A DNA stretch of 64,000 bases from Gammaproteobacteria bacterium (GTDB lineage: Bacteria; Pseudomonadota; Gammaproteobacteria; Steroidobacterales; Foliamicaceae). The stretch covers positions 184,860 through 248,859 of the forward strand of contig OZ243929.1 of assembly GCA_965213995.1 (NCBI GenBank). The letters are read 5' to 3'. Numbering within the stretch: position 1 is the first letter of the stretch; every line of letters begins with the position of its first letter. The notes beneath the pieces are model-generated. The model was given only the letters and a program-made list of their open reading frames with translations. It searched no databases and was not told the DNA's origin. Made by a program: the position numbers and the translations under genes. This document shows, piece by piece, positions 1 through 64,000 of the stretch.

Positions 1-2
1 GC

Positions 3-416
3 ATGACATACGCCAACGTCATCATTCGCAACCCGGCGGCGCCGGAGCGGGAATGGCAAGGCCGGTTCCTCGTCGATACCGGTGCCATCGACTCCTTGGT
101 GCCACGGCCTATTCTCGAAGCGATTGGCCTTGAGCCGTCCGCGCAACGCAACTACGAATTGGCCGACGGCACCGAGATCGAGATGGATGTCGCGGGCGCC
201 GAAATGGAATTGCTTGGCGAGCTTACCTTTGGACTGGTCATCTTCGGCGATGCCAAGGCCGAGCCTTTGCTGGGCGTGACGGCGCTGGAATCAGCGGGCA
301 TCGAAGTCGATCCGCAGAACCAGCGCCTGAAGAAACTGCCTTCTGTGCGCCTCAAGAAAAGCGCCCACCCATGCCGTGTCACCGCGCCGCCGCGCTTCAG
401 ATCAAAACGGGAATAG
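3..416 (+). CDS. Clan AA (retropepsin-like) aspartic protease; may start just upstream of the window
   Basis: FLVDTGA catalytic motif, LADG flap and PLLGVTALE C-terminal motif. Confidence 0.8.
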   Translation: MTYANVIIRNPAAPEREWQGRFLVDTGAIDSLVPRPILEAIGLEPSAQRNYELADGTEIEMDVAGAEMELLGELTFGLVIFGDAKAEPLLGVTALESAGIEVDPQNQRLKKLPSVRLKKSAHPCRVTAPPRFRSKRE

Positions 417-534
417 CGCCGGACGCGCGCTTTGCAAGCTCGGGAAGCCGCTCCCTTGCGAGCGCGGGCGCGGCGGCAAGCCAATGGCCATCAGCCCGCT
501 GCGCGGCGGCGCGCTAACTGGCTGGAACCGCTCT

Positions 535-1872
535 TTATTCGGCAATCCGGCGCGCGGGACGCCGCAGGTAAGCGCCGGAGCGGCGCGTGAACGTGTGGCG
601 GAACTCGTGCCGAGGCTCGCCGCTGCCGGAGTTCGGTGTGCTGAATAGATCGACGCGGGCGGAATCGCCGTCCAGATTCACGTAGGCGAAGCCCCAGACC
701 ATGCCGCGGGCGAATAGAACGCGGTTGGCCGGATTGCCGGCGCTTTGGTGCGCCATGAAAGCGGTGTGCAGGCCGCGCTGCTTGGAAGCCGCGCCGGAAA
801 CCACTTGCAGCAGCGGCTCGATATTTTCCTGCCCGGTTGCCGCCCGGCAATCGTCCTCGTGCAGCTCCAGGGTATGGTCATGGCCGGCGAGATAGGCATC
901 CGCGTGGCGGCATAGGGTCGGCAGCAGCACTTGGCGCAAAGCCCGCGCCTGCTGGAACTTGAATCCGCCGCCCGACCAGATCGGATGGTGGCCCATCACG
1001 AATTTCCAGCGCGCATCCGAATCCGCCAGCTGCTTCTCCAGCCATTCCACCATGCCTTTCTCCATGGCAGTGGCTGGCTTCACCCAAGCGCCCGGCCCCC
1101 AAGTCCGGTCCGTTTGCACTTCGCTGCCGTCGGGGTTCAAGGCCGCCACCTTCACTTCCTGGCCCGCCAGCAGCACATTGGTATCGATCACGAACAGCTC
1201 CACTTGGCCTTTGCCCGCCGGCGGCTTGACCTGGTAAACGTGGCCGTTCATATAGAAGGGCGGATTGCTTTCCAGGAACCGGACTTGCGCCATAGCGCCT
1301 TCCCTCGAAGTATGCCAATCGTGGTTGCCCAGCGCCGCGTAGATGCGGTAGTCCGGCTTGCCCGCGCCCAGCGGCGCGAAAGGCTCGGTGAACATGGCCG
1401 CGAAGCGCCGCTCGTCATTGCCGTCGGCCTCGGCGCCATCCGGATAGATATTGTCCCCCAGCATCAAGGCGAACTCGCATGAGGCGTCGGCGCAATGCCG
1501 CTTCATCGCATTGGCCACCGGATGCATGCCGCTGGCCATGATGAAGCTGCCGTAGCTTTCGAGGAAATGGGAGGGCGACGCAGCGAACTCCTCCGGGTTT
1601 CGGTGGTCTTTGGCCCAGATGCGCCTGTACTTCTCGATATATTCCTCTTCGGTGGTGATCGGGGTGCCCGGATCCACGAAATCCTCATGCAGGCCGCTGT
1701 CGCCGAATGCCACAAAGCCGAACCGCACCGGATCGTCCGCCGGAGCCTGCTGCGATTGCGTTCGAGGCGGAAAAAGGCTTGCTGAAAGGACGGCGGCTGC
1801 AAGAGCGGCAAGCGCAACCCGCCTAGGCATATCCAGCCTATGAGTTAGGCTGGTTAAAACCATGCTCATCAT
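535..1872 (-). CDS. Secreted metallophosphoesterase, purple acid phosphatase-like
   Basis: GDSG, GDNIY, GNHD, GHH and GHDH motifs; N-terminal hydrophobic signal; true start may be ~1830. Confidence 0.85.
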   Translation of the reverse strand: MMSMVLTSLTHRLDMPRRVALAALAAAVLSASLFPPRTQSQQAPADDPVRFGFVAFGDSGLHEDFVDPGTPITTEEEYIEKYRRIWAKDHRNPEEFAASPSHFLESYGSFIMASGMHPVANAMKRHCADASCEFALMLGDNIYPDGAEADGNDERRFAAMFTEPFAPLGAGKPDYRIYAALGNHDWHTSREGAMAQVRFLESNPPFYMNGHVYQVKPPAGKGQVELFVIDTNVLLAGQEVKVAALNPDGSEVQTDRTWGPGAWVKPATAMEKGMVEWLEKQLADSDARWKFVMGHHPIWSGGGFKFQQARALRQVLLPTLCRHADAYLAGHDHTLELHEDDCRAATGQENIEPLLQVVSGAASKQRGLHTAFMAHQSAGNPANRVLFARGMVWGFAYVNLDGDSARVDLFSTPNSGSGEPRHEFRHTFTRRSGAYLRRPARRIAE

Positions 1873-1981
1873 GATTTTCCTTCTGGTATTGAATTTCTGA
1901 ACGGATCGGGAACGCCAGTCTTCCTATCAGGCCGGAACGAAGCCATGGAGGACAATGCTACATGAGAATTAGGCATGAGGC

Positions 1982-3964
1982 TCAGAGCGAGCGGCCCAGC
2001 GCATGGCCGTCGGCGGTGGCGGCGAGCAAGGTTCGGGGCATGTCGCAATCGCCCACGCACACCACTTCGAGGCCCTCGGCGCGCAGCGGCGCGGCGAGTT
2101 CGTTATTCGGCGCGCGGCTGCCTGACCAGGTGAGCAGCGCGAGGTCGCCGATTTCGGTGGCCGCATCGTTCAACAGATTGCGGAGGGCCGCGCGGCCTTC
2201 GTCCAGCGCCGAGGCCGGGTCGATGCCGCACAGCGGAACCACCTCCACGTTGGGCATGGCGTAAAGCCGGCGGTAGATGCCCTGGCGGGTGACCAGGCCG
2301 ACATCGCTGGCCAGCCGTTCGCGCGGCGTCACGACCACCAGGCGGGCGAAGCGCTGCGCCAGCAGCTCGGCGGCGGCGTAGGTGGCCAAGGTATGGTCCT
2401 GGTCCCACAAGACCGCAGTGCCGTCTATCGTTTCATCGGGCCGTTCGAGCATTTCCCCGCTTGCTTCGCGGAGGTCGGGCACGAAATCGCGCCATTCCCC
2501 CGGCCAGCCGTCCGGCCACAGCATGGTGGCGCCGCCGGCCAGCACCACGATATCAGGCGAATCCCGCAGCACATCCTCAACGGTCGCTTTCCATCCCAGG
2601 CGCAGTTCCGCGCCCGCTTTGTTGGCCGCCATCTCCTGGTAGTCATAAACGCTGCTGATATTTTCCCCTCCCGGCAGCTGTGCATGCAGGCACGCCTTGC
2701 CGCCGGGCCTCTCCGAGGCGCCGAATACCGTAACGCCGTGCCCGCGCGCCGCCGCCACCCAAGCCGCCTCCAAACCGGCGGGGCCGGCGCCAACCACCGC
2801 CACGCGGCGTTTTCTTCGGGCCGGCGCGGGCCAGTAATCGACTTCGTCGCGCCGGCCGAGGCGGGGATTATTGTCGCAAGCTATGGGGCGGCGCTCGATA
2901 ATCGTGGCCCAGCAGGTATTGCAGGACACGCAGTAACGGATCTCGGATTGCCTCCCTTCCGCCGCCTTCTTCACCCAGGCCGCGTCCGTGACCAAGGGCC
3001 GGCCCAGCGCCACCATCTGCGCTTGGCCGGAGGCCAGTATGCCTTCCGCTTCCGCCGGGTCGGTAATCAATCCCAGGGCCATGAGCGGCACCCCCGGCGC
3101 ATGGGCCGCGATTTTCGCATGCCCTTCGACATAAGGCGCGCGCGGGTAGCTCATGTCCGGAATATGCGCCTCCAAGGCATGGGAGTGCGAACCGTCGCAA
3201 TAGGCCAGGTAATGAAAGCCGCCGGCCTCCGCCAAGCGGGCGGTGATGCGCGCGGATTCGGGATGATCGATGCCTCCCGGAATCCCGTCGGCTCCCGGAA
3301 GTTTTAATCCTAAAATAAAGTTATGCTTGCAACTGCTTGTTATTACTTCTATTAACTCTCTTAAAAATCGCGTCCGCCCTTCCAGGTCCCCGCCGTATTC
3401 ATCGTCGCGCCTATTGGCCGCCGGCGACAGGAATTGATGGAACAGATGCCCATGCCCGACGGAAAGCTCGACCCCGCTGAAACCCGCCTCCTCAAGGCGG
3501 CGCGCGCCCTTGCCGAAATGCTCGATCGCCTCGTGGATGCGGCGCCTAGGCATTTCCCTAGGCATGGTCCAACTGAGGTCGTCGGGCAGCGCCGAAGGCG
3601 CCCAGGCCTGCGGCGAACGGCCGGCCTCGCGATGGCCGCGCCCGGAATCCTGAAACTGCCCCAGCAACCGGCAATCCCGGCTTTCCACCGCATCGGCCCA
3701 GCGGGCCAAGGCATCGCGGGCATTCGGCTTGAACAGGGCGGGGCGGTGCGATTGGTCGTGCCAAGGCAGCACGGCAAGCGGCTCGGTCACGATCAATCCC
3801 GCTCCGCCTGCGGCGCGGTTAGCGTGGTAGCGCACCAAGCGCGGATCGATATCCTGATTGCGCGAATAGCGCGTGCTCATCGAGGCGTGCGCCACGCGAT
3901 TGCGGACAGCGCGCCCGGCCAGCGTGATCGGTTGAAGCAAAAGCGGATACCCGGAACCGCTCAT
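1982..3964 (-). CDS. NADH:flavin oxidoreductase (OYE TIM barrel + 4Fe-4S + FAD domain; TMADH/DgcA/FadH-like)
   Basis: RNRVAHASM, GHGHLFHQFLSP, NRRDDEYGG, CVSCNTC...C, GAGPAG. Confidence 0.88.
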   Translation of the reverse strand: MSGSGYPLLLQPITLAGRAVRNRVAHASMSTRYSRNQDIDPRLVRYHANRAAGGAGLIVTEPLAVLPWHDQSHRPALFKPNARDALARWADAVESRDCRLLGQFQDSGRGHREAGRSPQAWAPSALPDDLSWTMPREMPRRRIHEAIEHFGKGARRLEEAGFSGVELSVGHGHLFHQFLSPAANRRDDEYGGDLEGRTRFLRELIEVITSSCKHNFILGLKLPGADGIPGGIDHPESARITARLAEAGGFHYLAYCDGSHSHALEAHIPDMSYPRAPYVEGHAKIAAHAPGVPLMALGLITDPAEAEGILASGQAQMVALGRPLVTDAAWVKKAAEGRQSEIRYCVSCNTCWATIIERRPIACDNNPRLGRRDEVDYWPAPARRKRRVAVVGAGPAGLEAAWVAAARGHGVTVFGASERPGGKACLHAQLPGGENISSVYDYQEMAANKAGAELRLGWKATVEDVLRDSPDIVVLAGGATMLWPDGWPGEWRDFVPDLREASGEMLERPDETIDGTAVLWDQDHTLATYAAAELLAQRFARLVVVTPRERLASDVGLVTRQGIYRRLYAMPNVEVVPLCGIDPASALDEGRAALRNLLNDAATEIGDLALLTWSGSRAPNNELAAPLRAEGLEVVCVGDCDMPRTLLAATADGHALGRSL

Positions 3965-4192
3965 GGCAGCCGCGCCATTACATTGCCAATCAGCTCGCGC
4001 ACGGCCTCATTCTATCGAGATATGCGCCCAAGCGACTTGGTTTGTCGCATCAAGCCTTACGCTGGAAAGCCAACTCCACTCGCCGCTGTGCTACGCTCCC
4101 CGCCAGGCATTCCGGCGCTCCGGCGGGAGCCATTAAGCCAAGCGGCCAAACACGGAAGAAATCACCATGCCAGAAACACAAACGGCCATTGA

Positions 4193-6889
4193 ATGAATCC
4201 GCCGGGCTACCAGGAATTGCTCGAGCGGGAGTTGTTTCCGGCGCTTCGCGGGGGCGGCGGGCTGGTGACCCGCACCGGGCGGCTGGCGCGGCGCATTCGG
4301 TTTCGCTACGGCCAATGGCGCCGTGCCGGGAAAGCGGCTGTTTGGCAGCGTCCGGCGGTGCATTCCTGGCAGGAATGGATGCGCCAGCTGTGGGAGCAGT
4401 CGCTGCTGCGCGGCGGCGAGGCGGGCGCATGCGCGCTGCTGTCGCCGCACGGCTCCCAAATGCTTTGGGAGCAGGCCTTAAGCGAGGATGCGGTGGCTGG
4501 CTTCGGCTTGGAGCAGAACGCCGAGCTGGCCCGCCGAAGCTGGAATCTTGCGCTTGAGTATGGATTGAGTCTGGAGCGGCTCCGCAGCGAGGCGGATGGG
4601 GAGGATGAGCGGCGCTTCGTGCGCTGGGCAGCGCGCTTCGAGGCGCTGCGCGGTCCGGCGGCTTGGCTGGAGCCTGCCGCGCTGCCCCAGCTTTTGGCGC
4701 AGGACTTGCAAGCCGGGGCGGTTGCCGTGCGCGGGCCGCTGTATCTGCTTGGGCTTGAGGAGCCTTTGCCGCCGTCGCAAAAGATATTCCTTGATGCGCT
4801 GCGCTCCGTAGGCGTTGCCTTGGAGCAAGCGCCGCGCGCCCCCGTCGCGGCAAGCGCATGCAGGATCGAATGCGAGAGCGGCGACGAGGAATTGCGGGAG
4901 GCTGCAAGCTGGGCCGGCGCAGGCAATGCCGGCCTTGTTTTGGTTGATTTCAACGAGCGCGCGCCGCAAGCCCGCCGAGCGCTGCTCGACTGCATGCAAC
5001 CTGCTTGGCAGACACGCGGATTTCCCGAGAACGCGCCGCTCAACTCCGCGGAATCGCCGCCGCTGGGGCATGTTGGACCGGCGGAAATGGGGCTGGATGC
5101 GCTTCATCTGCTGGCGGGACCGCCAAACGTGTTGGATTTCGAGGTGGTCAGCCGGATTCTGCGCGGCGCCTACCTGCGCGGCGCCGATAGCGAAGCGGGC
5201 GGGCGGGCGCGGCTTGAGCGGCAGATCCGCGCCCAATTGGTGGGCGGTGAAATTTCGCGCTCCCAGCTGATGCGGCTTGCTCCCAAGAGAGCGCCGCAGT
5301 TCGCCGAAATGCTTGGGCAAGCATCAAAGATTTCACGGAACGAGCGCGGCAAAGGCAAGGCGCGCTCGCATCGCAACTGGGCCGCGGCTTTCACGGCTTT
5401 TCTTCATGAACTGGGCTGGCCGGGGCAACGAGCGCTGGCCAGCAGCGAACAACAGGCGGTCGAGGCTTTCGCGCGCCTGCTCTCGGAATTCGGCGCCTGC
5501 GACGCGGTTTCCGCAAAGCCCGTGCAATTGCAGGAGGCGCTCAAACGGCTGCGCGGCATGGCCCAGGAGCGCAAATTCCAGCCCCAAGGCCCGGATGAAG
5601 CCGTGGAGCTGCTGCCGTTGGAGGAGGCCGCCGGAATGCGTTTCGACCGCTTGTGGGTGGCCGGAGCGGGCGCCAGTTTATGGCCCAAACCGGCCCGGCC
5701 GGCCCCGCTGCTTCCTTTGGGCTTGCAAAGACGGCTGAAAATGCCCCAAGCCAGCTCGCAGGCCGCGCTTGCTGGAGCGCGGCGGCAAACAACGGCGCTG
5801 ATGCGCTGCGCCGAGGAAATCGTGTTCAGCTGGCCGAAGATCGCTGAGGAAGGAGTGGAAACCAGCTGTAGTCCATTGATCGGCTCGCTCCCCTTGCGGC
5901 AGCGCTCAGGCGCGGCGGCGCCAGAGGCGGCCTCCTACGCCGAAAAACTGCGAATCAGCGCCGTGCTGGAAACTCTCGATGATGATACAGCGCCCCATTT
6001 GCAGGAGAACGAGGAAATCAAGGGCGGCACACGCCTTATGGACCATCAGCTGAACAATCCGTTTCGAGCATTTGCCGAGTTCCGGCTGCATGCCAGGGAA
6101 TACCCGATGCCTTATGACGGGCTCAGCCCGCTGGCCCGCGGGGATATCCTGCATAAGCTCCTCTGTCGGCTCTACACGGAATTTCAAGATTCCGCGTCCT
6201 TGGGCGCCGCGATGCCCGGCTTGGCGGAGCGCCTTGAGGAGTGGGCGGCGGAAATTCCCAAAGACGAGCCCCTCGGCTTTCGCCCGCTTGTGCTCGGGCT
6301 GCTGCGGCTGGAGCGGGAACGGGCCGCGCAGTTGGCTCTCGACTGGGCCCGCCTCGATATTGAGCGCGGCGACTTCAGCGTTCAAGAGTGCGAGGCGGAG
6401 GAGGAACTGCGTCTTGGCCCCTTGGCCCTGAAAATGTACTTGGATCGGATTGACCGTGTCGCGCCTGAAGTCGGCCCCGTGGTGCTCGACTACAAGACAG
6501 GGCAGGAACAGGCGCTGTCCGGGCTTGATCCTGAGCGCCTGCGCTCCAGCCAGCTTCCTGCGTATGCTTTGGCCGCTGAACCCAGCGCGGCTGGCGTCGG
6601 CTACGTGTTCCTTGGCGGCAAACGAATTCTCGTCAAAGGCATTTGCGCCCCCGGCATCGCCGAGTCGGCAATGGCGGGCTTGCCGAAGCTCACGCCTATC
6701 TCCGGCCATCGCGGTTTCAAGCGCTACTTGCGCTGGGAGGACCTTCTGGCGGGCTGGCGCCGCGCCTTGGAAGCGGCGGCGGATGATTTGAGCCGGGGGG
6801 ACGCGCGCCTTGAAACCTTTGCCTACGAAGAAAGAGCCCGCGGCCAGTACCAAGTATTGAGCCGCATCCAGGAGATGGAGCGCGCGTGA
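4193..6889 (+). CDS. addB: AddB-like DNA repair protein with PD-(D/E)XK nuclease domain
   Basis: C-terminal RG.ILH, DRID, LDYKTG and QLPAY motifs; 4-nt overlap with the downstream helicase. Confidence 0.75.
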   Translation: MNPPGYQELLERELFPALRGGGGLVTRTGRLARRIRFRYGQWRRAGKAAVWQRPAVHSWQEWMRQLWEQSLLRGGEAGACALLSPHGSQMLWEQALSEDAVAGFGLEQNAELARRSWNLALEYGLSLERLRSEADGEDERRFVRWAARFEALRGPAAWLEPAALPQLLAQDLQAGAVAVRGPLYLLGLEEPLPPSQKIFLDALRSVGVALEQAPRAPVAASACRIECESGDEELREAASWAGAGNAGLVLVDFNERAPQARRALLDCMQPAWQTRGFPENAPLNSAESPPLGHVGPAEMGLDALHLLAGPPNVLDFEVVSRILRGAYLRGADSEAGGRARLERQIRAQLVGGEISRSQLMRLAPKRAPQFAEMLGQASKISRNERGKGKARSHRNWAAAFTAFLHELGWPGQRALASSEQQAVEAFARLLSEFGACDAVSAKPVQLQEALKRLRGMAQERKFQPQGPDEAVELLPLEEAAGMRFDRLWVAGAGASLWPKPARPAPLLPLGLQRRLKMPQASSQAALAGARRQTTALMRCAEEIVFSWPKIAEEGVETSCSPLIGSLPLRQRSGAAAPEAASYAEKLRISAVLETLDDDTAPHLQENEEIKGGTRLMDHQLNNPFRAFAEFRLHAREYPMPYDGLSPLARGDILHKLLCRLYTEFQDSASLGAAMPGLAERLEEWAAEIPKDEPLGFRPLVLGLLRLERERAAQLALDWARLDIERGDFSVQECEAEEELRLGPLALKMYLDRIDRVAPEVGPVVLDYKTGQEQALSGLDPERLRSSQLPAYALAAEPSAAGVGYVFLGGKRILVKGICAPGIAESAMAGLPKLTPISGHRGFKRYLRWEDLLAGWRRALEAAADDLSRGDARLETFAYEERARGQYQVLSRIQEMERA

Positions 6890-9800
6890 CGGCGCCGGCG
6901 GATCAGAAAGCGCGCCGGCAGGCGCTGGACCCGGAGCGCTCGTTCATTGTGCAGGCGCCGGCCGGCTCCGGCAAAACCGAGATTCTGGTGCAGCGCTACC
7001 TGGGCCTGCTAGCGCGGGTGGAAGAGCCCGACGCCGTGCTGGCGATTACCTTTACCCGCAAGGCCGCCGCCGAGATGCGCGAGCGCGTGGCCAGCAGCCT
7101 GCGTGAGGCCCAAGCCAATGGCGGCGAAGTGCAGCCCCATCGCGAACTCACCCTCAAGCTGGCGCGACGCGTGCTTGAGCAGTCGCGGCGGCGCGAGTGG
7201 CACCTGCAGGAGAATCCGGCGCGCCTGCGAATTATCACGATCGACGCCCTAGGCTCCTGGCTGGCAGTGAGCGCTCCGGTGTCCAGCGGCGGCGGCGCGC
7301 TCGGCGACCTGCGCGCCGATGCCAAGCCGCTATGCGAATCGGCGGCGCGCGCTTGCCTGCGCGAAGGCATCCGCAAGGGCGATGGCGATGTTCAATCGCT
7401 GCTCCGCCATCTTGATGGCAACGGGCGCCAATTCACTGAACTGGTTGCCGGAATGCTGGCCAAGCGCGAGAGCTGGCTGCCGCTTTTAGGAGAGGAGATT
7501 GACGGCCAGAACCTTAATCGGGCATTGCGCCATCTGGCCGGACGCGAAATCCGCTGGATGCTTGAGAGTTTGGGCGAGTGCCGCAGCGAGTTCGAGAGGA
7601 TGTTTGCGAAGCACTGGGCCGGCGACGGCGAGCCAAACAACCCGGCGGATCCGGATGCTCTGCCCGGGTGGTTCCGCGCGGCGGGCGACCTGCTCACAAA
7701 AAAAGACGAATGGCGGGCCCGGTTCAAGCCGAAGCCCGCCGAGCGGCTTGAGCGGAAGCTTCGGGAATCGCTCGAGTTTCGCGAGCGGCTGGCCCGGATC
7801 AGGACGCTGCCGCCGCCGGATTGCAACGTCCAGCGCGCCGGCCAGGTGCGGGCGGTCCTAAGCGTGCTGCGCCAAAGCCTTGCATGCCTCAAGCTGCTGT
7901 TCGCGCAGCGGGGGGAAACCGACTACACCGAAGTCAGCCAGGCAGCGGTTCAAGCGCTGGGGCGGGAAGACCGGTCGTCGCTGCTGGCCGAGCGGCTGGA
8001 TGCGCGCCTGCGGCATATCCTTGTGGACGAATTCCAGGATACTTCGGATACCCAGTTCGATTTGCTTGAGCGGATGATCGCTGAATGGCAACCAGGCGAC
8101 GGCCGCACAATCTTCCTGGTGGGCGATCCCATGCAGTCCATATACGGATTCCGGGAAGCCGATGTGCGCGGCTATTTGAGGGTTTGCGAGCAAGGGCTGG
8201 GGAATCTTAAGCCGGAAGTGCTGCGCCTTACGGTCAATTTCCGGTCCGCGCCCGAGCTGGCGGACTGGTTCAACCGCATCTTCCCGAAGGTTTTCCCGGT
8301 CGTGGGCGATATGGGGATGGGAACCGTTCCCTACACGCCTTGCAAGGCCGCGCCTGAAGCCGTGCCGGGGCAGGGCAGCGTTGGCCTGCACTACTTCCGC
8401 AAGGGCGAGCACGAATCGGAAGTGGCCATCGTCGAGCGGCTGGTGCTGCAAACTTTTAGCGACCATCCCGGAGAAAGCATCGGCATCCTGGTCCGCAGCC
8501 GCACCCATGGCGAGCAAGTTAGCCATGCGCTGCAAGCCAGCCATGCGCTGCGCGAACGAGGGATCGGGGTGAGCCGAACCGAGTTCGACCGCCGCAAGCG
8601 CTACAGCGTGGTTCAGGATTTAGCCGCCGTTGCCCGCGCCTTCGCGCAGCGCTCCGACCGGATTGCCTGGCTGGCGGTGCTGCGGGCGCCGTGGTGCGGC
8701 TTGTCGCTTAAGGACATGCATGCGCTCTGCCATGATGCGCCGGACGATACCGTATGGGACCTCATGCGGGATGCTAGGCGGGCGGGGCGCCTCAGTGACG
8801 ACGGGCGCGTCAGGCTGGCGCGCGTCTCGCCCGTTCTGGAGCAAGCTTTGCAGCTGCGCGGGCAGCTGGATTTCCGCAGCTGGGTGGAGGGCGCTTGGCT
8901 GGCGCTGGGCGGCCCCGTCGGCAATGCCGACGAGCAATGCTTGCGGCATGCCTCGGAGTTCCTCGACAGCTTGGAGGCGGCCAGCAGCGGCAGCCTGATC
9001 GATAACGCCGTGCTGCGCACGCTTAATCTCACCGAGGAATTCGTGAGCAATCCGGAAACCGGCGCGCCTGTGCGGATCATGACCATGCACAAGGCTAAAG
9101 GCCTTGAGTTCGATACCGTGATTCTTCCTGGGCTTGGACGCGGAGTGAACGCAGGCTCCGCGCCGGTGCTGCGCTGGTGGAAGCCTCCGCGCGGCCCAGC
9201 CCGTTCGCGCAAGGAAGACGGCGCTTTGCCGCTGCTGGCCGTGCCGCCCTCCAAGCGCGGAGAAGACGAGGATGCCGCGTACGAGTACTTGGGCAAACTG
9301 GAAAAGGCCAAGGAGGATGCCGAGCGCAAGCGGCTCCTGTACGTGGCGGCAACGCGGGCGCGGTGCCGCTTGCACTTGCTAGTGGGTCTTGCCAGGGAGG
9401 AAGACTCGGAAGGCCCCGGCGAATTCAAGCCCGCGACACGGACCATGGCGGGCGATCTTGAGGAAGCCTTCAAGGCGCTGTTCGCGCTGCGCCCTCCGAG
9501 CGAAGTGCCCGCAAAGGTCAAAAGCTCAAGCCAGCGGCAATTCGTTGAACCGGCAATCCAGCGTGTGCCGGCCGGCTGGGCGCCGCCCGAACCTCCGGCG
9601 CCCATGATCGCTCGCCGCCCGGAGGAAACCCGGTCGCCCTCGTATGTATGGGCCAGTGAACGGGCGCGGGCGCTTGGCTTGGCAGTCCATCGCTGGCTCC
9701 AGGAAATCGCCGAGGAGGGCCTAGGCGCTTGGCCCCGCGAGCGCTTGGCGGCGCTGCGCCCCCGTACTCAGCGGATGTTGCAATTCCACGGAATGCCGCC

Positions 9801-10203
9801 GGATGAGATCGAATCGTTGGCGGCGGATGTCGAAACCTCCCTCGCCGGCACGCTAAGCGACGAGCGGGGGCGCTGGACGCTGGAAGCCCACGAGGACGCG
9901 GCCAGCGAGCTGCCGCTTTCATTGCAGGAAGACGGGCGCACCCGCAATTTGATCCTCGACCGCACCTTCGTGCATAAGGGAGAGCGCTGGATCGTGGATT
10001 TCAAGACTTCCCGGCACGAAGGCGGCAACCTTGAAAGTTTCCTCGACGAGGAGGAGAGGCGCCACGCCCCGCAGCTCGACCGCTACCGCCTGGCCATGGC
10101 CGAGCGCGAGAACCGCCCCATCCGCACCGCCCTCTACTTCCCATGGCACCAAGCCTTCCGCGAAGTTTTCCCCGGCGATGCCGCAGGCGCCAACGACGGA
10201 TAG
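6886..10203 (+). CDS. addA: AddA-like UvrD helicase-nuclease
   Basis: APAGSGKT, DEFQDT, GDPMQSIYGFR, TMHKAKGLEFD, YVAATRA; C-terminal VDFKT nuclease. Confidence 0.88.
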   Translation: MTAPADQKARRQALDPERSFIVQAPAGSGKTEILVQRYLGLLARVEEPDAVLAITFTRKAAAEMRERVASSLREAQANGGEVQPHRELTLKLARRVLEQSRRREWHLQENPARLRIITIDALGSWLAVSAPVSSGGGALGDLRADAKPLCESAARACLREGIRKGDGDVQSLLRHLDGNGRQFTELVAGMLAKRESWLPLLGEEIDGQNLNRALRHLAGREIRWMLESLGECRSEFERMFAKHWAGDGEPNNPADPDALPGWFRAAGDLLTKKDEWRARFKPKPAERLERKLRESLEFRERLARIRTLPPPDCNVQRAGQVRAVLSVLRQSLACLKLLFAQRGETDYTEVSQAAVQALGREDRSSLLAERLDARLRHILVDEFQDTSDTQFDLLERMIAEWQPGDGRTIFLVGDPMQSIYGFREADVRGYLRVCEQGLGNLKPEVLRLTVNFRSAPELADWFNRIFPKVFPVVGDMGMGTVPYTPCKAAPEAVPGQGSVGLHYFRKGEHESEVAIVERLVLQTFSDHPGESIGILVRSRTHGEQVSHALQASHALRERGIGVSRTEFDRRKRYSVVQDLAAVARAFAQRSDRIAWLAVLRAPWCGLSLKDMHALCHDAPDDTVWDLMRDARRAGRLSDDGRVRLARVSPVLEQALQLRGQLDFRSWVEGAWLALGGPVGNADEQCLRHASEFLDSLEAASSGSLIDNAVLRTLNLTEEFVSNPETGAPVRIMTMHKAKGLEFDTVILPGLGRGVNAGSAPVLRWWKPPRGPARSRKEDGALPLLAVPPSKRGEDEDAAYEYLGKLEKAKEDAERKRLLYVAATRARCRLHLLVGLAREEDSEGPGEFKPATRTMAGDLEEAFKALFALRPPSEVPAKVKSSSQRQFVEPAIQRVPAGWAPPEPPAPMIARRPEETRSPSYVWASERARALGLAVHRWLQEIAEEGLGAWPRERLAALRPRTQRMLQFHGMPPDEIESLAADVETSLAGTLSDERGRWTLEAHEDAASELPLSLQEDGRTRNLILDRTFVHKGERWIVDFKTSRHEGGNLESFLDEEERRHAPQLDRYRLAMAERENRPIRTALYFPWHQAFREVFPGDAAGANDG

Positions 10204-10291
10204 CCCGTTCATCCGTGACGGTTCAAGGCGCGGGGCTGCGGGGCGATGCCTGAGTTGCCTGCTTTCCGCTTGATTGAGAGCCTGCTTGCCC

Positions 10292-10328
10292 GCCCTTTCT
10301 CCGTCCCTTTCCCGCAGGAGACGCATGA
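10292..10328. repeat. Degenerate fragment of the MITE internal hairpin family
   Basis: GCCCTTTCTCCGTCCCTTTCCCGCAGGAGACGCATGA resembles the reverse complement of 15817-15854 and the GGAGACGCATGA at 38779-38790. Confidence 0.45.
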
Positions 10329-10591
10329 CTACTTGAAGCTTGACCTGCATAGGCCAAGAACCCGTCCTCCTTCTTCCTGGGAGTTGCTGTTGGTCTCCCT
10401 GCCGCGCGGCGTTGCCGGAATCACGTCCGGGGCCGTCCTCCTGCCGGCCCGCTCGCATCTGGCAAAGGCATGCTTTGCCTCGCTGCGCTGCGCGCATCGA
10501 CCGATGCTCGCCCTGCCGCCGACACTTGTATGTTGGAATGGGTCCATCCCCGACCGCATGCGGCCTGCGTTGGCGGGGCCACATTGCATGG

Positions 10592-11074
10592 TCAGCGGGC
10601 GCGTTCCAGTACCAGCGTGATTCGCACCAGGCCGGGGGGTCCGGCCGGTTCGATATCGGCGCTGACCGTATGCACACCTTCCCGCGCGGCCATTTCCGCA
10701 AGCCAAGCGCCGATGCCGGGGAAGGGCGCATCCTTCAGAAGCAGCCGCACGCGGCGTTCACCATCGGCGCTGGCTTCCTCCAAGTAGGGGATCAAGCCCG
10801 CTTCCCGCAGCGCGCGGTTGGCCAACAGCAGCAGGGACGCGTCCGACCGCGGGCGGGGCGCGGGCAGCGTGGCCATGCGCGCTCGCAGCGCATCAGCCCT
10901 TTGCAGCAGGGCCTGCTCCGCGGCCAGCCCCTGCTCGAAGCGCTCCGCCCGCCGCATAAGCGGATCAGCCAGGAGATAAAACCACAAAACCGCGGCAAGG
11001 ACGGCCGCTAAAGCTCCAAGCATCACCTGTTCCCGCGCGCTGCGGGATTGCCAGAACTCAACGATTGCGTTCAT
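10592..11074 (-). CDS. gspM: Type II secretion protein M
   Basis: W..RS.REQ motif followed by one TM helix; follows gspL. Confidence 0.85.
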   Translation of the reverse strand: MNAIVEFWQSRSAREQVMLGALAAVLAAVLWFYLLADPLMRRAERFEQGLAAEQALLQRADALRARMATLPAPRPRSDASLLLLANRALREAGLIPYLEEASADGERRVRLLLKDAPFPGIGAWLAEMAAREGVHTVSADIEPAGPPGLVRITLVLERAR

Positions 11075-12281
11075 CGCGAATCTCCAATTCCGCCACCACG
11101 GCGCCGTTCGATTCCGGCGTCGCTGTTTGAATCACCACGGAATAGCCTGCGGACCGCAGGCGGCGGCGCCCCTCTTCGAGGGTGTCCGTGTTCGCGGCCC
11201 TAACCCGCGCTCCGGCCGAGCCGTTGCGGAAATTCAGTCCCATCATTTGCAACCGCTCTCCGCCAATGCGCTCCAATTCTCCGATCAGCTGTAGAAATGC
11301 GTCGCTGCGGGCCGCGGCGCCTAAATCCACGGCGCCGCCGCGCCGGCGCAGTTCTTCGCGCAAGTTCGCCTTTGACGAGACATCCGGCATCAACTGCGAA
11401 AGGCGGGCGTCCACGGCGCTGGCGACCGCCTCGTAACGGGCCTCGGCGCGCCATCCTTCAATAGCCAGGAGAGCGGAGTGGAGCAGCGCAACCGCCAGCG
11501 CCGCCAGCGCCCCCTTCCGCGCCCGCTGGCCCCTCTGATTGCGGCTCTTGAATTCTCCCTGCAATAGATCGACAGCCCGCCCGGACAGCGTTTCCGCGGA
11601 TAATTGCGCCATGACACCCTGCTGCAAGAGACGCAGTTCCACCTCGCGACCCGGGAGCTTGGCCATGGCTTCGCGCGCCGCCTGTTCCTGCGAAGTCCCG
11701 CAATAGACCAGCAGCCGAAACGGAACGGCCTCCTCGCCGGCTTCCTCGGCGCACAGAATATCCACCAGGCCGGCAAGCTCCGAGGGCGCTGCCGCCATGA
11801 TCTGTCCGGAGCCGCTGCGCATCAAAAGCGAATCGGGCTCCAGCAGCGCCAAAACGACATTGGGAATATCGGGCAGCGCATCCCCTTCGCTATAGGCCGA
11901 ATCCGGCTTCAGCCCTGCTTCATGGCACCGGCGCAGCCACCCGGCGAGCTGTTCCCGCTCGATTGCCGCCACTTCCAAGCGGTCGCCGGAAATCGGCCCG
12001 CAGGCGAAATGCAGGTCCTCCACATCGCCCGCGATCTGTTCCTCTAGCGCGTACCGCACTCCCTTGGCCGCGGCTCGCCGGCCTCGCGCAGGCAGATCCA
12101 GGCCGCTGCGAAACACCGCTCCAGCAGGCAGCAGCAGCACCACCTTGCGCCCTTCGGACAACGCGGCGGCCTGCTCAAGCTCTCCTTCGCCGCTCAATGC
12201 CATCGGCGCGCCGTGCGCATCCACCACCTGCCAGAAGGCAGGACCCCCGGAAGCGTTCAAACGAACAACCAGGGATTCCAT
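11058..12281 (-). CDS. gspL: Type II secretion protein L
   Basis: YALEEQIAGDVEDLHFA and DLLQGEF motifs; start overlaps gspK stop. Confidence 0.88.
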   Translation of the reverse strand: MESLVVRLNASGGPAFWQVVDAHGAPMALSGEGELEQAAALSEGRKVVLLLPAGAVFRSGLDLPARGRRAAAKGVRYALEEQIAGDVEDLHFACGPISGDRLEVAAIEREQLAGWLRRCHEAGLKPDSAYSEGDALPDIPNVVLALLEPDSLLMRSGSGQIMAAAPSELAGLVDILCAEEAGEEAVPFRLLVYCGTSQEQAAREAMAKLPGREVELRLLQQGVMAQLSAETLSGRAVDLLQGEFKSRNQRGQRARKGALAALAVALLHSALLAIEGWRAEARYEAVASAVDARLSQLMPDVSSKANLREELRRRGGAVDLGAAARSDAFLQLIGELERIGGERLQMMGLNFRNGSAGARVRAANTDTLEEGRRRLRSAGYSVVIQTATPESNGAVVAELEIRDERNR

Positions 12282-13252
12282 CAGCCTTCCGCGCCCTGCG
12301 GCGGCCATTGCGCGAGCCATGCCTCCGCGGGAATGCCTTGGCGGCGCCAGCGCGTCCGAACCGTTGCGGATTCGCGGTCCAGAAGGCTGGCAAGAAAGAA
12401 CCGGGCGCCCTCCACGTTAATGGCCACGCGCAGTTGAAACCAGTTGCTGGCAACCGCCACCCGGCCCGCCATGCCGGAAGGCAAGGCGCGTTGCGCTTCG
12501 GCCAGGTCGCGGATGCCTCCGCTTTTCTGCGACTCAAGCCAGAACCGCGCGCGAACCGGATCGAGATCGTCAGCCAGCGACAGCAGCACGGGTTCGCTTG
12601 CCGTGTTCAGGTTGATTGGCGTGGGCGGCCCTGGCACGGGCAGGGCAGTGATATGCGGCGCCAGAACGCTCCAGACCGCCGCGCTGAAGCCTTCCACAGC
12701 CAGCAGTTCCGACACGTCCTCAAGCGGCCGGTTGGGCGCCTGGTACGGCGGATCAAGCCGCGTGTAGGCTTCGTCCTCCGCCCCCGCCAGCGGCTGCGGC
12801 AGGTTGTCCGCGTCCATCCAGTCCAGCGCCTTGTAGGCCAGCGTGTCGTCGATATCAAGAATTCGAAGCAGCCGCTGGAACTGGGCGACGGCGATCATGT
12901 CCGCGGTTCCATGGAAAGTCACCAGATTGTTGACGTTGAAGCGGCCCTGCATGTCCTCCATGCCGCCCCGAAAAGCCCCCTGCCCGGGAACCGATTCGCT
13001 GATTCCCTGCGCCCAGGCTTCGCCGCGGTGGTCGGAAACGCTGGAGCGGGAGTCGGCGGCCAGCATCTCCGCGGCCAGCTCCTCGATGCCCAGCGCCATC
13101 ATGCGGGCGCGCGTGCTGCCGATCAAGGCTTTGGAAGACTGGCTGTCCAGCTGCAAGGAGAATATCCGCGCGGTGCCCAGCACGCCCGCCAGGCTCGCCA
13201 CCAGCAAGGCTGAAATAAGCGCCAAGCCGCGTTGCGAGCGGGGCGGCTTCAA
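12281..13252 (-). CDS. gspK: T2SS minor pseudopilin K
   Basis: QRG^LALISAL, DMQGRFNVNNL, DWMDAD, INLNTA. Confidence 0.92.
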   Translation of the reverse strand: MKPPRSQRGLALISALLVASLAGVLGTARIFSLQLDSQSSKALIGSTRARMMALGIEELAAEMLAADSRSSVSDHRGEAWAQGISESVPGQGAFRGGMEDMQGRFNVNNLVTFHGTADMIAVAQFQRLLRILDIDDTLAYKALDWMDADNLPQPLAGAEDEAYTRLDPPYQAPNRPLEDVSELLAVEGFSAAVWSVLAPHITALPVPGPPTPINLNTASEPVLLSLADDLDPVRARFWLESQKSGGIRDLAEAQRALPSGMAGRVAVASNWFQLRVAINVEGARFFLASLLDRESATVRTRWRRQGIPAEAWLAQWPPQGAEG

Positions 13253-13944
13253 GATCCAACCTCTATCAATCGCGTGATTTCCTCAGACCCGGCGGCAGCC
13301 AGGGTGAACCTCACGGCAACCGGCAGGGAATCGGCGGCATCGCCGGCCGGGGGCCAGGAATCCATCCAAGCGTTTGCGCCCAGCCCGCGGGCAGGCAGAA
13401 ACTCCACCCGGAGCCGTTGCACCTCCGCCAGCAGCAGCTCTGCGGCCGGCTGCGTGGCCGAAATGCGGTCGAGGACCGGCCAGTGCTCCCTGAGCAGGCG
13501 TCCGTCAATGAGCCGGTAGCGCACTCGCTGAAGCTCGGCGCGCGGAAGCAGCGCCGGATTCAGCCATCCGCCGCGAGTGAGAGCCAGTTCCGCTTGGGAC
13601 GCATCCAGCGCGGGATCATAGTCCTGCCCGAGGATGCCGCGCACCGGCCGCGGGCGCAATTGCGCGAAGTCGTTCTCGATCAATCGAACCGCGCGCTTGA
13701 CGGACGACCAGCGCTGCTGCGAGGCATCAAGCGCCTCGGATTGGTTGACGGCCCGTCCGAGGCTGCCGAACGCCAGCGTGGCCATCACCGCGAAGATCGC
13801 GAGGGCCACCAGCAGCTCGATCAAGGTGAACCCGCCCGCGACCTTGACTCGGGCCGCTTGCCGGTTTTCCCTTGGCACCCCGATTCCGCGCATAGCGATT
13901 GGCCTTAGGTTGCCAAGAAACGCATGAAAGAGCGGCGCTCCCAT
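13249..13944 (-). CDS. gspJ: T2SS minor pseudopilin J (start uncertain; alternative 13893)
   Basis: G^FTLIELLVALAIFA; RGGWLNP..LPRAELQRVRY. Confidence 0.88.
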   Translation of the reverse strand: MGAPLFHAFLGNLRPIAMRGIGVPRENRQAARVKVAGGFTLIELLVALAIFAVMATLAFGSLGRAVNQSEALDASQQRWSSVKRAVRLIENDFAQLRPRPVRGILGQDYDPALDASQAELALTRGGWLNPALLPRAELQRVRYRLIDGRLLREHWPVLDRISATQPAAELLLAEVQRLRVEFLPARGLGANAWMDSWPPAGDAADSLPVAVRFTLAAAGSEEITRLIEVGS

Positions 13945-14333
13945 CAATTGGGTTCCTCCGCATCCTCTAGGCCGGCGGGCTGGACGATGCGGACCATGCC
14001 GCGCGCCGACGCGATAGGCCGGGCATCGCGCGCCGACGCGATCCGCACCTCGACATCGCGCAAGGCCTCGACCCCGGAGTTCCGCACTCGGTACTCGACC
14101 CACCAGAGCCTGCCGGCGATTTCCTCCTGCCTCGCGGCACCCGGGCGCGGGGCCTGGTTCGCCAGCCGCAACGCGGTCAGCGCGTCCGCGGCGGCCCAGT
14201 TGGCCAGCGTGCGGCCGCGCAGTTGCTCCGCCGAGCGCGATGACTGGCCTAAAGCGGTGAACACGGCGCTGATGCCCAGCGCCACGACAGCCAGCGCCAC
14301 CAGCACCTCGGCGAGCGTGAAGCCCTTCTTCAT
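13944..14333 (-). CDS. gspI: T2SS minor pseudopilin I
   Basis: MKKG^FTLAEVLVAL; RTLANW. Confidence 0.9.
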   Translation of the reverse strand: MKKGFTLAEVLVALAVVALGISAVFTALGQSSRSAEQLRGRTLANWAAADALTALRLANQAPRPGAARQEEIAGRLWWVEYRVRNSGVEALRDVEVRIASARDARPIASARGMVRIVQPAGLEDAEEPN

Positions 14334-14938
14334 GGAAGCCTGATATCCAAGTGCCCCGAAGCTCCGAACTCCACGACCGCGCCCGCATCCGACGTGCTCT
14401 CCAGCTTTAGCGAGAAGGGCGTGAATTCGCCTTCGGGCAGCAAAATAATCTGGGGCGGCAAAGAAGGCTGCGGCAAACGGGACGGGGCCGCGCGCCCGTT
14501 GATCCTGAGCTCGAATTCAAGCCGGGGCGGCCACTTGCGGGGGGCCAGCGCGCCCCGCTGGCTCAAGGGAATCCACACAAGCTCCGGAAAGGATTCGCCT
14601 TCGCTTTCGGACGGCAGAAGCTCGTGATAGGAATAGCCCTGCGAATCAAACCGCAGGCCCAGCACCCTGCCTTGCAGGCGGCTTTCGTCCGCCGCTAGGC
14701 GCAGCGCGGCCGAGAGCCTGCGCGCTTCGCGCTCGACCCCGCTGCCTGAGGCGCCCGCTGAGAGCACCGCCATGCCGGTGAGCAGGCCGATCAGCGCCAG
14801 CACCACCAGCATCTCGATGAGGGTGAAGCCGCGCGGCGAAGGAGGCCATGCGGGCTTTGGCGGGGCTTCGGCCCGAATGCGCTTCGCGCCCTCTATCCTT
14901 GCATGGAAACGCTTGTTCCGGACGGCGGCCCGCGCCAT
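14330..14938 (-). CDS. gspH: T2SS minor pseudopilin H
   Basis: G^FTLIEMLVV; PQIILLPEGEFTPF. Confidence 0.88.
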   Translation of the reverse strand: MARAAVRNKRFHARIEGAKRIRAEAPPKPAWPPSPRGFTLIEMLVVLALIGLLTGMAVLSAGASGSGVEREARRLSAALRLAADESRLQGRVLGLRFDSQGYSYHELLPSESEGESFPELVWIPLSQRGALAPRKWPPRLEFELRINGRAAPSRLPQPSLPPQIILLPEGEFTPFSLKLESTSDAGAVVEFGASGHLDIRLP

Positions 14939-14943
14939 ATCGC

Positions 14944-15480
14944 TCACGGCTGCTGGTCGAGATTCCAGTTGCCTATGTCCTGGTCCTGCCCCTCGCCGCC
15001 TGCCTGGCCGTCCCGGCCTAGCGTGTAGATATCCACCTCGCCGTTGCGGCCCGGGTTGCTGTAGAGATAGGGACGGTTCCAAGGATCCATGGGCAGGCGC
15101 CGCATGTAGCCGCCTTGGGGCCAGCGCAGATCAGGGTCGTTGGGGCGCTCCGCCAGCAGTTGCAACCCCTCGGCATTGCTTGGATAGCGGAAATGATCCA
15201 GGCGGAAGATATCCACAGCGGCTTCGATTGCCTGGATATCGGCGCGGGCGCGGGTCATTCGCGCATCATCCACGCGGCTGACGTAAACACCGGTGGCGAT
15301 CGATGCCAGGATTCCGATGATGGCCAGCACCACCAGGATTTCCATGAGCGTGAACCCGCGATCCCGCACGCCGCGCCGACGGTCGCAACGCTTCCTGGCA
15401 AAGAGGGCGTTAAGACTTATCCGAGGACGCGGCGCCCTCGTTCCCGGCATTCGGTTCGACATATTTTCCGGCAGCGCCAC
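14944..15480 (-). CDS. gspG: T2SS major pseudopilin G (start uncertain)
   Basis: G^FTLMEILVV, YPSNAEGL, DPWNRPY.Y..PG, GRDGQ.GGEG...DIGNW. Confidence 0.93.
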   Translation of the reverse strand: MALPENMSNRMPGTRAPRPRISLNALFARKRCDRRRGVRDRGFTLMEILVVLAIIGILASIATGVYVSRVDDARMTRARADIQAIEAAVDIFRLDHFRYPSNAEGLQLLAERPNDPDLRWPQGGYMRRLPMDPWNRPYLYSNPGRNGEVDIYTLGRDGQAGGEGQDQDIGNWNLDQQP

Positions 15481-15749
15481 CGTTCAATCATGCCAGAGCG
15501 GGATGAAAGACGCTATTGCCAGCCTTGTCCAACCACAAATGAGCCTAATAAGGGGGCGCGGTTTCCAGCGGGAGGCAAGCCTGAAGCATCGGTTTTTGGG
15601 ATCATCGGAGGATGATCGTGACGTTGCGGACCGAGCGGATAGGGCCGGTGGGGACCGGGATTTAGCCTACGCCTTCTTGGGGCTGTCGCGGGCGCAGATG
15701 GCGCGTCAGCACTAGCCCGCATATTGCGCCAATCTGCGCCAGCTAAAGT

Positions 15750-15852
15750 CCTTTTCTTGCCCCTGCCTCGCGGGAGCGTCTGGGGCAGGATGCCCCAGCC
15801 GAGCCCCAGGGATGGGTTTATGCGTCTCCCGCGAGGCAGGGGCAAGAAAAGG
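15750..15852. repeat. MITE internal palindrome, perfect 27-bp arms
   Basis: CCTTTTCTTGCCCCTGCCTCGCGGGAG (15750-15776) and its exact reverse complement (15826-15852) around the core GGCAGGATGCC...ATGGGTTTATGCGT. Confidence 0.9.
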
Positions 15853-16050
15853 GCGAGGGCGAGCGCCGGCGGCGGCATCGCGCGAGCGCGCCGCCGGCGC
15901 CGCAGCGCTCCCTACGGAATCACCTTGCTGGGCGCGCTTATCAATGCGGGCCGCATTGCCGAAGCCCCCGGAAAGCTGTTGCGGGAATCGCCGCCGCCGG
16001 ACCGGATAGAGGACTTGCGCTCCCTGGGGGATCCCGGCGTGAAAGCGGTA

Positions 16051-16848
16051 TCAGGACGGTCCCTGATAGGGCGAATCGGGGCAGTAGTTCGTGGTGTCCG
16101 AGCGCCATTTCCGCTGCTCCGCGCCGTATGCATCGTCGTAGCCGTCGTCGCCTTTATTGACCCACACCCGATTTCCGTCCACTAATCTGTACTGAGGGTG
16201 CCAAGGGCCTTCCTCCGAGCAAGTACACATCCCCCAGGCCAGACCGCCTTGGGGGTGGGGCATGTAGTACTTGCCGCCAGGGGTATTGTCCGGCGAGGCG
16301 CAACTCTCGCCGGGAGTGTCTCGAACGGTGATGTCAACCGATCGCATGTTCGGATTGATGGTGTAGCCCGCGCCGCGCATGAGGACGACCCGGACCACAC
16401 TGCTGCCGGTGATGAGGAGGTCGTCCGGGAAACAGGGCGAGCCGGTGCCGCCGAATGAATTCAGTTCGGCCCAGCCCGTCATGTTGGACGTATAGCTCAC
16501 CTGGGAGCGCTGTCGGTAAACAGCGGGAGTTCTTTCGATATAGGCCGGCACGCCATAGTTTTTAAACCGGTCATGGCCGGAGACGGTGTAGGCGAAGATA
16601 TTGACTCTCACGCCTTGGGGGTTGCTACTGGCCCTTATCTGGACCGGCAGCCCATTGCTAGTGTCGCATCTTCCAACCGGGGATTCATTGACGACGCTGA
16701 ATCCGGAGACTATCCTCAAGCTGATTTCCGGCAGCACCTGCGCCATCGTCGGCATTGCTATTCCCATCGTGACCGCAAGCGCGGCGGCTGATAGACGGGC
16801 GATGCGTCTCCGAGGCGATGAAAAGCGCACGGTTATCTGATGTTTCAT
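16051..16848 (-). CDS. Secreted hypothetical protein, Calx-beta/Ig-like with Cys-rich tail
   Basis: GGAGG RBS before MKHQ; signal peptide; VVLMRGAGYTI...VDITVRD resembles Calx-beta-like ends; several Cys. Family assignment is tentative. Confidence 0.6.
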   Translation of the reverse strand: MKHQITVRFSSPRRRIARLSAAALAVTMGIAMPTMAQVLPEISLRIVSGFSVVNESPVGRCDTSNGLPVQIRASSNPQGVRVNIFAYTVSGHDRFKNYGVPAYIERTPAVYRQRSQVSYTSNMTGWAELNSFGGTGSPCFPDDLLITGSSVVRVVLMRGAGYTINPNMRSVDITVRDTPGESCASPDNTPGGKYYMPHPQGGLAWGMCTCSEEGPWHPQYRLVDGNRVWVNKGDDGYDDAYGAEQRKWRSDTTNYCPDSPYQGPS

Positions 16849-16890
16849 GGACACCTCCATTTCAGCGGCTTAGACCTATAGCGCCACCTT

Positions 16891-16922
16891 ACTATACCCC
16901 CCCCCCCCCCCCCGATTTGCAA
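16891..16922 (-). promoter_or_regulatory. Sigma70-like promoter with a G17 tract in the spacer (candidate phase-variable)
   Basis: Minus strand reads TTGCAA-ATC-G17-TATAGT; C run at 16897-16913; spacer 20 nt. Confidence 0.7.
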
Positions 16923-17027
16923 ATCGAGGGGCGCGGGGAAGGGCGGGCGGGGGCAAGCAAAATCCTGCGCGGCATCCACACCCCTTGGTGCAATATGCGG
17001 GTTAAGCCTCGCCTATAATTTCGGGGC

Positions 17028-17777
17028 GTGTCCAACGATTCCAACCTTTTCTCGCTCGATGGCGAAATCGCGCTTGTCACCGGGGCCTCACGGGGCATCG
17101 GCGCCGAAATCGCCAGCCAGTTGGCCGCCGCCGGAGCAGAGGTGATCGGCACCGCGACCACGCCCGGGGGCGCCGGGGGAATCGCCCGCCGCCTAGGCGG
17201 CGGGCATGCCGGGAAAGTCCTTGATGTGGAGTCCGGCGAAAGCGTCCGGGCGCTGATAACCGACCTAGGGGGCCAAGCGCCCACCATCCTAGTGAACAAC
17301 GCGGGAATCACCCGCGACAATCTGCTGCTGCGCATGAAACCGCAGGATTGGCAGCAAGTGATCAATACCAATCTCAGTTCCGCCTACCGCCTGTGCAAGA
17401 CCGTTCTTCGCGGCATGCTCAAGGCGCGCCGCGGGCGCATCATCAACCTGTCGTCGGTGGTCGGCGTGGCGGGCGCCGCGGGGCAGGGCAATTACGCGGC
17501 TGCGAAGGCCGGCTTGCTGGGCTTTACCCGGGCGCTGGCGCTGGAAGTGGCCGGGCGCGGCATTACGGTCAACGCCATCGCGCCGGGCTATATCGAAACG
17601 GACATGACGGCCAGCGTGCCGGCGGCGCGGCGGAAAGCCATGATCGGGAGCATCCCGGCGGGGCGGGCGGGAACGCCGTTGGACGTGGCTGCCGCCGCCG
17701 TTTTTCTGGCTTCGCCGGCGGCGGCCTATGTGACCGGCGCCACCCTGCACGTGAATGGCGGCTTGTGGATGGGCTGA
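17028..17777 (+). CDS. fabG: 3-oxoacyl-ACP reductase
   Basis: TGASRGIG, NNAGITRD, YAAAK; upstream of acpP. Confidence 0.95.
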   Translation: MSNDSNLFSLDGEIALVTGASRGIGAEIASQLAAAGAEVIGTATTPGGAGGIARRLGGGHAGKVLDVESGESVRALITDLGGQAPTILVNNAGITRDNLLLRMKPQDWQQVINTNLSSAYRLCKTVLRGMLKARRGRIINLSSVVGVAGAAGQGNYAAAKAGLLGFTRALALEVAGRGITVNAIAPGYIETDMTASVPAARRKAMIGSIPAGRAGTPLDVAAAAVFLASPAAAYVTGATLHVNGGLWMG

Positions 17778-17879
17778 CAGGCGCGCAAGGCAAAAGCGTT
17801 CCGCTGGGCGCTTATTCCGGTAAAATACGCCGCTGTCGAATTTCAGTTGGGTTTGTCCGGCCCATGGGGACTTGCATTT

Positions 17880-18119
17880 ATGAGCAACGTGGAACAACAG
17901 ATCAAGACGATCATCGCAGAGCAACTCGGCGTTTCCGAATCGAGCATTACGAACGCGTCTTCGTTTGTGGACGATCTCGGCGCCGATTCGCTGGATACGG
18001 TGGAGTTGGTCATGGCGCTCGAAGAAGAGTTCGAGACCGAAATCCCGGACGAGAATGCTGAACAGATCACAACCGTTCAGGAAGCCATCGATTTCATTAC
18101 AGCCCGTCTTGAAGAGTAG
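17880..18119 (+). CDS. acpP: Acyl carrier protein
   Basis: [20 protein letters not shown]. Confidence 0.98.
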
Positions 18120-18179
18120 CCGGAGCGGCTCCTCCGGCGGCACGGCCGGAATAGGAGATCGAGGTTTGGCCGCCTTGAT

Positions 18180-19424
18180 ATGAAGGGTCGCCGCGTTGTA
18201 GTGACGGGCGCCGGCGCGATCACGCCGGTGGGCAACGATGCCGAATCCGCCTGGCAGTCGGTGGTGGAAGGGAAAAGCGGCATCACGGCGCATGAGGAGC
18301 TGCCCGATATAGCCAAGTTTCCGTCGCGTATCGCCGGACTGATCAGGGATTTCGATCCGGCCGAGTACATGGACCCGCGCGAGGCGCGGCGCTTCGACGC
18401 CTTTAACCACTACGGGGTTGCGGCAGGCGTGCAGGCGCTTGATTCCTCGGGCTTGGTTATCGATGAATCGAATGCGGAGCGCGTGAGCGTCTATCTGGGT
18501 TCAGGTATCGGCGGCATCCGCACCATAGAAAGCGCCTATCACCGCTACAGCGAGCAGAGCAATCCGAGGCGCATCTCGCCTTTTCTGGTGCCCGGCATTA
18601 TCGTCAACATGCCGGCCGGCCTGCTGTCCATACAGATCGGCGCGCGCGGCCCCAATATCGCCGTGGCCACGGCCTGCTCCACCTCCTCGCATTCCATAGG
18701 CCTCGGCGCCCGAGCCGTCGCCTATGGCGAAACCGATGCCTGCCTGGCGGGCGGCGCCGAGCACTGCATCGCCTACTTGGGCATAGGCGGGTTTTCCTCC
18801 GCCCGGGCGCTATCGTTGCGCAACGACGAGCCGGAGCGAGCCAGCCGTCCTTGGGACCGCGACCGCGACGGCTTCGTGCTCGCCAGCGGCGGCGTGTGCC
18901 TGATGCTTGAGGAATACGAGCATGCAAGGCGCAGGGGAGCCGTGATTCTGGCCGAAGTGAGCGGCTTCGGCATGAGCGGCGATGCGTACCACATCACCGC
19001 TCCGGCGGAAGACGGCGCAGGAGCCGCGTCTTGCATGCAGGCCGCATTGGACGATGCCGGACTGGATCCCGGGCAGGTCGATTACATCAACGCGCACGCA
19101 ACCTCCACGCCCCTAGGCGACCGCATTGAGGCGGCCGCGATCAAGCAAGTATTCGGCGACCACGCCGGGCGCCTCGCCGTCAGTTCGACCAAATCGATGA
19201 CTGGGCATCTGCTCGGAGCGGCGGGCGCGCTGGAAGCGCTTTACTGCATCTTGGCGATCCGCGACGGCGTGGCGCCGCCCACAATCAACCTGGATAATCC
19301 GGGCGAGGGATGCGACCTTGATTTCGTTCCCCATGCAGCCCGGAACATGGCGATCAATATCGCGATGAGCAATTCTTTCGGCTTTGGCGGAACCAACGGC
19401 TGTTTGATTTTCAGCCGCGTCTAG
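18180..19424 (+). CDS. fabF: Beta-ketoacyl-ACP synthase II
   Basis: RRVVVTG, ATACS, NAHATST, GHLLGAAG, SNSFGFGG. Confidence 0.96.
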   Translation: MKGRRVVVTGAGAITPVGNDAESAWQSVVEGKSGITAHEELPDIAKFPSRIAGLIRDFDPAEYMDPREARRFDAFNHYGVAAGVQALDSSGLVIDESNAERVSVYLGSGIGGIRTIESAYHRYSEQSNPRRISPFLVPGIIVNMPAGLLSIQIGARGPNIAVATACSTSSHSIGLGARAVAYGETDACLAGGAEHCIAYLGIGGFSSARALSLRNDEPERASRPWDRDRDGFVLASGGVCLMLEEYEHARRRGAVILAEVSGFGMSGDAYHITAPAEDGAGAASCMQAALDDAGLDPGQVDYINAHATSTPLGDRIEAAAIKQVFGDHAGRLAVSSTKSMTGHLLGAAGALEALYCILAIRDGVAPPTINLDNPGEGCDLDFVPHAARNMAINIAMSNSFGFGGTNGCLIFSRV

Positions 19425-19469
19425 CGCCATGGCGCGCCCATATCGCGGCATCGGCGCGTCACTGCGGCA

Positions 19470-20498
19470 ATGACCGGCAGCCCCAAGCCGGGAATAATGG
19501 CCGCGACGGCGGCGCTGCTTGCAATGACAGGGCTTTACGCGGCCCGGTGGGCGCTGGAGAGTCCTGTGGAGCAAAGCGCCGGCGGCAGTGTGTTCGTGGT
19601 GGAGGCCGGCCAATCGGTGGGCGCCGTTGCCCGGGGCCTTGCGGAGGATCAGGTTCTTTCGCGCCCGGGGCTGTTCAAGCTGGCCGCCTTTCTGTCCGGC
19701 ACGGCTGCCAGTATCCAGGCGGGGGAGTACCGGGTCCGCGATGCCGATACGCATCGCAGGCTTCTGCAACGCATGGCGCGCGGCGAGGTCGTGCAACGCT
19801 ACTTCACCATCATAGAGGGATGGACGGTCACCGAGCTTCTTGCGGCGCTGCGCGCCGAGCCGGCTTTGGTTTCCACGCTCGCGTCCAAGAATCCTGAGGG
19901 TCTCGCCGGTGAACTGGGCTTGGGGCACGAGCATGCCGAGGGGCTTTTCTTTCCTGACACCTATGCCTACACGCACGGCGAAACGGACGCGGAGCTGCTG
20001 CTGCGCTCGCATGCGCTGATGCAGGAAAAGCTGCTCGCGGCATGGAACGGACGGACGGACGCGCTGCCGCTCGACAATTCCTACGGAATGCTGATACTCG
20101 CTTCCATCGTGGAACGCGAAACCGCGATCGATGCCGAACGCGCGGTCATTGCAGGCGTGCTGGCCCGGCGGCTCCGGCAACGCATGCGGCTGCAGGTGGA
20201 CCCCACGGTCATTTATGGTTTGGGCGAATCGTACTCGGGCGATATCACTCGCGCCCATCTGCGCAACGACACGCCCTACAACACCTACACCCGCCACGGA
20301 CTGCCGCCGACGCCCATCTCATTGCCCGGGCAGGCATCATTGCAGGCGGCAGCGAAACCTCAATCCGGGAGTTACCTGTACTACGTGGCTTCCGCCAACC
20401 TCGACGGCACCCACGTTTTCAGCGATACCCTTGCCGAACACAATGCCGCAGTATCCGCAATGTTGCGAAGCCAGCGCACCCGGCAGGGTCGGCAATGA
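19470..20498 (+). CDS. mltG: Endolytic transglycosylase MltG (YceG)
   Basis: EGLFFPDTY, LASIVERE, MRLQVDPTVIY, PYNTY..GLPPTPI. Confidence 0.95.
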   Translation: MTGSPKPGIMAATAALLAMTGLYAARWALESPVEQSAGGSVFVVEAGQSVGAVARGLAEDQVLSRPGLFKLAAFLSGTAASIQAGEYRVRDADTHRRLLQRMARGEVVQRYFTIIEGWTVTELLAALRAEPALVSTLASKNPEGLAGELGLGHEHAEGLFFPDTYAYTHGETDAELLLRSHALMQEKLLAAWNGRTDALPLDNSYGMLILASIVERETAIDAERAVIAGVLARRLRQRMRLQVDPTVIYGLGESYSGDITRAHLRNDTPYNTYTRHGLPPTPISLPGQASLQAAAKPQSGSYLYYVASANLDGTHVFSDTLAEHNAAVSAMLRSQRTRQGRQ

Positions 20499-21136
20499 CG
20501 GCTCGATTCATCGTTCTGGAAGGCGTGGAAGGGACCGGCAAGTCCACTCATGCGGCGTATCTGGCGGACTGGCTGGCGAAACAGGGCCAACCAGCGGTGA
20601 CCGCGCGCGAGCCGGGCGGCACGCCGCTCGGAGAGAGGCTGCGGGCCCTGCTGCTCGACCCGGGAATCAGCCCCATGCCGCCCCAGGCTGAAGCGCTGCT
20701 GATGTTCGCGGCCCGCAGCGCCTCGATCAGCGAGGTGATACTGCCGGCGCTGGCGAGCGGCGCATGGGTGGTGTGCGACCGTTTCGTGGAATCAAGCTAC
20801 GCCTACCAGGCCTATGGCCGCGGGATTCCCATCGAACAGGTGCGGGCGCTGGACCGGCAGATCGTGGGAAAACTGAGGCCGGACCTGACCGTGATCCTTG
20901 ACGCGCCGCCTGAACTGGGGCTGGCCCGCAAGGCCGGGCCGGAAAAAAGAGACCGTTTTGAGCAGGAGAGCCTCGAATTTTTCGGGCGCGTGCGCCAAGG
21001 GTACCTGCAGCGCGCCCGGGAAAGCGGCAGCCGCTGCATTATCGTTGATGCCTCCAGGAAGCTGGCCGAAGTGCGCAAGGATCTGCTAACAGCCGTCAGC
21101 CATTTCCTGGAGAACAAGGCCAGCTGTGACAACTAG
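20495..21136 (+). CDS. tmk: Thymidylate kinase
   Basis: EGVEGTGKST, REPGGT, CDRF..SSYAYQ; ATGA overlap with mltG. Confidence 0.96.
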   Translation: MTARFIVLEGVEGTGKSTHAAYLADWLAKQGQPAVTAREPGGTPLGERLRALLLDPGISPMPPQAEALLMFAARSASISEVILPALASGAWVVCDRFVESSYAYQAYGRGIPIEQVRALDRQIVGKLRPDLTVILDAPPELGLARKAGPEKRDRFEQESLEFFGRVRQGYLQRARESGSRCIIVDASRKLAEVRKDLLTAVSHFLENKASCDN

Positions 21137-21162
21137 CCTGCAGACGGAGGCCTTGGCGCAAT

Positions 21163-22134
21163 ATGCAGGCTAGCGGAAACAGCACGGGGCTGCCCTGGCT
21201 GGCAGGGCTGGAGGCTGAATTGAGCGCCCAGGCGGCTTCCGACCAATTGGCCCACGCCCTGTTGATACACGGCCAACGCGGCGTGGGGAGGCGGCGCTTG
21301 GCGGCATGGCTGGCGCAGCGTATTCTGGGCGGCGATCGCCCGGTATGGCTCGCGGAATCCGCGCCCGATGCCGCATTGCACCCGGATCTGCATCCTGCCG
21401 TGCCCGAGGAAGGCAAAGCGCTGCCGGTGGAGCGCATTCGGGAACTGATCGATTTCATGCTGATGAGCGCATACAGCGGCGGCGCCCGCGTCGCTGCGAT
21501 TTATCCGGCGGAGTCGATGCGGCGGGCGGCGGCCAACAGCCTGCTCAAAATTCTCGAGGAACCCCGGCCGGACAGCTATCTGCTGCTGGCGGCGGAGAAC
21601 ATCCAGCCGCTGCCGGCCACCATCATCAGCCGCTGCCGGCTGGTGAGGATTCCGGCCGTGAGCCGGGACGAGGCCATGAACTGGCTGGATAGCCAAGCTC
21701 AAGGCGTGGATTGGGACAATGCCATGCGTCTGGCCGGAGGCGGGCCGCTATGGGCGCAGGAATTGCATGCGCGAAAGATGGACGAACGGGCAAGCGCCAT
21801 GGCCGCTCAGCTGGGAGCGCTCGAGAAACGGCGGGCGACCCCTGCGGAAGTGGCGGGCGCTTGGAAGGATATTCCGATGCGGTTCTGGTGTGATTTCCTG
21901 TTCCGGTGCGCGTATCGGCGCGTGCATGACTGGATGCTGGCGGAAAACAGTGCCTACACGCGGAGATTTTCGCGCTTGCCCGCCCAGGCGCGTCAAGAGA
22001 TGATTCGCCGCAGCTTCGCCCACCTGGATGCAATCATGGAATGCCGCCGTGCTGAGGGATTCAGCGCCAATGCGGAACTTGCCGCCGCCGTACTGCTGCA
22101 GAGCTGGTTCGGCGGCTTTTGCGCCCGGACATGA
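21163..22134 (+). CDS. holB: DNA polymerase III delta-prime subunit
   Basis: HPDL, AANSLLKILEEP, TIISRC; tmk-holB synteny. Confidence 0.9.
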   Translation: MQASGNSTGLPWLAGLEAELSAQAASDQLAHALLIHGQRGVGRRRLAAWLAQRILGGDRPVWLAESAPDAALHPDLHPAVPEEGKALPVERIRELIDFMLMSAYSGGARVAAIYPAESMRRAAANSLLKILEEPRPDSYLLLAAENIQPLPATIISRCRLVRIPAVSRDEAMNWLDSQAQGVDWDNAMRLAGGGPLWAQELHARKMDERASAMAAQLGALEKRRATPAEVAGAWKDIPMRFWCDFLFRCAYRRVHDWMLAENSAYTRRFSRLPAQARQEMIRRSFAHLDAIMECRRAEGFSANAELAAAVLLQSWFGGFCART

Positions 22135-22469
22135 AAGTTCCCGGTTTCTATTCGCTGGTGCTGGAGGATTCCGCCGCCATCGCGAAGGCTTGGATTCCGT
22201 TTTTGCTTCCAGCCGGACTATGGGTTAGCGCGCGGCGCGAGCATGTGCTCGGCGAGGAAGTGGTGCTGCTGGTGCAGTTGCTGGAAGGAGACAGGCACAG
22301 CGTGGAGGGGCGGGTGGCGTGGATCGGCGCCGAGAACAGGTCCCAAGGCGCGCTGCGAAGGATCGGAATCGCCCTCGATGGTTCCGAAGGCGCTGAATTG
22401 GCAGCCCGCATCACGGAGCTCGCGGCAACCAGCGCCAGCCCGGCCGAAGCTCTGCTCGCCAGTTCCTGA
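22131..22469 (+). CDS. pilZ: PilZ domain protein (type IV pilus PilZ-like, diverged)
   Basis: AWIPFL..GLWV, LGEEV, GRVAWI; holB-pilZ synteny. Confidence 0.75.
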   Translation: MKVPGFYSLVLEDSAAIAKAWIPFLLPAGLWVSARREHVLGEEVVLLVQLLEGDRHSVEGRVAWIGAENRSQGALRRIGIALDGSEGAELAARITELAATSASPAEALLASS

Positions 22470-22499
22470 CCGTGTCCGGCCGGACCGCGATGCTTTAGA

Positions 22500-24239
22500 T
22501 TATCTCCAGCCCGGGAAATACACGACCCGCTTTGGAGCGTCCTTAACTTGGCACTCCGGACGCAGCATTTCGGGACCCAGCAGATACCAGTTGCGGCGGT
22601 GCGCATAGCCGAGCAAAGTGCCGGATTCGTTCTTAAAGCACCAGCTCCGATACTCCTCCGGCGCTAGCAGCAGGCGTCCGGGGGCGCCGTTCAGCCAGGC
22701 GGCGGCATCCAGGATTTCCTGCCTCCGGTCGGCTCGGAGACGGCCGAAGTGGGTGACCGGGCGATTAATGTGCAGCAAAAGCTGGGCGCGCCAGTCGGCC
22801 AATCCCAGTTCCGCATGATCCGGCGCGGCCGCTTGCGCGGACGCCGTGATTGTCTTGCCCGAGCGGCCTTCGTTCAAAACCGAGAAGGCGCCCCAGCCCA
22901 GCAGCAGCCACACGCCCACAATCACGCATCCTGTCACCGCAGCCACCCTGCGGCTGCCGCCGGCCAGCAGTCCGGCCAGTCCCGCCGCGCTAGCCACGAT
23001 GAGCAAGGGCACCGCCACCGGATGAATCGAATTGATCGTCAAAAGCAGCGCCAGGCGCGTGGGCGAAAGCAGGTTGAGCCAGAAAGGAGAGCCGTCGGAA
23101 AGGGAGGTGACCGCCGGCTCGTCCGCAGGCGCGACGCCATAGACCCGCAACATGGCAACCAGCACCACCACAAGGATGGCCATCATTCCTGTCCAGAGCG
23201 TGCGCCGGCAATTCTTGTATTGCAATGCAGCGCCCAGTGCCGGACCGCAGGCAAGGGCCAGCGCGGGAATCACTGGCAGAAAATCCGAGGCGCGCTTCAC
23301 TTGGCTGATCGATAGCAGAAACAGCACCGCGCCGGCCCACGCAAGCATGCAGAAAAGGGCAGTATCCCGCTGTCCCAGCCGCTGTTTCCAAGCGTGGCGC
23401 ATCCACGGCAGCGTCAGCGTCAACGGAAAGCATGCCCAGGGCGCAACCTGCAAAAGGTAGTACCAGAAGGGCCTCAGGTCGCTCCAGGAGGACGTTCCGG
23501 CGCCCAGCGGCCAAGCGGCGAGCACGGCAAGACGGTAGCTAGATACCGCCTCGGCGTCCGACAGCCAGAGCAAGCTCAGCCAAGCCGCAGGGATGGCGGC
23601 CAGCATGAGCGCCCCAAGCGGCCAGCGCCAGTTCCATCCGATTCGCCGGTCCGTCCATCCTCGTCGCAGCGACCATACCCAAGGCAGGAAGAGCAACAGA
23701 GGAAACAGCGCCGAAATATCAATCATCAGGCCTAGGGCGCAGCCGCCGCAGCCCAGCAGAAAATACCTCCACGAAGGCCCCAGCAACAGGTGGCGCGCCA
23801 GTCCGTAGAGGCCGAGCGCAATAAGGAAGCACAAAACGATATCGCTTCCGCCGCCGTGCGCCAGCGCGGAAAACTGCACGCAAGCCAGCAGGGCGGCGCC
23901 CGACCAGAACGCTGCGGATTCATCCCACAGCCGTCGCGCCAGATCCCAGGTAAGCCAAAGAATGCCGAAAGCCGACAGCAGCGAGGGCAGCAGGAAACCC
24001 GCGCGCAAGCCGAACAACCATTGAAAAGCTCCAAGAATCCAAAGATGCAGGGGGCCCTGTTCCGCAAATAATTCACCGGCCAGCGTAGGCGCGAGCCAGT
24101 TTCCGTAACGGAGCATTTCGGCAGCGGCCAGCGCGTTGTCCGGCTCGTTGGGAGGCCATGGGTCGCGCAGACCGAAACCCGCCGTGAGAATCAGCGCGGC
24201 GGCGCCAAACAGGATCAGCGGGCGTGCGCGGTCTTGCAT
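22500..24239 (-). CDS. ArnT/GT39-like integral membrane glycosyltransferase
   Basis: LRDPWPPNEP...A.EM...GNWL.P, many TM helices, PFWYY. Confidence 0.85.
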   Translation of the reverse strand: MQDRARPLILFGAAALILTAGFGLRDPWPPNEPDNALAAAEMLRYGNWLAPTLAGELFAEQGPLHLWILGAFQWLFGLRAGFLLPSLLSAFGILWLTWDLARRLWDESAAFWSGAALLACVQFSALAHGGGSDIVLCFLIALGLYGLARHLLLGPSWRYFLLGCGGCALGLMIDISALFPLLLFLPWVWSLRRGWTDRRIGWNWRWPLGALMLAAIPAAWLSLLWLSDAEAVSSYRLAVLAAWPLGAGTSSWSDLRPFWYYLLQVAPWACFPLTLTLPWMRHAWKQRLGQRDTALFCMLAWAGAVLFLLSISQVKRASDFLPVIPALALACGPALGAALQYKNCRRTLWTGMMAILVVVLVAMLRVYGVAPADEPAVTSLSDGSPFWLNLLSPTRLALLLTINSIHPVAVPLLIVASAAGLAGLLAGGSRRVAAVTGCVIVGVWLLLGWGAFSVLNEGRSGKTITASAQAAAPDHAELGLADWRAQLLLHINRPVTHFGRLRADRRQEILDAAAWLNGAPGRLLLAPEEYRSWCFKNESGTLLGYAHRRNWYLLGPEMLRPECQVKDAPKRVVYFPGWR

Positions 24240-24318
24240 GATGCAAGTGTATCGCCGACCGGCGGCGCTTATAATGCCGGTGCGGCTATTGCCTGCCGCG
24301 TTGCGCTTTGCGGACCCC

Positions 24319-25350
24319 ATGACCATACGAACCGATGCGCTGATCGTGGGCGCGGGCCCCTGCGGCCTTTTCCAGGTTTTTGAACTGGGATTGCTGGGTA
24401 TCCGCGCGCATCTTGTTGATGCCCTGAGCGCGCCCGGCGGACAATGCTCGGAGCTTTATCCGGACAAGCCGATCTACGATATTCCGGCCATTCCGGTACT
24501 GAGCGCGCAGGACTTGGTGGATGCGCTGATGAAGCAAATTGAGCCGTTCGATCCGGTCTTCCACCTCGGCGAGGAAGTGGCCGTTGTCCAGCCGCTTGCG
24601 GAAGGGGAGGGGTTTCACGTCGAAACCGGAGCGGGAACGGCATTCCAGGCAGGCACCCTGTTCCTGGCGGGGGGCGTCGGATCATTTCAGCCGCGCAAGC
24701 TGCGCTTGGACGGGGCTGAAGCCATAGAAGGGAAGCAGCTGCATTATCGAATCAAGGATTCGTCGCGATTTGCCGGCAAGCGGCTGCTGATCCTGGGCGG
24801 CGGGGATTCCGCGCTGGACTGGGCGCTGGAACTATGCGAAAAAGCCGAGTCGGTCGCTTTGGCCCACCGACGCGAGGAGTACCGGGCGGCGCCGGCATCG
24901 GTTGCGCAATTCAAGCAACTGGTGGCGAAGGGCAGGGCGCAACTGGTCGAGAACGCGCGCGCCAAGCGCCTGCATCTGGATCAGGGCGCGCTGCAAGCTG
25001 TGACTCTGGCTGTTAAGGACGTTGAGCAGGAACCGATGGAAGTGGATGAACTGCTTGTATTTTTCGGCTTGGCGCCAAAATTGGGGCCGATTGCCGATTG
25101 GGGGCTGGATCTAAATCGCAAGACAGTGAATGTGGATCCGGAAAAATTCCAGACCAGTGTGTCCGGCATTTTCGCCATCGGCGATATCTGCCATTATCCA
25201 GGCAAGAAAAAACTGATTCTCAGCGGGTTCCACGAGGCCGCGCTAGCGGCATTCGCCGCCAAGGAAAGGCTGAATCCCGGGAAAAAGGTTCATCTGCAAT
25301 ACACCACCACCAGTCCCGTCATGCACAAACGCCTCGGACTGGCCGACTGA
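24319..25350 (+). CDS. TrxR-type ferredoxin--NADP+ reductase
   Basis: GAGPCG, GGQCSELYPDKPIYD, GGGDSA, YPGKKKLILSGFHE. Confidence 0.9.
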   Translation: MTIRTDALIVGAGPCGLFQVFELGLLGIRAHLVDALSAPGGQCSELYPDKPIYDIPAIPVLSAQDLVDALMKQIEPFDPVFHLGEEVAVVQPLAEGEGFHVETGAGTAFQAGTLFLAGGVGSFQPRKLRLDGAEAIEGKQLHYRIKDSSRFAGKRLLILGGGDSALDWALELCEKAESVALAHRREEYRAAPASVAQFKQLVAKGRAQLVENARAKRLHLDQGALQAVTLAVKDVEQEPMEVDELLVFFGLAPKLGPIADWGLDLNRKTVNVDPEKFQTSVSGIFAIGDICHYPGKKKLILSGFHEAALAAFAAKERLNPGKKVHLQYTTTSPVMHKRLGLAD

Positions 25351-25381
25351 GGCTGGAAGAGCGGGGGCGGGGATGGGCGCC

Positions 25382-25948
25382 CTAATGTGCCTTGCCGGAC
25401 TCCTTGATCAAGGCGCGCACGGCATCCTCGAACTGGATTTCGGTATGACCGCCGAGCAGCGTTCTGGCCAGTTTGCCGTCGGGGCCGATCAGATAGTTCG
25501 CGGGCAGCACGCCGGACCAGCGGGGATCCAGTGCCTCGACCATAAGATAATCTTCAGGTTCTGCGCTTAAGTAGCTGAACCAATATGGAAATCTTTTTTG
25601 GATCAATGAATCGACCAGCCAGTGCGAGTCCGCGGGCTCGTCCACCGAAATCGGCAGAAGAACGAAAGAGGACGGGGCCAGTTTATCCTTGAGCCGCAAC
25701 AACGCGGGAATCTCATGAAGGCATGGGCCGCACCAAGTGGCCCAGAAATTAACGAGAACAACCTTTCCGCGGTGTTCCTCAAGCAGCCGGGAGAGGTCTT
25801 CGGCGCTGATGCTCTCAAGCATCGGTTCGCTGTCCGGCTGGGAGGTCGGCGCCCCTTCGCCGGCCGGCCAGAGAGCCAGTGGAAACCAGGCCAGAAAGAC
25901 TGCCAGCAGACCGGCGGACAGGCGGCGGGAAAGTGTAAGATGGCTCAT
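25382..25948 (-). CDS. TlpA-family thiol-disulfide oxidoreductase
   Basis: LVNFWATWCGPC; N-terminal signal/anchor. Confidence 0.9.
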   Translation of the reverse strand: MSHLTLSRRLSAGLLAVFLAWFPLALWPAGEGAPTSQPDSEPMLESISAEDLSRLLEEHRGKVVLVNFWATWCGPCLHEIPALLRLKDKLAPSSFVLLPISVDEPADSHWLVDSLIQKRFPYWFSYLSAEPEDYLMVEALDPRWSGVLPANYLIGPDGKLARTLLGGHTEIQFEDAVRALIKESGKAH

Positions 25949-25979
25949 CGGAAAATCCTGTTCGCGGGAACGAGTCCTT

Positions 25980-27368
25980 ATGACCACAAGAGCATACATG
26001 AGCTTGCTTTCTCTGCTTGCGGCATTGCTTCTGGCTCCATCAATGGCTTGGAGCGAGGCGGCAGTCCTTTATCAGCAAAAACTTGGGCGCCAGGATCGCG
26101 CGGCGTTCAGCCCGGAGATCGCCGTCTCGCATGATGGCGAGGTGTACGTGGTGTGGCTCGATCGCGACATGCCCGCCGGCCCGCCGCCCAAACGCAAGCC
26201 CGGCGAGCACAGCCACCGCTCGGCCGTGGACCTTTGGATTGCGCGTTCCGGCGACCGGGGCGCCAGTTTCCAAGCCCCGTCCCGCGTGAACCAACAGAGC
26301 GGCATCATCTGGGGATTCCAGGTGAGCAAGCCGCGGATCAGCACCGACAAGCAGGGCGTGGTTCATATTTTTTATCCGGCAAACGAGGTGTCCGCGCAAA
26401 CCCGGCTGGACGTGGTCGCTTCGCACTACACCCGATCGACCAACAAAGGCGCAACGTTTTCCAAACCGCTGACCTTGAATTCCCATGTCAACAAGGATGG
26501 GCGAGGGCTGCTGGGCGAAGAGCTGGGCGCGGCTCATGCATTCGGGACCATGGCGGTAGCCCCCGACGGCGCGGTTCACGCATTCTGGCTGGATACCCGC
26601 TACATGGACGATCCGAGCCAGGGCGCCACCTTGTTCACCGCCTCCTCGCACGACGGCGGCGCCACGTTCGCCAGCGAAATCGAGTTCGCCAAAGGGGTCG
26701 TTTGCCCTTGCTGCCAGTTGGTGGCGGATTTCACGGACGACGAGTCGGTGCTGGTTTCCTACCGGCACGTGTTCGAGGACGGTTCGCGCGACAGCGTTGT
26801 GCTGCGTTCCGCCGACCAGGGAGCCACATGGCCGGAACCGGCCCGCCTGCCCATTGACCCGTGGTATATCAGCGGCTGTCCGCTCAAGCCCACCGACATG
26901 GCCGTGAACGACCGCTACGTCTATTCCGTTTCATATTCCGCCGGCCCCGAACACAAGGGCGTGTGGTTCAGCCGCTCGAGAAACGGAGGGCTGGATTTTG
27001 AAAAAGCGCTGCCTGTGCATCCGGGATCGAAATACAGCGACGCGCCTGTCATTACCGTTGCGCCTAGCGGCGTTGTGCGGATCGTCTGGCACTCGCGGGA
27101 AGGGCGAAAAAGCCCTTACCGGCTGTTCATGGCGGAGTCCTACGATCATGGCGAGACCTTCACCGACCCTTGGCTGTTGCCCACGCCCGAGGGCGATTCA
27201 CGCTTTCCGGTGATCTCGACGGCGGGCGACGGCACTGCGCATATCGCTTGGGAGCAACGGATCAAAATCGGCGATATCGTGACGACGGAAGTTTACGCGA
27301 TGGGCCTCGCCGCGCCGGTTGCAATGCCCGAAGCCGCAATCGCGCGCCTGGAATCAAGCAAGGAATAG
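25980..27368 (+). CDS. Secreted BNR/Asp-box repeat (sialidase-fold) protein
   Basis: Repeated S.D.G.(S/T)(F/W) Asp boxes; CPCC and GCP motifs; signal peptide. Confidence 0.8.
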   Translation: MTTRAYMSLLSLLAALLLAPSMAWSEAAVLYQQKLGRQDRAAFSPEIAVSHDGEVYVVWLDRDMPAGPPPKRKPGEHSHRSAVDLWIARSGDRGASFQAPSRVNQQSGIIWGFQVSKPRISTDKQGVVHIFYPANEVSAQTRLDVVASHYTRSTNKGATFSKPLTLNSHVNKDGRGLLGEELGAAHAFGTMAVAPDGAVHAFWLDTRYMDDPSQGATLFTASSHDGGATFASEIEFAKGVVCPCCQLVADFTDDESVLVSYRHVFEDGSRDSVVLRSADQGATWPEPARLPIDPWYISGCPLKPTDMAVNDRYVYSVSYSAGPEHKGVWFSRSRNGGLDFEKALPVHPGSKYSDAPVITVAPSGVVRIVWHSREGRKSPYRLFMAESYDHGETFTDPWLLPTPEGDSRFPVISTAGDGTAHIAWEQRIKIGDIVTTEVYAMGLAAPVAMPEAAIARLESSKE

Positions 27369-27422
27369 CGCAGCCGGGGCGGGCGCGATGGCCCGCCTGC
27401 GGATTCAACAGTCCGGCACTTA

Positions 27423-27450
27423 ATTTAACATAATATATATTATGCCTAAT
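27423..27450. other. dif: dif site (XerC/XerD chromosome dimer resolution)
   Basis: ATTTAACATAA-TATATA-TTATGCCTAAT; first arm is the exact reverse complement of the XerD arm TTATGTTAAAT; KOPS converge on it. Confidence 0.93.
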
Positions 27451-27483
27451 TTGCATCTTCCAGCCTAATTTGCATCTTCCAGC
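27444..27483. repeat. 19-bp tandem duplication overlapping the dif XerC arm
   Basis: GCCTAATTTGCATCTTCCA x2 (27444-27462, 27463-27481) plus GC. Confidence 0.95.
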
Positions 27484-27525
27484 GGTTTGCGCTCCCCGCA
27501 ATCGCTCGCGAGCATGCGCAATCGG

Positions 27526-27860
27526 GCAAAATCCCTGCGCGGCCTCCACGCCCCTTGGTGCAATATGCGGGCTAGAGCTTTGCCCTTGCGCAACGCATCC
27601 ACTAAAGCCCGGAGCTTGTCCTTGCCTCGTAGGAGCGTCGGCGGCAGGAGCCGCCGCCGACCCCCATGAATGGGTTTATGCGTCTCCCGCGAGGCAAGGA
27701 CAAGCTCCGGGCGAGGGAAAACGCATAGGGACGCCAGAGGGTGTCTAGCACGATAGGCGCTTGCATCCGCCCTTTTCTTGCCCCTGCCCCAGACGCTCCC
27801 GCGAGGCAGGAGCAAGAAAAGGGCTTTAGCTGGCGCGCAGTGGCGCAATATCCGGGCTAG
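27526..27860. repeat. Cluster of MITE pieces
   Basis: End TGGTGCAATATGCGGG|CTAG 27556-27575; palindrome with 23-bp perfect arms 27607-27629/27690-27712; internally deleted inverted copy of 15712-15853 at 27770-27860 whose CTAG contains the cfa stop. Confidence 0.85.
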
Positions 27861-29083
27861 TGTCGGGCGTTTGGCTTGGCGAACAGCATCTGCGCGTTGC
27901 CGATGGTGCGCTCCGCGAATCCCGCCTCGCAGTAACGAAAGTAGAACTCGTACATGCGCAGGAACTCGCTTGAGTATCCAAGCGCCTTGGCGGCGCCACG
28001 GTTGCGGCGCAAGGCTTCCGCCCAGAGCCTTAGCGTGCGCACGTAGTGGCTGCCGATATCCTCCATGCGAACGAGGCGGAAATCGGTGCGCTGGCGCACG
28101 GCGCCCATGATGGCTTCCACCGACGGCAGGAAGCCGCCGGGGAAAATATAGCGTTTAATGAAGTCAACGCGCTTGACGGCGCTCCGGTAGGCTTGGTCGG
28201 CAATGGTGATGGCTTGCAGCGCCATCAGGCCATCGGGCTTGAGCAGTTCGCTGCAACGGTTGAAGAACAGGCCGAGGTACGGGGCTCCCACCGCCTCGAT
28301 CATCTCGATCGAGACCAGGCGGTCGAACTGCCCGCCGATATCCCGGTAATCCTGCATCCGGATCTCGACCCGGTCCTCAAGGCCCGCAGCCCTGACCCGC
28401 CGCGACGCCTCGGCATGCTGGCGCTCGGAAATCGTCACGCTTACGACTTTGCAGCCGTATTTCCTGGCCATATGCACGGCGCAGGCGCCCCAGCCGCTTC
28501 CGATCTCCAGAATCTGCAAGCCGGGCTCAAGCCGCAGCATTCCGCAGAGACGCTCCAGCTTGGCTATCGAAGCCTCCTCCAAGCTGGCATCCCGCGACGG
28601 GAAATACGCGCAGGAATACAGCATGGTGGGATCCAGGAATAACTGGAAAAAATCGTTTCCCACATCGTAGTGCGCGGATATATTCCTGCGGGATCCGGAA
28701 CGGGTATTGCGGCGCAGGGCATGCCCTATCCAGCGCGGGACGGCGCCTAGGAACGAAAACGACCCTTCCAATCCCTGCAGAACGCTCTGGTCGCGAAGCA
28801 TCAAGCGCAGCAGGCCCGCGAGGTCGGGCGAACGCCATTGGCCCTCCATGAACGCTTCCGCCGCGCCCAGCGCGCCGCCCGTCGCAATGCTCCCCCAGCA
28901 GGCGCTGTCGAGAATCTCGATCGTGGCCTGGGGCAGATCAGCCGAACCCCCCTGCCCGCCCAAAACCCGCCTTTGGCCCGCTTCCAGCACTTCCAGCCGG
29001 CCGTTCCTCAGCCCATCTAAACGTTTTTGCACCGCGCCCCGCCAGATGGAGGCCGGCAGGCCGGTCTTGACCGCCGCGCTCAC
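27857..29083 (-). CDS. cfa: Cyclopropane-fatty-acyl-phospholipid synthase family methyltransferase (Cfa/UfaM-like)
   Basis: NISAHYD.GNDF, YSCAYF, LEIGSGWG, SIEMIEAVG, YIFPGG, YCEAGF. Confidence 0.9.
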   Translation of the reverse strand: MSAAVKTGLPASIWRGAVQKRLDGLRNGRLEVLEAGQRRVLGGQGGSADLPQATIEILDSACWGSIATGGALGAAEAFMEGQWRSPDLAGLLRLMLRDQSVLQGLEGSFSFLGAVPRWIGHALRRNTRSGSRRNISAHYDVGNDFFQLFLDPTMLYSCAYFPSRDASLEEASIAKLERLCGMLRLEPGLQILEIGSGWGACAVHMARKYGCKVVSVTISERQHAEASRRVRAAGLEDRVEIRMQDYRDIGGQFDRLVSIEMIEAVGAPYLGLFFNRCSELLKPDGLMALQAITIADQAYRSAVKRVDFIKRYIFPGGFLPSVEAIMGAVRQRTDFRLVRMEDIGSHYVRTLRLWAEALRRNRGAAKALGYSSEFLRMYEFYFRYCEAGFAERTIGNAQMLFAKPNARH

Positions 29084-29829
29084 GAACCGGGATGCGCCAA
29101 GGGCTGGACGCCCTTCAGCCACAGGCGCAGCGCATTGATATGGATGAGCCAAGTGACCTTGGCGGTCATCAGGGGATAGCGCAGCAGGCTCCGCGCCAGC
29201 GCGCCGCCCGTGATGGGCCGGCGAGCGAGCGCCAGACTGGTCTGGAGCATCGCCTCTTCCTGCCGGAGCACCTCGACGCTCAGCGACAGGCGCTGGGCCG
29301 GCGGGCGCATCCAGCAGCGATAGGACATCTCCATGGGAATAAATGGAGAAACATGCATTTCTTTTTGGAAATCAAATAATTCCCCCTTCCCTCTCGATTT
29401 GGAATGAGCAACAGGCAGCACATAGCATACGCGCTCCTTCCATGGCGTGTTGCTCACTTCCAGCACATAGCAGCGGGGGGCGGGATGATTCTTCCCGAAG
29501 CAGTAATAGACGGAAATCGGATTGAAGATATAGCCGAAATAGCGCAGATGCGTGAGCAGCCGCACCGGCCCGTCAAGCTGAAGGCCGCTCCGCTCACGCA
29601 CCAGAGCCCGCACGCCCTCGGCGAGATTGCCGCAGTTTCCGTCCAAATGATCGCTCGGTGAAAAGCGCGCGACCGCCGGCCGCCGCGCGGACCACAGCCA
29701 CCTGCCGGAAAAAACCTGATCCAGCTCATCCAAGTCCATGTACGCCATGAACAGGCGGTACTGGAACGCGTGCCTAGCCGGCCTGTGCCGGATATGCCTG
29801 ACCCAGCCCTCGTAGATTGCGCTGTGCAT
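29080..29829 (-). CDS. DUF1365 family protein
   Basis: YEG.VRH.R..P..H.F.Y, FNPISVYYC, EVSNTPW.ER, K.MHVSPF. Confidence 0.9.
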   Translation of the reverse strand: MHSAIYEGWVRHIRHRPARHAFQYRLFMAYMDLDELDQVFSGRWLWSARRPAVARFSPSDHLDGNCGNLAEGVRALVRERSGLQLDGPVRLLTHLRYFGYIFNPISVYYCFGKNHPAPRCYVLEVSNTPWKERVCYVLPVAHSKSRGKGELFDFQKEMHVSPFIPMEMSYRCWMRPPAQRLSLSVEVLRQEEAMLQTSLALARRPITGGALARSLLRYPLMTAKVTWLIHINALRLWLKGVQPLAHPGS

Positions 29830-31147
29830 ATGCGGATTTTGCCTGATTCTCCGGTCGGGCCGCCCATTCGCGCACGCTGCGGGCCGCCTTCAGCCCGCTG
29901 AGCAGCCCGTCCTCGTGGAAACCCCAGCCGGTCCAAGCGCCGCAGAAGAAGCGCCGGCCGGCTGAATTCAACTCCTCCACCCTGCCCTGCGCGGCGAAAG
30001 CCTCGGCGCTGAACAGCGGATGCGAAAACTCCAGCGTGCTGATTGTCTTGTCGCGGTCCGGCGCGCGCAGCGGATTGAGCGTCACGCAGATCGGCTCGGG
30101 CGATTCAAGATGCTGCAGCAAGTTCAGGTTGTAGGTCACGGACGCCTCGCTTCCGCTATCGGCCGATCGGTAGTAGTTCCAGGATGCCCAAGCCAGCCGC
30201 CGCCGGGGAAGCACGCTGGCATCGGTATGCACAACCGCTTCATTGCGCGGGTACGGCACGGCGCTCAACACCTGCCGCTCGAGCCGCGTAGGGTCCTTGA
30301 TCAACGACAAGGCCTGATCGCTATGCGCCGCCACCACAGCGGCATCGTAGGCCTCGATGCCGCGTTCCGTTTCAATATGAACCTGGCCTCCGAAGGATTC
30401 CATCGACCGCACCGGGGAGCTGGCCCTGACCCGGCCGCCGAAACGGCTCAGCAACGCTTGCACGTATCGGTCGGCGCCGCCGGGAACCATGCGCCACTGA
30501 TGGTGCCCCTTGGCCCCAAGCAGATTGTGGTTCGCCATGAAGCGCAGCAGATACAGGCTCGGGAAGCGCTCGATGGACTGCGCCGGACAGGACCAGATGG
30601 CCGCCGTCATGGGCAGCAGGTAGTTATGGACCAGTTCCCGCCCGTAGCCTCCGCTGGCGAGAAACGCGCCCACGCTCAAGGAAGCCAGCTCCGCTTCCTT
30701 TTCCGCCAGCGCCCTGTTGGCATCGCGATTGAACCGCAGGATATCCCGCAGCATCCGGTAATGCCCGGGACGGAAAAGATTTCTCCTTTGCGCGAACAGC
30801 TGGTTGAGCGTGCTGCCGTGGTACTCCAGGCCGGTCTGGTCGCAGCGCAGGCTGAAGCTCATCTGGGTGTCGCGGGCGGGGATGCCCAAATCCTGAAGAA
30901 GCCGCGTGAACTGCGGATAGTTGGCCTCGTTGAATACCATGAAGCCGAGGTCGGCGCGGTATTCCTGTCCGAACCGCTCGAACTCCAAGGTGCGCGTATG
31001 CCCTCCCGGCTTGGCTCTGGCCTCGTAGAGCGTCACTTCATATTCGCCGTCCAGCGCCCGGGCCGCCGCCAGCCCTGAGATCCCGGCGCCCACCACGGCC
31101 ACCTTAAGGGGCGAAGGCGGCATGGCGTCGGTGATTCCCGAATCCAT
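29774..31147 (-). CDS. FAD-dependent oxidoreductase (amine oxidase-like)
   Basis: GAGISGL, GGHT, D.GFMVFN...YP, WASWNY, GFHEDG. Confidence 0.9.
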   Translation of the reverse strand: MDSGITDAMPPSPLKVAVVGAGISGLAAARALDGEYEVTLYEARAKPGGHTRTLEFERFGQEYRADLGFMVFNEANYPQFTRLLQDLGIPARDTQMSFSLRCDQTGLEYHGSTLNQLFAQRRNLFRPGHYRMLRDILRFNRDANRALAEKEAELASLSVGAFLASGGYGRELVHNYLLPMTAAIWSCPAQSIERFPSLYLLRFMANHNLLGAKGHHQWRMVPGGADRYVQALLSRFGGRVRASSPVRSMESFGGQVHIETERGIEAYDAAVVAAHSDQALSLIKDPTRLERQVLSAVPYPRNEAVVHTDASVLPRRRLAWASWNYYRSADSGSEASVTYNLNLLQHLESPEPICVTLNPLRAPDRDKTISTLEFSHPLFSAEAFAAQGRVEELNSAGRRFFCGAWTGWGFHEDGLLSGLKAARSVREWAARPENQAKSAYAQRNLRGLGQAYPAQAG

Positions 31148-31352
31148 CAGGAACCTGCGGCCCTAGCGTGCTGTCCGATCAGCACGCCGGGATATCCGAA
31201 GATCAGCAACAATAAAATCGCTCACGACTATTTCCGCGCTCCGCTGCATCTCCGGCAATCAGTCTCCGGCTATAATTCGTACTTCTGACGCAAGCCGGAT
31301 TCAAGCGTCGGCGGCAAGGGTATTCACGAAAGCCAAACGAGTGGGGATTGCG

Positions 31353-32207
31353 ATGCGGAAGGCGCAGTATAAGGCCAGGATTGTGATTGTAGGCATGATC
31401 GCCTTCCACTTGGCTTGCTTCGGCGCCATCTATACCGGAGTCAGCACGACCGCTGTGGTCGTTGCGGGCGCGCTGTATTTCATAAGGGCTTTCGGCGTCA
31501 CCGCCGGCTTTCATCGCTTGCTGGCCCATTCATCCTTCAGCGCATCGCGTCCGGTGCGGTTTCTGCTCGCCTTCCTTGGCAGTTGCGCCACCCAGGGCGG
31601 CCCGTTGTGGTGGACATCGCACCACCGCCGTCACCATCGCTATTCCGATCAGGAGGGCGACGTGCATTCGCCCATGCAGCGGGGTTTTTTTTATGCCCAT
31701 ATCGGGTGGATGTGGGACTCCATGTGTTTTAGCGGTAATTACGCCAATATCAAGGATTTGCACCGCTATCCTGAAATCAGGTTTTTGCAAAAAGGATATG
31801 TGTTCCTAGTGCTTGGCCAAGCCTGCTTCCTGTTCGGCCTCGGCGCGCTGTTGAACTGGCTGGCGCCCGGCCTGGGAACCAGCGGCCTGCAGATGCTGGT
31901 GTGGGGCTTCTTCATCAGCACCGTGGCCCTGTGGCACGCCACTTTCATGGTCAATTCGGTCTGCCACCTATGGGGCACGCGCCCCAACCCCGCCGGCGAT
32001 AGCAGCCGCAATAATGTCCTGGTGGCCCTGCTGACCCTCGGCGAAGGCTGGCACAATAACCACCACCGCTGGGCGTATTCGGCGCGCCACGGCCTGCGCT
32101 GGTGGCAGCTCGATATCACTTGGCTGGGCCTGCTGCTGATGAAGCAGCTCCGCCTAGTGCGCGGCCTGCGCCTGCCCGCCCGCAACCCGGCCCCCGCCCG
32201 CGCCTGA
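31353..32207 (+). CDS. Membrane acyl-CoA/lipid (delta-9-type) desaturase
   Basis: His boxes HRLLAH, HRRHH, HNNHH. Confidence 0.92.
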   Translation: MRKAQYKARIVIVGMIAFHLACFGAIYTGVSTTAVVVAGALYFIRAFGVTAGFHRLLAHSSFSASRPVRFLLAFLGSCATQGGPLWWTSHHRRHHRYSDQEGDVHSPMQRGFFYAHIGWMWDSMCFSGNYANIKDLHRYPEIRFLQKGYVFLVLGQACFLFGLGALLNWLAPGLGTSGLQMLVWGFFISTVALWHATFMVNSVCHLWGTRPNPAGDSSRNNVLVALLTLGEGWHNNHHRWAYSARHGLRWWQLDITWLGLLLMKQLRLVRGLRLPARNPAPARA

Positions 32208-32330
32208 TTCTTTGCGCTGCACAAGCCGGTTCGCAACCCGCTTCGACCCGCTGTCAAAGATCGATTCCCGGCGCAAAACCGGCTCGGCTGGCTTGGCGAT
32301 ATACTGGCCCGCACAAGGAGGTAGCGAACT

Positions 32331-33050
32331 ATGGACTTGATTCTGCAGCAGTCCCATATAAAGCGCGGCAAGAGGATTGTGCGGCGCGGCTCGCCCACCA
32401 ACGATCTGGTGTTGAGCGCCTATCAAGCCTCCAACGAGCATATTTTCCCGAAAATACTGGATTTGTTCGTGGCGCCAGGAAGTCTGGTGGCCGATATTAC
32501 GTATGGAAAAGGCGTTTTCTGGCGCCATGTGGATGACGGCAGATACCGCCTCAAGGCAACCGACCTCACCGATGGCACCGACTGCCGCCACCTGCCCCAT
32601 CGAGACGGCGAGCTGGACTGCGTCGTCTTTGATCCGCCCTACATGCACACGCCGGGAGGCACCGCGCATTCCACGCACCGGCCCTTCGAGACCTATTACC
32701 GCAATAAAGTCACCGGCAACAAGACCAAGAGCAAGTATCGCGAAGCGGTATTGGAGCTGTATGTGGATACGGGCGAGGAGGTTTACCGTGTTCTGCGTGA
32801 CAGAGGCGTATTGATCGTCAAGTGCCAAGACGAAGTCTGTTCAAATCGCCAGCGATTCACGCATATCGAAATCATCCAAGAGTACGAAAAACTGGGTTTT
32901 GCCGCTGAGGACCTGTTTGTGGTGATGCGCAATAATCGCCCGGGCGTAAGCCGCGCGGCGAAACAGGTCCACGCGCGCAAGAACCACTCCTACTTCCTGG
33001 TCTTCTGGAAGAAGGGCGCAACCGGCTCAATATGGGCTCCGCCGCCGTGA
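32331..33050 (+). CDS. Amino (N6A/N4C) DNA methyltransferase, orphan
   Basis: VADITYGKG SAM motif and VFDPPY catalytic motif. Confidence 0.8.
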   Translation: MDLILQQSHIKRGKRIVRRGSPTNDLVLSAYQASNEHIFPKILDLFVAPGSLVADITYGKGVFWRHVDDGRYRLKATDLTDGTDCRHLPHRDGELDCVVFDPPYMHTPGGTAHSTHRPFETYYRNKVTGNKTKSKYREAVLELYVDTGEEVYRVLRDRGVLIVKCQDEVCSNRQRFTHIEIIQEYEKLGFAAEDLFVVMRNNRPGVSRAAKQVHARKNHSYFLVFWKKGATGSIWAPPP

Positions 33051-33218
33051 ACCCCGTCAACCTAATGCTCAGAGTCATCAGGGAACACACGCCGCAATCA
33101 AAATGGGCTTATCCACTAAGGTTGATACAGCATGTGTTTTCCGTCTCTAGCAGGCGGCTATGGGCTATAGAATGAATCCCTATCGCCCATCTTTTCGGTC
33201 GGGCGCAAAAACAGAACC

Positions 33219-34349
33219 ATGATGAAGCAGTGGAATTGGCAGCATCCTGAATGGCCGCATTTCACTTGGACAACGCAGGCATTCAGCAGCGCCGCCCAGC
33301 AATTTGCCGAGGAATTCGAAGACCAGAACGTTGTCTTGCGGCGGGCTGGCGAGGAGGATTTGCACGGCCTGAGAATTGAATGGTTGACCAATGAAGCCAT
33401 CAAGACATCCGCTATTGAGGGCGAAATCTTGGACCGCGCTTCCGTTCAAGCCTCGCTTCTTCGACGCTTCGGTTTGCGCGCCGGCACCCGCCGCCACGGC
33501 GCTGCGGAGGAGGGCATTGCGGAAATGATGATTTCGCTGCACCGCGACTTCGCCCGGCCTCTGGACCACGAAACCCTAGGCGATTGGCACATCATGCTGA
33601 TGAGCGCAAACCCCTATATCGAAACTATCGGCGGCTACCGTCGGGGGGAAGATCCGATGCAGGTGGTGTCGGGGCCTTACGGACGGGAAACGATCCATTT
33701 CGAAGCGCCGCCAGCAGTTCGCGTTCAGTCCGAGATGGACCGTTTCGTGGAATGGTTCAACTACAAAACAGAAGCCCCCAACTTCCCGGCGGCTTTGGAG
33801 ACGGCCGCAGCGTCGCATTTGTATTTCGAGTCCATCCACCCGTTTGAGGACGGCAACGGACGAATTGGCCGCGCGCTCGCCGAGAAAGCCTTGGCGCGGA
33901 TGCTCGGACGGCCGACGCTATTGCCGTTATCGGCGGAGATCTGCCGGGAGAGGAAAGCATATTACGCCGCTCTGAACCGGGCGAGCCAGTCCTTGGACAT
34001 AAGCGAATGGATAGGTTGGTTTGCCCAAATCGCCGTGCAAGCGCAGGCATACGCCAAGCAAAGCTTCGTCTGTGTCCTCGCGCAAGCTCGCATATTCGGT
34101 CGATTGCAGGGCCAAGTAAACGTCCGTCAGGAAAAAGCCTTGCTGCGCCTGTTTGAAGCCGAGCCGGAAGGGTTTGAGGGAGGAATGAGCGCCAAGAACT
34201 ATCAATCGATCACTGGCGCGGCTGAATCAACGGCAACGCGCGATTTGGCCGCGCTTGTGGAATGGGGCGTTCTGCGCAAGACCGGGGAGCGCAGGCATAC
34301 ACGCTACAAGCTGGCGTTGCCTGACCTGGAAAGCCTATTGGAGACCTGA
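33219..34349 (+). CDS. Fic family protein with DUF4172-type N terminus
   Basis: WNWQHPEWPHF; complete HPFEDGNGRIGR motif; C-terminal HTH (TATRDL). Confidence 0.92.
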   Translation: MMKQWNWQHPEWPHFTWTTQAFSSAAQQFAEEFEDQNVVLRRAGEEDLHGLRIEWLTNEAIKTSAIEGEILDRASVQASLLRRFGLRAGTRRHGAAEEGIAEMMISLHRDFARPLDHETLGDWHIMLMSANPYIETIGGYRRGEDPMQVVSGPYGRETIHFEAPPAVRVQSEMDRFVEWFNYKTEAPNFPAALETAAASHLYFESIHPFEDGNGRIGRALAEKALARMLGRPTLLPLSAEICRERKAYYAALNRASQSLDISEWIGWFAQIAVQAQAYAKQSFVCVLAQARIFGRLQGQVNVRQEKALLRLFEAEPEGFEGGMSAKNYQSITGAAESTATRDLAALVEWGVLRKTGERRHTRYKLALPDLESLLET

Positions 34350-34391
34350 TAGCGCCGACGCAATCTGCGACAGAGGACAGCGGCGGGTCGC

Positions 34392-34575
34392 TCCAGTTCA
34401 ACGCAGCGCATATGTCTTTTGGGCGAAATGGAATAATTCGCGGTCTTCTTTACAGAAGTAACGGTTTTTCTTGGGTACGGCTCTGGATATCTCGGCGTTC
34501 CCGCATCCCAAGTCGAGGGAAAGTAGTGGTTTCTATCGGTCGGATTGAATTATTCTTGATTTCAAATACCGGCAT
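34392..34575 (-). pseudogene. Internally deleted remnant of a NucS/EndoMS-like nuclease-domain gene
   Basis: AGGAGG RBS + MPVFEIKNNSIRPIETTTFPRLGMRERRDIQ, joined out of frame to NRYFCKEDRELFHFAQKTYAL; both pieces resemble termini of that family (recalled, not searched). Confidence 0.55.
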
Positions 34576-34600
34576 TCTAGTTGCCTCCTAAAGCGCTCGC

Positions 34601-35665
34601 TTAAGGCTGATGGATCAATTCAAGTTCCAGTGCGCCCTGCCCTGCCTGCCAGATGCCCTGCGCCTCGTAGTCGCCGGGGTTGCGGGCGGTTTGGCCGCTG
34701 GCGGAGAGGCGGGCGGTGATGGCCAGTTCGGGCTGGTCTGATATCTTAGCGCCGGGGAGCATGGCGTCGGCATCGCTTAGCCGGACTTGCAGCGGAAAAC
34801 GCGCGCCGTCCACGCGCTTTGCGGCCAGCGGCGGTCCGGCTTGGGCGGGAATGCGCGCCACGACGAAGAGAACAGCGTCGGGCGGCGGAGATGGAGGCGG
34901 GCCAAGGCTTAATCGAAGCTCCACGTTGCCGGGCGCGGCAGCGGCTTTTTGTTCTGCGGTGGCCGAACCGGACGCGATAGCGGCTTCTTCTTCCGCGGCG
35001 ACCGGGCCGCTCGTGCCAATGCCCGCGCCCAGCCGATTGAGTTCGCCCTCAACGATAGCCCTCACCTCGGGCGTGACCGGGCCTTCCAGCATCGCCCGCC
35101 AGCGCTGCACGGCGATCACGCTATCGCCCGTTGCGCTGGCTCGCAAGCCGCCGTACCAAAGGCCCTTGGGATTGGCGGGGTCCGCCCGCAGCACTTGCTC
35201 GACCATTTCGCCGGCATCCTGCAAGAGACGTTCGGGGTTGCCGAGAACCAGCGCCTCAGCCTTGCCCATGAGCGCGTCCGTATCGCGTCCATCGGTGAGG
35301 TCCAGCACCCGGTCGAAGGCCTGCGCCGCCTCGGAGTAACGCTCCACCTGGATGTAGGAAGCTCCCAGCAGCATCCAGCCCCTAGGATCGTCCGGCGACG
35401 CTTCCAACCTTGCGCGCAGGGGATCGATCAATTCCTCCACTGCTGGAGGCGAACCGCCCTCCCCCGCCCCGATGCCGGCATGGGCCCATTCGTGGTTGCT
35501 GGATTGCAGGTAGATCAGAGCGGCCAGAACCGGGATCAGCAAGCAGGATGCCGTGAGCGCCGCAGTGCTGGCGGGATTGCCGCGGTCGCGCCACAGCGCC
35601 GGCGCCACGCAGGCCAGCGCCGCCAGCACCAGAAACACGCAGATTGCGACGAAGCCGGCTGCCAT
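34601..35665 (-). CDS. ccmI: Cytochrome c maturation TPR protein CcmI/CycH
   Basis: TM helices, TPR (PDDPRGWMLLG), C-terminal GPPLAA...LSD.DAM.PG...ARLS.SG. Confidence 0.9.
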   Translation of the reverse strand: MAAGFVAICVFLVLAALACVAPALWRDRGNPASTAALTASCLLIPVLAALIYLQSSNHEWAHAGIGAGEGGSPPAVEELIDPLRARLEASPDDPRGWMLLGASYIQVERYSEAAQAFDRVLDLTDGRDTDALMGKAEALVLGNPERLLQDAGEMVEQVLRADPANPKGLWYGGLRASATGDSVIAVQRWRAMLEGPVTPEVRAIVEGELNRLGAGIGTSGPVAAEEEAAIASGSATAEQKAAAAPGNVELRLSLGPPPSPPPDAVLFVVARIPAQAGPPLAAKRVDGARFPLQVRLSDADAMLPGAKISDQPELAITARLSASGQTARNPGDYEAQGIWQAGQGALELELIHQP

Positions 35666-35675
35666 GATCCGTGCG

Positions 35676-36206
35676 CTAATCCTCCTCGGGTATCGGCATC
35701 TTCACGCGTCGACGGATGACGAGCGCGATCGCGCCCAGCGCAAGGGTCACGATCAGGCCGGGGCCGACCCACAGCAAGAGCGTGTTGGGCGCCAGCCGGG
35801 GACGGTAGAGGGCGAAATCGCCGTAACGGTCCAGCAGGAAGCGTTTGACATCGCCTTCGCTCGCCCCCTCCTCCACCATGCGGCGCAATTCGCGGCGCAT
35901 GTCTTTCGCCAGCGGCGCGTCGGAATCGGCCAGGTTCTGGTTCTGGCAAACCATGCAGCGCACTTCCTCCAGCAGTTTGCGGTAGAGGCTCCGCTGCTCG
36001 GCGGTCTGAAGCGGCGCCTGGGTATCCACGGCGCTGGCGCTGGCTGCCGCCAGCAGCAGCAAAACCGCCGCCGCGGCAACTTGGGCGCGGCCCGCAAGGA
36101 GAGCATGCGCATGGGAACAAAAGCGCCCCGCTTTTGCGGAAGCCGCGCCAGCCGCCAAGGCAATGCCGCGCGGGCGGATGCCGTCATTCCCGGAATAGCC
36201 TGTCAT
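35676..36206 (-). CDS. ccmH: Cytochrome c maturation protein CcmH (start uncertain)
   Basis: RCMVCQNQNLADSDA; RYGDF. Confidence 0.93.
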   Translation of the reverse strand: MTGYSGNDGIRPRGIALAAGAASAKAGRFCSHAHALLAGRAQVAAAAVLLLLAAASASAVDTQAPLQTAEQRSLYRKLLEEVRCMVCQNQNLADSDAPLAKDMRRELRRMVEEGASEGDVKRFLLDRYGDFALYRPRLAPNTLLLWVGPGLIVTLALGAIALVIRRRVKMPIPEED

Positions 36207-36748
36207 TGCGCGCCGCCTTCGAGCACGGGCAGGAACACTTGCGAGAACACCGCTTCGCTAAGGGGCCCCACATGCCGATGCCGCACGATGCCTTGGGCAT
36301 CGATCAGGAAGGTTTCCGGCGCGCCGTAAACGCCCCAGTCGATGCCGACGCGCCCGTCGGCATCGACGGCAATGGCCCGGTAGGGATTGCCTCTGAGTCG
36401 CAGCCATTCCAGCGCGTCCGCCGGCGCATCCTTCCAGTTGAGCCCGTACAGCGGCGCCCCGCCCCGCCCCAGCGCCATGAGGAACTCGTGCTCGACGATG
36501 CAGCCCGAGCACCAGCTTGCCCAGACATTCAGCATCCAAGGCCCTTCCTCGATATCCTGCAAGGAGAAAAAGGAACCCGGGTCCAGCAGTTCCGGCAGCG
36601 AGAATTCCGGCGCCGGGCGGCCGATGAGCGGCGAAGGCACCAAGCTGGGGTCGCGCCCTAGGCTGACGCCGAAGAAATACACCATCACGGCCAGCGCCGC
36701 GCACGGCAGCAGCAGAACCCAGCGGATGCGCCGACGGCCGCCGCTCAC
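36203..36748 (-). CDS. ccmG: Thiol:disulfide interchange protein DsbE/CcmG
   Basis: NVWASWCSGC, GVYGAPETF. Confidence 0.95.
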   Translation of the reverse strand: MSGGRRRIRWVLLLPCAALAVMVYFFGVSLGRDPSLVPSPLIGRPAPEFSLPELLDPGSFFSLQDIEEGPWMLNVWASWCSGCIVEHEFLMALGRGGAPLYGLNWKDAPADALEWLRLRGNPYRAIAVDADGRVGIDWGVYGAPETFLIDAQGIVRHRHVGPLSEAVFSQVFLPVLEGGAQ

Positions 36749-38676
36749 GGCCCGTCCTCCTTAGGCGAAGCCGCCCGGTAGCGCCGGTCCGAGATTGCCA
36801 GCAGGCCTCCCAGCCCCATGATCAGCGCGCCCAGCCAGATAAACCGCACCAGCGGCTTCACTTGCACGCGCACGCTCCAAGCCTCATCGCCCAGCGGCTC
36901 GCCGAGCGCGACGAACAGGTCGTGCCGCCATCCGGCATCGATGCCCGCCTCGGTCATCGGGCTCCGCTGCACCTCGTAAACGCGCTTTTGCGGATACAGC
37001 GTGGTGACTGGCCGACCATCACGGGAAACCCGAACCACGCCTTGGGCGGCCTGGTAATTCGGCCCTTCGACCTCTTCGATGCGCTCAAGCTGGAATTCAT
37101 ATCCGGCCACTTCAAGGTTTTCGCCCAGCGCCAGGCGGCGATCGGTTTCCACTCCCCAAGCGGAAACAACGACGACCCCCAGCGTGGTGATGCCCAGTCC
37201 GCAATGCGCCACCTGCATGCCCCAAGCCGAACGCGCCGGCCGCGGGCCGCGCCGGAGCAGCCAAGCCACAGGATCGCGCAGCGCCGCCGCGATCACCCAT
37301 AACCCGGCCAATATCCCGATGCCCGTCAATACGCCCGCAAACCCGTAGGCCGCGGCGGTCAGCACGATCAATCCGAGAATGGCAACCGCGGCTGGCACCC
37401 TCAGCTTCCGCCCCCAAGCAGCGGTGTCCGTCGCTTTCCAGGAAGCGTGCATGCCGGCGCCCACAACCAGCAGCAGCGGCAGCGTGGGAAGGATGAAAAC
37501 CAAGTTGAAATAAGGCGGCCCCACGGAGATCTTTCCCATATCCAAGGCATCCAGCGCCAGCGGATAAAGCGTGCCGAACAGCACTAAAACCGTGGCGGCG
37601 CTGAGCAGCACCGTGTTGACCAGCAGCGCCGATTCCCGCGAGACCAGCTTGAAACCGGTCTGCGGATTGGCGGCGACATTCCTGAGCGCGTACAGCAGCA
37701 GCGCGCCGCCCATCACGACGGCCAGGAACACCAGGATGAACAGGCCGCGGGCCGGATCGCTGGCGAAGGCATGCACCGAAACCAGCACGCCGGAGCGGAC
37801 CAGGAAGGTGCCGAGAAGGCTCAGGCCAAAGGCCGCGATCGCCAAAAGCAGCGTGGTGTTGCCGAACAGCCCGCGGCGCTCGGTAACGGCCAAGGTATGG
37901 ATCAGCGCGGTGCCGGCCAGCCAAGGCATGAACGAGGCGTTCTCCACCGGATCCCAGAACCACCATCCGCCCCAGCCCAGCTCGTAGTAGGCCCACCAGC
38001 TTCCCAAGGCGATCCCCACCGTGAGGAACATCCAGGCGGCGGTGGTCCATGGACGGGTCCAGCGCGCCCAGCGCCGGTCGAGCTTGCCGCTCAGCAGGGC
38101 CGCGATCGCGAAGGCGAAAGGCACGGCCAGCCCCACATAGCCCATGTACAGCAACGGAGGGTGCATCGCCAAGGCGGGATCCTGGAGCAGCGGGTTGAGA
38201 TCGGCGCCGTCGGCAGCGGCGGGAAACAGCCTCAGGAAGGGGTTGGACGTGAGCAGGATGAATAGCAGAAAGCCGATGCTGATCAGGCCCAGCACTCCGA
38301 GAACCCGTGCCCTGAGCGTTTGCGGCAGCGTGCGGCTGGCCAGCGCCACGGCGGCGGTCCAGCCGCTCAGGATGAGCTGCCAGAGAACCAGCGAGCCCTC
38401 GTGCGCGCCCCAGATCGCCGCGAAGCGGTACATGGCCGGCAGCTTGAGGTTCGAGTGCAGCGCCACGTACTGGACGCTGAAGTCGTGGCGGAAGAAGCTG
38501 GCCGCCAGCATGGCGAACGCCAACGCGACAAACGCCAGCATCCCCAGCGCGCAGGGCCGGCCTGCTTCCATCCACCGGACATTGCCCGTATGCGCTCCCG
38601 CCAGCGGGAATACGGCCAAGGCCACCGCCAAGCACAAGGCGAGCGCCAAGCTGATCTGGCCGATTTCAGGAATCAT
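36745..38676 (-). CDS. ccmF: Heme lyase CcmF
   Basis: MIPEIG start, WAYYELGWGGWWFWDPVEN, SVHAF. Confidence 0.97.
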   Translation of the reverse strand: MIPEIGQISLALALCLAVALAVFPLAGAHTGNVRWMEAGRPCALGMLAFVALAFAMLAASFFRHDFSVQYVALHSNLKLPAMYRFAAIWGAHEGSLVLWQLILSGWTAAVALASRTLPQTLRARVLGVLGLISIGFLLFILLTSNPFLRLFPAAADGADLNPLLQDPALAMHPPLLYMGYVGLAVPFAFAIAALLSGKLDRRWARWTRPWTTAAWMFLTVGIALGSWWAYYELGWGGWWFWDPVENASFMPWLAGTALIHTLAVTERRGLFGNTTLLLAIAAFGLSLLGTFLVRSGVLVSVHAFASDPARGLFILVFLAVVMGGALLLYALRNVAANPQTGFKLVSRESALLVNTVLLSAATVLVLFGTLYPLALDALDMGKISVGPPYFNLVFILPTLPLLLVVGAGMHASWKATDTAAWGRKLRVPAAVAILGLIVLTAAAYGFAGVLTGIGILAGLWVIAAALRDPVAWLLRRGPRPARSAWGMQVAHCGLGITTLGVVVVSAWGVETDRRLALGENLEVAGYEFQLERIEEVEGPNYQAAQGVVRVSRDGRPVTTLYPQKRVYEVQRSPMTEAGIDAGWRHDLFVALGEPLGDEAWSVRVQVKPLVRFIWLGALIMGLGGLLAISDRRYRAASPKEDGP

Positions 38677-38699
38677 GCTTGTTAAACCGGGCGTCCTGT

Positions 38700-38860
38700 C
38701 ATGCATATTGCATCAAGGGGGTATGGAGGCTGGGCAGGATTTTGCTTAGCCCTCGCCATTCCCCGCTCCCCTCTTCCGGGAGACGCATGAACCCGTCCAT
38801 GGGGCTTGCTCCGGCATCCTGCCTCCGATACTCCCTGAAGAGGGGAGCGGGGAACGGCTT
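38700..38860. repeat. MITE copy between ccmE and ccmF, without cargo
   Basis: End GCATATTGCATCAAGGGG..GCAGGATTTTGC 38703-38745 directly followed by a palindrome with 18-bp arms 38759-38776/38837-38854 and the shared core in reverse orientation. Confidence 0.8.
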
Positions 38861-38921
38861 CATCTGCGAGCCCGGAGCGTAGCCGTGCTTATGGCGCAGC
38901 GAGCATGCGCGGGCCTGGGCG

Positions 38922-39368
38922 TCAAGGGAGGGAAGCATCCGGGGGATGTCCCCGTTCCTCCAGCATTTCCGCAACTTCCGGCGGCATGTAGTTCTCGTCG
39001 TGGCGGGCCAGGACTTCATCGGCCTCAAACAGCCCGTCCGCGCCCAGCCAGCCATGGGCAACCACGCCCTGCCCTTCACGGAAAAGATCGGGCAGCACGC
39101 CCGCGTAGGCAACGGTGACGCTGCGGTCCAGATCGGTCACGTCGAAGCGCACTTCCAGCGCCCCGGACTGGCGCCGCACGCTGCCCCGTTCGACCAGCCC
39201 GCCAACGCGCAGGCGCCGCCCTTCCGGCGCCTCGCCTGAGACGATCTGCGTGGGCGTATAGAAATAAAGCATATTCTGCTCGAAAGCGGTCAGCACCAGC
39301 GCCGTGGCTGCCGCCAAGCAGACGAGGCCGCTGGCCATTGCCACCATTCGGCGCCGGCGCGGTGTCAT
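38922..39368 (-). CDS. ccmE: Heme chaperone CcmE
   Basis: LPDLFREGQG, LARHDENY. Confidence 0.96.
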   Translation of the reverse strand: MTPRRRRMVAMASGLVCLAAATALVLTAFEQNMLYFYTPTQIVSGEAPEGRRLRVGGLVERGSVRRQSGALEVRFDVTDLDRSVTVAYAGVLPDLFREGQGVVAHGWLGADGLFEADEVLARHDENYMPPEVAEMLEERGHPPDASLP

Positions 39369-39544
39369 GCGCGCAGCTCCCAGGAGCCCTCGTCCGGCGC
39401 CGGGTTCCGTTGCCGGATGCGTCCGCGAACGTCCCGCAGGCGCCGCCGCGCAGTGAGCATCAACCCCGCCAAAACCGCGAACGATAATCCCGCGCAGGAC
39501 CAAACGAACGCGGCATAGCCGCCCATGGCCAGGAACTCCCTCAT
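39365..39544 (-). CDS. ccmD: Heme exporter protein D (59 aa, absent from the ORF track)
   Basis: Hand translation MREFLAMGGYAAFVWS..; ATGA overlaps with ccmC and ccmE. Confidence 0.9.
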   Translation of the reverse strand: MREFLAMGGYAAFVWSCAGLSFAVLAGLMLTARRRLRDVRGRIRQRNPAPDEGSWELRA

Positions 39545-40290
39545 GCGTCCGCCGCCACCGCGTCTTGCACCCAGCGGGCGCCGCGCTCGCGCAACAGCAC
39601 CTCAGCCCGTGCCCGGGTCAGCGTGACCGCCATGGAAAACAGCACCGCCCCGGCCACCATCACCAGCAAAGGCCAAAGCATATCCCAAGTGATTGCGGGC
39701 GCGGCCAAGCGGGAAATGGTTGGCCCCTGGTGCAGGCTGCTCCACCATTCCACCGAGAACTTGATGATCGGCAGGTTCACCACGCCCACCACCGCGAGAA
39801 TGCCGGCCGCGCGGTCCGCCGTCGAACGCTCTTCCAGCGAGGCATGCAGCAGCATGTAGCCCAAATAGAGAAAGAACATCACCAGCACCGAAGTCAGCCG
39901 CGCATCGCCCCAGCTCCAGTAAGCGCCCCACATGGGTTTGCCCCAGAGCATGCCGGTGGCCAGCGCCAGCCCGGTGAACGCCAGCCCCGCCGGCGCCGCG
40001 GCAGCGGCGATGGCATAGGCCAGCTTGATCCGCCATATCAGCCCGATCGCCGAGCCGATAGCCATCAGCGCGTAGAGCTGCATCGCCAGATAGGCGGCGG
40101 GAACATGGAAGTAAATGATGCGGTAGGCATCGCCCTGCTGATAGTCCGGCGGCGCCAGCAGCAAGCCGCCGAAAGCGCCGACTGCGATGGCGGCAAGGCC
40201 CGACCAGAGCATCCAAGGCTCGATACGCGCCGCAATCCGGTAGAAATGCGGAGGAGACGCAAGCTTGTGCAGCCAGTTGGGAAGTCGCAT
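39541..40290 (-). CDS. ccmC: Heme exporter protein C
   Basis: YFHVP, WGKPMWG.YW.W.DARLT, WW..LHQ. Confidence 0.96.
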   Translation of the reverse strand: MRLPNWLHKLASPPHFYRIAARIEPWMLWSGLAAIAVGAFGGLLLAPPDYQQGDAYRIIYFHVPAAYLAMQLYALMAIGSAIGLIWRIKLAYAIAAAAAPAGLAFTGLALATGMLWGKPMWGAYWSWGDARLTSVLVMFFLYLGYMLLHASLEERSTADRAAGILAVVGVVNLPIIKFSVEWWSSLHQGPTISRLAAPAITWDMLWPLLVMVAGAVLFSMAVTLTRARAEVLLRERGARWVQDAVAADA

Positions 40291-40369
40291 CTTGGGCATT
40301 CTGACAGGTTGTGGCTAAGGCGTAGCCGCGCATCTTATTTTAGCTTGGGGAAGGCGCGTGGGGGCATGT

Positions 40370-41035
40370 TCAGTTCGCCGTGGCGCGCAGCGCAGCGCCT
40401 GCGGCCCAAGGCAACAGTCCCAGCGCCAGCAGCAAAAACGCTCCCAAAATCATCAGCGGAGCGCCGGCGGGAAGGCCGTCCGCAGCCAGTTCCGTTGCCC
40501 GCACGCCGAACAGCAATATCGGCAAAGCCAGCGGCAGCACCAGCAGCGCCAGCAATCCCACGCCGCGGCGCAGGCCAGCAGTCAGGGCGGCGGCCACGGT
40601 GGCCAGCAGGATCAGCGCTGGCGTTCCGAGCGCCAGAGTGGCGGGAAGGACCAGCAAGGCAATTCCCTCCAAGCCGTAGCTGGCTCCTAGCAACGGCGAC
40701 AGAAGCACCAGCGGCAGCCCGAAAACGCACCAGTTGGCGCCCGCCTTGGCCAGCGTCAGCCAAGCCGGATCCATTGCGCTTAAAAGCATAAGATCAAGCG
40801 TCCCGTCCTCGCGGTCCGGCTGAAACAGCAAAGGCATGGCAAGCAGCATCGATAGCAAGGCGACCACCCAGATCACCCCGGATCCCCACTCCGCCAGCCA
40901 TCCCCGCTCCCATCCTGCGACAACAGAAAAAAGAGAAGTTGAGAAAACAAAAAAAGATATATTTACAATTATATGTATCCACTTCTTAAAGTAGATTATA
41001 AATTCATTCCGCAGCACTGCCAGCCCTATGCCCAT
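40370..41035 (-). CDS. ccmB: Heme exporter protein B
   Basis: F..DREDGTLD; LVLPLALPILLFG; between ccmA and ccmC. Confidence 0.9.
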   Translation of the reverse strand: MGIGLAVLRNEFIIYFKKWIHIIVNISFFVFSTSLFSVVAGWERGWLAEWGSGVIWVVALLSMLLAMPLLFQPDREDGTLDLMLLSAMDPAWLTLAKAGANWCVFGLPLVLLSPLLGASYGLEGIALLVLPATLALGTPALILLATVAAALTAGLRRGVGLLALLVLPLALPILLFGVRATELAADGLPAGAPLMILGAFLLLALGLLPWAAGAALRATAN

Positions 41036-41655
41036 GGGGCGGCTCCAAGAATCAGTCGCGGCGCCGGGCCGCGAGTCCGCCATTCCATCCGATGTCCCGC
41101 CAGCACGGCGCAGCCGCCCGCATCCAGATGCGAGCCGAGTTCCCGTCGCAGCCATTCCCTCCCCGGCGCATCCAGGTTGGCATCAGGCTCGTCCAGCAGC
41201 CAGAGCGGAGGGGCGGCCCCGATCAAGCCGGCCAGCGCCAGCCGCCGACGTTGCCCGTACGACAGTTGCGATGCGGCCCGGTCCTCAAGCCCCTTCAATC
41301 CAGCTCTTTCAAGCAGTTCGTCTTCCCTGCCCGCTTGGCCCGCAAGCCCCGCGAGCCGCAGCCTGAAGGCAAGATTGCGGCGAACGCTCAGTTCGGCCTT
41401 GAGCCCGTCCTTGTGCCCCAGCCATCCCAAGCACCGGAGATAGCGCGCCGGATCGCGTCCATAGGCAACGCCATTCAGTTCGACGGTTCCCGATTCAAGC
41501 GGCAGCAGGCCGGCCAAGCACCGCAAAAGCGACGTTTTGCCGGAGCCGTTTCGCCCCTGCAGCAACAGCAGCGAGCCGGACGCCAGATTGAAGGATAAAT
41601 CGTGGCAAAGGCGCCGCTCGCCTCTCCAGAGAGTCAACCCTCGCGCTTCAAGCAT
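41026..41655 (-). CDS. ccmA: Heme ABC exporter ATPase CcmA
   Basis: GRNGSGKT, LSYGQRRR, WLLDEP. Confidence 0.95.
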   Translation of the reverse strand: MLEARGLTLWRGERRLCHDLSFNLASGSLLLLQGRNGSGKTSLLRCLAGLLPLESGTVELNGVAYGRDPARYLRCLGWLGHKDGLKAELSVRRNLAFRLRLAGLAGQAGREDELLERAGLKGLEDRAASQLSYGQRRRLALAGLIGAAPPLWLLDEPDANLDAPGREWLRRELGSHLDAGGCAVLAGHRMEWRTRGPAPRLILGAAPWA

Positions 41656-41769
41656 CGCGGAAACCAGCGTTATTCATTGCAGGAACGGCATTCTCGCATA
41701 CCGAACGGGCCGAGCGGTCGCGCTTGATCCGGCTGGACCCCTTCAGGTTGCGGAAGCGCGCCGATAGAG

Positions 41770-41850
41770 GCGCGCGGCTCCGGCGGGGCAAGCGGCTTTA
41801 CGTCTTCTGTCAGGCCTGCCATGCCGCGGAAGCCGTTTCCGGCAGCGCAA
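41770..41850 (+). pseudogene. Remnant of a class I c-type cytochrome gene
   Basis: RRGKRLYVFCQACH (CxxCH at 41808-41822); no signal peptide and no downstream cytochrome body. Confidence 0.5.
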
Positions 41851-41922
41851 ACAGCGCCAAGGCCCTTGTGTTAGATTGGCCGCCGACAATGCCACATCCA
41901 CGATCCGCACGGGGACCAGCCA

Positions 41923-43047
41923 ATGACGGAAAAGACACTGAAGGAAATTTACCGCCCTTGCCACGACGAGACATCGAGGCAGGCATTCGTGGGCGCGCTG
42001 AAAGGCTACTTGAACGGGCCGCTGGAGGCGCGGCTTGCGGAGCGCTACGAGGAGGCCGTCAAGCCCGGCTATGTGAAGGCGCATGGGCGCGCGCCCAAGG
42101 ATCGCTTGGAAGGAACCGAGGCCTTTCGCGGCGACCGCCTCTTCCAGTTGTGGGGAAGCTCCTTATTCACCTCCCAGGACCTGATGTGGGAAACGGTAGG
42201 CGAAACCTGCGACCGGCTGTTGCCGGAATTTGAAGCGCGCCGCGAGGCCCTGGCAAGGAGGAAGCCGCTAGGGCGCTTGGAACTGAAAGAGGACTTCGTT
42301 CCGCCCGATCCCATCCGGCAGGTTGAAATTCATCGCCAGCCGGGCGGCTATTTCGGGCGGTCGGGCGATACAAGCCTCAGGCTGGGCATGGACTACATGG
42401 GCACCGGCGAGCTGTACCGTGCCGCCAAAGGCCTGTCGGAAGGCGGCGAGGTGGGCGATCCAAGCATGGGAAACTACCTGCTCGGCGCGCTGCGGCGACG
42501 GTTCGCGGAACCTGATCCCGCCACCGTGCTCGATATGGGCTGCGGCGTGGGCGTGCATACCATTGCCTACAAGCAGGCGTTTCCGAAGGCCGAGGTGTGG
42601 GGCGTGGATCTGTCCGCGCCCTTCTTGCGATTCGCCCACGCATGGGCGGAGGACCAAGAACTGGCCATCAACTACCGGCAAGCCAACGCGAACGATACGG
42701 GCTTCGACGACGGCCAGTTCGACCTGATCGTGTCGCACATCATGTTCCATGAAACTTGGCATGACATCCTGCCCGGCATCATGGCCGAAGCCCACCGCCT
42801 GTTGTCGCCCGGAGGGATTTTCCTGAACGGAGACACGCCCTACCAGCCCGGCCGCCTGTCCATCACCAAGCAGGTCACCAATCACTGGCAGGTCGTCAAC
42901 AACGGCGAGCCCTTCTGGACCGGCTATGCCGATACCGACCTGCGACAGGCGCTGATCGACGGCGGTTTCGATGCCAGGCATGTATTCGCCGAGTACGACC
43001 CCCTAGGTTCGGGCGAGTACTGCATATTCGGCGGCGTGAAAGCCTGA
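41923..43047 (+). CDS. Class I SAM-dependent methyltransferase with long N-terminal domain
   Basis: VLDMGCGVG, GVDLS, FDLIVS; EIHRQPGGY motif. Confidence 0.85.
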   Translation: MTEKTLKEIYRPCHDETSRQAFVGALKGYLNGPLEARLAERYEEAVKPGYVKAHGRAPKDRLEGTEAFRGDRLFQLWGSSLFTSQDLMWETVGETCDRLLPEFEARREALARRKPLGRLELKEDFVPPDPIRQVEIHRQPGGYFGRSGDTSLRLGMDYMGTGELYRAAKGLSEGGEVGDPSMGNYLLGALRRRFAEPDPATVLDMGCGVGVHTIAYKQAFPKAEVWGVDLSAPFLRFAHAWAEDQELAINYRQANANDTGFDDGQFDLIVSHIMFHETWHDILPGIMAEAHRLLSPGGIFLNGDTPYQPGRLSITKQVTNHWQVVNNGEPFWTGYADTDLRQALIDGGFDARHVFAEYDPLGSGEYCIFGGVKA

Positions 43048-43328
43048 TGAGCGCAGCCAGCGCCGATCCGGACCGGCCCTACAAGCTGCCGCGCCCGCGC
43101 CAGATCGAGAATCTGAGCCCCGATCAGCTGGTTGCGGTGATCTGGCGCCTGACCATGGAAATCTGCGTGCTGCGCGACCGCATCGGCACCCATGAGGAAC
43201 TGCTGCGCGGAAACGGCGCCCTTTCGCGCCAAGCGATTGAATGCCACAAGCCCTCGAAAGAGGAAACCGCCGCCCGCCTGAAGGCGCGCGCCGAACTCAT
43301 CGAGAGCATTATCAACGACCTGAGCTGA
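43047..43328 (+). CDS. Small helical hypothetical protein coupled to the methyltransferase
   Basis: TGATG overlap; amphipathic L..EICVLRDR...EELL. Confidence 0.7.
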   Translation: MSAASADPDRPYKLPRPRQIENLSPDQLVAVIWRLTMEICVLRDRIGTHEELLRGNGALSRQAIECHKPSKEETAARLKARAELIESIINDLS

Positions 43329-43356
43329 CGCCGTTTTAGCTCGCATATCGCACTAA

Positions 43357-43409
43357 CCAGCATATTGCGCCAAGCCGCTTGTCGCCTTCCTTATTTTGCT
43401 GCATGCGGG
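43357..43409. mobile_element. 53-bp minimal MITE with 4-bp direct flanks
   Basis: CTAA|CCAGCATATTGCGCCA...GCATGCGGG|CTAA; flanks at 43353-43356 and 43410-43413, the latter containing the soxG stop. Confidence 0.6.
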
Positions 43410-43973
43410 CTAAGCCGGTTGCCGCTTTGCGGCAACGCGCGAAGGCGCGCCCGCGCTAACGGCGTTCTCCAGCCACTGGCGGAGGTAGCGGGCGAAGCTG
43501 CGGCGAACCACGACGGCGTAGGTTGACGGGTCGATGGCGGCCAGCAAAACCGCCGCCCTGCCCAGCCCTGTCTGCGCGCATTGCCCGGGGGCGAACTCCC
43601 GCGGATGCAGGTCCAACGGGCAGCCTTTCGCCAGCACCGCGCCCGCGTCCGCGCCGCTCGCAAGCAGCTCCACGTAGCCGCCGCTCACGTCGTTGACCGC
43701 GGCGTGGAACCCTTCGAGGGCTTCGGCGAGTTCGCTAGCGAGTTCGGACGCGCCTTGCGCGCCGGTTGCGACCAGCCATTCGTCCGGCCCCAGCCAATAG
43801 ACATTGTGCCCGCCGCCCGTGAACGTGTTCGCGGACAGCGGCGGCGGCTGCCCTAGAACCCGCTCGACCGCCTCAAGGGCCTGCTTGCCGCGCGGATTCA
43901 GCCTGAGGTTGATGAATGCGCGAGCGGAGCGGGCGCGGATGGCAACATCCGCCGGCATGCCGGATTCAGACAT
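43410..43973 (-). CDS. soxG: Sarcosine oxidase gamma subunit
   Basis: WLGPDEWL, KGCPLDLHP, VRRSFA.Y; last gene of soxBDAG. Confidence 0.93.
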   Translation of the reverse strand: MSESGMPADVAIRARSARAFINLRLNPRGKQALEAVERVLGQPPPLSANTFTGGGHNVYWLGPDEWLVATGAQGASELASELAEALEGFHAAVNDVSGGYVELLASGADAGAVLAKGCPLDLHPREFAPGQCAQTGLGRAAVLLAAIDPSTYAVVVRRSFARYLRQWLENAVSAGAPSRVAAKRQPA

Positions 43974-46900
43974 GTTGGCGCTTGCCTTTGGGGTCGTAGA
44001 ACACGGGCGAGACGATTCGCGCCGGCAAGGGCTTCCGGCCGGGCAGCGCGGCGTGGATGGTCTCGCCTTTGCGCTGCCGCCCCCCGGCCACAAGGGCCAG
44101 CGCGATCGGATGGCCCAAGCAGGCGCTGAAGTAGCTGGACGTGACATGGCCGCATATCGGCGCAGCCGCGCTGGCATCGCCCACGAGCTGCGTCCCTTCG
44201 GGCAGCACCGTTCGACCGTCGCCTGCGAGCAAGCCAACCAACTGCTTGCGGTCGTCGCGCAGGCAGTCGGGGCGCTCAAGCGAGCGCTTGCCGAGAAAAT
44301 CCTTATCCTTGGACAGCAGCCAGTTCATTCCAAGGTCCACGGGCGTCACCGAGCCGTCGGTGTCCTGGCCCGCAATGATGAATCCTTTCTCGGCGCGCAG
44401 CACATGCATGGTTTCCGTTCCGTAGGGCGTGATGCCGAATTCCCCGCCGGCTTGCATAAGCGCTCGCCACATGTCCAGCGCATGCCTGCTGTCGATATTG
44501 ATCTCGAAGGCCAGTTCGCCGGAAAAGCTCACCCGGAGCAATGTTACGCGCATGCCCGCCAGCACCGCCGGCTTGATGGCCATGAAGGCGAAGCGCTCGC
44601 GGTCCAGCGGCGTGCCGCAGCCCAGCTTTTCCAGCAGCTTGCGGCTATTGGGGCCGGCCACCGCGATGGTGGAGTAGTGGTCGGTGAGCGAGGTCAGGTA
44701 AACCTCCAGCTCCGGCCACTCGGTTTGCAGCCACCTCTCCATCCAGTCAAGCACCGCCGCCGCGCCGCCGGTCGTGGTGGTGAGGTAAAAACGGCGCTCG
44801 CCTGCGCGCGCCATCACGCCGTCGTCCATGACCATGCCGTCCTCGCCCAGCATCACGCCGTAGGCGCAGCGCCCAACCTTCATTCCGGCCACGTTGTGGG
44901 TATAGATCCGCTCCAGGAATTCGACCGCATCCGGCCCTTGGGCATCGATCTTTCCCAGCGTGGAAGCGTCCATGATGCCGAGCGAGTTGCGCACAGCGAG
45001 GCATTCGCGGGCCACCGCGGCGTGCAGGTCCTCGCCGTCTTGCGGGAAATACCATGGCCGATGCCATTGGCCGACTGTTTCCATGGGCGCGCCCGCCGCC
45101 TCGTGCCACTCGTGGATGGCGCTGGTGCGGACCGGATCGTAGAGCGGGCCGGTGCTCTCGCCGGCGCACACGCCAAAGCTGACCGGCGTGTAGGCCGGCC
45201 GGAACGTGGTGGTTCCAACATCGGCGATCGGCTTGCCGAGGGTGTCGGCAAGAATCGCCATGCCGTTGATATTGCCGAGCTTGCCTTGGTCGGTGCCGAA
45301 GCCAAGCGCCGTGTACCGCTTGACATGCTCGGCGTTGCGGTAGCCCTCCCGGACGGCGAGGCGGATATCGGCAACGGTGGTGTCGTTCTGAAAATCAATG
45401 AACTGATGCGGGCAGCGGTCCGCGTCCTTGGCTGCGGGCACTCGCCACAAAGGTTCGATCGCGTTTTCCTCGACTTCGGCGGAAGCATCCGGCGCCGTGA
45501 GGTCCGCTGCCTTCAGCCCCGCCTTCGTCAGCGCCTCGACGCCCGCGCGCAAGCCATCGGCCAGGCATTCGCCCAGCCGCCATTTGCCGTTGCCCGCGCC
45601 GGCCGAAACGTTGGCCTGGCGCGCTTGGGCGGGAAGAAAACAGAGCCTGGATGCGTCCCAGGCGAGTTGCCCGCCGGCCTGCGAGTGCAGATGCACTGCG
45701 GGGCTCCAGCCGCCGGACATGGCCACGAGGTCGCAATCGATATGGATAGCGCTTGTTACGGTTCCCCAGCTGCGGCCCTCCCAACGCGCGATGCTCGCGC
45801 CCGCCACTCGCCGCCGGCCTGCCGTATCGCTCACCACATGCCCTGCCAGCACGGGAATCCCCAGAACTCGCGCGCGCTCGGCCAGTTCCCCGCCGTCCCC
45901 GGCGCGGCTGTCAACGATGGCCGCGACCTCGGCGCCGGCGCCGGCAAGGCTGAGCGCCGCTTGATAGGCGGAATCATTGTTCGTGAACACCACCGCGCGC
46001 CGCCCCGGCAGGACCCCGTAGCGCTCAATGTAGGTTGAGATAGCCGAAGCCAGCATGATCCCGGGGCGGTCGTTGTTGCAGAACACCAGCGGCCGCTCCA
46101 GGCTGCCTTGCGCCAGCACCGCCTGTTTCGCCCGCACCCGCCATAGCCGTTCCCGCACGCCCTGGCCTTGCAAGCCGTCCGCAGGCCGGCCGCAGCGCTC
46201 GGCAATGGTGAGGAAGTTGTGGTCGTGGTAGCCGAACACCGTGCTCGAGGGCAGCAGAACACAGTCCTCCGCCGCTTGAAGTTCCGCAACCGCAGCGGCA
46301 ACCCACTCGGCGGCGGGAGCCCCGTCGATGCGCGCGTTGGAAGCAAGCAGGCTGCCGCCGAATTCGTCCTGCTCGTCGGCGAGAACCACCCGGGCGCCCG
46401 ATTTCGCCGCCGCCAGAGCCGCCATGAGTCCTGCCGGCCCGCCGCCCGCCACCAGCACGTCGCAGTGCGCGTTCATATGTTCGTAGCGGTCGGGATCAGA
46501 TCCTTCCGGCACCTTGCCGAAGCCTGCCAACTTGCGGATCGCATGCTCGTAATGCTTCCACCATGAGCGCGGCCACATGAACGTTTTGTAGTAGAAGCCC
46601 GCGCCCAGCATCCGGCCAAGCGCGCCGTTGGCCGCGCCCGCATCAAAGCGGACATCCGGCCAGCCCCGGGTGGAGCGCGCGACCAGGCCATCGCGCAGCC
46701 GCACCTGCGTGGCCGGCAGGCTAGGCTGCGCCGCGGCGCCTTCGCCGATCCGCATGATCGCGTTCGGCTCCTCCGCGCCGCTGCCCGCAATCCCGCGAGG
46801 ACGCCGCAACTTGAAGCTGCGCCCCAGCACCGGGATTCCGCCGGCCAGCAGAGCCGATGCCAGCGTATCGCCCGCAAACCCTTCAAGAGCCTTGCCGTCG

Positions 46901-46974
46901 AACGAGAACGCCAGCGGCCGGGAACGGTCTATGCGCCCCCCGCGAGGCAAACGGTTGGGCTGGGCGGCAGCCAT
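43966..46974 (-). CDS. soxA: Sarcosine oxidase alpha subunit
   Basis: GDTLASAL, RSFK..RPRG, KRYT..G.GTDQGK, GcvT-like C terminus. Confidence 0.96.
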   Translation of the reverse strand: MAAAQPNRLPRGGRIDRSRPLAFSFDGKALEGFAGDTLASALLAGGIPVLGRSFKLRRPRGIAGSGAEEPNAIMRIGEGAAAQPSLPATQVRLRDGLVARSTRGWPDVRFDAGAANGALGRMLGAGFYYKTFMWPRSWWKHYEHAIRKLAGFGKVPEGSDPDRYEHMNAHCDVLVAGGGPAGLMAALAAAKSGARVVLADEQDEFGGSLLASNARIDGAPAAEWVAAAVAELQAAEDCVLLPSSTVFGYHDHNFLTIAERCGRPADGLQGQGVRERLWRVRAKQAVLAQGSLERPLVFCNNDRPGIMLASAISTYIERYGVLPGRRAVVFTNNDSAYQAALSLAGAGAEVAAIVDSRAGDGGELAERARVLGIPVLAGHVVSDTAGRRRVAGASIARWEGRSWGTVTSAIHIDCDLVAMSGGWSPAVHLHSQAGGQLAWDASRLCFLPAQARQANVSAGAGNGKWRLGECLADGLRAGVEALTKAGLKAADLTAPDASAEVEENAIEPLWRVPAAKDADRCPHQFIDFQNDTTVADIRLAVREGYRNAEHVKRYTALGFGTDQGKLGNINGMAILADTLGKPIADVGTTTFRPAYTPVSFGVCAGESTGPLYDPVRTSAIHEWHEAAGAPMETVGQWHRPWYFPQDGEDLHAAVARECLAVRNSLGIMDASTLGKIDAQGPDAVEFLERIYTHNVAGMKVGRCAYGVMLGEDGMVMDDGVMARAGERRFYLTTTTGGAAAVLDWMERWLQTEWPELEVYLTSLTDHYSTIAVAGPNSRKLLEKLGCGTPLDRERFAFMAIKPAVLAGMRVTLLRVSFSGELAFEINIDSRHALDMWRALMQAGGEFGITPYGTETMHVLRAEKGFIIAGQDTDGSVTPVDLGMNWLLSKDKDFLGKRSLERPDCLRDDRKQLVGLLAGDGRTVLPEGTQLVGDASAAAPICGHVTSSYFSACLGHPIALALVAGGRQRKGETIHAALPGRKPLPARIVSPVFYDPKGKRQHV

Positions 46975-46976
46975 CG

Positions 46977-47300
46977 TCAGCGCCGTTTCCCGGAGCCCGT
47001 TTCAAGAACTTCCGCGGAGCCGTCGTGTTGGCCGTCCGGGGCGGCGCTCAGGCAATAAGTCCTCTCGATGCGGTAGATGACCGTATCGCGTTCCGCCACA
47101 AACCATCGCCGGCAGCCTTGGGCGTGGTTCCAGAGTTCCCGGTGCGCTCCGCTCGGATTGCTGCGGTAGAACAGATAATCCGCCCACTCGGCATCGCTTA
47201 AGGCATAGGGGTCGGGCGGGCGCAATATCCCGGCTTCGCCGCCATAGCTGAATTCGGTCTCGGCCCTGGGGCCGCACCAAGGGCATTCGATCAGCAGCAT
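46977..47300 (-). CDS. soxD: Sarcosine oxidase delta subunit
   Basis: MLLIECPWCGPR; W.H..GC..W zinc ligands. Confidence 0.96.
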   Translation of the reverse strand: MLLIECPWCGPRAETEFSYGGEAGILRPPDPYALSDAEWADYLFYRSNPSGAHRELWNHAQGCRRWFVAERDTVIYRIERTYCLSAAPDGQHDGSAEVLETGSGKRR

Positions 47301-47334
47301 GGCCGCAGGCCTGTTGAAACGGCGCGGCGCGGCA

Positions 47335-48585
47335 TCAGTGCGCCACCGCCGCGGCGCCGTGCTCGTCGATCAGCGCGCCCGAACTGAATCGCTCAAGGCT
47401 GAACGGCGCGTTGAGCTCGTGCGGCCGGTCGCGGGCCAGCGTATGCGCGAACACCCAGCCGGCTCCCGGCGTGGCTTTGAAGCCGCCGGTGCCCCAGCCG
47501 CAGTTGAAGTAGAGGCCCTCGACCGGCGTCTTCGATACGATCGGGCAGGCGTCCGGGCAAATATCCACAATGCCGCCCCACAGCCTGAGCATTCGCACGC
47601 GGCTGAACGCCGGGAACAGCTCGATGACCGCCTGCATCGCATGTTCGATCACCGGAAAGCTGCCGCGCTGGCCGTAGCCGTTGTAGGCATCGATGCCGGC
47701 GCCCACCACCAGCTCGCCCTTGTCGGACTGGCTGATGTAGCCATGCACCGCGCCGGACATGACCACCGTGTCCAGCACCGGCCTCACCGGCTCGGATACG
47801 AATGCCTGCAAGGGGTGGCTCTCGACCGGCAGCCGCAGGCCCGCCATTTTCGCCAGCACGCCGGCGTTGCCGGCCACCGCCACGCCGATGCGCTCCGCCG
47901 CGATCGCGCCGCGCGTGGTTGACACGCCCTGCGCCCTGCCCGCCCGCACATTGATGCCGGTGACTTCGCACTGCTCGATGATATCCACCCCTAGGGCATT
48001 CGCCGCCCGCGCGAAACCCCAGGCAACGGCATCGTGCCGCGCCACCCCGCCGCGGCGCTGCAGCGAGGCGCCGAGTATCGGATAACGGGCGCCGGACGAA
48101 GTATTGATGCAAGGAATCGCCTTTTTGATCCCGGCCGGGCCAACCACCTCGGCATCAATGCCGTTGAGCCGATTGGCGTTCACCCGCCGCTCGATATCGC
48201 GCATGTCCTGCAGCGAATGGCCGAGGTTGTAAACCCCGCGCTGGCTGAACATCACGTTGAAGTTCAGGTCCTGGCTCAGCCCCTCCCAGAGCTTGAGCGA
48301 CTTCTCGTAGAGCAGCGCGGCCTCGGTCCATAGGTAGTTGGAGCGCACGATGCAGGTGTTGCGCCCGGTGTTGCCTCCGCCTATCCAGCCCTTCTCAAGC
48401 ACAGCCACGTTCCGAAAGCCGTGGTTCCTGGCCAGGTAATAGGCGGTTGCCAAGCCGTGGCCGCCGCCGCCCACAATGATCGCGTCGTAGCTTTTCCTAG
48501 GCTCGGCGCTGCGCCAGGCGGGCGTCCAGCGCCTGTTGCGGCCAAGCGCGTGGCGCAGCAAGCTCAGCGCTGAATAGCGCTTCAT
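47335..48585 (-). CDS. soxB: Sarcosine oxidase beta subunit
   Basis: [39 protein letters not shown]. Confidence 0.97.
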
Positions 48586-48910
48586 GCCGACCGCTCCGTT
48601 GCTCTTCAGGCCGTTCCCTGCCCGACCGTTTTTGTGATCTCTTCGTTGATCCAACTTTCCGGCATCACCTTGTCATAGACCTCCGACAAGGCATTGTACG
48701 GGTTCACCGCGTATGGGGCCGCGGTTGCAACATTTGATTCTTTATCCATTGGGCAGCGCCCGCAGGGAAAAACGCAACTTTGCGGTCGTCCAAAACATTA
48801 TGCGCCTGTTTAAGCTGCCCGTTTAACGGGCCGATGGAAAACACCAATTGCACGGATTCTTTATGCCGCAAAGAGATGCGAATCATTCGGCGAGGCGATC
48901 AGCTAAAGTT

Positions 48911-49224
48911 TGGTGCCCGGGGCCGGACTCGAACCGGCAAGGGGTTTCCCCCGGGGGATTTTCTTACCCGCTACGGCTTTCGCCGCGGGACGCGGCAAGC
49001 GCCCCTTTGGGGTCTGGACTTTCCCTCTGCCATATCGCGTTTGCGCGACTTAGGCCGGAGCCGTCAAGTCTCTACACTTTCCCCGTTAAAGCGGGGCTTA
49101 GCTCGGGATTGCCACCACCTTGCGTACTGAGGTTTCCCCGAATTTGACTCCTGGCGCATCCGGCGGTTTCCCGACCGGCGCTCAATCTCAAGTCCCCTGC
49201 GTTTACCTATTTCGCCACCCGGGC
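48911..49224 (-). tRNA. tRNA-Leu(UAA), split: exon1 49224-49190, exon2 48962-48911
   Basis: Joined exons give an 87-nt cloverleaf: acceptor GCCCGGG/CCCGGGC-A-CCA, anticodon arm GGGGA-CTTAAAA-TCCCC, variable arm, GGTTCGAGTCC. Confidence 0.95.
48963..49189 (-). ncRNA. Group I self-splicing intron (IC3-like), 227 nt, no ORF
   Basis: Inserted at U^AA and ends in G; P AAATTCGGGGAA, Q AATCCCGAGC, R GTGTAGAGACTTGA, S GAGGGAAAGTCC. Confidence 0.93.
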
Positions 49225-49285
49225 ACAGGGAGCGAAGTTTAGCAAAGGCGGGAGGGCGGCAATCCCTCGATTAACTACTGATTTA

Positions 49286-49359
49286 TGGAGGCCAGGGCCG
49301 GAATTGAACCGGCGTACACGGATTTGCAGTCCGCTGCATCGCCACTCTGCCACCTGGCC
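49286..49359 (-). tRNA. tRNA-Cys(GCA)
   Basis: GGCCAGG...ACTGCAAAT...GGTTCAATTCC...CCTGGCC-T-CCA. Confidence 0.97.
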
Positions 49360-49403
49360 CGGCTATTCGGCAGAACGCGCCGCGCTGAAACCTGCCGGAA
49401 AAA

Positions 49404-49478
49404 TGGAGCGGGAAACGGGATTTGAACCCGCGACCCCAACCTTGGCAAGGTTGTGCTCTACCACTGAGCTATTCCCGC
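49404..49478 (-). tRNA. tRNA-Gly(GCC)
   Basis: GCGGGAATAGCTCAGTGGTAGAGC...TTGCCAA...TTCCCGC-T-CCA. Confidence 0.98.
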
Positions 49479-49651
49479 CCCGGACAGGCAAGTCTAGCAG
49501 CAACGCCGGTTTCGACTCAACAGCAGGTGTCCGGCGCGATGGCATGCTCATAGCGCTCATTTCTCCCCCCTGCCAGAGCCTGAAGCGCCGGGCCATTTCG
49601 CCTTGCAAGGAAAAGAAGGCGAACGGCCAATGGTCGCGGCGGCCAGCGGCT

Positions 49652-49671
49652 CCAGCCCGCATATTGCATCA
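49652..49671. repeat. Isolated MITE end
   Basis: CCAG|CCCGCATATTGCATCA just past the pgsA stop. Confidence 0.6.
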
Positions 49672-49686
49672 GGCCGGCCAGCGCAT

Positions 49687-50247
49687 TCATAGGGCGGATG
49701 CGCTGCGCATGGCCGTTCTGGCCCGCAGCATGTACAAGGCACCCGTGAGCAAGGTCAGCCCCGCCGACAACAGCAGCAGGACGTAACCGATTTCGTACAG
49801 CGGCAGAAACCACAGCGGCTGCTTATACAGCATGCACGCCAAGGCCACCATCTGCCCGATGGATTTGTACTTGGCCAACCGGATAACGTTGACCCGCCCC
49901 CGCTGGCCGAGCGCCGCCATCCATTCGCGCAGCGCCGACACAGCCACCTCCCGGCCGATGATCACGATCGCCACCAGCGCCAGCATCATCCCCGGATTCG
50001 ACTGGACCAAGAGCAGCAGCGCCGCGATCACCAGCAGCTTGTCCGCCACGGGATCCAGGAAAGCCCCGAAACGCGATCCTTGGTTGAAACGCCTCGCCAC
50101 CCAGCCGTCCGCCCAATCGGTGAGCGCGGCCGCGCCGAACACCAAGCCGGCGGCCGGATGCGCCCAAGGGTGCGGAAGGTAGAACAGGGCCACTACGCTG
50201 GGCATGGCGGCGACCCGGAACCACGTCAGGATGATCGCAAGGTTCAT
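49687..50247 (-). CDS. pgsA: CDP-diacylglycerol--glycerol-3-phosphate 3-phosphatidyltransferase
   Basis: DWADG.VAR...S.FGAFLDPVADK; upstream of tRNA-Gly-Cys-Leu. Confidence 0.96.
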   Translation of the reverse strand: MNLAIILTWFRVAAMPSVVALFYLPHPWAHPAAGLVFGAAALTDWADGWVARRFNQGSRFGAFLDPVADKLLVIAALLLLVQSNPGMMLALVAIVIIGREVAVSALREWMAALGQRGRVNVIRLAKYKSIGQMVALACMLYKQPLWFLPLYEIGYVLLLLSAGLTLLTGALYMLRARTAMRSASAL

Positions 50248-50371
50248 GCCGCCACTATAGCGAATCCGACGAGCGGAAACGCCCGGAAATCCAGAGCGTT
50301 CAACCGCTCCCTGATGTCCAGACTCCGCCAGCAGGGGAGCTTGCTAGCAGATCGCATATTTCCCAAGCCAT

Positions 50372-50453
50372 TCACCACACCTTGCCCTCGAACCGGTGCG
50401 CCTCGAAGCGGCGAAGGGCATCCTAGCAGGGCTGGATCAAGAAAGCCGACCAT
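50372..50453 (-). pseudogene. RES-type toxin N-terminal remnant
   Basis: MVGFLDPALL, one extra base near 50423, then DALRRFEAHRFEGKVW-stop; directly downstream of an Xre antitoxin. Confidence 0.55.
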
Positions 50454-50472
50454 TCAAATTCAGTTGCAGTGA

Positions 50473-50814
50473 CTACAAGTATGCGAGCGAATCCAGTTTC
50501 TCAATGGCATCAAGAACCTCATCGATCCGATCCTCATGAATCAAATCGATGGCTGATTTTCCTCCGAGAAGTTCATTTCGGGCATAAATCCACAAGCGCG
50601 TCTCATCCGCACTGTAGAAATCCGCCAGCCGTTCCAACACATACCGGAGATCCGACAAAATGAGCTGCATTCTCGGGCGCGGCGCAGCGGCCCCTCTTGA
50701 CCAGCGCGACACGGTTGCCTTGGACGCTTGGGCGATATTCGCGACATCCGCATCTGAAAGCCTGCCGCGCTCCCGCAGATCGCCGATTTTTTTCACAAAC
50801 GTGCTTCGCGCCAT
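50473..50814 (-). CDS. Xre/MbcA/ParS-type antitoxin
   Basis: N-terminal HTH (ATVSRW); C-terminal W...RN.LLGG....DLI motif. Confidence 0.85.
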   Translation of the reverse strand: MARSTFVKKIGDLRERGRLSDADVANIAQASKATVSRWSRGAAAPRPRMQLILSDLRYVLERLADFYSADETRLWIYARNELLGGKSAIDLIHEDRIDEVLDAIEKLDSLAYL

Positions 50815-50856
50815 CGCTATATCCCTCTATCAGGCAATCTCATGCCCGCAATATGG

Positions 50857-51783
50857 CTAATAGGTCAGCATCAGCCGGTCTGTGACAATTTCTGTTTCCA
50901 GTGTCCGGCCATTCATCTGGAAACGGCGCAGCATGGATTTGCCTGCATCAACCAGCACTTCATTCTCGAACAGATCATGCGGAGCAGGAATATGGCAGTT
51001 ATGCGAACCAGATTTCTTGAAACCGTCAATGCTGAGAGCCACTCGGGCACCCCGGCTTTTGCAGCGCGAGATGGACTTCAACAGGTCGGGCAAGTCAAAA
51101 TCTTGGGCGCCATCTAAAATAGATTGGCTGTGCGCGTAAGGCGGGTCGCAGTACACCATGTCTCCCGAGCGGGCATTTTCCATAACTTCCTTGTAATCCG
51201 CGCAAATAAACCGGGTTCCCTGCACACGTGCATGCCACTCGTCCACTCTCTCCGAAAACGACGAGGGACTGATGGGGCGGTGAATACCCACCGGCGTGGA
51301 CATGTAGCCATCGCGCTTCCTGAAGCGAACCACACCGCCGTAGCAGGCGCGTGTCAAGAATAAAAAATCAGGGCCATTCGCCTGAGCGTTGCAGGATGCC
51401 TTGATTTGCTCATACCGCTCACGCTTGTCGCCTGACATTGCATAGAGCCAGCGTTCTTTATACCACTCCTTCACCGCATCCGGGTCAGACTGCAGGGCAG
51501 CCCAGATTTCCATGAGAGGGCCGAAAGAATCCGATCCTACCCCACGCTCTGGCGCGACCGTAGCCAAGATAGAGCCGCCACCTAAGAATACATCGAAAAA
51601 AGTTTTTGTGCCTGACGGAAAATATGACGCAATTTCCTCGGCCATCTTGTATTTGTTTCCAATCCACTTGAGCAAAGAACCATGCGGACGAGCAAATGTC
51701 CGTTGGCCGAAAAGACCCATCAAAGCAGCCTTTGAACCCATCATGTGCTTGCGCCTTCCATAATCAATCAGCACCCCCATCAT
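50857..51783 (-). CDS. Dam-family (D12) N6-adenine DNA methyltransferase of a type II R-M locus
   Basis: LKWIGNK, FLGGGS, VYCDPPY; start may be 51744. Confidence 0.9.
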   Translation of the reverse strand: MMGVLIDYGRRKHMMGSKAALMGLFGQRTFARPHGSLLKWIGNKYKMAEEIASYFPSGTKTFFDVFLGGGSILATVAPERGVGSDSFGPLMEIWAALQSDPDAVKEWYKERWLYAMSGDKRERYEQIKASCNAQANGPDFLFLTRACYGGVVRFRKRDGYMSTPVGIHRPISPSSFSERVDEWHARVQGTRFICADYKEVMENARSGDMVYCDPPYAHSQSILDGAQDFDLPDLLKSISRCKSRGARVALSIDGFKKSGSHNCHIPAPHDLFENEVLVDAGKSMLRRFQMNGRTLETEIVTDRLMLTY

Positions 51784-51800
51784 ATCCGATCATGGGATAT
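51782..51800. promoter_or_regulatory. Palindromic operator, candidate C-box
   Basis: ATATCC-N7-GGATAT between the divergent M and C genes. Confidence 0.5.
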
Positions 51801-51829
51801 TTATTTGCCGGAAATAATCTATTGGCCTA

Positions 51830-52069
51830 GTGGAGATATCAAACTACTCCAACCGAAGAGAGCACCTGCTCCGACTGCTGAAAAGCATACGAACGGGGGC
51901 TGGGCTGCGTCAAGTTGATTTGGCGAAGAAACTTGGTCAACCCCAGTCCTTCGTGAGCAAGTATGAGGTTGGCGAACGGCGAATTGATGTGCTTGAGTTG
52001 GAGCAAATCTGCGACTGTTGCGGCATTACGCTCGCTCACTTTGTTTCGCGTCTGGAGGCGAGGCAATGA
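51830..52069 (+). CDS. XRE HTH controller (C) protein
   Basis: L.Q.DLAKKLGQPQSFVSKYE.GERRID; ATGA overlap with the nuclease gene. Confidence 0.85.
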   Translation: MEISNYSNRREHLLRLLKSIRTGAGLRQVDLAKKLGQPQSFVSKYEVGERRIDVLELEQICDCCGITLAHFVSRLEARQ

Positions 52070-52918
52070 AAGGCGATAGCCGGTTTATGAGGCTACCGAA
52101 AAGCTTTTGGGCGGATGTAAGAACGATTGGCGAGGCAGTAGGCTACTCCAAGCGAAATCAGGACCAAGTTGGCGTGCCGACTCTTGAAAGCGTTCGAGAA
52201 AAATATGCGGAACGCGGACTTGGCACGCAACACTTGCACACCGGAAACCAACTGACTCCCACGGGGCAGACATTGCTCGATTACTTCCAGTGCCGGGCAG
52301 ATGTCTTAAACCAGTTCGTGCAGCCAAGGCTCATGGACTCAGAGCGTGCGAAAATGGAGTTTGAGCGGCTCAAAAGTCGGCTAAAGCCCAAATGCCCGCT
52401 CCCGATGAATAAGCAAAGAGGCAGCAAAAAAGCGCCAGCGTACCTCACCGGTATTGTGAACATGCTTGTTGAAGCGAATTGCGGCGCACACTCTTGCGAC
52501 TATGAACCGAGAAGATTGACCACAGTAACAGCCAACAATGCTCCGTTACGCACCTTCGCCCGTAGATGTGGATGGTGCCTTTCCAACTGTAGTGAATCCA
52601 ATCGCGATCCGGGAAGTTAAGGAGTATTACCACACCACTACCTTAGGAAGCCGTGTGGCCGACGGCGTGTACGAAACCTTACTGGATGGCATGGAAGTCG
52701 AAGAATTGGCCGAAAGCGAAGGCGTGCATTTGCTGCATTACCTCATGATCGACTCGCATTACACTTGGTGGAAATGCGGTCGGTCATACCTTTGCCGCAT
52801 CGTGGACATGATTCACATGGGTTTTGTGGATGAAGTGCTGTTTGGGTACGAAACGGTAGAGCGCCCTCCAAAACTCGTCAAGCAATGGGTAAAAGCAATG
52901 AATTTACGAGAGCGCTAG
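52066..52918 (+). pseudogene. Type II restriction endonuclease, frameshifted
   Basis: Removing T52567 fuses ...RTFARR to VDGAFP...IREVKEYY (PD..EXK core); M / C / R arrangement. Confidence 0.75.
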
Positions 52919-52958
52919 CAACTGCGAAGACACAGAACGGGGATTTTAAGGATTCCGG

Positions 52959-54785
52959 CTAGTGGAGGGCGGCGTGGATGCGTTGGGCGAGTTCGGGGCC
53001 GATGCCGGGGAGCTTTCGCAAATCCTCCAGGGGAGCTGCTTCCACGCCGCGCAGGCCGCCGAAATGGCGCAGGATGGCGCGGCGGCGCTTCGGCCCCAGG
53101 CCCGGCACCTCCTCCAGGACCGAGGATTTGCGCGCGCTTTGGCGGCGGCGGCGATGGCCTTCAACGGCAAAGCGGTGGGCTTCGTCGCGGATGCGCGCGA
53201 TCAGCTTCAAGGCGGCGGAGTCGGAGCCGGGCGATAGCGGGCGTTCCAAGCCCGCCATGAATATCCGCTCCCGGCCGCTGCGCCGGGCAAAGCCCTTGGC
53301 CACTGCGGCAACCGGCATATCGCCCAGCTCCAACGCTTCCAATTCGGCGCGGGCCGCATCGAGCTGCCCGCGCCCGCCGTCCACCAGCAGCAGTTCCGGC
53401 AATGCGCCGTCCTCGCGAACCTGCCTGCTGTAGCGGCGGCGGACCGCCTCGGCCATTGCGCCGCAGTCGTCGCCGCCGGCAGCGCTCTTTATATTGAAAC
53501 GGCGGTATTCGGAATGGCTGGCGCCTTCGGTCGTGAAAACCACGCAGGACGCCACCGGCGCCTCGCCGCCGGTATGGCTGATATCGAAGCACTCGATGCG
53601 CTCTGGCGGGCGCATCAGCCGCAATTCCCTCGCCAGCGCCCTCAACTGCGAGGCGAGGCCATGGGCGCCAGCAGCCTGCTGCGCCGCTCCGGCCTCGGCG
53701 TTCCTGCGCGCCAGCTCCACCCAGCGGCGGCGCCATCCCCTCACCTGCCAGCGCACCGCCACCGGATGGCCGCTCTTGAGCGCCAGCGCGCTTTCCAGCA
53801 ATTCCCGATGCTCAACGGGGCCGGCGCTGATAACCTCGCGGGGCGCGCCGCGCTCGAAATAATGCTGCGCGATGAAGGCGCCCGCCACCTCATCCGGCGC
53901 CACCCCCGGCATCGCGCGCGGGAAAAACAGCCGGCTGCCCATGAGCGCGCCGCGCCTGATCCATAGCACCGCCACGCAATACACGCCGCCGCTCTCGGCC
54001 ACGGCCACCACATCGAGATCGCGCGCCGCGCCGCCGGCAACGGACTGGCTGGCCTGGATGCGTTGAAGCGCGGCCACCCGGTCGCGCAGCGTCGCCGCGC
54101 GTTCGTAATCCAGATCCGCCGCCGCGCCCTCCATTTTCGCCAACAGATCATCAAGCACCGCGTCGTTCTTCCCTTCCAGAAACAATAGCGCCTGGCTTGC
54201 ATCGGCTGCATATTCCTCTTCGCTCACCAAGCCCACGCAAGGCGCTGTGCAGCGGTCCAGCTGGTACTGCAGGCAAGGCCTTTCGCGATGGCGGAAGTAG
54301 GAATCCTCGCACAGCCGTATCCTGAACAGCTTCTGCGCCTGACCTAGCGCGCCGCGCACCGCCGCGGCGTTGGAATACGGCCCTAGGTAGCGGCCCTTGC
54401 CGCGCCGGGCGCCGCGATGAAAGGCAAAGCGCGGGAACGGATCGCGGGTGGTGGCGTAGATGTAGGGATAGCTTTTGTCGTCGCGCAGATACACGTTGAA
54501 GCGCGGCTTATGGCGCTTGATCAGGTTGCATTCCAAAAGCAGCGCTTCCTGTTCCGTTGCGGTCACGGTCACTTCCACGCGCCGCGTGCGGCTCATCAGT
54601 TTCTGGATGCGAGGCTGATGGCTGCGCGAACCGAAGTAAGACGCCACCCGGCGCCTCAGGTTCTTGGCCTTGCCTACATAAAGGATGCCGCCTTTCGGGT
54701 CCAGCATCCGGTAAACGCCGCAGCCCTGCGTGAGGCTCTGGAGAAACAGCTTGGGATCGAAGCGGGCCTCGTTGGCGGCGCTCAT
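52959..54785 (-). CDS. uvrC: Excinuclease ABC subunit C
   Basis: GVY...YVGKA, DDKSYP, ECFDISH, RDEAHRFA, HhH. Confidence 0.97.
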   Translation of the reverse strand: MSAANEARFDPKLFLQSLTQGCGVYRMLDPKGGILYVGKAKNLRRRVASYFGSRSHQPRIQKLMSRTRRVEVTVTATEQEALLLECNLIKRHKPRFNVYLRDDKSYPYIYATTRDPFPRFAFHRGARRGKGRYLGPYSNAAAVRGALGQAQKLFRIRLCEDSYFRHRERPCLQYQLDRCTAPCVGLVSEEEYAADASQALLFLEGKNDAVLDDLLAKMEGAAADLDYERAATLRDRVAALQRIQASQSVAGGAARDLDVVAVAESGGVYCVAVLWIRRGALMGSRLFFPRAMPGVAPDEVAGAFIAQHYFERGAPREVISAGPVEHRELLESALALKSGHPVAVRWQVRGWRRRWVELARRNAEAGAAQQAAGAHGLASQLRALARELRLMRPPERIECFDISHTGGEAPVASCVVFTTEGASHSEYRRFNIKSAAGGDDCGAMAEAVRRRYSRQVREDGALPELLLVDGGRGQLDAARAELEALELGDMPVAAVAKGFARRSGRERIFMAGLERPLSPGSDSAALKLIARIRDEAHRFAVEGHRRRRQSARKSSVLEEVPGLGPKRRRAILRHFGGLRGVEAAPLEDLRKLPGIGPELAQRIHAALH

Positions 54786-56146
54786 CGGCGCTTCTGGGCG
54801 GCTGCCTTTTGCGAAATCAGCATGGCCAGCTCGATCGCCTGTTCATAGTTGAGGCGCGGATCCACTTGGGTCCGGTAACTCTTGTCCAAATCGCCTTCAT
54901 CCAACCCTCTGGCCCCGCCCACGCACTCGGTCACGTTCTCGCCCGTCAGCTCCAGATGCACGCCGCCCAGCCAGGTGCCGGCTTCGGCATGCGCGGCGAA
55001 CGCCTGGTCGAGTTCTTTCTCGATCCGCTCCAGCCGCCTGGTCTTGCGCCCGTTGGCGGCCGTTTCGGTATTTCCATGCATCGGATCGCACATCCACAAC
55101 ACCCGCGCGCCCTGGCGCTGAACGGCCTCAATGAGTGGCGGCAGCGCCTCGCCCACCCGTCCGGCGCCCATCCGGTGAATGAGCGTGACCCGGCCTTCCT
55201 GATTATCCGGGTTCAGCACGCCGAGCAATTCAACAAGCCATTCGGAAGTCATGGCGGGGCCGATCTTGATGCCCATGGGATTGGCCACGCCGCGGAAGAA
55301 CTCCACATGCCCGCCGCCAAGCTGGGCGGTGCGCATGCCGATCCAAGGGAAGTGCGTGGTGAGGTTGTACCAGATGCCGCGGTGCGGGAGCAGCCGCGTC
55401 TGGGCCTGCTCATAGTGGAGCAACAGGCCTTCGTGGGAAGTATAGAAATTCGTTCGGCGCAGGCGGCTCAGGTCGCGGCCGGTGGAATGCTCGATAAAGT
55501 CCAGCGAGCGCGTGATCCGGTCAACGATCGCCTCGTAGGCTTCGGCCTGCGGGGAATGGCCAACCCAGTCCAGATTCCAGTTCTCCGGATGGTGCAGGTC
55601 CGCAAAACCGCCATCGACCAGCGAGCGCACGAAATTAAGCGTCAATGCGGCCCTTTCGTAGCCGCGCAGCAGCAATTTGGGATCGGGCTCGCGGGCGCCG
55701 GAGGTGAACGATTCACGGTTGACAAGATCGCCGCGGAAACTCGGCAGCGAAACCTCCTCGCGGGACTCCAAGGGCTGGGAACGCGGCTTCGCATACTGGC
55801 CGGCCATGCGCCCGATACGCACGACCGGCTTGCGCAGCCCGTAACTCAAGACCAGGCTCATCTGCAGCAGAACCTTGAGCCGCGCCACGATAATATCGGA
55901 AGTGCATTCCGGAAAGGTTTCGGCGCAATCGCCGCCCTGCAGCACAAAGGCCTTGCCGCGTTGCGCGGCGGCGATGGACCGGCGCAGCGACTCCACTTCC
56001 CAGCTCGTCACGATAGGCGGCAGGGCGGCCAGTTCGCGCAGCACTGCATTCAGCGAATCGGAATCGCCGTAATCCGGCTGCTGCGCGGTTTCGCAAGTCC
56101 GCCAACTGTCCGGGCGCCAGCCTGTCTGTGCCTTGCCTTTGCTCAT
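54782..56146 (-). CDS. Class II DAHP synthase
   Basis: QGGDCAE, GRMAGQYAKPRS, CDPMHGNT, GGVHLE, DPRLN. Confidence 0.95.
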   Translation of the reverse strand: MSKGKAQTGWRPDSWRTCETAQQPDYGDSDSLNAVLRELAALPPIVTSWEVESLRRSIAAAQRGKAFVLQGGDCAETFPECTSDIIVARLKVLLQMSLVLSYGLRKPVVRIGRMAGQYAKPRSQPLESREEVSLPSFRGDLVNRESFTSGAREPDPKLLLRGYERAALTLNFVRSLVDGGFADLHHPENWNLDWVGHSPQAEAYEAIVDRITRSLDFIEHSTGRDLSRLRRTNFYTSHEGLLLHYEQAQTRLLPHRGIWYNLTTHFPWIGMRTAQLGGGHVEFFRGVANPMGIKIGPAMTSEWLVELLGVLNPDNQEGRVTLIHRMGAGRVGEALPPLIEAVQRQGARVLWMCDPMHGNTETAANGRKTRRLERIEKELDQAFAAHAEAGTWLGGVHLELTGENVTECVGGARGLDEGDLDKSYRTQVDPRLNYEQAIELAMLISQKAAAQKRR

Positions 56147-56197
56147 GGCCGGATTTTAACGATGAACAGGCGCGCATGCTATGATTCCAGCCCCTCT

Positions 56198-57826
56198 ATG
56201 CGCACGCTGCCCAACCTGCCGAAGCTTGTTTTCCGGCCCGTCCTGCTGGCCCTCGCGGGTGCGTTCCTCTGGGGCGCGGCAGGGGCGGAAGACATCGCGG
56301 AGGAGGCAAGCGCCGACGACGCTCCCGGCGTGGCGCTGGTCATTTCAATCGACGATGCGATCGGCGTGGCCACCGCCGAATTTTTCATCAGCAGCCTGAA
56401 AACCGCGCAGGAGCGCGAGGCGAGCCTCCTAGTGCTCGAGCTCGACACCCCGGGCGGACTGCTGGAGCCGATGCGCGAAATGATCAAGGAAATCCTCGCC
56501 TCCGACGTGCCGGTGGCGGTGTATGTCACCCCCAACGGCGCCCGCGCCGCCAGCGCCGGAACCTATATTCTTTACGCCAGCCATGTGGCGGCGATGTCGA
56601 AAGCCACAACGCTGGGCGCCGCGACCCCGGTGAGCATGGGAGGCAATGCCGGCTGGGCGGCCCGCGCGCTTGGCGCTCCGGCGCTGTTGCGCTCGGACGG
56701 GCCTTCCGGCGAGGATGAGTCCGCAGCGGCGGATGGCGCTCCCTCCTCCGATCCCGATGCGGCGCGCGGCGGATCCGCCGCCGATACCGGCCAGGAAGGC
56801 GAAGCCGAGGAGGAAGGCGGCGCCGGGAAGGACGGCAGCGAAGAGGAGGGGGAACAGGATGCCGAAAACGCCGAGGATCCCAACGCCGAGGCGATGCAGC
56901 GCAAAATCATCAACGACTCGGTTTCCTATATCCGCTCGCTGGCCCGGCAGCGCGGACGCAATGCCGACTGGGCCGAGGAGGCGGTGCGCGAAGGCGCCAC
57001 GCTGGAAGCCGCCGAGGCCGTGGAAATGAACGTGGCGGACTTCATCGCCGATAGCGTCAAGGATCTGCTGGAGAAGGCCGACGGACGCGAAGTGGATCTG
57101 GACGGCGCGCTGGTCAAGCTCAATACCGCCGAAGCGGAGATCGAGCGGCTGGAGCCCGGATGGCGCACCCGCCTGCTTTCGATCCTGACCAATCCGAGCG
57201 TCGCTTACCTGCTGGTCATCGTCGGCCTCTACGGGCTGCTGCTGGAAGGCTACAATCCCGGTTCGCTGGTGCCGGGAATCGTGGGCGTGATCTGCCTGCT
57301 GCTGGCGGCCTACGCATTGAGCGTGCTGCCCGTGAATTACGCGGGGCTGGCGCTGATGGTCCTGGGGGTGGGCCTTATCATCGCGGAATCGCTAACGCCC
57401 AGTTTCGGGGTGCTGGGCCTGGGAGGAGTAACGGCCTTTGTTGTGGGTTCAATTATTCTTTTCGATACCGGGATTCCCGGTTTCGAGGCGCCTGTGGCGC
57501 TAATCGCTGGCGTGGGCCTGGCGGCCGGGTTACTGATGCTGGGCCTTGTGGCGGTGCTTGCCCGAAGCCAGCGCCGGCCGGTGGTCAGCGGCCGCGAGAG
57601 CCTGGTGGGCCGAAGAGCGGTGGCGCTTGAGGATTTCGAGGACACCGGTCCGGTGCTGGTGCAGGGCGAGCGCTGGCAGGCCAGCACATCGTCAGCGGTC
57701 GCCAGCGGCCAGGAACTCTACGTTCACTCCGCAGACATGGATCGCCTGAAGCTGGTCATCGGCCACTCTCCGCCGGTTCGGCATCCCCGGAGAAATTTGT
57801 TCACTTTGTTGAGAAAAACAGGATAA
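56198..57826 (+). CDS. nfeD: NfeD family membrane-bound serine protease (long form)
   Basis: LDTPGG, AASAG, TM bundle, C-terminal GERW.A OB fold; upstream of SPFH gene. Confidence 0.92.
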
Positions 57827-57836
57827 GGAGTTCATA

Positions 57837-58589
57837 ATGTTAACGATTCTTATTGCAGCGATCATCCTTCTAGCGCTCATTGTCGCATCCGTGCGAATAC
57901 TCGCCGAGTACGAGCGCGGCGTGATTTTCCTGCTGGGCCGGTTCTGGAAAGTGAAGGGCCCCGGCCTGATCATCGTGATTCCCTTCATCCAGAAAATGGT
58001 GCGGGTGGATCTGCGCGTAATCGTGATGGATGTTCCCACGCAGGACGTGATCTCGCGCGACAACGTGTCGGTGAAGGTCAACGCCGTGGTCTATTTCCGC
58101 ATTGTGGACCCGGAGCGCGCCATCATCCAAGTGGCCAACGTGTTCGAGGCCACCAGCCAACTGGCGCAAACCACACTGCGCTCGGTGCTGGGCCAGCACG
58201 AACTCGACGAGATGCTGTCGGAGCGCGACAAGCTCAACGGCGATATCCAGGCGATCCTCGACCAGCACACCGATGCCTGGGGTATCAAGGTGTCCAACGT
58301 GGAAATCAAGCATGTCGATTTGGACGAGAGCATGATCCGGGCCATTGCCGCGCAGGCCGAGGCCGAGCGGGCGCGGCGGGCCAAGGTGATTCACGCGGAA
58401 GGCGAGGCCCAGGCGGCTTCGCAACTGGCCGAAGCCGCGGCCACGCTTTCCGAGCAGGGGCAGGCCTTGCAGCTTCGCTACCTGCAAACGCTCACCGAAG
58501 TGTCCAACGAAGGCAGCAATACGATCGTGTTTCCGCTGCCCATCGATCTGCTCAAACCTCTTATGGGCATGGCCGGCAAGCAATCTTGA
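57837..58589 (+). CDS. SPFH/stomatin-like (slipin) protein
   Basis: [30 protein letters not shown]; AAGGAG RBS. Confidence 0.95.
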
Positions 58590-58624
58590 GCAACGGCTGC
58601 GGCTTGGTCGTTGCCGGGGCCGGA

Positions 58625-60691
58625 TCAATGGCCGAAGAACTGCGTGACTGGATCACGGCCCGGAACGGATTGCACTTCGACCGCTTTCGCGGATGCGCGG
58701 GAGGATGCGGGGGCGGCGCAACGGCCGGTCTCGATCAGGCGCAAGGCCGCCGCGATTCGACTCTCCCTAGCGTCGCCGAGCCGGCGGCTGCGGTCGTCCG
58801 GCGCCTCGCAGCCCGGAGTGACCGGGATGCCGTCGTAGTAACCCTCGAAACCTTTGGAGTTGACGGTGGCGAAGGAGGCCGGCCACAGAACCCCTAGCCC
58901 TGAGGATCGATCGAGCGGATCGGCTAGGCAGAAGTTGAAGCCGTACTGTCCCACTGGCTTGCCGTAGGTGCGCTCGCCCACAAGAGACACGTTCTCAAAC
59001 GGCTGAAGCGCGGTAATGACCAGCTCGCTAGCGGATGCCGAACGCTGGCTGGTGATGAACACCACATTCTCCAGATCCCGCAGCGACGACTCGGCCTCGC
59101 ATTTCGCGACTAGGACGGGCGCCCCGTAAGCGCCGCATCCAAAGTGCGTTGTCTCGTTCCATCCGTTGCGCGCCAGAAGACGATTGTGAATCATCCTTGA
59201 CAGCACGATTCGCGGCGGGTTTTCAAACAGTTCCGGGCCGCCGATAAGCGTGGCCAAGCCATGCGCAATAGGCACGCTGCCGCCGCCGTTGTAGCGCAGA
59301 TCAACGATCAGATGGCGTACGCCCTCGGACTTGAATCCGGCGAATTCCTCAAGCAAGCGCTCGTTCGCATCGCCGAAAAAGGTTCTGAAGTGAAGATAGC
59401 CCGCCTTGCCCGCATCCGTTTCAAACACGGCGACATGATCCTCTGGAACCGTTCGGATGTCCACTAGGCGCTTGACCATGGAGTACGTCCGGTCAGCGCC
59501 CAAAAGCGTCTCCACCTCCACATCGAGCTTGAACCCTTCCTCTTTGGGCCCCAGCTCCAGCTGGATCTGCTCAAAATCGAGGCTATCCACCGCCTTGCCG
59601 TTCAGAGCCAGAATCTTGTCGCCCCGCGCGAGACCCGCTTCGCCGGCCGGAGAGCCCTCGTACACATCCAAGATCTCCAAGTGAAGCGGCTCCTGCGATT
59701 CGTCAACAGCCACTTCCATGATAAATCCGAAGATATACATCGCAGCCTCGAACAGCATGTCCGATTCCTCCCGCGTCAGCCAGTAGGTGAAACCGCGGTC
59801 ATGCGTGTCGGGCTTCCAGCGAATCTCGTCCAAAAGCGCGTCCAAGGTGCTGAAATCATCCAGGGAAATGCCATCGTAGGTGGCCTGCTGCTCCGGCTCG
59901 TCGTTGAAGTAATAAACATCCTTGAGAAGATCGAACACTTCCTCGCGGGCCTCGGAGTAGGCGCAGGCGCTGGCGCCGAACCACTTCTGGGCGAGGTCCA
60001 GCGATTGCGGCGAGTTCGATGCCTGCTCCGCCTCCACGACCACCTGAAGCTCCCGGTCCTCGCCGCCGTTCAGGGCATAGCGGACCACGATTTCGCCGGA
60101 GTCGGTGCCCGAGCCGCCGCTCTCGATATAGGCCCAGTCCTGATCTTCGGACAGGCTGGCGGTCCATTGCAGTGCGCCGTGGCCGGCATTGCGGACCTGC
60201 AAGCTGATGCTGCCGCCATCGCCTTCGAGCTCCGTTCGCGCGGCTGTCAGACCAATGGCCGGCGGCGCCTCCGGCTGGCTCACCCGGACAGTGGCAGAGG
60301 CTGCGCTGTTGCCCGTCACCGTGAGATCGAATTCGCGCGCAGCCCCCGAATTGGCATCAATTTCGATCCGCACGGTTCCTGAGTTGGTGCCATTGGTTCC
60401 GCTTGAAATGCGCGCCCAACCAACCGTTGCAGGGATGGCGGCCGTCCATCTCAGTGTGCCGCCGCCGCCATTGAAAACGCCCAGCGAAGCACTCCCGCCG
60501 CCCACTTCCGCGCTGATGCGGGCCGCAGACAGACTAATGCTAGGCGGCGCCTCGCCGAACCCTCCGGAGCCGCCGCATGCGGCGATCAGAACAGCCAAGG
60601 CGACGGGAAAAACCGAAACCCGCGAAAATGAAACAAGGCTAACAGGCCTCATCAGCGCAATACTCCTCACGATCCGGCGCCAATTTATCAT
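58625..60691 (-). CDS. S41 peptidase lipoprotein with BACON-like and PDZ domains (start uncertain)
   Basis: LIAAC lipobox; two W...SG.SG..SG repeats; GSPA..AGL.RGD; DLRYNGGG, SASASE, TYGK. Confidence 0.88.
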   Translation of the reverse strand: MINWRRIVRSIALMRPVSLVSFSRVSVFPVALAVLIAACGGSGGFGEAPPSISLSAARISAEVGGGSASLGVFNGGGGTLRWTAAIPATVGWARISSGTNGTNSGTVRIEIDANSGAAREFDLTVTGNSAASATVRVSQPEAPPAIGLTAARTELEGDGGSISLQVRNAGHGALQWTASLSEDQDWAYIESGGSGTDSGEIVVRYALNGGEDRELQVVVEAEQASNSPQSLDLAQKWFGASACAYSEAREEVFDLLKDVYYFNDEPEQQATYDGISLDDFSTLDALLDEIRWKPDTHDRGFTYWLTREESDMLFEAAMYIFGFIMEVAVDESQEPLHLEILDVYEGSPAGEAGLARGDKILALNGKAVDSLDFEQIQLELGPKEEGFKLDVEVETLLGADRTYSMVKRLVDIRTVPEDHVAVFETDAGKAGYLHFRTFFGDANERLLEEFAGFKSEGVRHLIVDLRYNGGGSVPIAHGLATLIGGPELFENPPRIVLSRMIHNRLLARNGWNETTHFGCGAYGAPVLVAKCEAESSLRDLENVVFITSQRSASASELVITALQPFENVSLVGERTYGKPVGQYGFNFCLADPLDRSSGLGVLWPASFATVNSKGFEGYYDGIPVTPGCEAPDDRSRRLGDARESRIAAALRLIETGRCAAPASSRASAKAVEVQSVPGRDPVTQFFGH

Positions 60692-61047
60692 GCCGGCACC
60701 CGTTCGACTAATGCCGCGCGGTGCCCTTTCGCGGGCGCATGGAAACTGCTGGAACCTTCCCCGTGCGCCCGAACTGGCCTTTTGCTCAACCAAGCCACCG
60801 GGAAAGGAGTGGTGGTATTATCAAAATGGCTAAAGTGCCGGGGTCAATGTCGCTTCCCCGTCAGCCGCCGCAGCGCATTTGCGGTTTGCCTAAGGTCGGC
60901 CAAAAACAGGACACTTAAAGACCATGAGCAATAAAGTCGAAGCGGAGCGCAGCAAGGCCGCGCCTTTCATTCCGGCGGACACCGACTCCGCCGGTTTCGA
61001 CCTCAACGAGGAAGGGCCGGTCGCCTTGCCGCGCTTCGGCGTGATGA

Positions 61048-61908
61048 ATGCCGCCAAGCCGGCTTAGCGGAAGCGCGCCAAAAGCGCGCGGCAGGCTGAC
61101 CCGCCGGCAAACGCTCGTTGGGGCGGGAGCCGCGCTGATGGCCTCTGCCGCCGGAACCCAAGCGAAAGCCGCCGGAGAACCGAAAACTTTCATCCTCGTC
61201 CACGGCACTTGGCTGGGCGGCTGGAGCTGGCAATACGTGCGCCGCATTCTGGAGCGGGCCGGCCACGACGTTTACGCGCCTTCGCTGACCGGCTGCGGCG
61301 ACCGCTCCCATATGAGCAGCCCGGACGTGGGCCTCGCCACCCATATCCAAGATATCGTCAGCATCATCGACTTCGAGAGCCTGGGCAACGTGATTCTGGT
61401 GGGGCATTCCTTCGCCGGCATGGTCATCACCGGGGTGGCGGACGCCATGCGCGACCGCATCCGCCGCATCGTCTTCTTCGATGCGCTGGTCCCGGCAGGC
61501 AACCGCATGAGCGGCGTGCCCCGAACGCCCGAAGGCGAACTGTCCGAATACTTCGTCAAGCGCATGGAGAAATTCGTGGACGGCTACCGGATGAGCTTCT
61601 TCGATTCCTATCCGATGGAGATGCTGGCGCCGGACAGCGAAACGGAGATACAGGCGCTTTTGAAGGAAAAGATCACGCTCCATCCCATGCGCGCCTGGAG
61701 CGATGAGCTGGAGCTAAAAAACGGCGGCTGGGAAGGCCTGCCGCGCACCTACATCCATTGCGTAGGCCAGCAATACTCCATGACCAGCGAGCGCATGGTG
61801 GGGCCGGCCCGCGGCCCCGGATGGCAATTCATCGAGCTCGACATCCCCCGCGCCGGCATGCTCACGCACCCGCAACTGGTGGCCGAAACCTTCGCCAGCC
61901 TGACCTGA
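61048..61908 (+). CDS. Tat-exported alpha/beta hydrolase-fold protein (SABP2/MES-like)
   Basis: TRRQTL signal; LVHGTW.GGW.W; GHSFAG. Confidence 0.85.
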   Translation: MPPSRLSGSAPKARGRLTRRQTLVGAGAALMASAAGTQAKAAGEPKTFILVHGTWLGGWSWQYVRRILERAGHDVYAPSLTGCGDRSHMSSPDVGLATHIQDIVSIIDFESLGNVILVGHSFAGMVITGVADAMRDRIRRIVFFDALVPAGNRMSGVPRTPEGELSEYFVKRMEKFVDGYRMSFFDSYPMEMLAPDSETEIQALLKEKITLHPMRAWSDELELKNGGWEGLPRTYIHCVGQQYSMTSERMVGPARGPGWQFIELDIPRAGMLTHPQLVAETFASLT

Positions 61909-62225
61909 TACGCTGCCGTTGCGCCTGACGCGGCGCCTCCTTAGCCCCGAGGCCCAGCCCGCTAAGGCGATGACGCATTGAAGGAGTCAGGGCGCGATCA
62001 ACCGCGAGATCGCCCGCAACAGTGGCCGGTGCGGCTGTCGGCCCCTGCCCCGGCATTGCCGAACGATGCCGTCTATAATGGCGGCAAGTTGAAATTGTCA
62101 CCGTTTCCGGTCCGACCTGGTGCTTCGACATCCGTATTTCGCGCCTGTCCGTCCCTGAAGGCTATGCCTTCCAAGGACAGACAGGCGCAGTGTCGCGCTT
62201 CGGAGTGGAACTGGAGGAAAGAAAA

Positions 62226-62831
62226 ATGAACAAATTACATAACTCGCCTCTCAGCATGAAATCAGCAACCCTGTTACTGCTTGCAGTAGTGGCGTTGCCG
62301 GCAACTGCGGAGAACTATTGCGGGCTCCAAAACATCAAGATGTCCGCGGCGACCACCGCCAATCCCGCTGGCTCACTCAGGCAGACGATAAATGAAGGCG
62401 CGGGTTTGATGGACCAATGGTTTCAATTTGAGCTGAAGGGATCGTGCGCATTTCCACCCAAGAGAGAGAAACCAACAGATTTAGGCCCGGAAAGAGAAAC
62501 GATATTCGGCATTGTGAGAGATACGATATTCACGTCGGTCTTTTACGACCTTGACTTCTGCTTTCAAGTGGATCAGACCGCTGGCGAAATGGTTGTAATG
62601 ACCAATACGTCTGCCAATCCGGCACCAAGAATATTTGAAAATGAACAGCCGGTTTGCGCTAAATTCGACAAACTGCAGGCCAAGACTCAGAAGGTCAAGG
62701 TATATGTTCAGCCCAAAAACAACGAATGTAAAGACAGTAGATATATGAACAGGATCATCGCCTCAATGTCCAACCCCTTCGGCTATGCGTTTTTCGAGAT
62801 CATCGACGATGATGCAGCAGCGTGCGACTAA
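62226..62831 (+). CDS. Secreted hypothetical protein, Calx-beta-like ends, 6 Cys
   Basis: GGAGG RBS; signal peptide; TINEG..., FEIIDDD; lower GC than neighbours. Confidence 0.6.
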   Translation: MNKLHNSPLSMKSATLLLLAVVALPATAENYCGLQNIKMSAATTANPAGSLRQTINEGAGLMDQWFQFELKGSCAFPPKREKPTDLGPERETIFGIVRDTIFTSVFYDLDFCFQVDQTAGEMVVMTNTSANPAPRIFENEQPVCAKFDKLQAKTQKVKVYVQPKNNECKDSRYMNRIIASMSNPFGYAFFEIIDDDAAACD

Positions 62832-62974
62832 TTCGTTCGTATTGAAAACGCCAGCGCAAACAATTCATGGCATCGTTTAACACCATGTCGCGGTGAAGTC
62901 CGTGAAATTGTTTGCGATGGTGCTCAATTCACAAGAATTAGAATATCGAAATGAACAGTGAAAGGCTTCCGGCA

Positions 62975-63434
62975 GCGCTTCGTCGCCGCTGTAGCGAAGC
63001 TGCCGGGTAACGGTGAAGCGGTTCCGCTCGAATCTTTCGCAGGCCTGTGCGTTTCCCGGCGACGGCGTTCCGTAGAAGAGCGCAAGGTCGTGCTCACCGT
63101 GGCGGATTCCGTGCCGGAGCACATCGATCACGCCCCGCTTCGTGATTTCGCCCTGAAGCCTGGCGAGAAACTTGCGCCGGGCCGGACTGTCGCCATCAAG
63201 CGCCAAAGCCTCCGCAACCTCGGGCTGGGTCGCGCGAAAAAACACCGCGAGTTGTGCGAGATCGACGCAGTATTCGCGGTCGTAATCCCGATAACTGCCG
63301 CAACTCCAGCCAACGCCGCCGTATCCGGCCGCCTGCTCCCGAACCTCGCCAGCCTTCGGCGGGGTGCAGGCCTCCCCCGCCAGCACCGTGCAGATCAAGC
63401 TTTCAAGGCCATACTCTGATGTGTCGGTGGTCAC
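62975..63434 (-). pseudogene. hsdR: Type I restriction subunit HsdR, N-terminal fragment only
   Basis: TDTSE.GLE, RGVIDVLRHG, NRFTVTRQLRYS, then unrelated AT-rich sequence and stop at 62877. Confidence 0.8.
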
Positions 63435-63449
63435 GATTCGTGCTCGCCA

Positions 63450-63769
63450 CTCAGATCGAGACTTCCAGAACCTGACCTAGCTCGACCTCTTGGATGGCTG
63501 CGCGAATCTCCTTCGTTCGATAATGCGCGCACGGCCCATACTGTAGCTATCAGCACGACAATGCCGATCCGCCGGCCCGCCAAATTCTGTTGGTGCCGCA
63601 AGCTTTGATCGATCGTCACGAGAACTTCGTACCCTGCCCTCTCGGCAAGTTCAAGCAACTCGCCGTTGTCTTTTTCCGACCAACCTTTCTCCGCCAGCGT
63701 ATCCACGGAATGCTCCGGAAGGTGCCGCCGGAGGGGCGCCGGAGTCCCGTGGTCAAATAGGATTTTCAT
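63450..63769 (-). pseudogene. DUF5615-like PIN toxin with a C-terminal frameshift
   Basis: MKILFDHG...NGELL..AE...VTIDQ; removing one G near 63535 restores WP...EIRAAIQEVELGQVLEVSI-stop. Confidence 0.7.
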
Positions 63770-63993
63770 GCTTCGACGGGTGTCTTGAGGGATTCGGTTT
63801 CGTGTTTGAGGACAGCGGCCACCTGCCACGCCTGCACCTCGGGATACCACTCAAGAAAGTCCTTCACGGTGGCTCCGCTCTCAAGGTTCTCGAAAAGGGC
63901 GTACACCGGCACCCGGGTTCCCCTAAAGGCCCAGTCGCCGCTGATCTTCCGGGGATTGCGTTCCACCGCCGGGAAGTTCGTCCAGTGGGTCAT
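63766..63993 (-). CDS. DUF433 antitoxin
   Basis: P...SG...FRGTRVPV..LFENLE.G....FL..YP; ATGA overlap with PIN gene. Confidence 0.9.
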   Translation of the reverse strand: MTHWTNFPAVERNPRKISGDWAFRGTRVPVYALFENLESGATVKDFLEWYPEVQAWQVAAVLKHETESLKTPVEA

Positions 63994-64000
63994 GGGTTTG

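Follow-up and report, generated by a model that had tools for sequence, protein, structure and literature searches.

Between gspG and fabG, a 1,286-bp unit (15716-17001 of the window, the whole 64,000-nt stretch of DNA that was analysed) consists of MITE-family ends around a passenger gene, with no transposase inside. The original prediction took it for a MITE that captures and moves a gene. That this transposase-free segment encloses a secreted-protein gene with its own promoter holds, and the question is whether gene and ends have travelled together or were assembled in place. Overall the locus is a nested mosaic of an ordinary sort, built of element types already known. On the anatomy and the comparative data below, the insert is probably specific to the strain lineage and made up of three layers, one nested in the other, within the conserved gspG-fabG spacer. 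The features are collected in Table 1.

Table 1. Features of the gspG-fabG region and of a cargo-free MITE relative (positions of the window)
Feature	Position	Strand	Description
gspG, type II secretion major pseudopilin, left chromosomal flank	14944..15480	-	NCBIfam TIGR01710, E 2e-49
Target duplication, left copy TTGCC	15516..15520	.	Empty site in G010 and G019
rve-type (PF00665) IS remnant	15521..15711	+	Left terminal repeat AGCCTTGTCCAA, two ATGAGCCT subterminal motifs
CTAG, MITE left flank	15712..15715	.	Sequence
MITE left part	15716..15865	+	Terminal inverted repeat 15716-15732, hairpin module 15750-15852
GC-rich palindrome 3' of gene	15863..15900	-	Possible terminator stem; microhomology zone with MITE interior (GGCGGNGGCATNGC)
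Gene cassette, ~1.08 kb, single-copy	15866..~16941	-	Same boundaries as in locus L002
CDS, 265-aa secreted protein	16051..16848	-	Signal-peptide-like N-terminus, putative Calx-beta-like sandwich at residues 38-180
Promoter with putative switch	16891..16922	-	TTGCAA-ATC-G17-TATAGT, then ribosome-binding site and ATG
MITE right part	16942..17001	+	Contains terminal inverted repeat 16985-17001
TTAAGCC	17002..17008	.	MITE TTAA flank, possibly last bases of IS right end
Target duplication, right copy TCGCC, then TATAAT	17009..17013	.	Sequence and empty site
fabG, right chromosomal flank	17028..17777	+	NCBIfam NF004197, E 5e-98
MITE relative without cargo, partial	38700..38860	-	Hairpin module and right-end module; left end missing

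In all 22 searched genomes of the genus gspG adjoins fabG, and the remark that fabD normally precedes fabG at this site is therefore irrelevant here. The two closest relatives, G010 (flanks 90-94% identical) and G019 (88-91%), have the predicted empty site, in which window position 15520 is joined straight to 17014 via a single TCGCC (GCTA-TCGCC-TATAAT). This defines the insert as 15521-17008, with a 5-bp duplication (TTGCC/TCGCC), and the boundaries fit the ends of an rve-type IS and not those of the MITE. In a variant strain (runs X6 and X10) a T>C change at 15517 gives TCGCC in both copies, and an 814-bp microhomology deletion (16162-16975) within the same locus was seen in a variant strain.

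The left end of an rve-type IS opens the insert, which places the MITE unit inside a dead IS. The IS is identified by its terminal repeat, transposase start and 5-bp duplication, the last of which was also found at all four examined full copies of this IS in G011. What is left of it keeps a ribosome-binding site and the first transposase codons (GTG at 15618), followed by an internal deletion and a stretch matching IS positions 294-320; identity to the 1.67-kb IS of G011 is 73% over 120 nt, plus 27 nt at 93%, and the N-terminal peptide matches PF00665 proteins of ~420 aa. Lacking the body of the transposase and a clear right end, it is classed as a remnant. The right end amounts to at most 7-10 weakly matching bases: when merged, GGGTTAAGCC and the right end of the IS, GGATTGCGCT in G011 and GGACTACGCT in L002, share about 7 of 10 positions, which is a weak match. 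The IS sequences on the two sides of the MITE are non-contiguous and lie ~1.3 kb apart in an intact IS. The segment 15521-15711 was also considered as a structured RNA or a repeat, but it is unrepeated in the genome G000 and proved to be an IS end.

The inverted ends of the inner unit (15713-15732 and 16985-17004) form a 20-nt pair with 90% complementarity, the 16-nt core of which (CCCGCATATTGCGCCA / TGGTGCAATATGCGGG) matches at 15 of 16 positions, as had been predicted. The 2.48-Mb genome G000 contains 228 matches to the 17-nt end motif (up to 3 mismatches), where ~4.7 would be expected from base composition. The MITE family, with the end sequence CCCGCATATTGCACCAA, is abundant in G000, with elements of ~240-330 bp that make 4-bp YTAR target duplications. 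Altogether, 47 inward end pairs were found in the 100-500-bp range (101-486 bp), none of them enclosing a transposase-type ORF. Identical 4-bp flanks were present in 27 pairs (6 of them non-palindromic), namely CTAG (18, the commonest flank of the family), TTAA (3), TTAG (2), CTGG (2), CTAA (1) and CTAT (1), while the flanks were mismatched in the other 20 and were exactly CTAG/TTAA in one of the 47. Inverted ends, small size, lack of a transposase, multiple copies and a target duplication together mark these elements as MITEs. The left MITE part of the unit is 92-97% identical to more than 20 other copies, and with many copies alike to this degree the family looks recently active in G000. Related ends were matched 96, 28 and 18 times in G045, G041 and G010, respectively, and not at all in G042; their presence in distant genomes means that the end family crosses genus borders. 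The hairpin module has 27-nt arms with 100% complementarity; an Rfam scan of 14800-17300 returned only sub-threshold microRNA-model matches to it, which are meaningless.

What the original prediction said of the internal structure of the unit was confirmed. On the minus strand, the cargo-free relative at 38700-38860 runs hairpin-GGCGAGGGCTAAGCAAAATCC-right end without interruption, and in the unit one such MITE is split by the cassette, with GGGCGAGGGC (15851-15860) and AAGCAAAATCC (16954-16964) lying ~1.1 kb apart. The split falls at the junction of the hairpin module and the right-end module; the left part extends to GGGCGAGGGCGAGCG and the right part restarts at GGCGGGGGCAAGCAAAATCC, so that together they make up one MITE's worth of sequence. 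The flanks of the unit, CTAG on the left and TTAA on the right, form no target duplication, as had also been noted.

The cassette gene is preceded by a GGAGG ribosome-binding site (16854-16858), and its product has a Cys-containing C-terminal part and 23 homologues. A Pfam search of the 265-aa protein gave no family at E <= 1, a Foldseek search of the PDB had no match with E <= 0.001, and the ESM Atlas search gave no usable match. The best fold matches of its AlphaFold model (mean pLDDT 60) were to Calx-beta domains (VIA-align, Z 8.2, rmsd 3.0-3.3 over 101-102 residues); these are marginal, and the generic Calx-beta/Ig-like matches score no higher than beta-sandwich folds commonly do. A GC hairpin is predicted 3' of the gene; taken as a whole, the region folds no better than shuffled sequences (z = 0.22), and a terminator scan found none on the strand of the cassette gene.

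The promoter of this gene, with hexamers assigned by eye, has its -35 (TTGCAA) at 16917-16922 and its -10 (TATAGT) at 16891-16896. A 17-nt G tract (16897-16913) together with ATC forms a 20-nt spacer (16897-16916), and a promoter scan that accepts only 16-18-nt spacers did not call it. The same layout recurs in the orthologous loci L001 (14 G, spacer 16) and L002 (11 G, spacer 13), while the distant homologues L003-L009 have a C tract of 9-20 nt in the 5' coding region, just past the start codon. All lengths were read from assemblies. A G/C tract was present in all eight inspected homologous loci, from six genomes, either in the promoter or in the first codons, and the putative switch is thus a trait of the family. 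A homopolymer between -35 and -10 that differs in length among orthologues is what characterises transcriptional contingency loci, and the slippage switch of the original prediction, judged from its sequence, looks real. The poly-G tract would act as an on/off switch by slipped-strand mispairing, with 17 G (20-nt spacer) predicted to be OFF and 13-15 G (16-18-nt spacer) predicted to be ON.

Relatives of the cassette are sparse within the genus: 19 of 20 other genomes gave no match, and G010 only relatives with 31-33% identity. The closest copy, L001, is in G041, a genome with fabG/fabF at 67-68% identity, and is 96.7% identical over 15893-16910, with a pN/pS of 0.14 between the two genes. A 9-nt microhomology, GGCGCCGCA (15096-15104 and 15896-15904 of the window), marks its fusion to 58 nt of gspG, for which G000 gives the best match (93%), and a gspH fragment follows. 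Having come with gspG/gspH fragments, this copy arrived on chromosomal DNA; it is the only traceable transfer of the cassette, and it took place without MITE ends. In G042 (housekeeping genes 65-74% identical at the nucleotide level), the cassette of L002 is 86% identical over 15957-16945, plus the GC palindrome, and has the same two boundaries, but is flanked by rve IS fragments instead of the MITE. A further homologue, with its own 20-nt C tract, is carried by a 3.6-kb IS66-type element in G045 (L006-L008), which has a PF03050 transposase, a 17-nt terminal repeat matching at 16 of 17 positions, and three copies that are 99.8-99.97% identical, with 8-bp duplications read at two of the three. 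A metagenome protein-profile scan for the secreted protein gave 59 pattern matches, none of which was confirmed.

From this anatomy and the comparative data we infer the following order of events. An rve-type IS would first have transposed into the spacer, duplicating TCGCC; of this IS only the left ~190 bp and, perhaps, a few bases at the right end survive. A copy of the abundant MITE would then have inserted into this IS. As the flanks of the MITE do not match and the IS sequence is non-contiguous across it, IS interior was lost beside the MITE, possibly through an adjacent deletion or because two MITE copies recombined. Finally, a self-contained cassette of ~1.08 kb, with GC hairpin, gene for a secreted protein of predicted beta-sandwich fold, ribosome-binding site and poly-G-spaced promoter, would have interrupted the MITE at the junction of the hairpin and right-end modules. 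Its most likely way in, after horizontal transfer, was illegitimate recombination assisted by microhomology (GGCGGNGGCATNGC on one side, GGCGG at the other), which would make the MITE a landing pad or a bystander and not the vehicle. Alternatively, the cassette of L002 could descend from a MITE-borne copy, in view of the 14 nt of similarity between the end of the cassette and the interior of the MITE. With both MITE ends intact and the family apparently recently active, the unit could in principle be mobilised in trans, and its mismatched flanks, of a kind found in 20 of the 47 ordinary copies, are compatible with a past transposition. Counter to the nested-mosaic reading, the gene family travels on transposable elements elsewhere.

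This last point bears on the first alternative, that the 1,286-bp unit is a mobile insertion cassette in which the MITE captured the gene and the whole was moved by a transposase acting in trans. It would have landed in the IS, with a later deletion taking neighbouring IS sequence and one copy of the duplication. The intact ends, the presence of one MITE's worth of sequence around one gene, the abundance and likeness of the MITE copies, the occurrence of the end family in distant genomes (G045, G041, G010) and the homologue that is a proven passenger of the three-copy IS66-type element are all in keeping with such a history. We nevertheless think it rather unlikely. The cargo form is single-copy, with no second copy in G000; long inward end pairs show no excess there (500-1300 bp, 2 observed against 1.2 expected, P = 0.34); CTAG/TTAA is no duplication, with non-contiguous IS sequence across the unit; and the junction 26-mer had no match in JGI metagenome contigs. 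In the other loci, no MITE ends lie around the cassette gene in L001-L005, L009 and L010, the sole end-motif matches in L006-L008 (3 mismatches) do not flank the gene on both sides, and the G041 copy has chromosomal flanks. Capture and movement by the MITE, the core of the original prediction, is thus not supported, given the single-copy cargo form, the missing duplication and a transfer to G041 without MITE ends, and the further cargo-bearing copies that it anticipated were not found in G000. A second candidate cargo pair in G000, 1599790-1601607 (1,818 bp, 420-aa ORF), lends no support to recurrent capture: it lies in a variable hotspot, with different genes in G010 and G019, and is broken within the hairpin, not at the module junction.

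Nor was a transposase bounded by the same inverted repeats found between inward-facing ends in G000, as capture and movement in trans had led one to expect. A PF01609 search of G000 gave three matches, while PF13358 stayed below the cut-off and PF13359 had no match. One of the three, an IS5-like IS at 2140431-2141253 (~0.82 kb), has CTAG duplications but other ends (GGTCGTGTTAACAC) and was rejected as the partner of the MITE; a second, at 1353081-1353872, is a truncated copy that only adjoins a MITE end. Among the matches listed for G010, G041, G043 and G045, no inward pair with IS-like spacing (both ends with up to 2 mismatches) was striking. A cognate autonomous IS would have ends starting CCCGCATAT..CACCAA.

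On a broader reading, the gene would belong to a dedicated contingency cassette that circulates horizontally and lodges in transposable elements, the window unit being a functional mobile insertion cassette after one hop, which we consider rather unlikely. Such a self-contained cassette would comprise a surface or secreted-protein gene that is always accompanied by its own G/C-tract switch and would spread among unrelated co-habiting bacteria, its carrier being a trans-mobilisable MITE here and an IS66-type transporter IS elsewhere.

That two separate MITEs, one inserted at CTAG within the IS and the other at TTAA close to the right end of the IS, surround the gene in the manner of a small composite element, each having been truncated on its inner side as the cassette replaced the IS interior, is in our opinion quite unlikely. 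Differing end flanks are expected of two insertions, the adjoining IS sequences are indeed ~1.3 kb apart in the intact IS, and MITE-type elements can mobilise DNA between two copies (PMC4133298). The left and right parts, however, complement each other to within ~10-40 nt of one element and meet at the module junction that is uninterrupted in 38700-38860, which would be a coincidence for independent truncations. No MITE sequence is duplicated, and in place of the two complete MITEs that flank the cargo of a composite element there is one element's worth only. An assembly artefact, such as a chimeric join at repeats or an artificial homopolymer, is hardly credible: the region is repeat-rich, short-read contigs break at the tract, and depth in the 16836-16899 bin drops to 55 (X5) and 0 (X6), but contigs of other samples and of another study match the gspG-IS-MITE, MITE-cassette and MITE-fabG junctions with 0 differences (independent short-read contigs from two other samples, runs X3 and X5, cover 15300-15741, 15838-15950 and 16941-17200), and in three genomes the tract occupies the same position.

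Read as a nested mosaic, the locus illustrates how a single intergenic site comes to accumulate repeats, dead ISs and incoming genes, and how an empty site in relatives can separate being bounded by inverted repeats from being moved by them. Members of the gene family have passed between uncultured bacteria that are distantly related, at least once as a passenger of an active IS66-type element, and their tracts widen the concept of the contingency locus from pathogens to high-GC bacteria that are environmental or symbiotic. In the Bordetella fim promoters, a homopolymer between -35 and -10 underlies transcriptional phase variation. The same arrangement is described for the Neisseria fetA poly-C and porA tracts (PMC5320596). 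As in fetA and porA, the G/C tract of the window sets the promoter spacer and differs in length between orthologues (17, 14 and 11); unlike them, it lies in an uncultured high-GC bacterium, its switching is predicted from sequence, and distant members of the gene family have the tract in the 5' coding region.

The unit cannot be called an undescribed system, as mobile insertion cassettes (MICs), transporter ISs and MITE-mobilised segments are in print (PMC3129680, PMC5444012, PMC4133298). MICs and transporter ISs were defined by the ISfinder/ISsaga authors (PMC3129680), and a qnrS2 cassette with MITE structure on the Aeromonas plasmid pAC3 is an example (PMC5444012). Like MICs, the unit has IS-type inverted ends around a passenger gene and no transposase, and shares its ends with short MITEs; unlike them, it showed no target duplication, second copy or cognate IS in the searches made, sits inside a dead IS and may never have moved as a whole. 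TIMEs of the Tn3 family are MITE-driven mosaic non-autonomous transposons that have been trapped experimentally while transposing, and have two copies or 38-bp Tn3-type ends and 5-6-bp duplications (PMC4133298). The unit resembles them as a small transposase-free element with inverted repeats that is associated with a foreign gene module, but has one element's worth of IS5-like ends (4-bp YTAR) and is known from sequence only. The IS66-family transporter IS of G045 carries a homologue of the same secreted protein, also with a homopolymer tract, and differs from the unit in being a bona fide element, with the transposase, three copies and 8-bp duplications that the unit lacks.

The locus is probably a nested mosaic, in which the remnant of an rve-type insertion sequence (IS) encloses a MITE, and the MITE a gene-bearing cassette, within the gspG-fabG spacer. 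The 16-bp inverted ends (15/16 matches) of the unit at 15716-17001 are real and form the core of a 20-nt inverted pair (15713-15732 and 16985-17004, 90% complementary), and the partial, cargo-free copy at 38700-38860 does have an uninterrupted junction (GGCGAGGGCTAAGCAAAATCC). The original prediction had fabD normally preceding fabG at this site; gspG and fabG lie side by side in all 22 genomes of the genus, the source genome G000 included, with spacers of about 66-303 bp in the other 21 (computed from the gene table); the lack of fabD here is therefore an ancestral state, unrelated to the element. An empty site was found in the two closest relatives, G010 and G019 (flanks 90-94% and 88-91% identical), where 15520 meets 17014 via a single TCGCC (GCTA-TCGCC-TATAAT). 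Together with the duplication copies of the window, TTGCC at 15516-15520 and TCGCC at 17009-17013, this site sets the insert at 15521-17008 (1,488 bp) rather than 15716-17001. In a variant strain (public sequencing runs X6 and X10), a C at 15517 makes the duplication perfect. The IS entered directly upstream of the TATAAT box before fabG (17009-17019), and the native -35 region of the putative fabG promoter is now 1.5 kb off; a promoter scan called no hybrid promoter.

The outermost segment (15521-15711) has no repeat elsewhere in G000. It starts with AGCCTTGTCCAA and contains two ATGAGCCT motifs, a ribosome-binding site and a GTG at 15618 followed by codons for VTLRTER; a search with a related 63-residue peptide (G000 2088577) gave 37 hits, to the N-terminus of ~420-aa proteins, several with PF00665. 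Another genome, G011, has six copies of the rve-type IS with identical search scores. The four copies compared measure about 1,674 bp, end in AGCCTTGTCCAATGAG... and ...GGATTGCGCT, and all have 5-bp duplications (GAAAT, AAAAC, GTCCC and CTGTC; flanks read by eye). The IS (L063 911-2585) has the subterminal motifs ATGAGCCTGA. The window matches positions 1-117 (73%) and 294-320 (93%) of this IS, after which the MITE begins at CTAG; on the right side only TTAAGCC, weakly like the IS right end, separates MITE and duplication. The left end, the weak right end and the 5-bp duplication argue that an IS of this rve family inserted first, the MITE now standing for almost all of it. Another solo left end (82% identical), without transposase, lies upstream of a ubiA-like gene in G041 (L021 1501-1632).

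In the complete G000 genome (2.48 Mb, of which the window is 184860-248859), 228 sites match the MITE end motif (17 nt, at most three mismatches), 105 of them facing left and 123 facing right; from base composition, about 4.7 would be expected. The left 150 nt of the unit (15716-15865), within which lies a hairpin with perfect 27-nt arms (15750-15852), share 92-97% identity with more than 20 further copies, and alignment of full copies resolved a modular body of left end, hairpin module, variable middle and right-end module. Adjacent inward-facing ends make up 47 pairs spanning 101-486 bp (modes 241, about 290 and 313-329 bp). Identical 4-bp flanks were found for 27 of these, both palindromic (CTAG 18, TTAA 3) and non-palindromic (TTAG 2, CTGG 2, CTAA 1, CTAT 1), and the flanks are therefore a genuine 4-bp duplication of a YTAR target; flanks are unequal in 20 pairs, one of them with CTAG/TTAA as at the unit. 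This would be the signature of an IS5-type MITE, a YTAR target with a 4-bp duplication being the habit of the IS5 family. The search for a transposase between the same ends came up empty for every inward pair in G000. The sole near-complete IS5-like IS found (G000:C1:2140431-2141253, ~0.82 kb, ends GGTCGTGTTAACAC) has CTAG duplications but different ends, and was rejected as the autonomous partner; a truncated copy (G000:C1:1353081-1353872) abuts a MITE right end and an apparent tRNA gene. Related ends, present also in distantly related genomes, were counted in G010 (18), G041 (28, four exact), G045 (96, nearly all of the variant CCCGCATATCTCACCAA and many paired ~240 bp apart), G043 (1) and G042 (0), and the end family is common to more than one genus.

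The interior of the unit is single-copy in G000. The N-terminus of its protein, basic, then hydrophobic and ending PTMA-QV, was read by eye as a putative signal peptide. A Pfam search of the protein returned no family, and only 23 homologues were found among 5.8 billion clusters. A structure model of modest quality (mean pLDDT 60; input 20 of 24 sequences, namely the window protein and 19 of the 23 homologues) has a beta sandwich at residues 38-180, the best matches being Calx-beta domains at a marginal Z of 8.2.

Features of the cassette within the unit (window positions)
Feature	Position	Strand or remark
Cassette	15866 to about 16941	gene on minus strand
GC palindrome	15863-15900	
CDS	16051-16848	minus
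Ribosome-binding GGAGG	16854-16858	
TATAGT	16891-16896	
17 G	16897-16913	
TTGCAA	16917-16922	after ATC

Among 20 other genomes of the genus searched, 19 gave no match to the cassette, and G010 has only 31-33% identical relatives; homologues are encoded at ten loci in six other genomes. G041, with fabG/fabF 67-68% identical to those of the window, holds window 15893-16910 at 96.7% without MITE ends (L001), the gene differing at 9 synonymous and 4 non-synonymous positions (pN/pS 0.14). A 9-nt repeat, GGCGCCGCA (at 15096-15104 and 15896-15904 of the window), joins this cassette to a gspG piece of 58 nt, best matched by G000 (93% vs 88% for G010/G019), beyond which lies a gspH fragment. This makes the G041 copy a decayed remnant of window-like chromosome, neither inserted independently nor delivered by MITE ends. 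The promoter side is joined to a vapC-like gene start (by reading), at which another IS has left a duplication of 16 bp. Neighbours (L001 4445-5925, 7100-8240 and 8530-10382) include this HTH and rve_3 IS, an AT-rich stretch, a Fic-domain gene and two secreted-looking ORFs, one with a poly-Pro start like the gene at G000 940168. In G042 (housekeeping genes 65-74% identical), the cassette (L002) is 86% identical, has a pN/pS of 0.64 and both boundaries of the window copy; as at the left end of the window insert, fragments of the G011-type IS adjoin it, inverted at 129-170 on the 3' side and as a right end at 1618-1675, ~10 nt from the 5' boundary. In G045, the passenger gene of a 3.6-kb IS66-family element (PF03050 transposase; 17-nt terminal repeat, 16/17 matches) is a homologue. 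The element has three copies 99.8-99.97% identical (L006-L008), two of them with 8-bp duplications by reading (AGAAATCC and CTGCAAAT), the third less clear. The element (L006 3543-7151) additionally carries a D12-methylase-like ORF.

The anatomy first proposed is right: a cargo with its own promoter and its own switch lies within MITE ends. That the MITE captured and moves the gene is unlikely: the interior is single-copy, the insert extends beyond the MITE, the G041 copy has no MITE ends, and the demonstrable vehicles of the gene family are a piece of chromosome, in the transfer to G041, and, in G045, a transporter IS of IS66 type.

After removal of inward pairs of at most 500 bp, the 126 unpaired ends of G000 formed inward pairs close to random placement at 500-1300 bp (2 vs 1.2 expected, P = 0.34), 500-2000 bp (4 vs 2.2, P = 0.17) and 500-5000 bp (9 vs 6.1, P = 0.15); distant pairing is thus no more than chance. 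The left MITE part extends to GGGCGAGGGCGAGCG and the right part restarts at GGCGGGGGCAAGCAAAATCC, their sum being one MITE's worth of sequence, and it is this interior continuity, not end pairing, that marks the two ends as a single element. Two truncated MITEs flanking the gene are rather improbable. A second end pair (G000:C1:1599790-1601607; L065 1491-3308), flanked by TTAA and CTAG, encloses a 420-aa ORF at a hotspot where G010 and G019 have other genes (a 426-aa ORF and a 341-aa ORF, the latter putatively cytosine DNA methyltransferase-like by eye).

Within the nested mosaic, the MITE separates two non-contiguous parts of the IS, one reaching to about position 336 on the left and one of the last few bases on the right, so the structure cannot have arisen by the unit simply inserting into the IS. 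Either two MITE copies, at CTAG and at TTAA near the IS end, may have recombined, or a single MITE may have caused an adjacent deletion; by both routes the IS interior would be lost and a single MITE flanked by CTAG...TTAA would remain. Of 14 bases at the left junction, 12 agree between the MITE interior (in common variants GGCGGAGGCATAGC) and the end of the cassette (GGCGGCGGCATCGC, found in L002 as well), and at the right junction both have GGCGG. With the other microhomology joins in this GC-rich region (9 nt at the G041 deletion, 8 nt in the variant strain), these favour illegitimate recombination, by which incoming DNA would have entered a resident MITE; in reverse, the L002 cassette end may be the relic of a MITE.

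An assembly artefact is scarcely credible: public-run contigs break at the tract, but those of X3 and, from another study, X5 match 15300-15741, 15838-15950, 15921-16227, 16367-16746 and 16941-17200 without difference. The variant strain, ~3% diverged, has the same IS-MITE junction and an 814-bp deletion (16162-16975), in which two thirds of the gene were lost together with its promoter and most of the right part of the MITE; the gene is dispensable. Because the insertion is present in this strain and the site is empty in G010 and G019, the insertion predates the divergence of the strain and postdates that from these relatives.

A G/C tract, the putative switch, is present in all eight loci inspected (the window, L001-L005, L006-L008 and L009). 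Between -35 and -10 lie 20 nt (17 G) in the window, 16 nt (14 G) in L001 and 13 nt (11 G) in L002, with the same hexamers in all three; by these assembly-derived lengths, the window copy is predicted to be off. In distant homologues the tract lies in the first codons, with C counts of 11 (L003), 9 (L004), 9 (L005), 20 (L006-L008) and 16 (L009). One protein family has two switch designs, the C tracts (9-20 nt, about 5937-5965 of L003-L009) lying a few codons after the start and encoding signal-peptide prolines. G/C runs in G000 are bimodal, with 49 of 10-22 nt vs only 76 of 7-9 nt. Many long runs flank the 5' end of a gene closely, on its upstream or its inner side, and ten long runs occur at 131-161 kb, a short way ahead of the window. 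Several lie inside or beside MITE/hairpin copies (G000:C1:1266867-1266935, 2034879-2034888, 1670882-1670897 and 560857-560873), and one 17-nt tract is at the same MITE module junction that hosts the cassette.

The arrangement had been put forward as a candidate for an undescribed system; inverted-repeat-bounded passenger cassettes are already a described class (PMC3129680, PMC5444012 and PMC4133298). A homopolymer that separates -35 from -10, as in the cassette promoter, is a textbook device of transcriptional phase variation, with fetA and porA as examples (PMC5320596).
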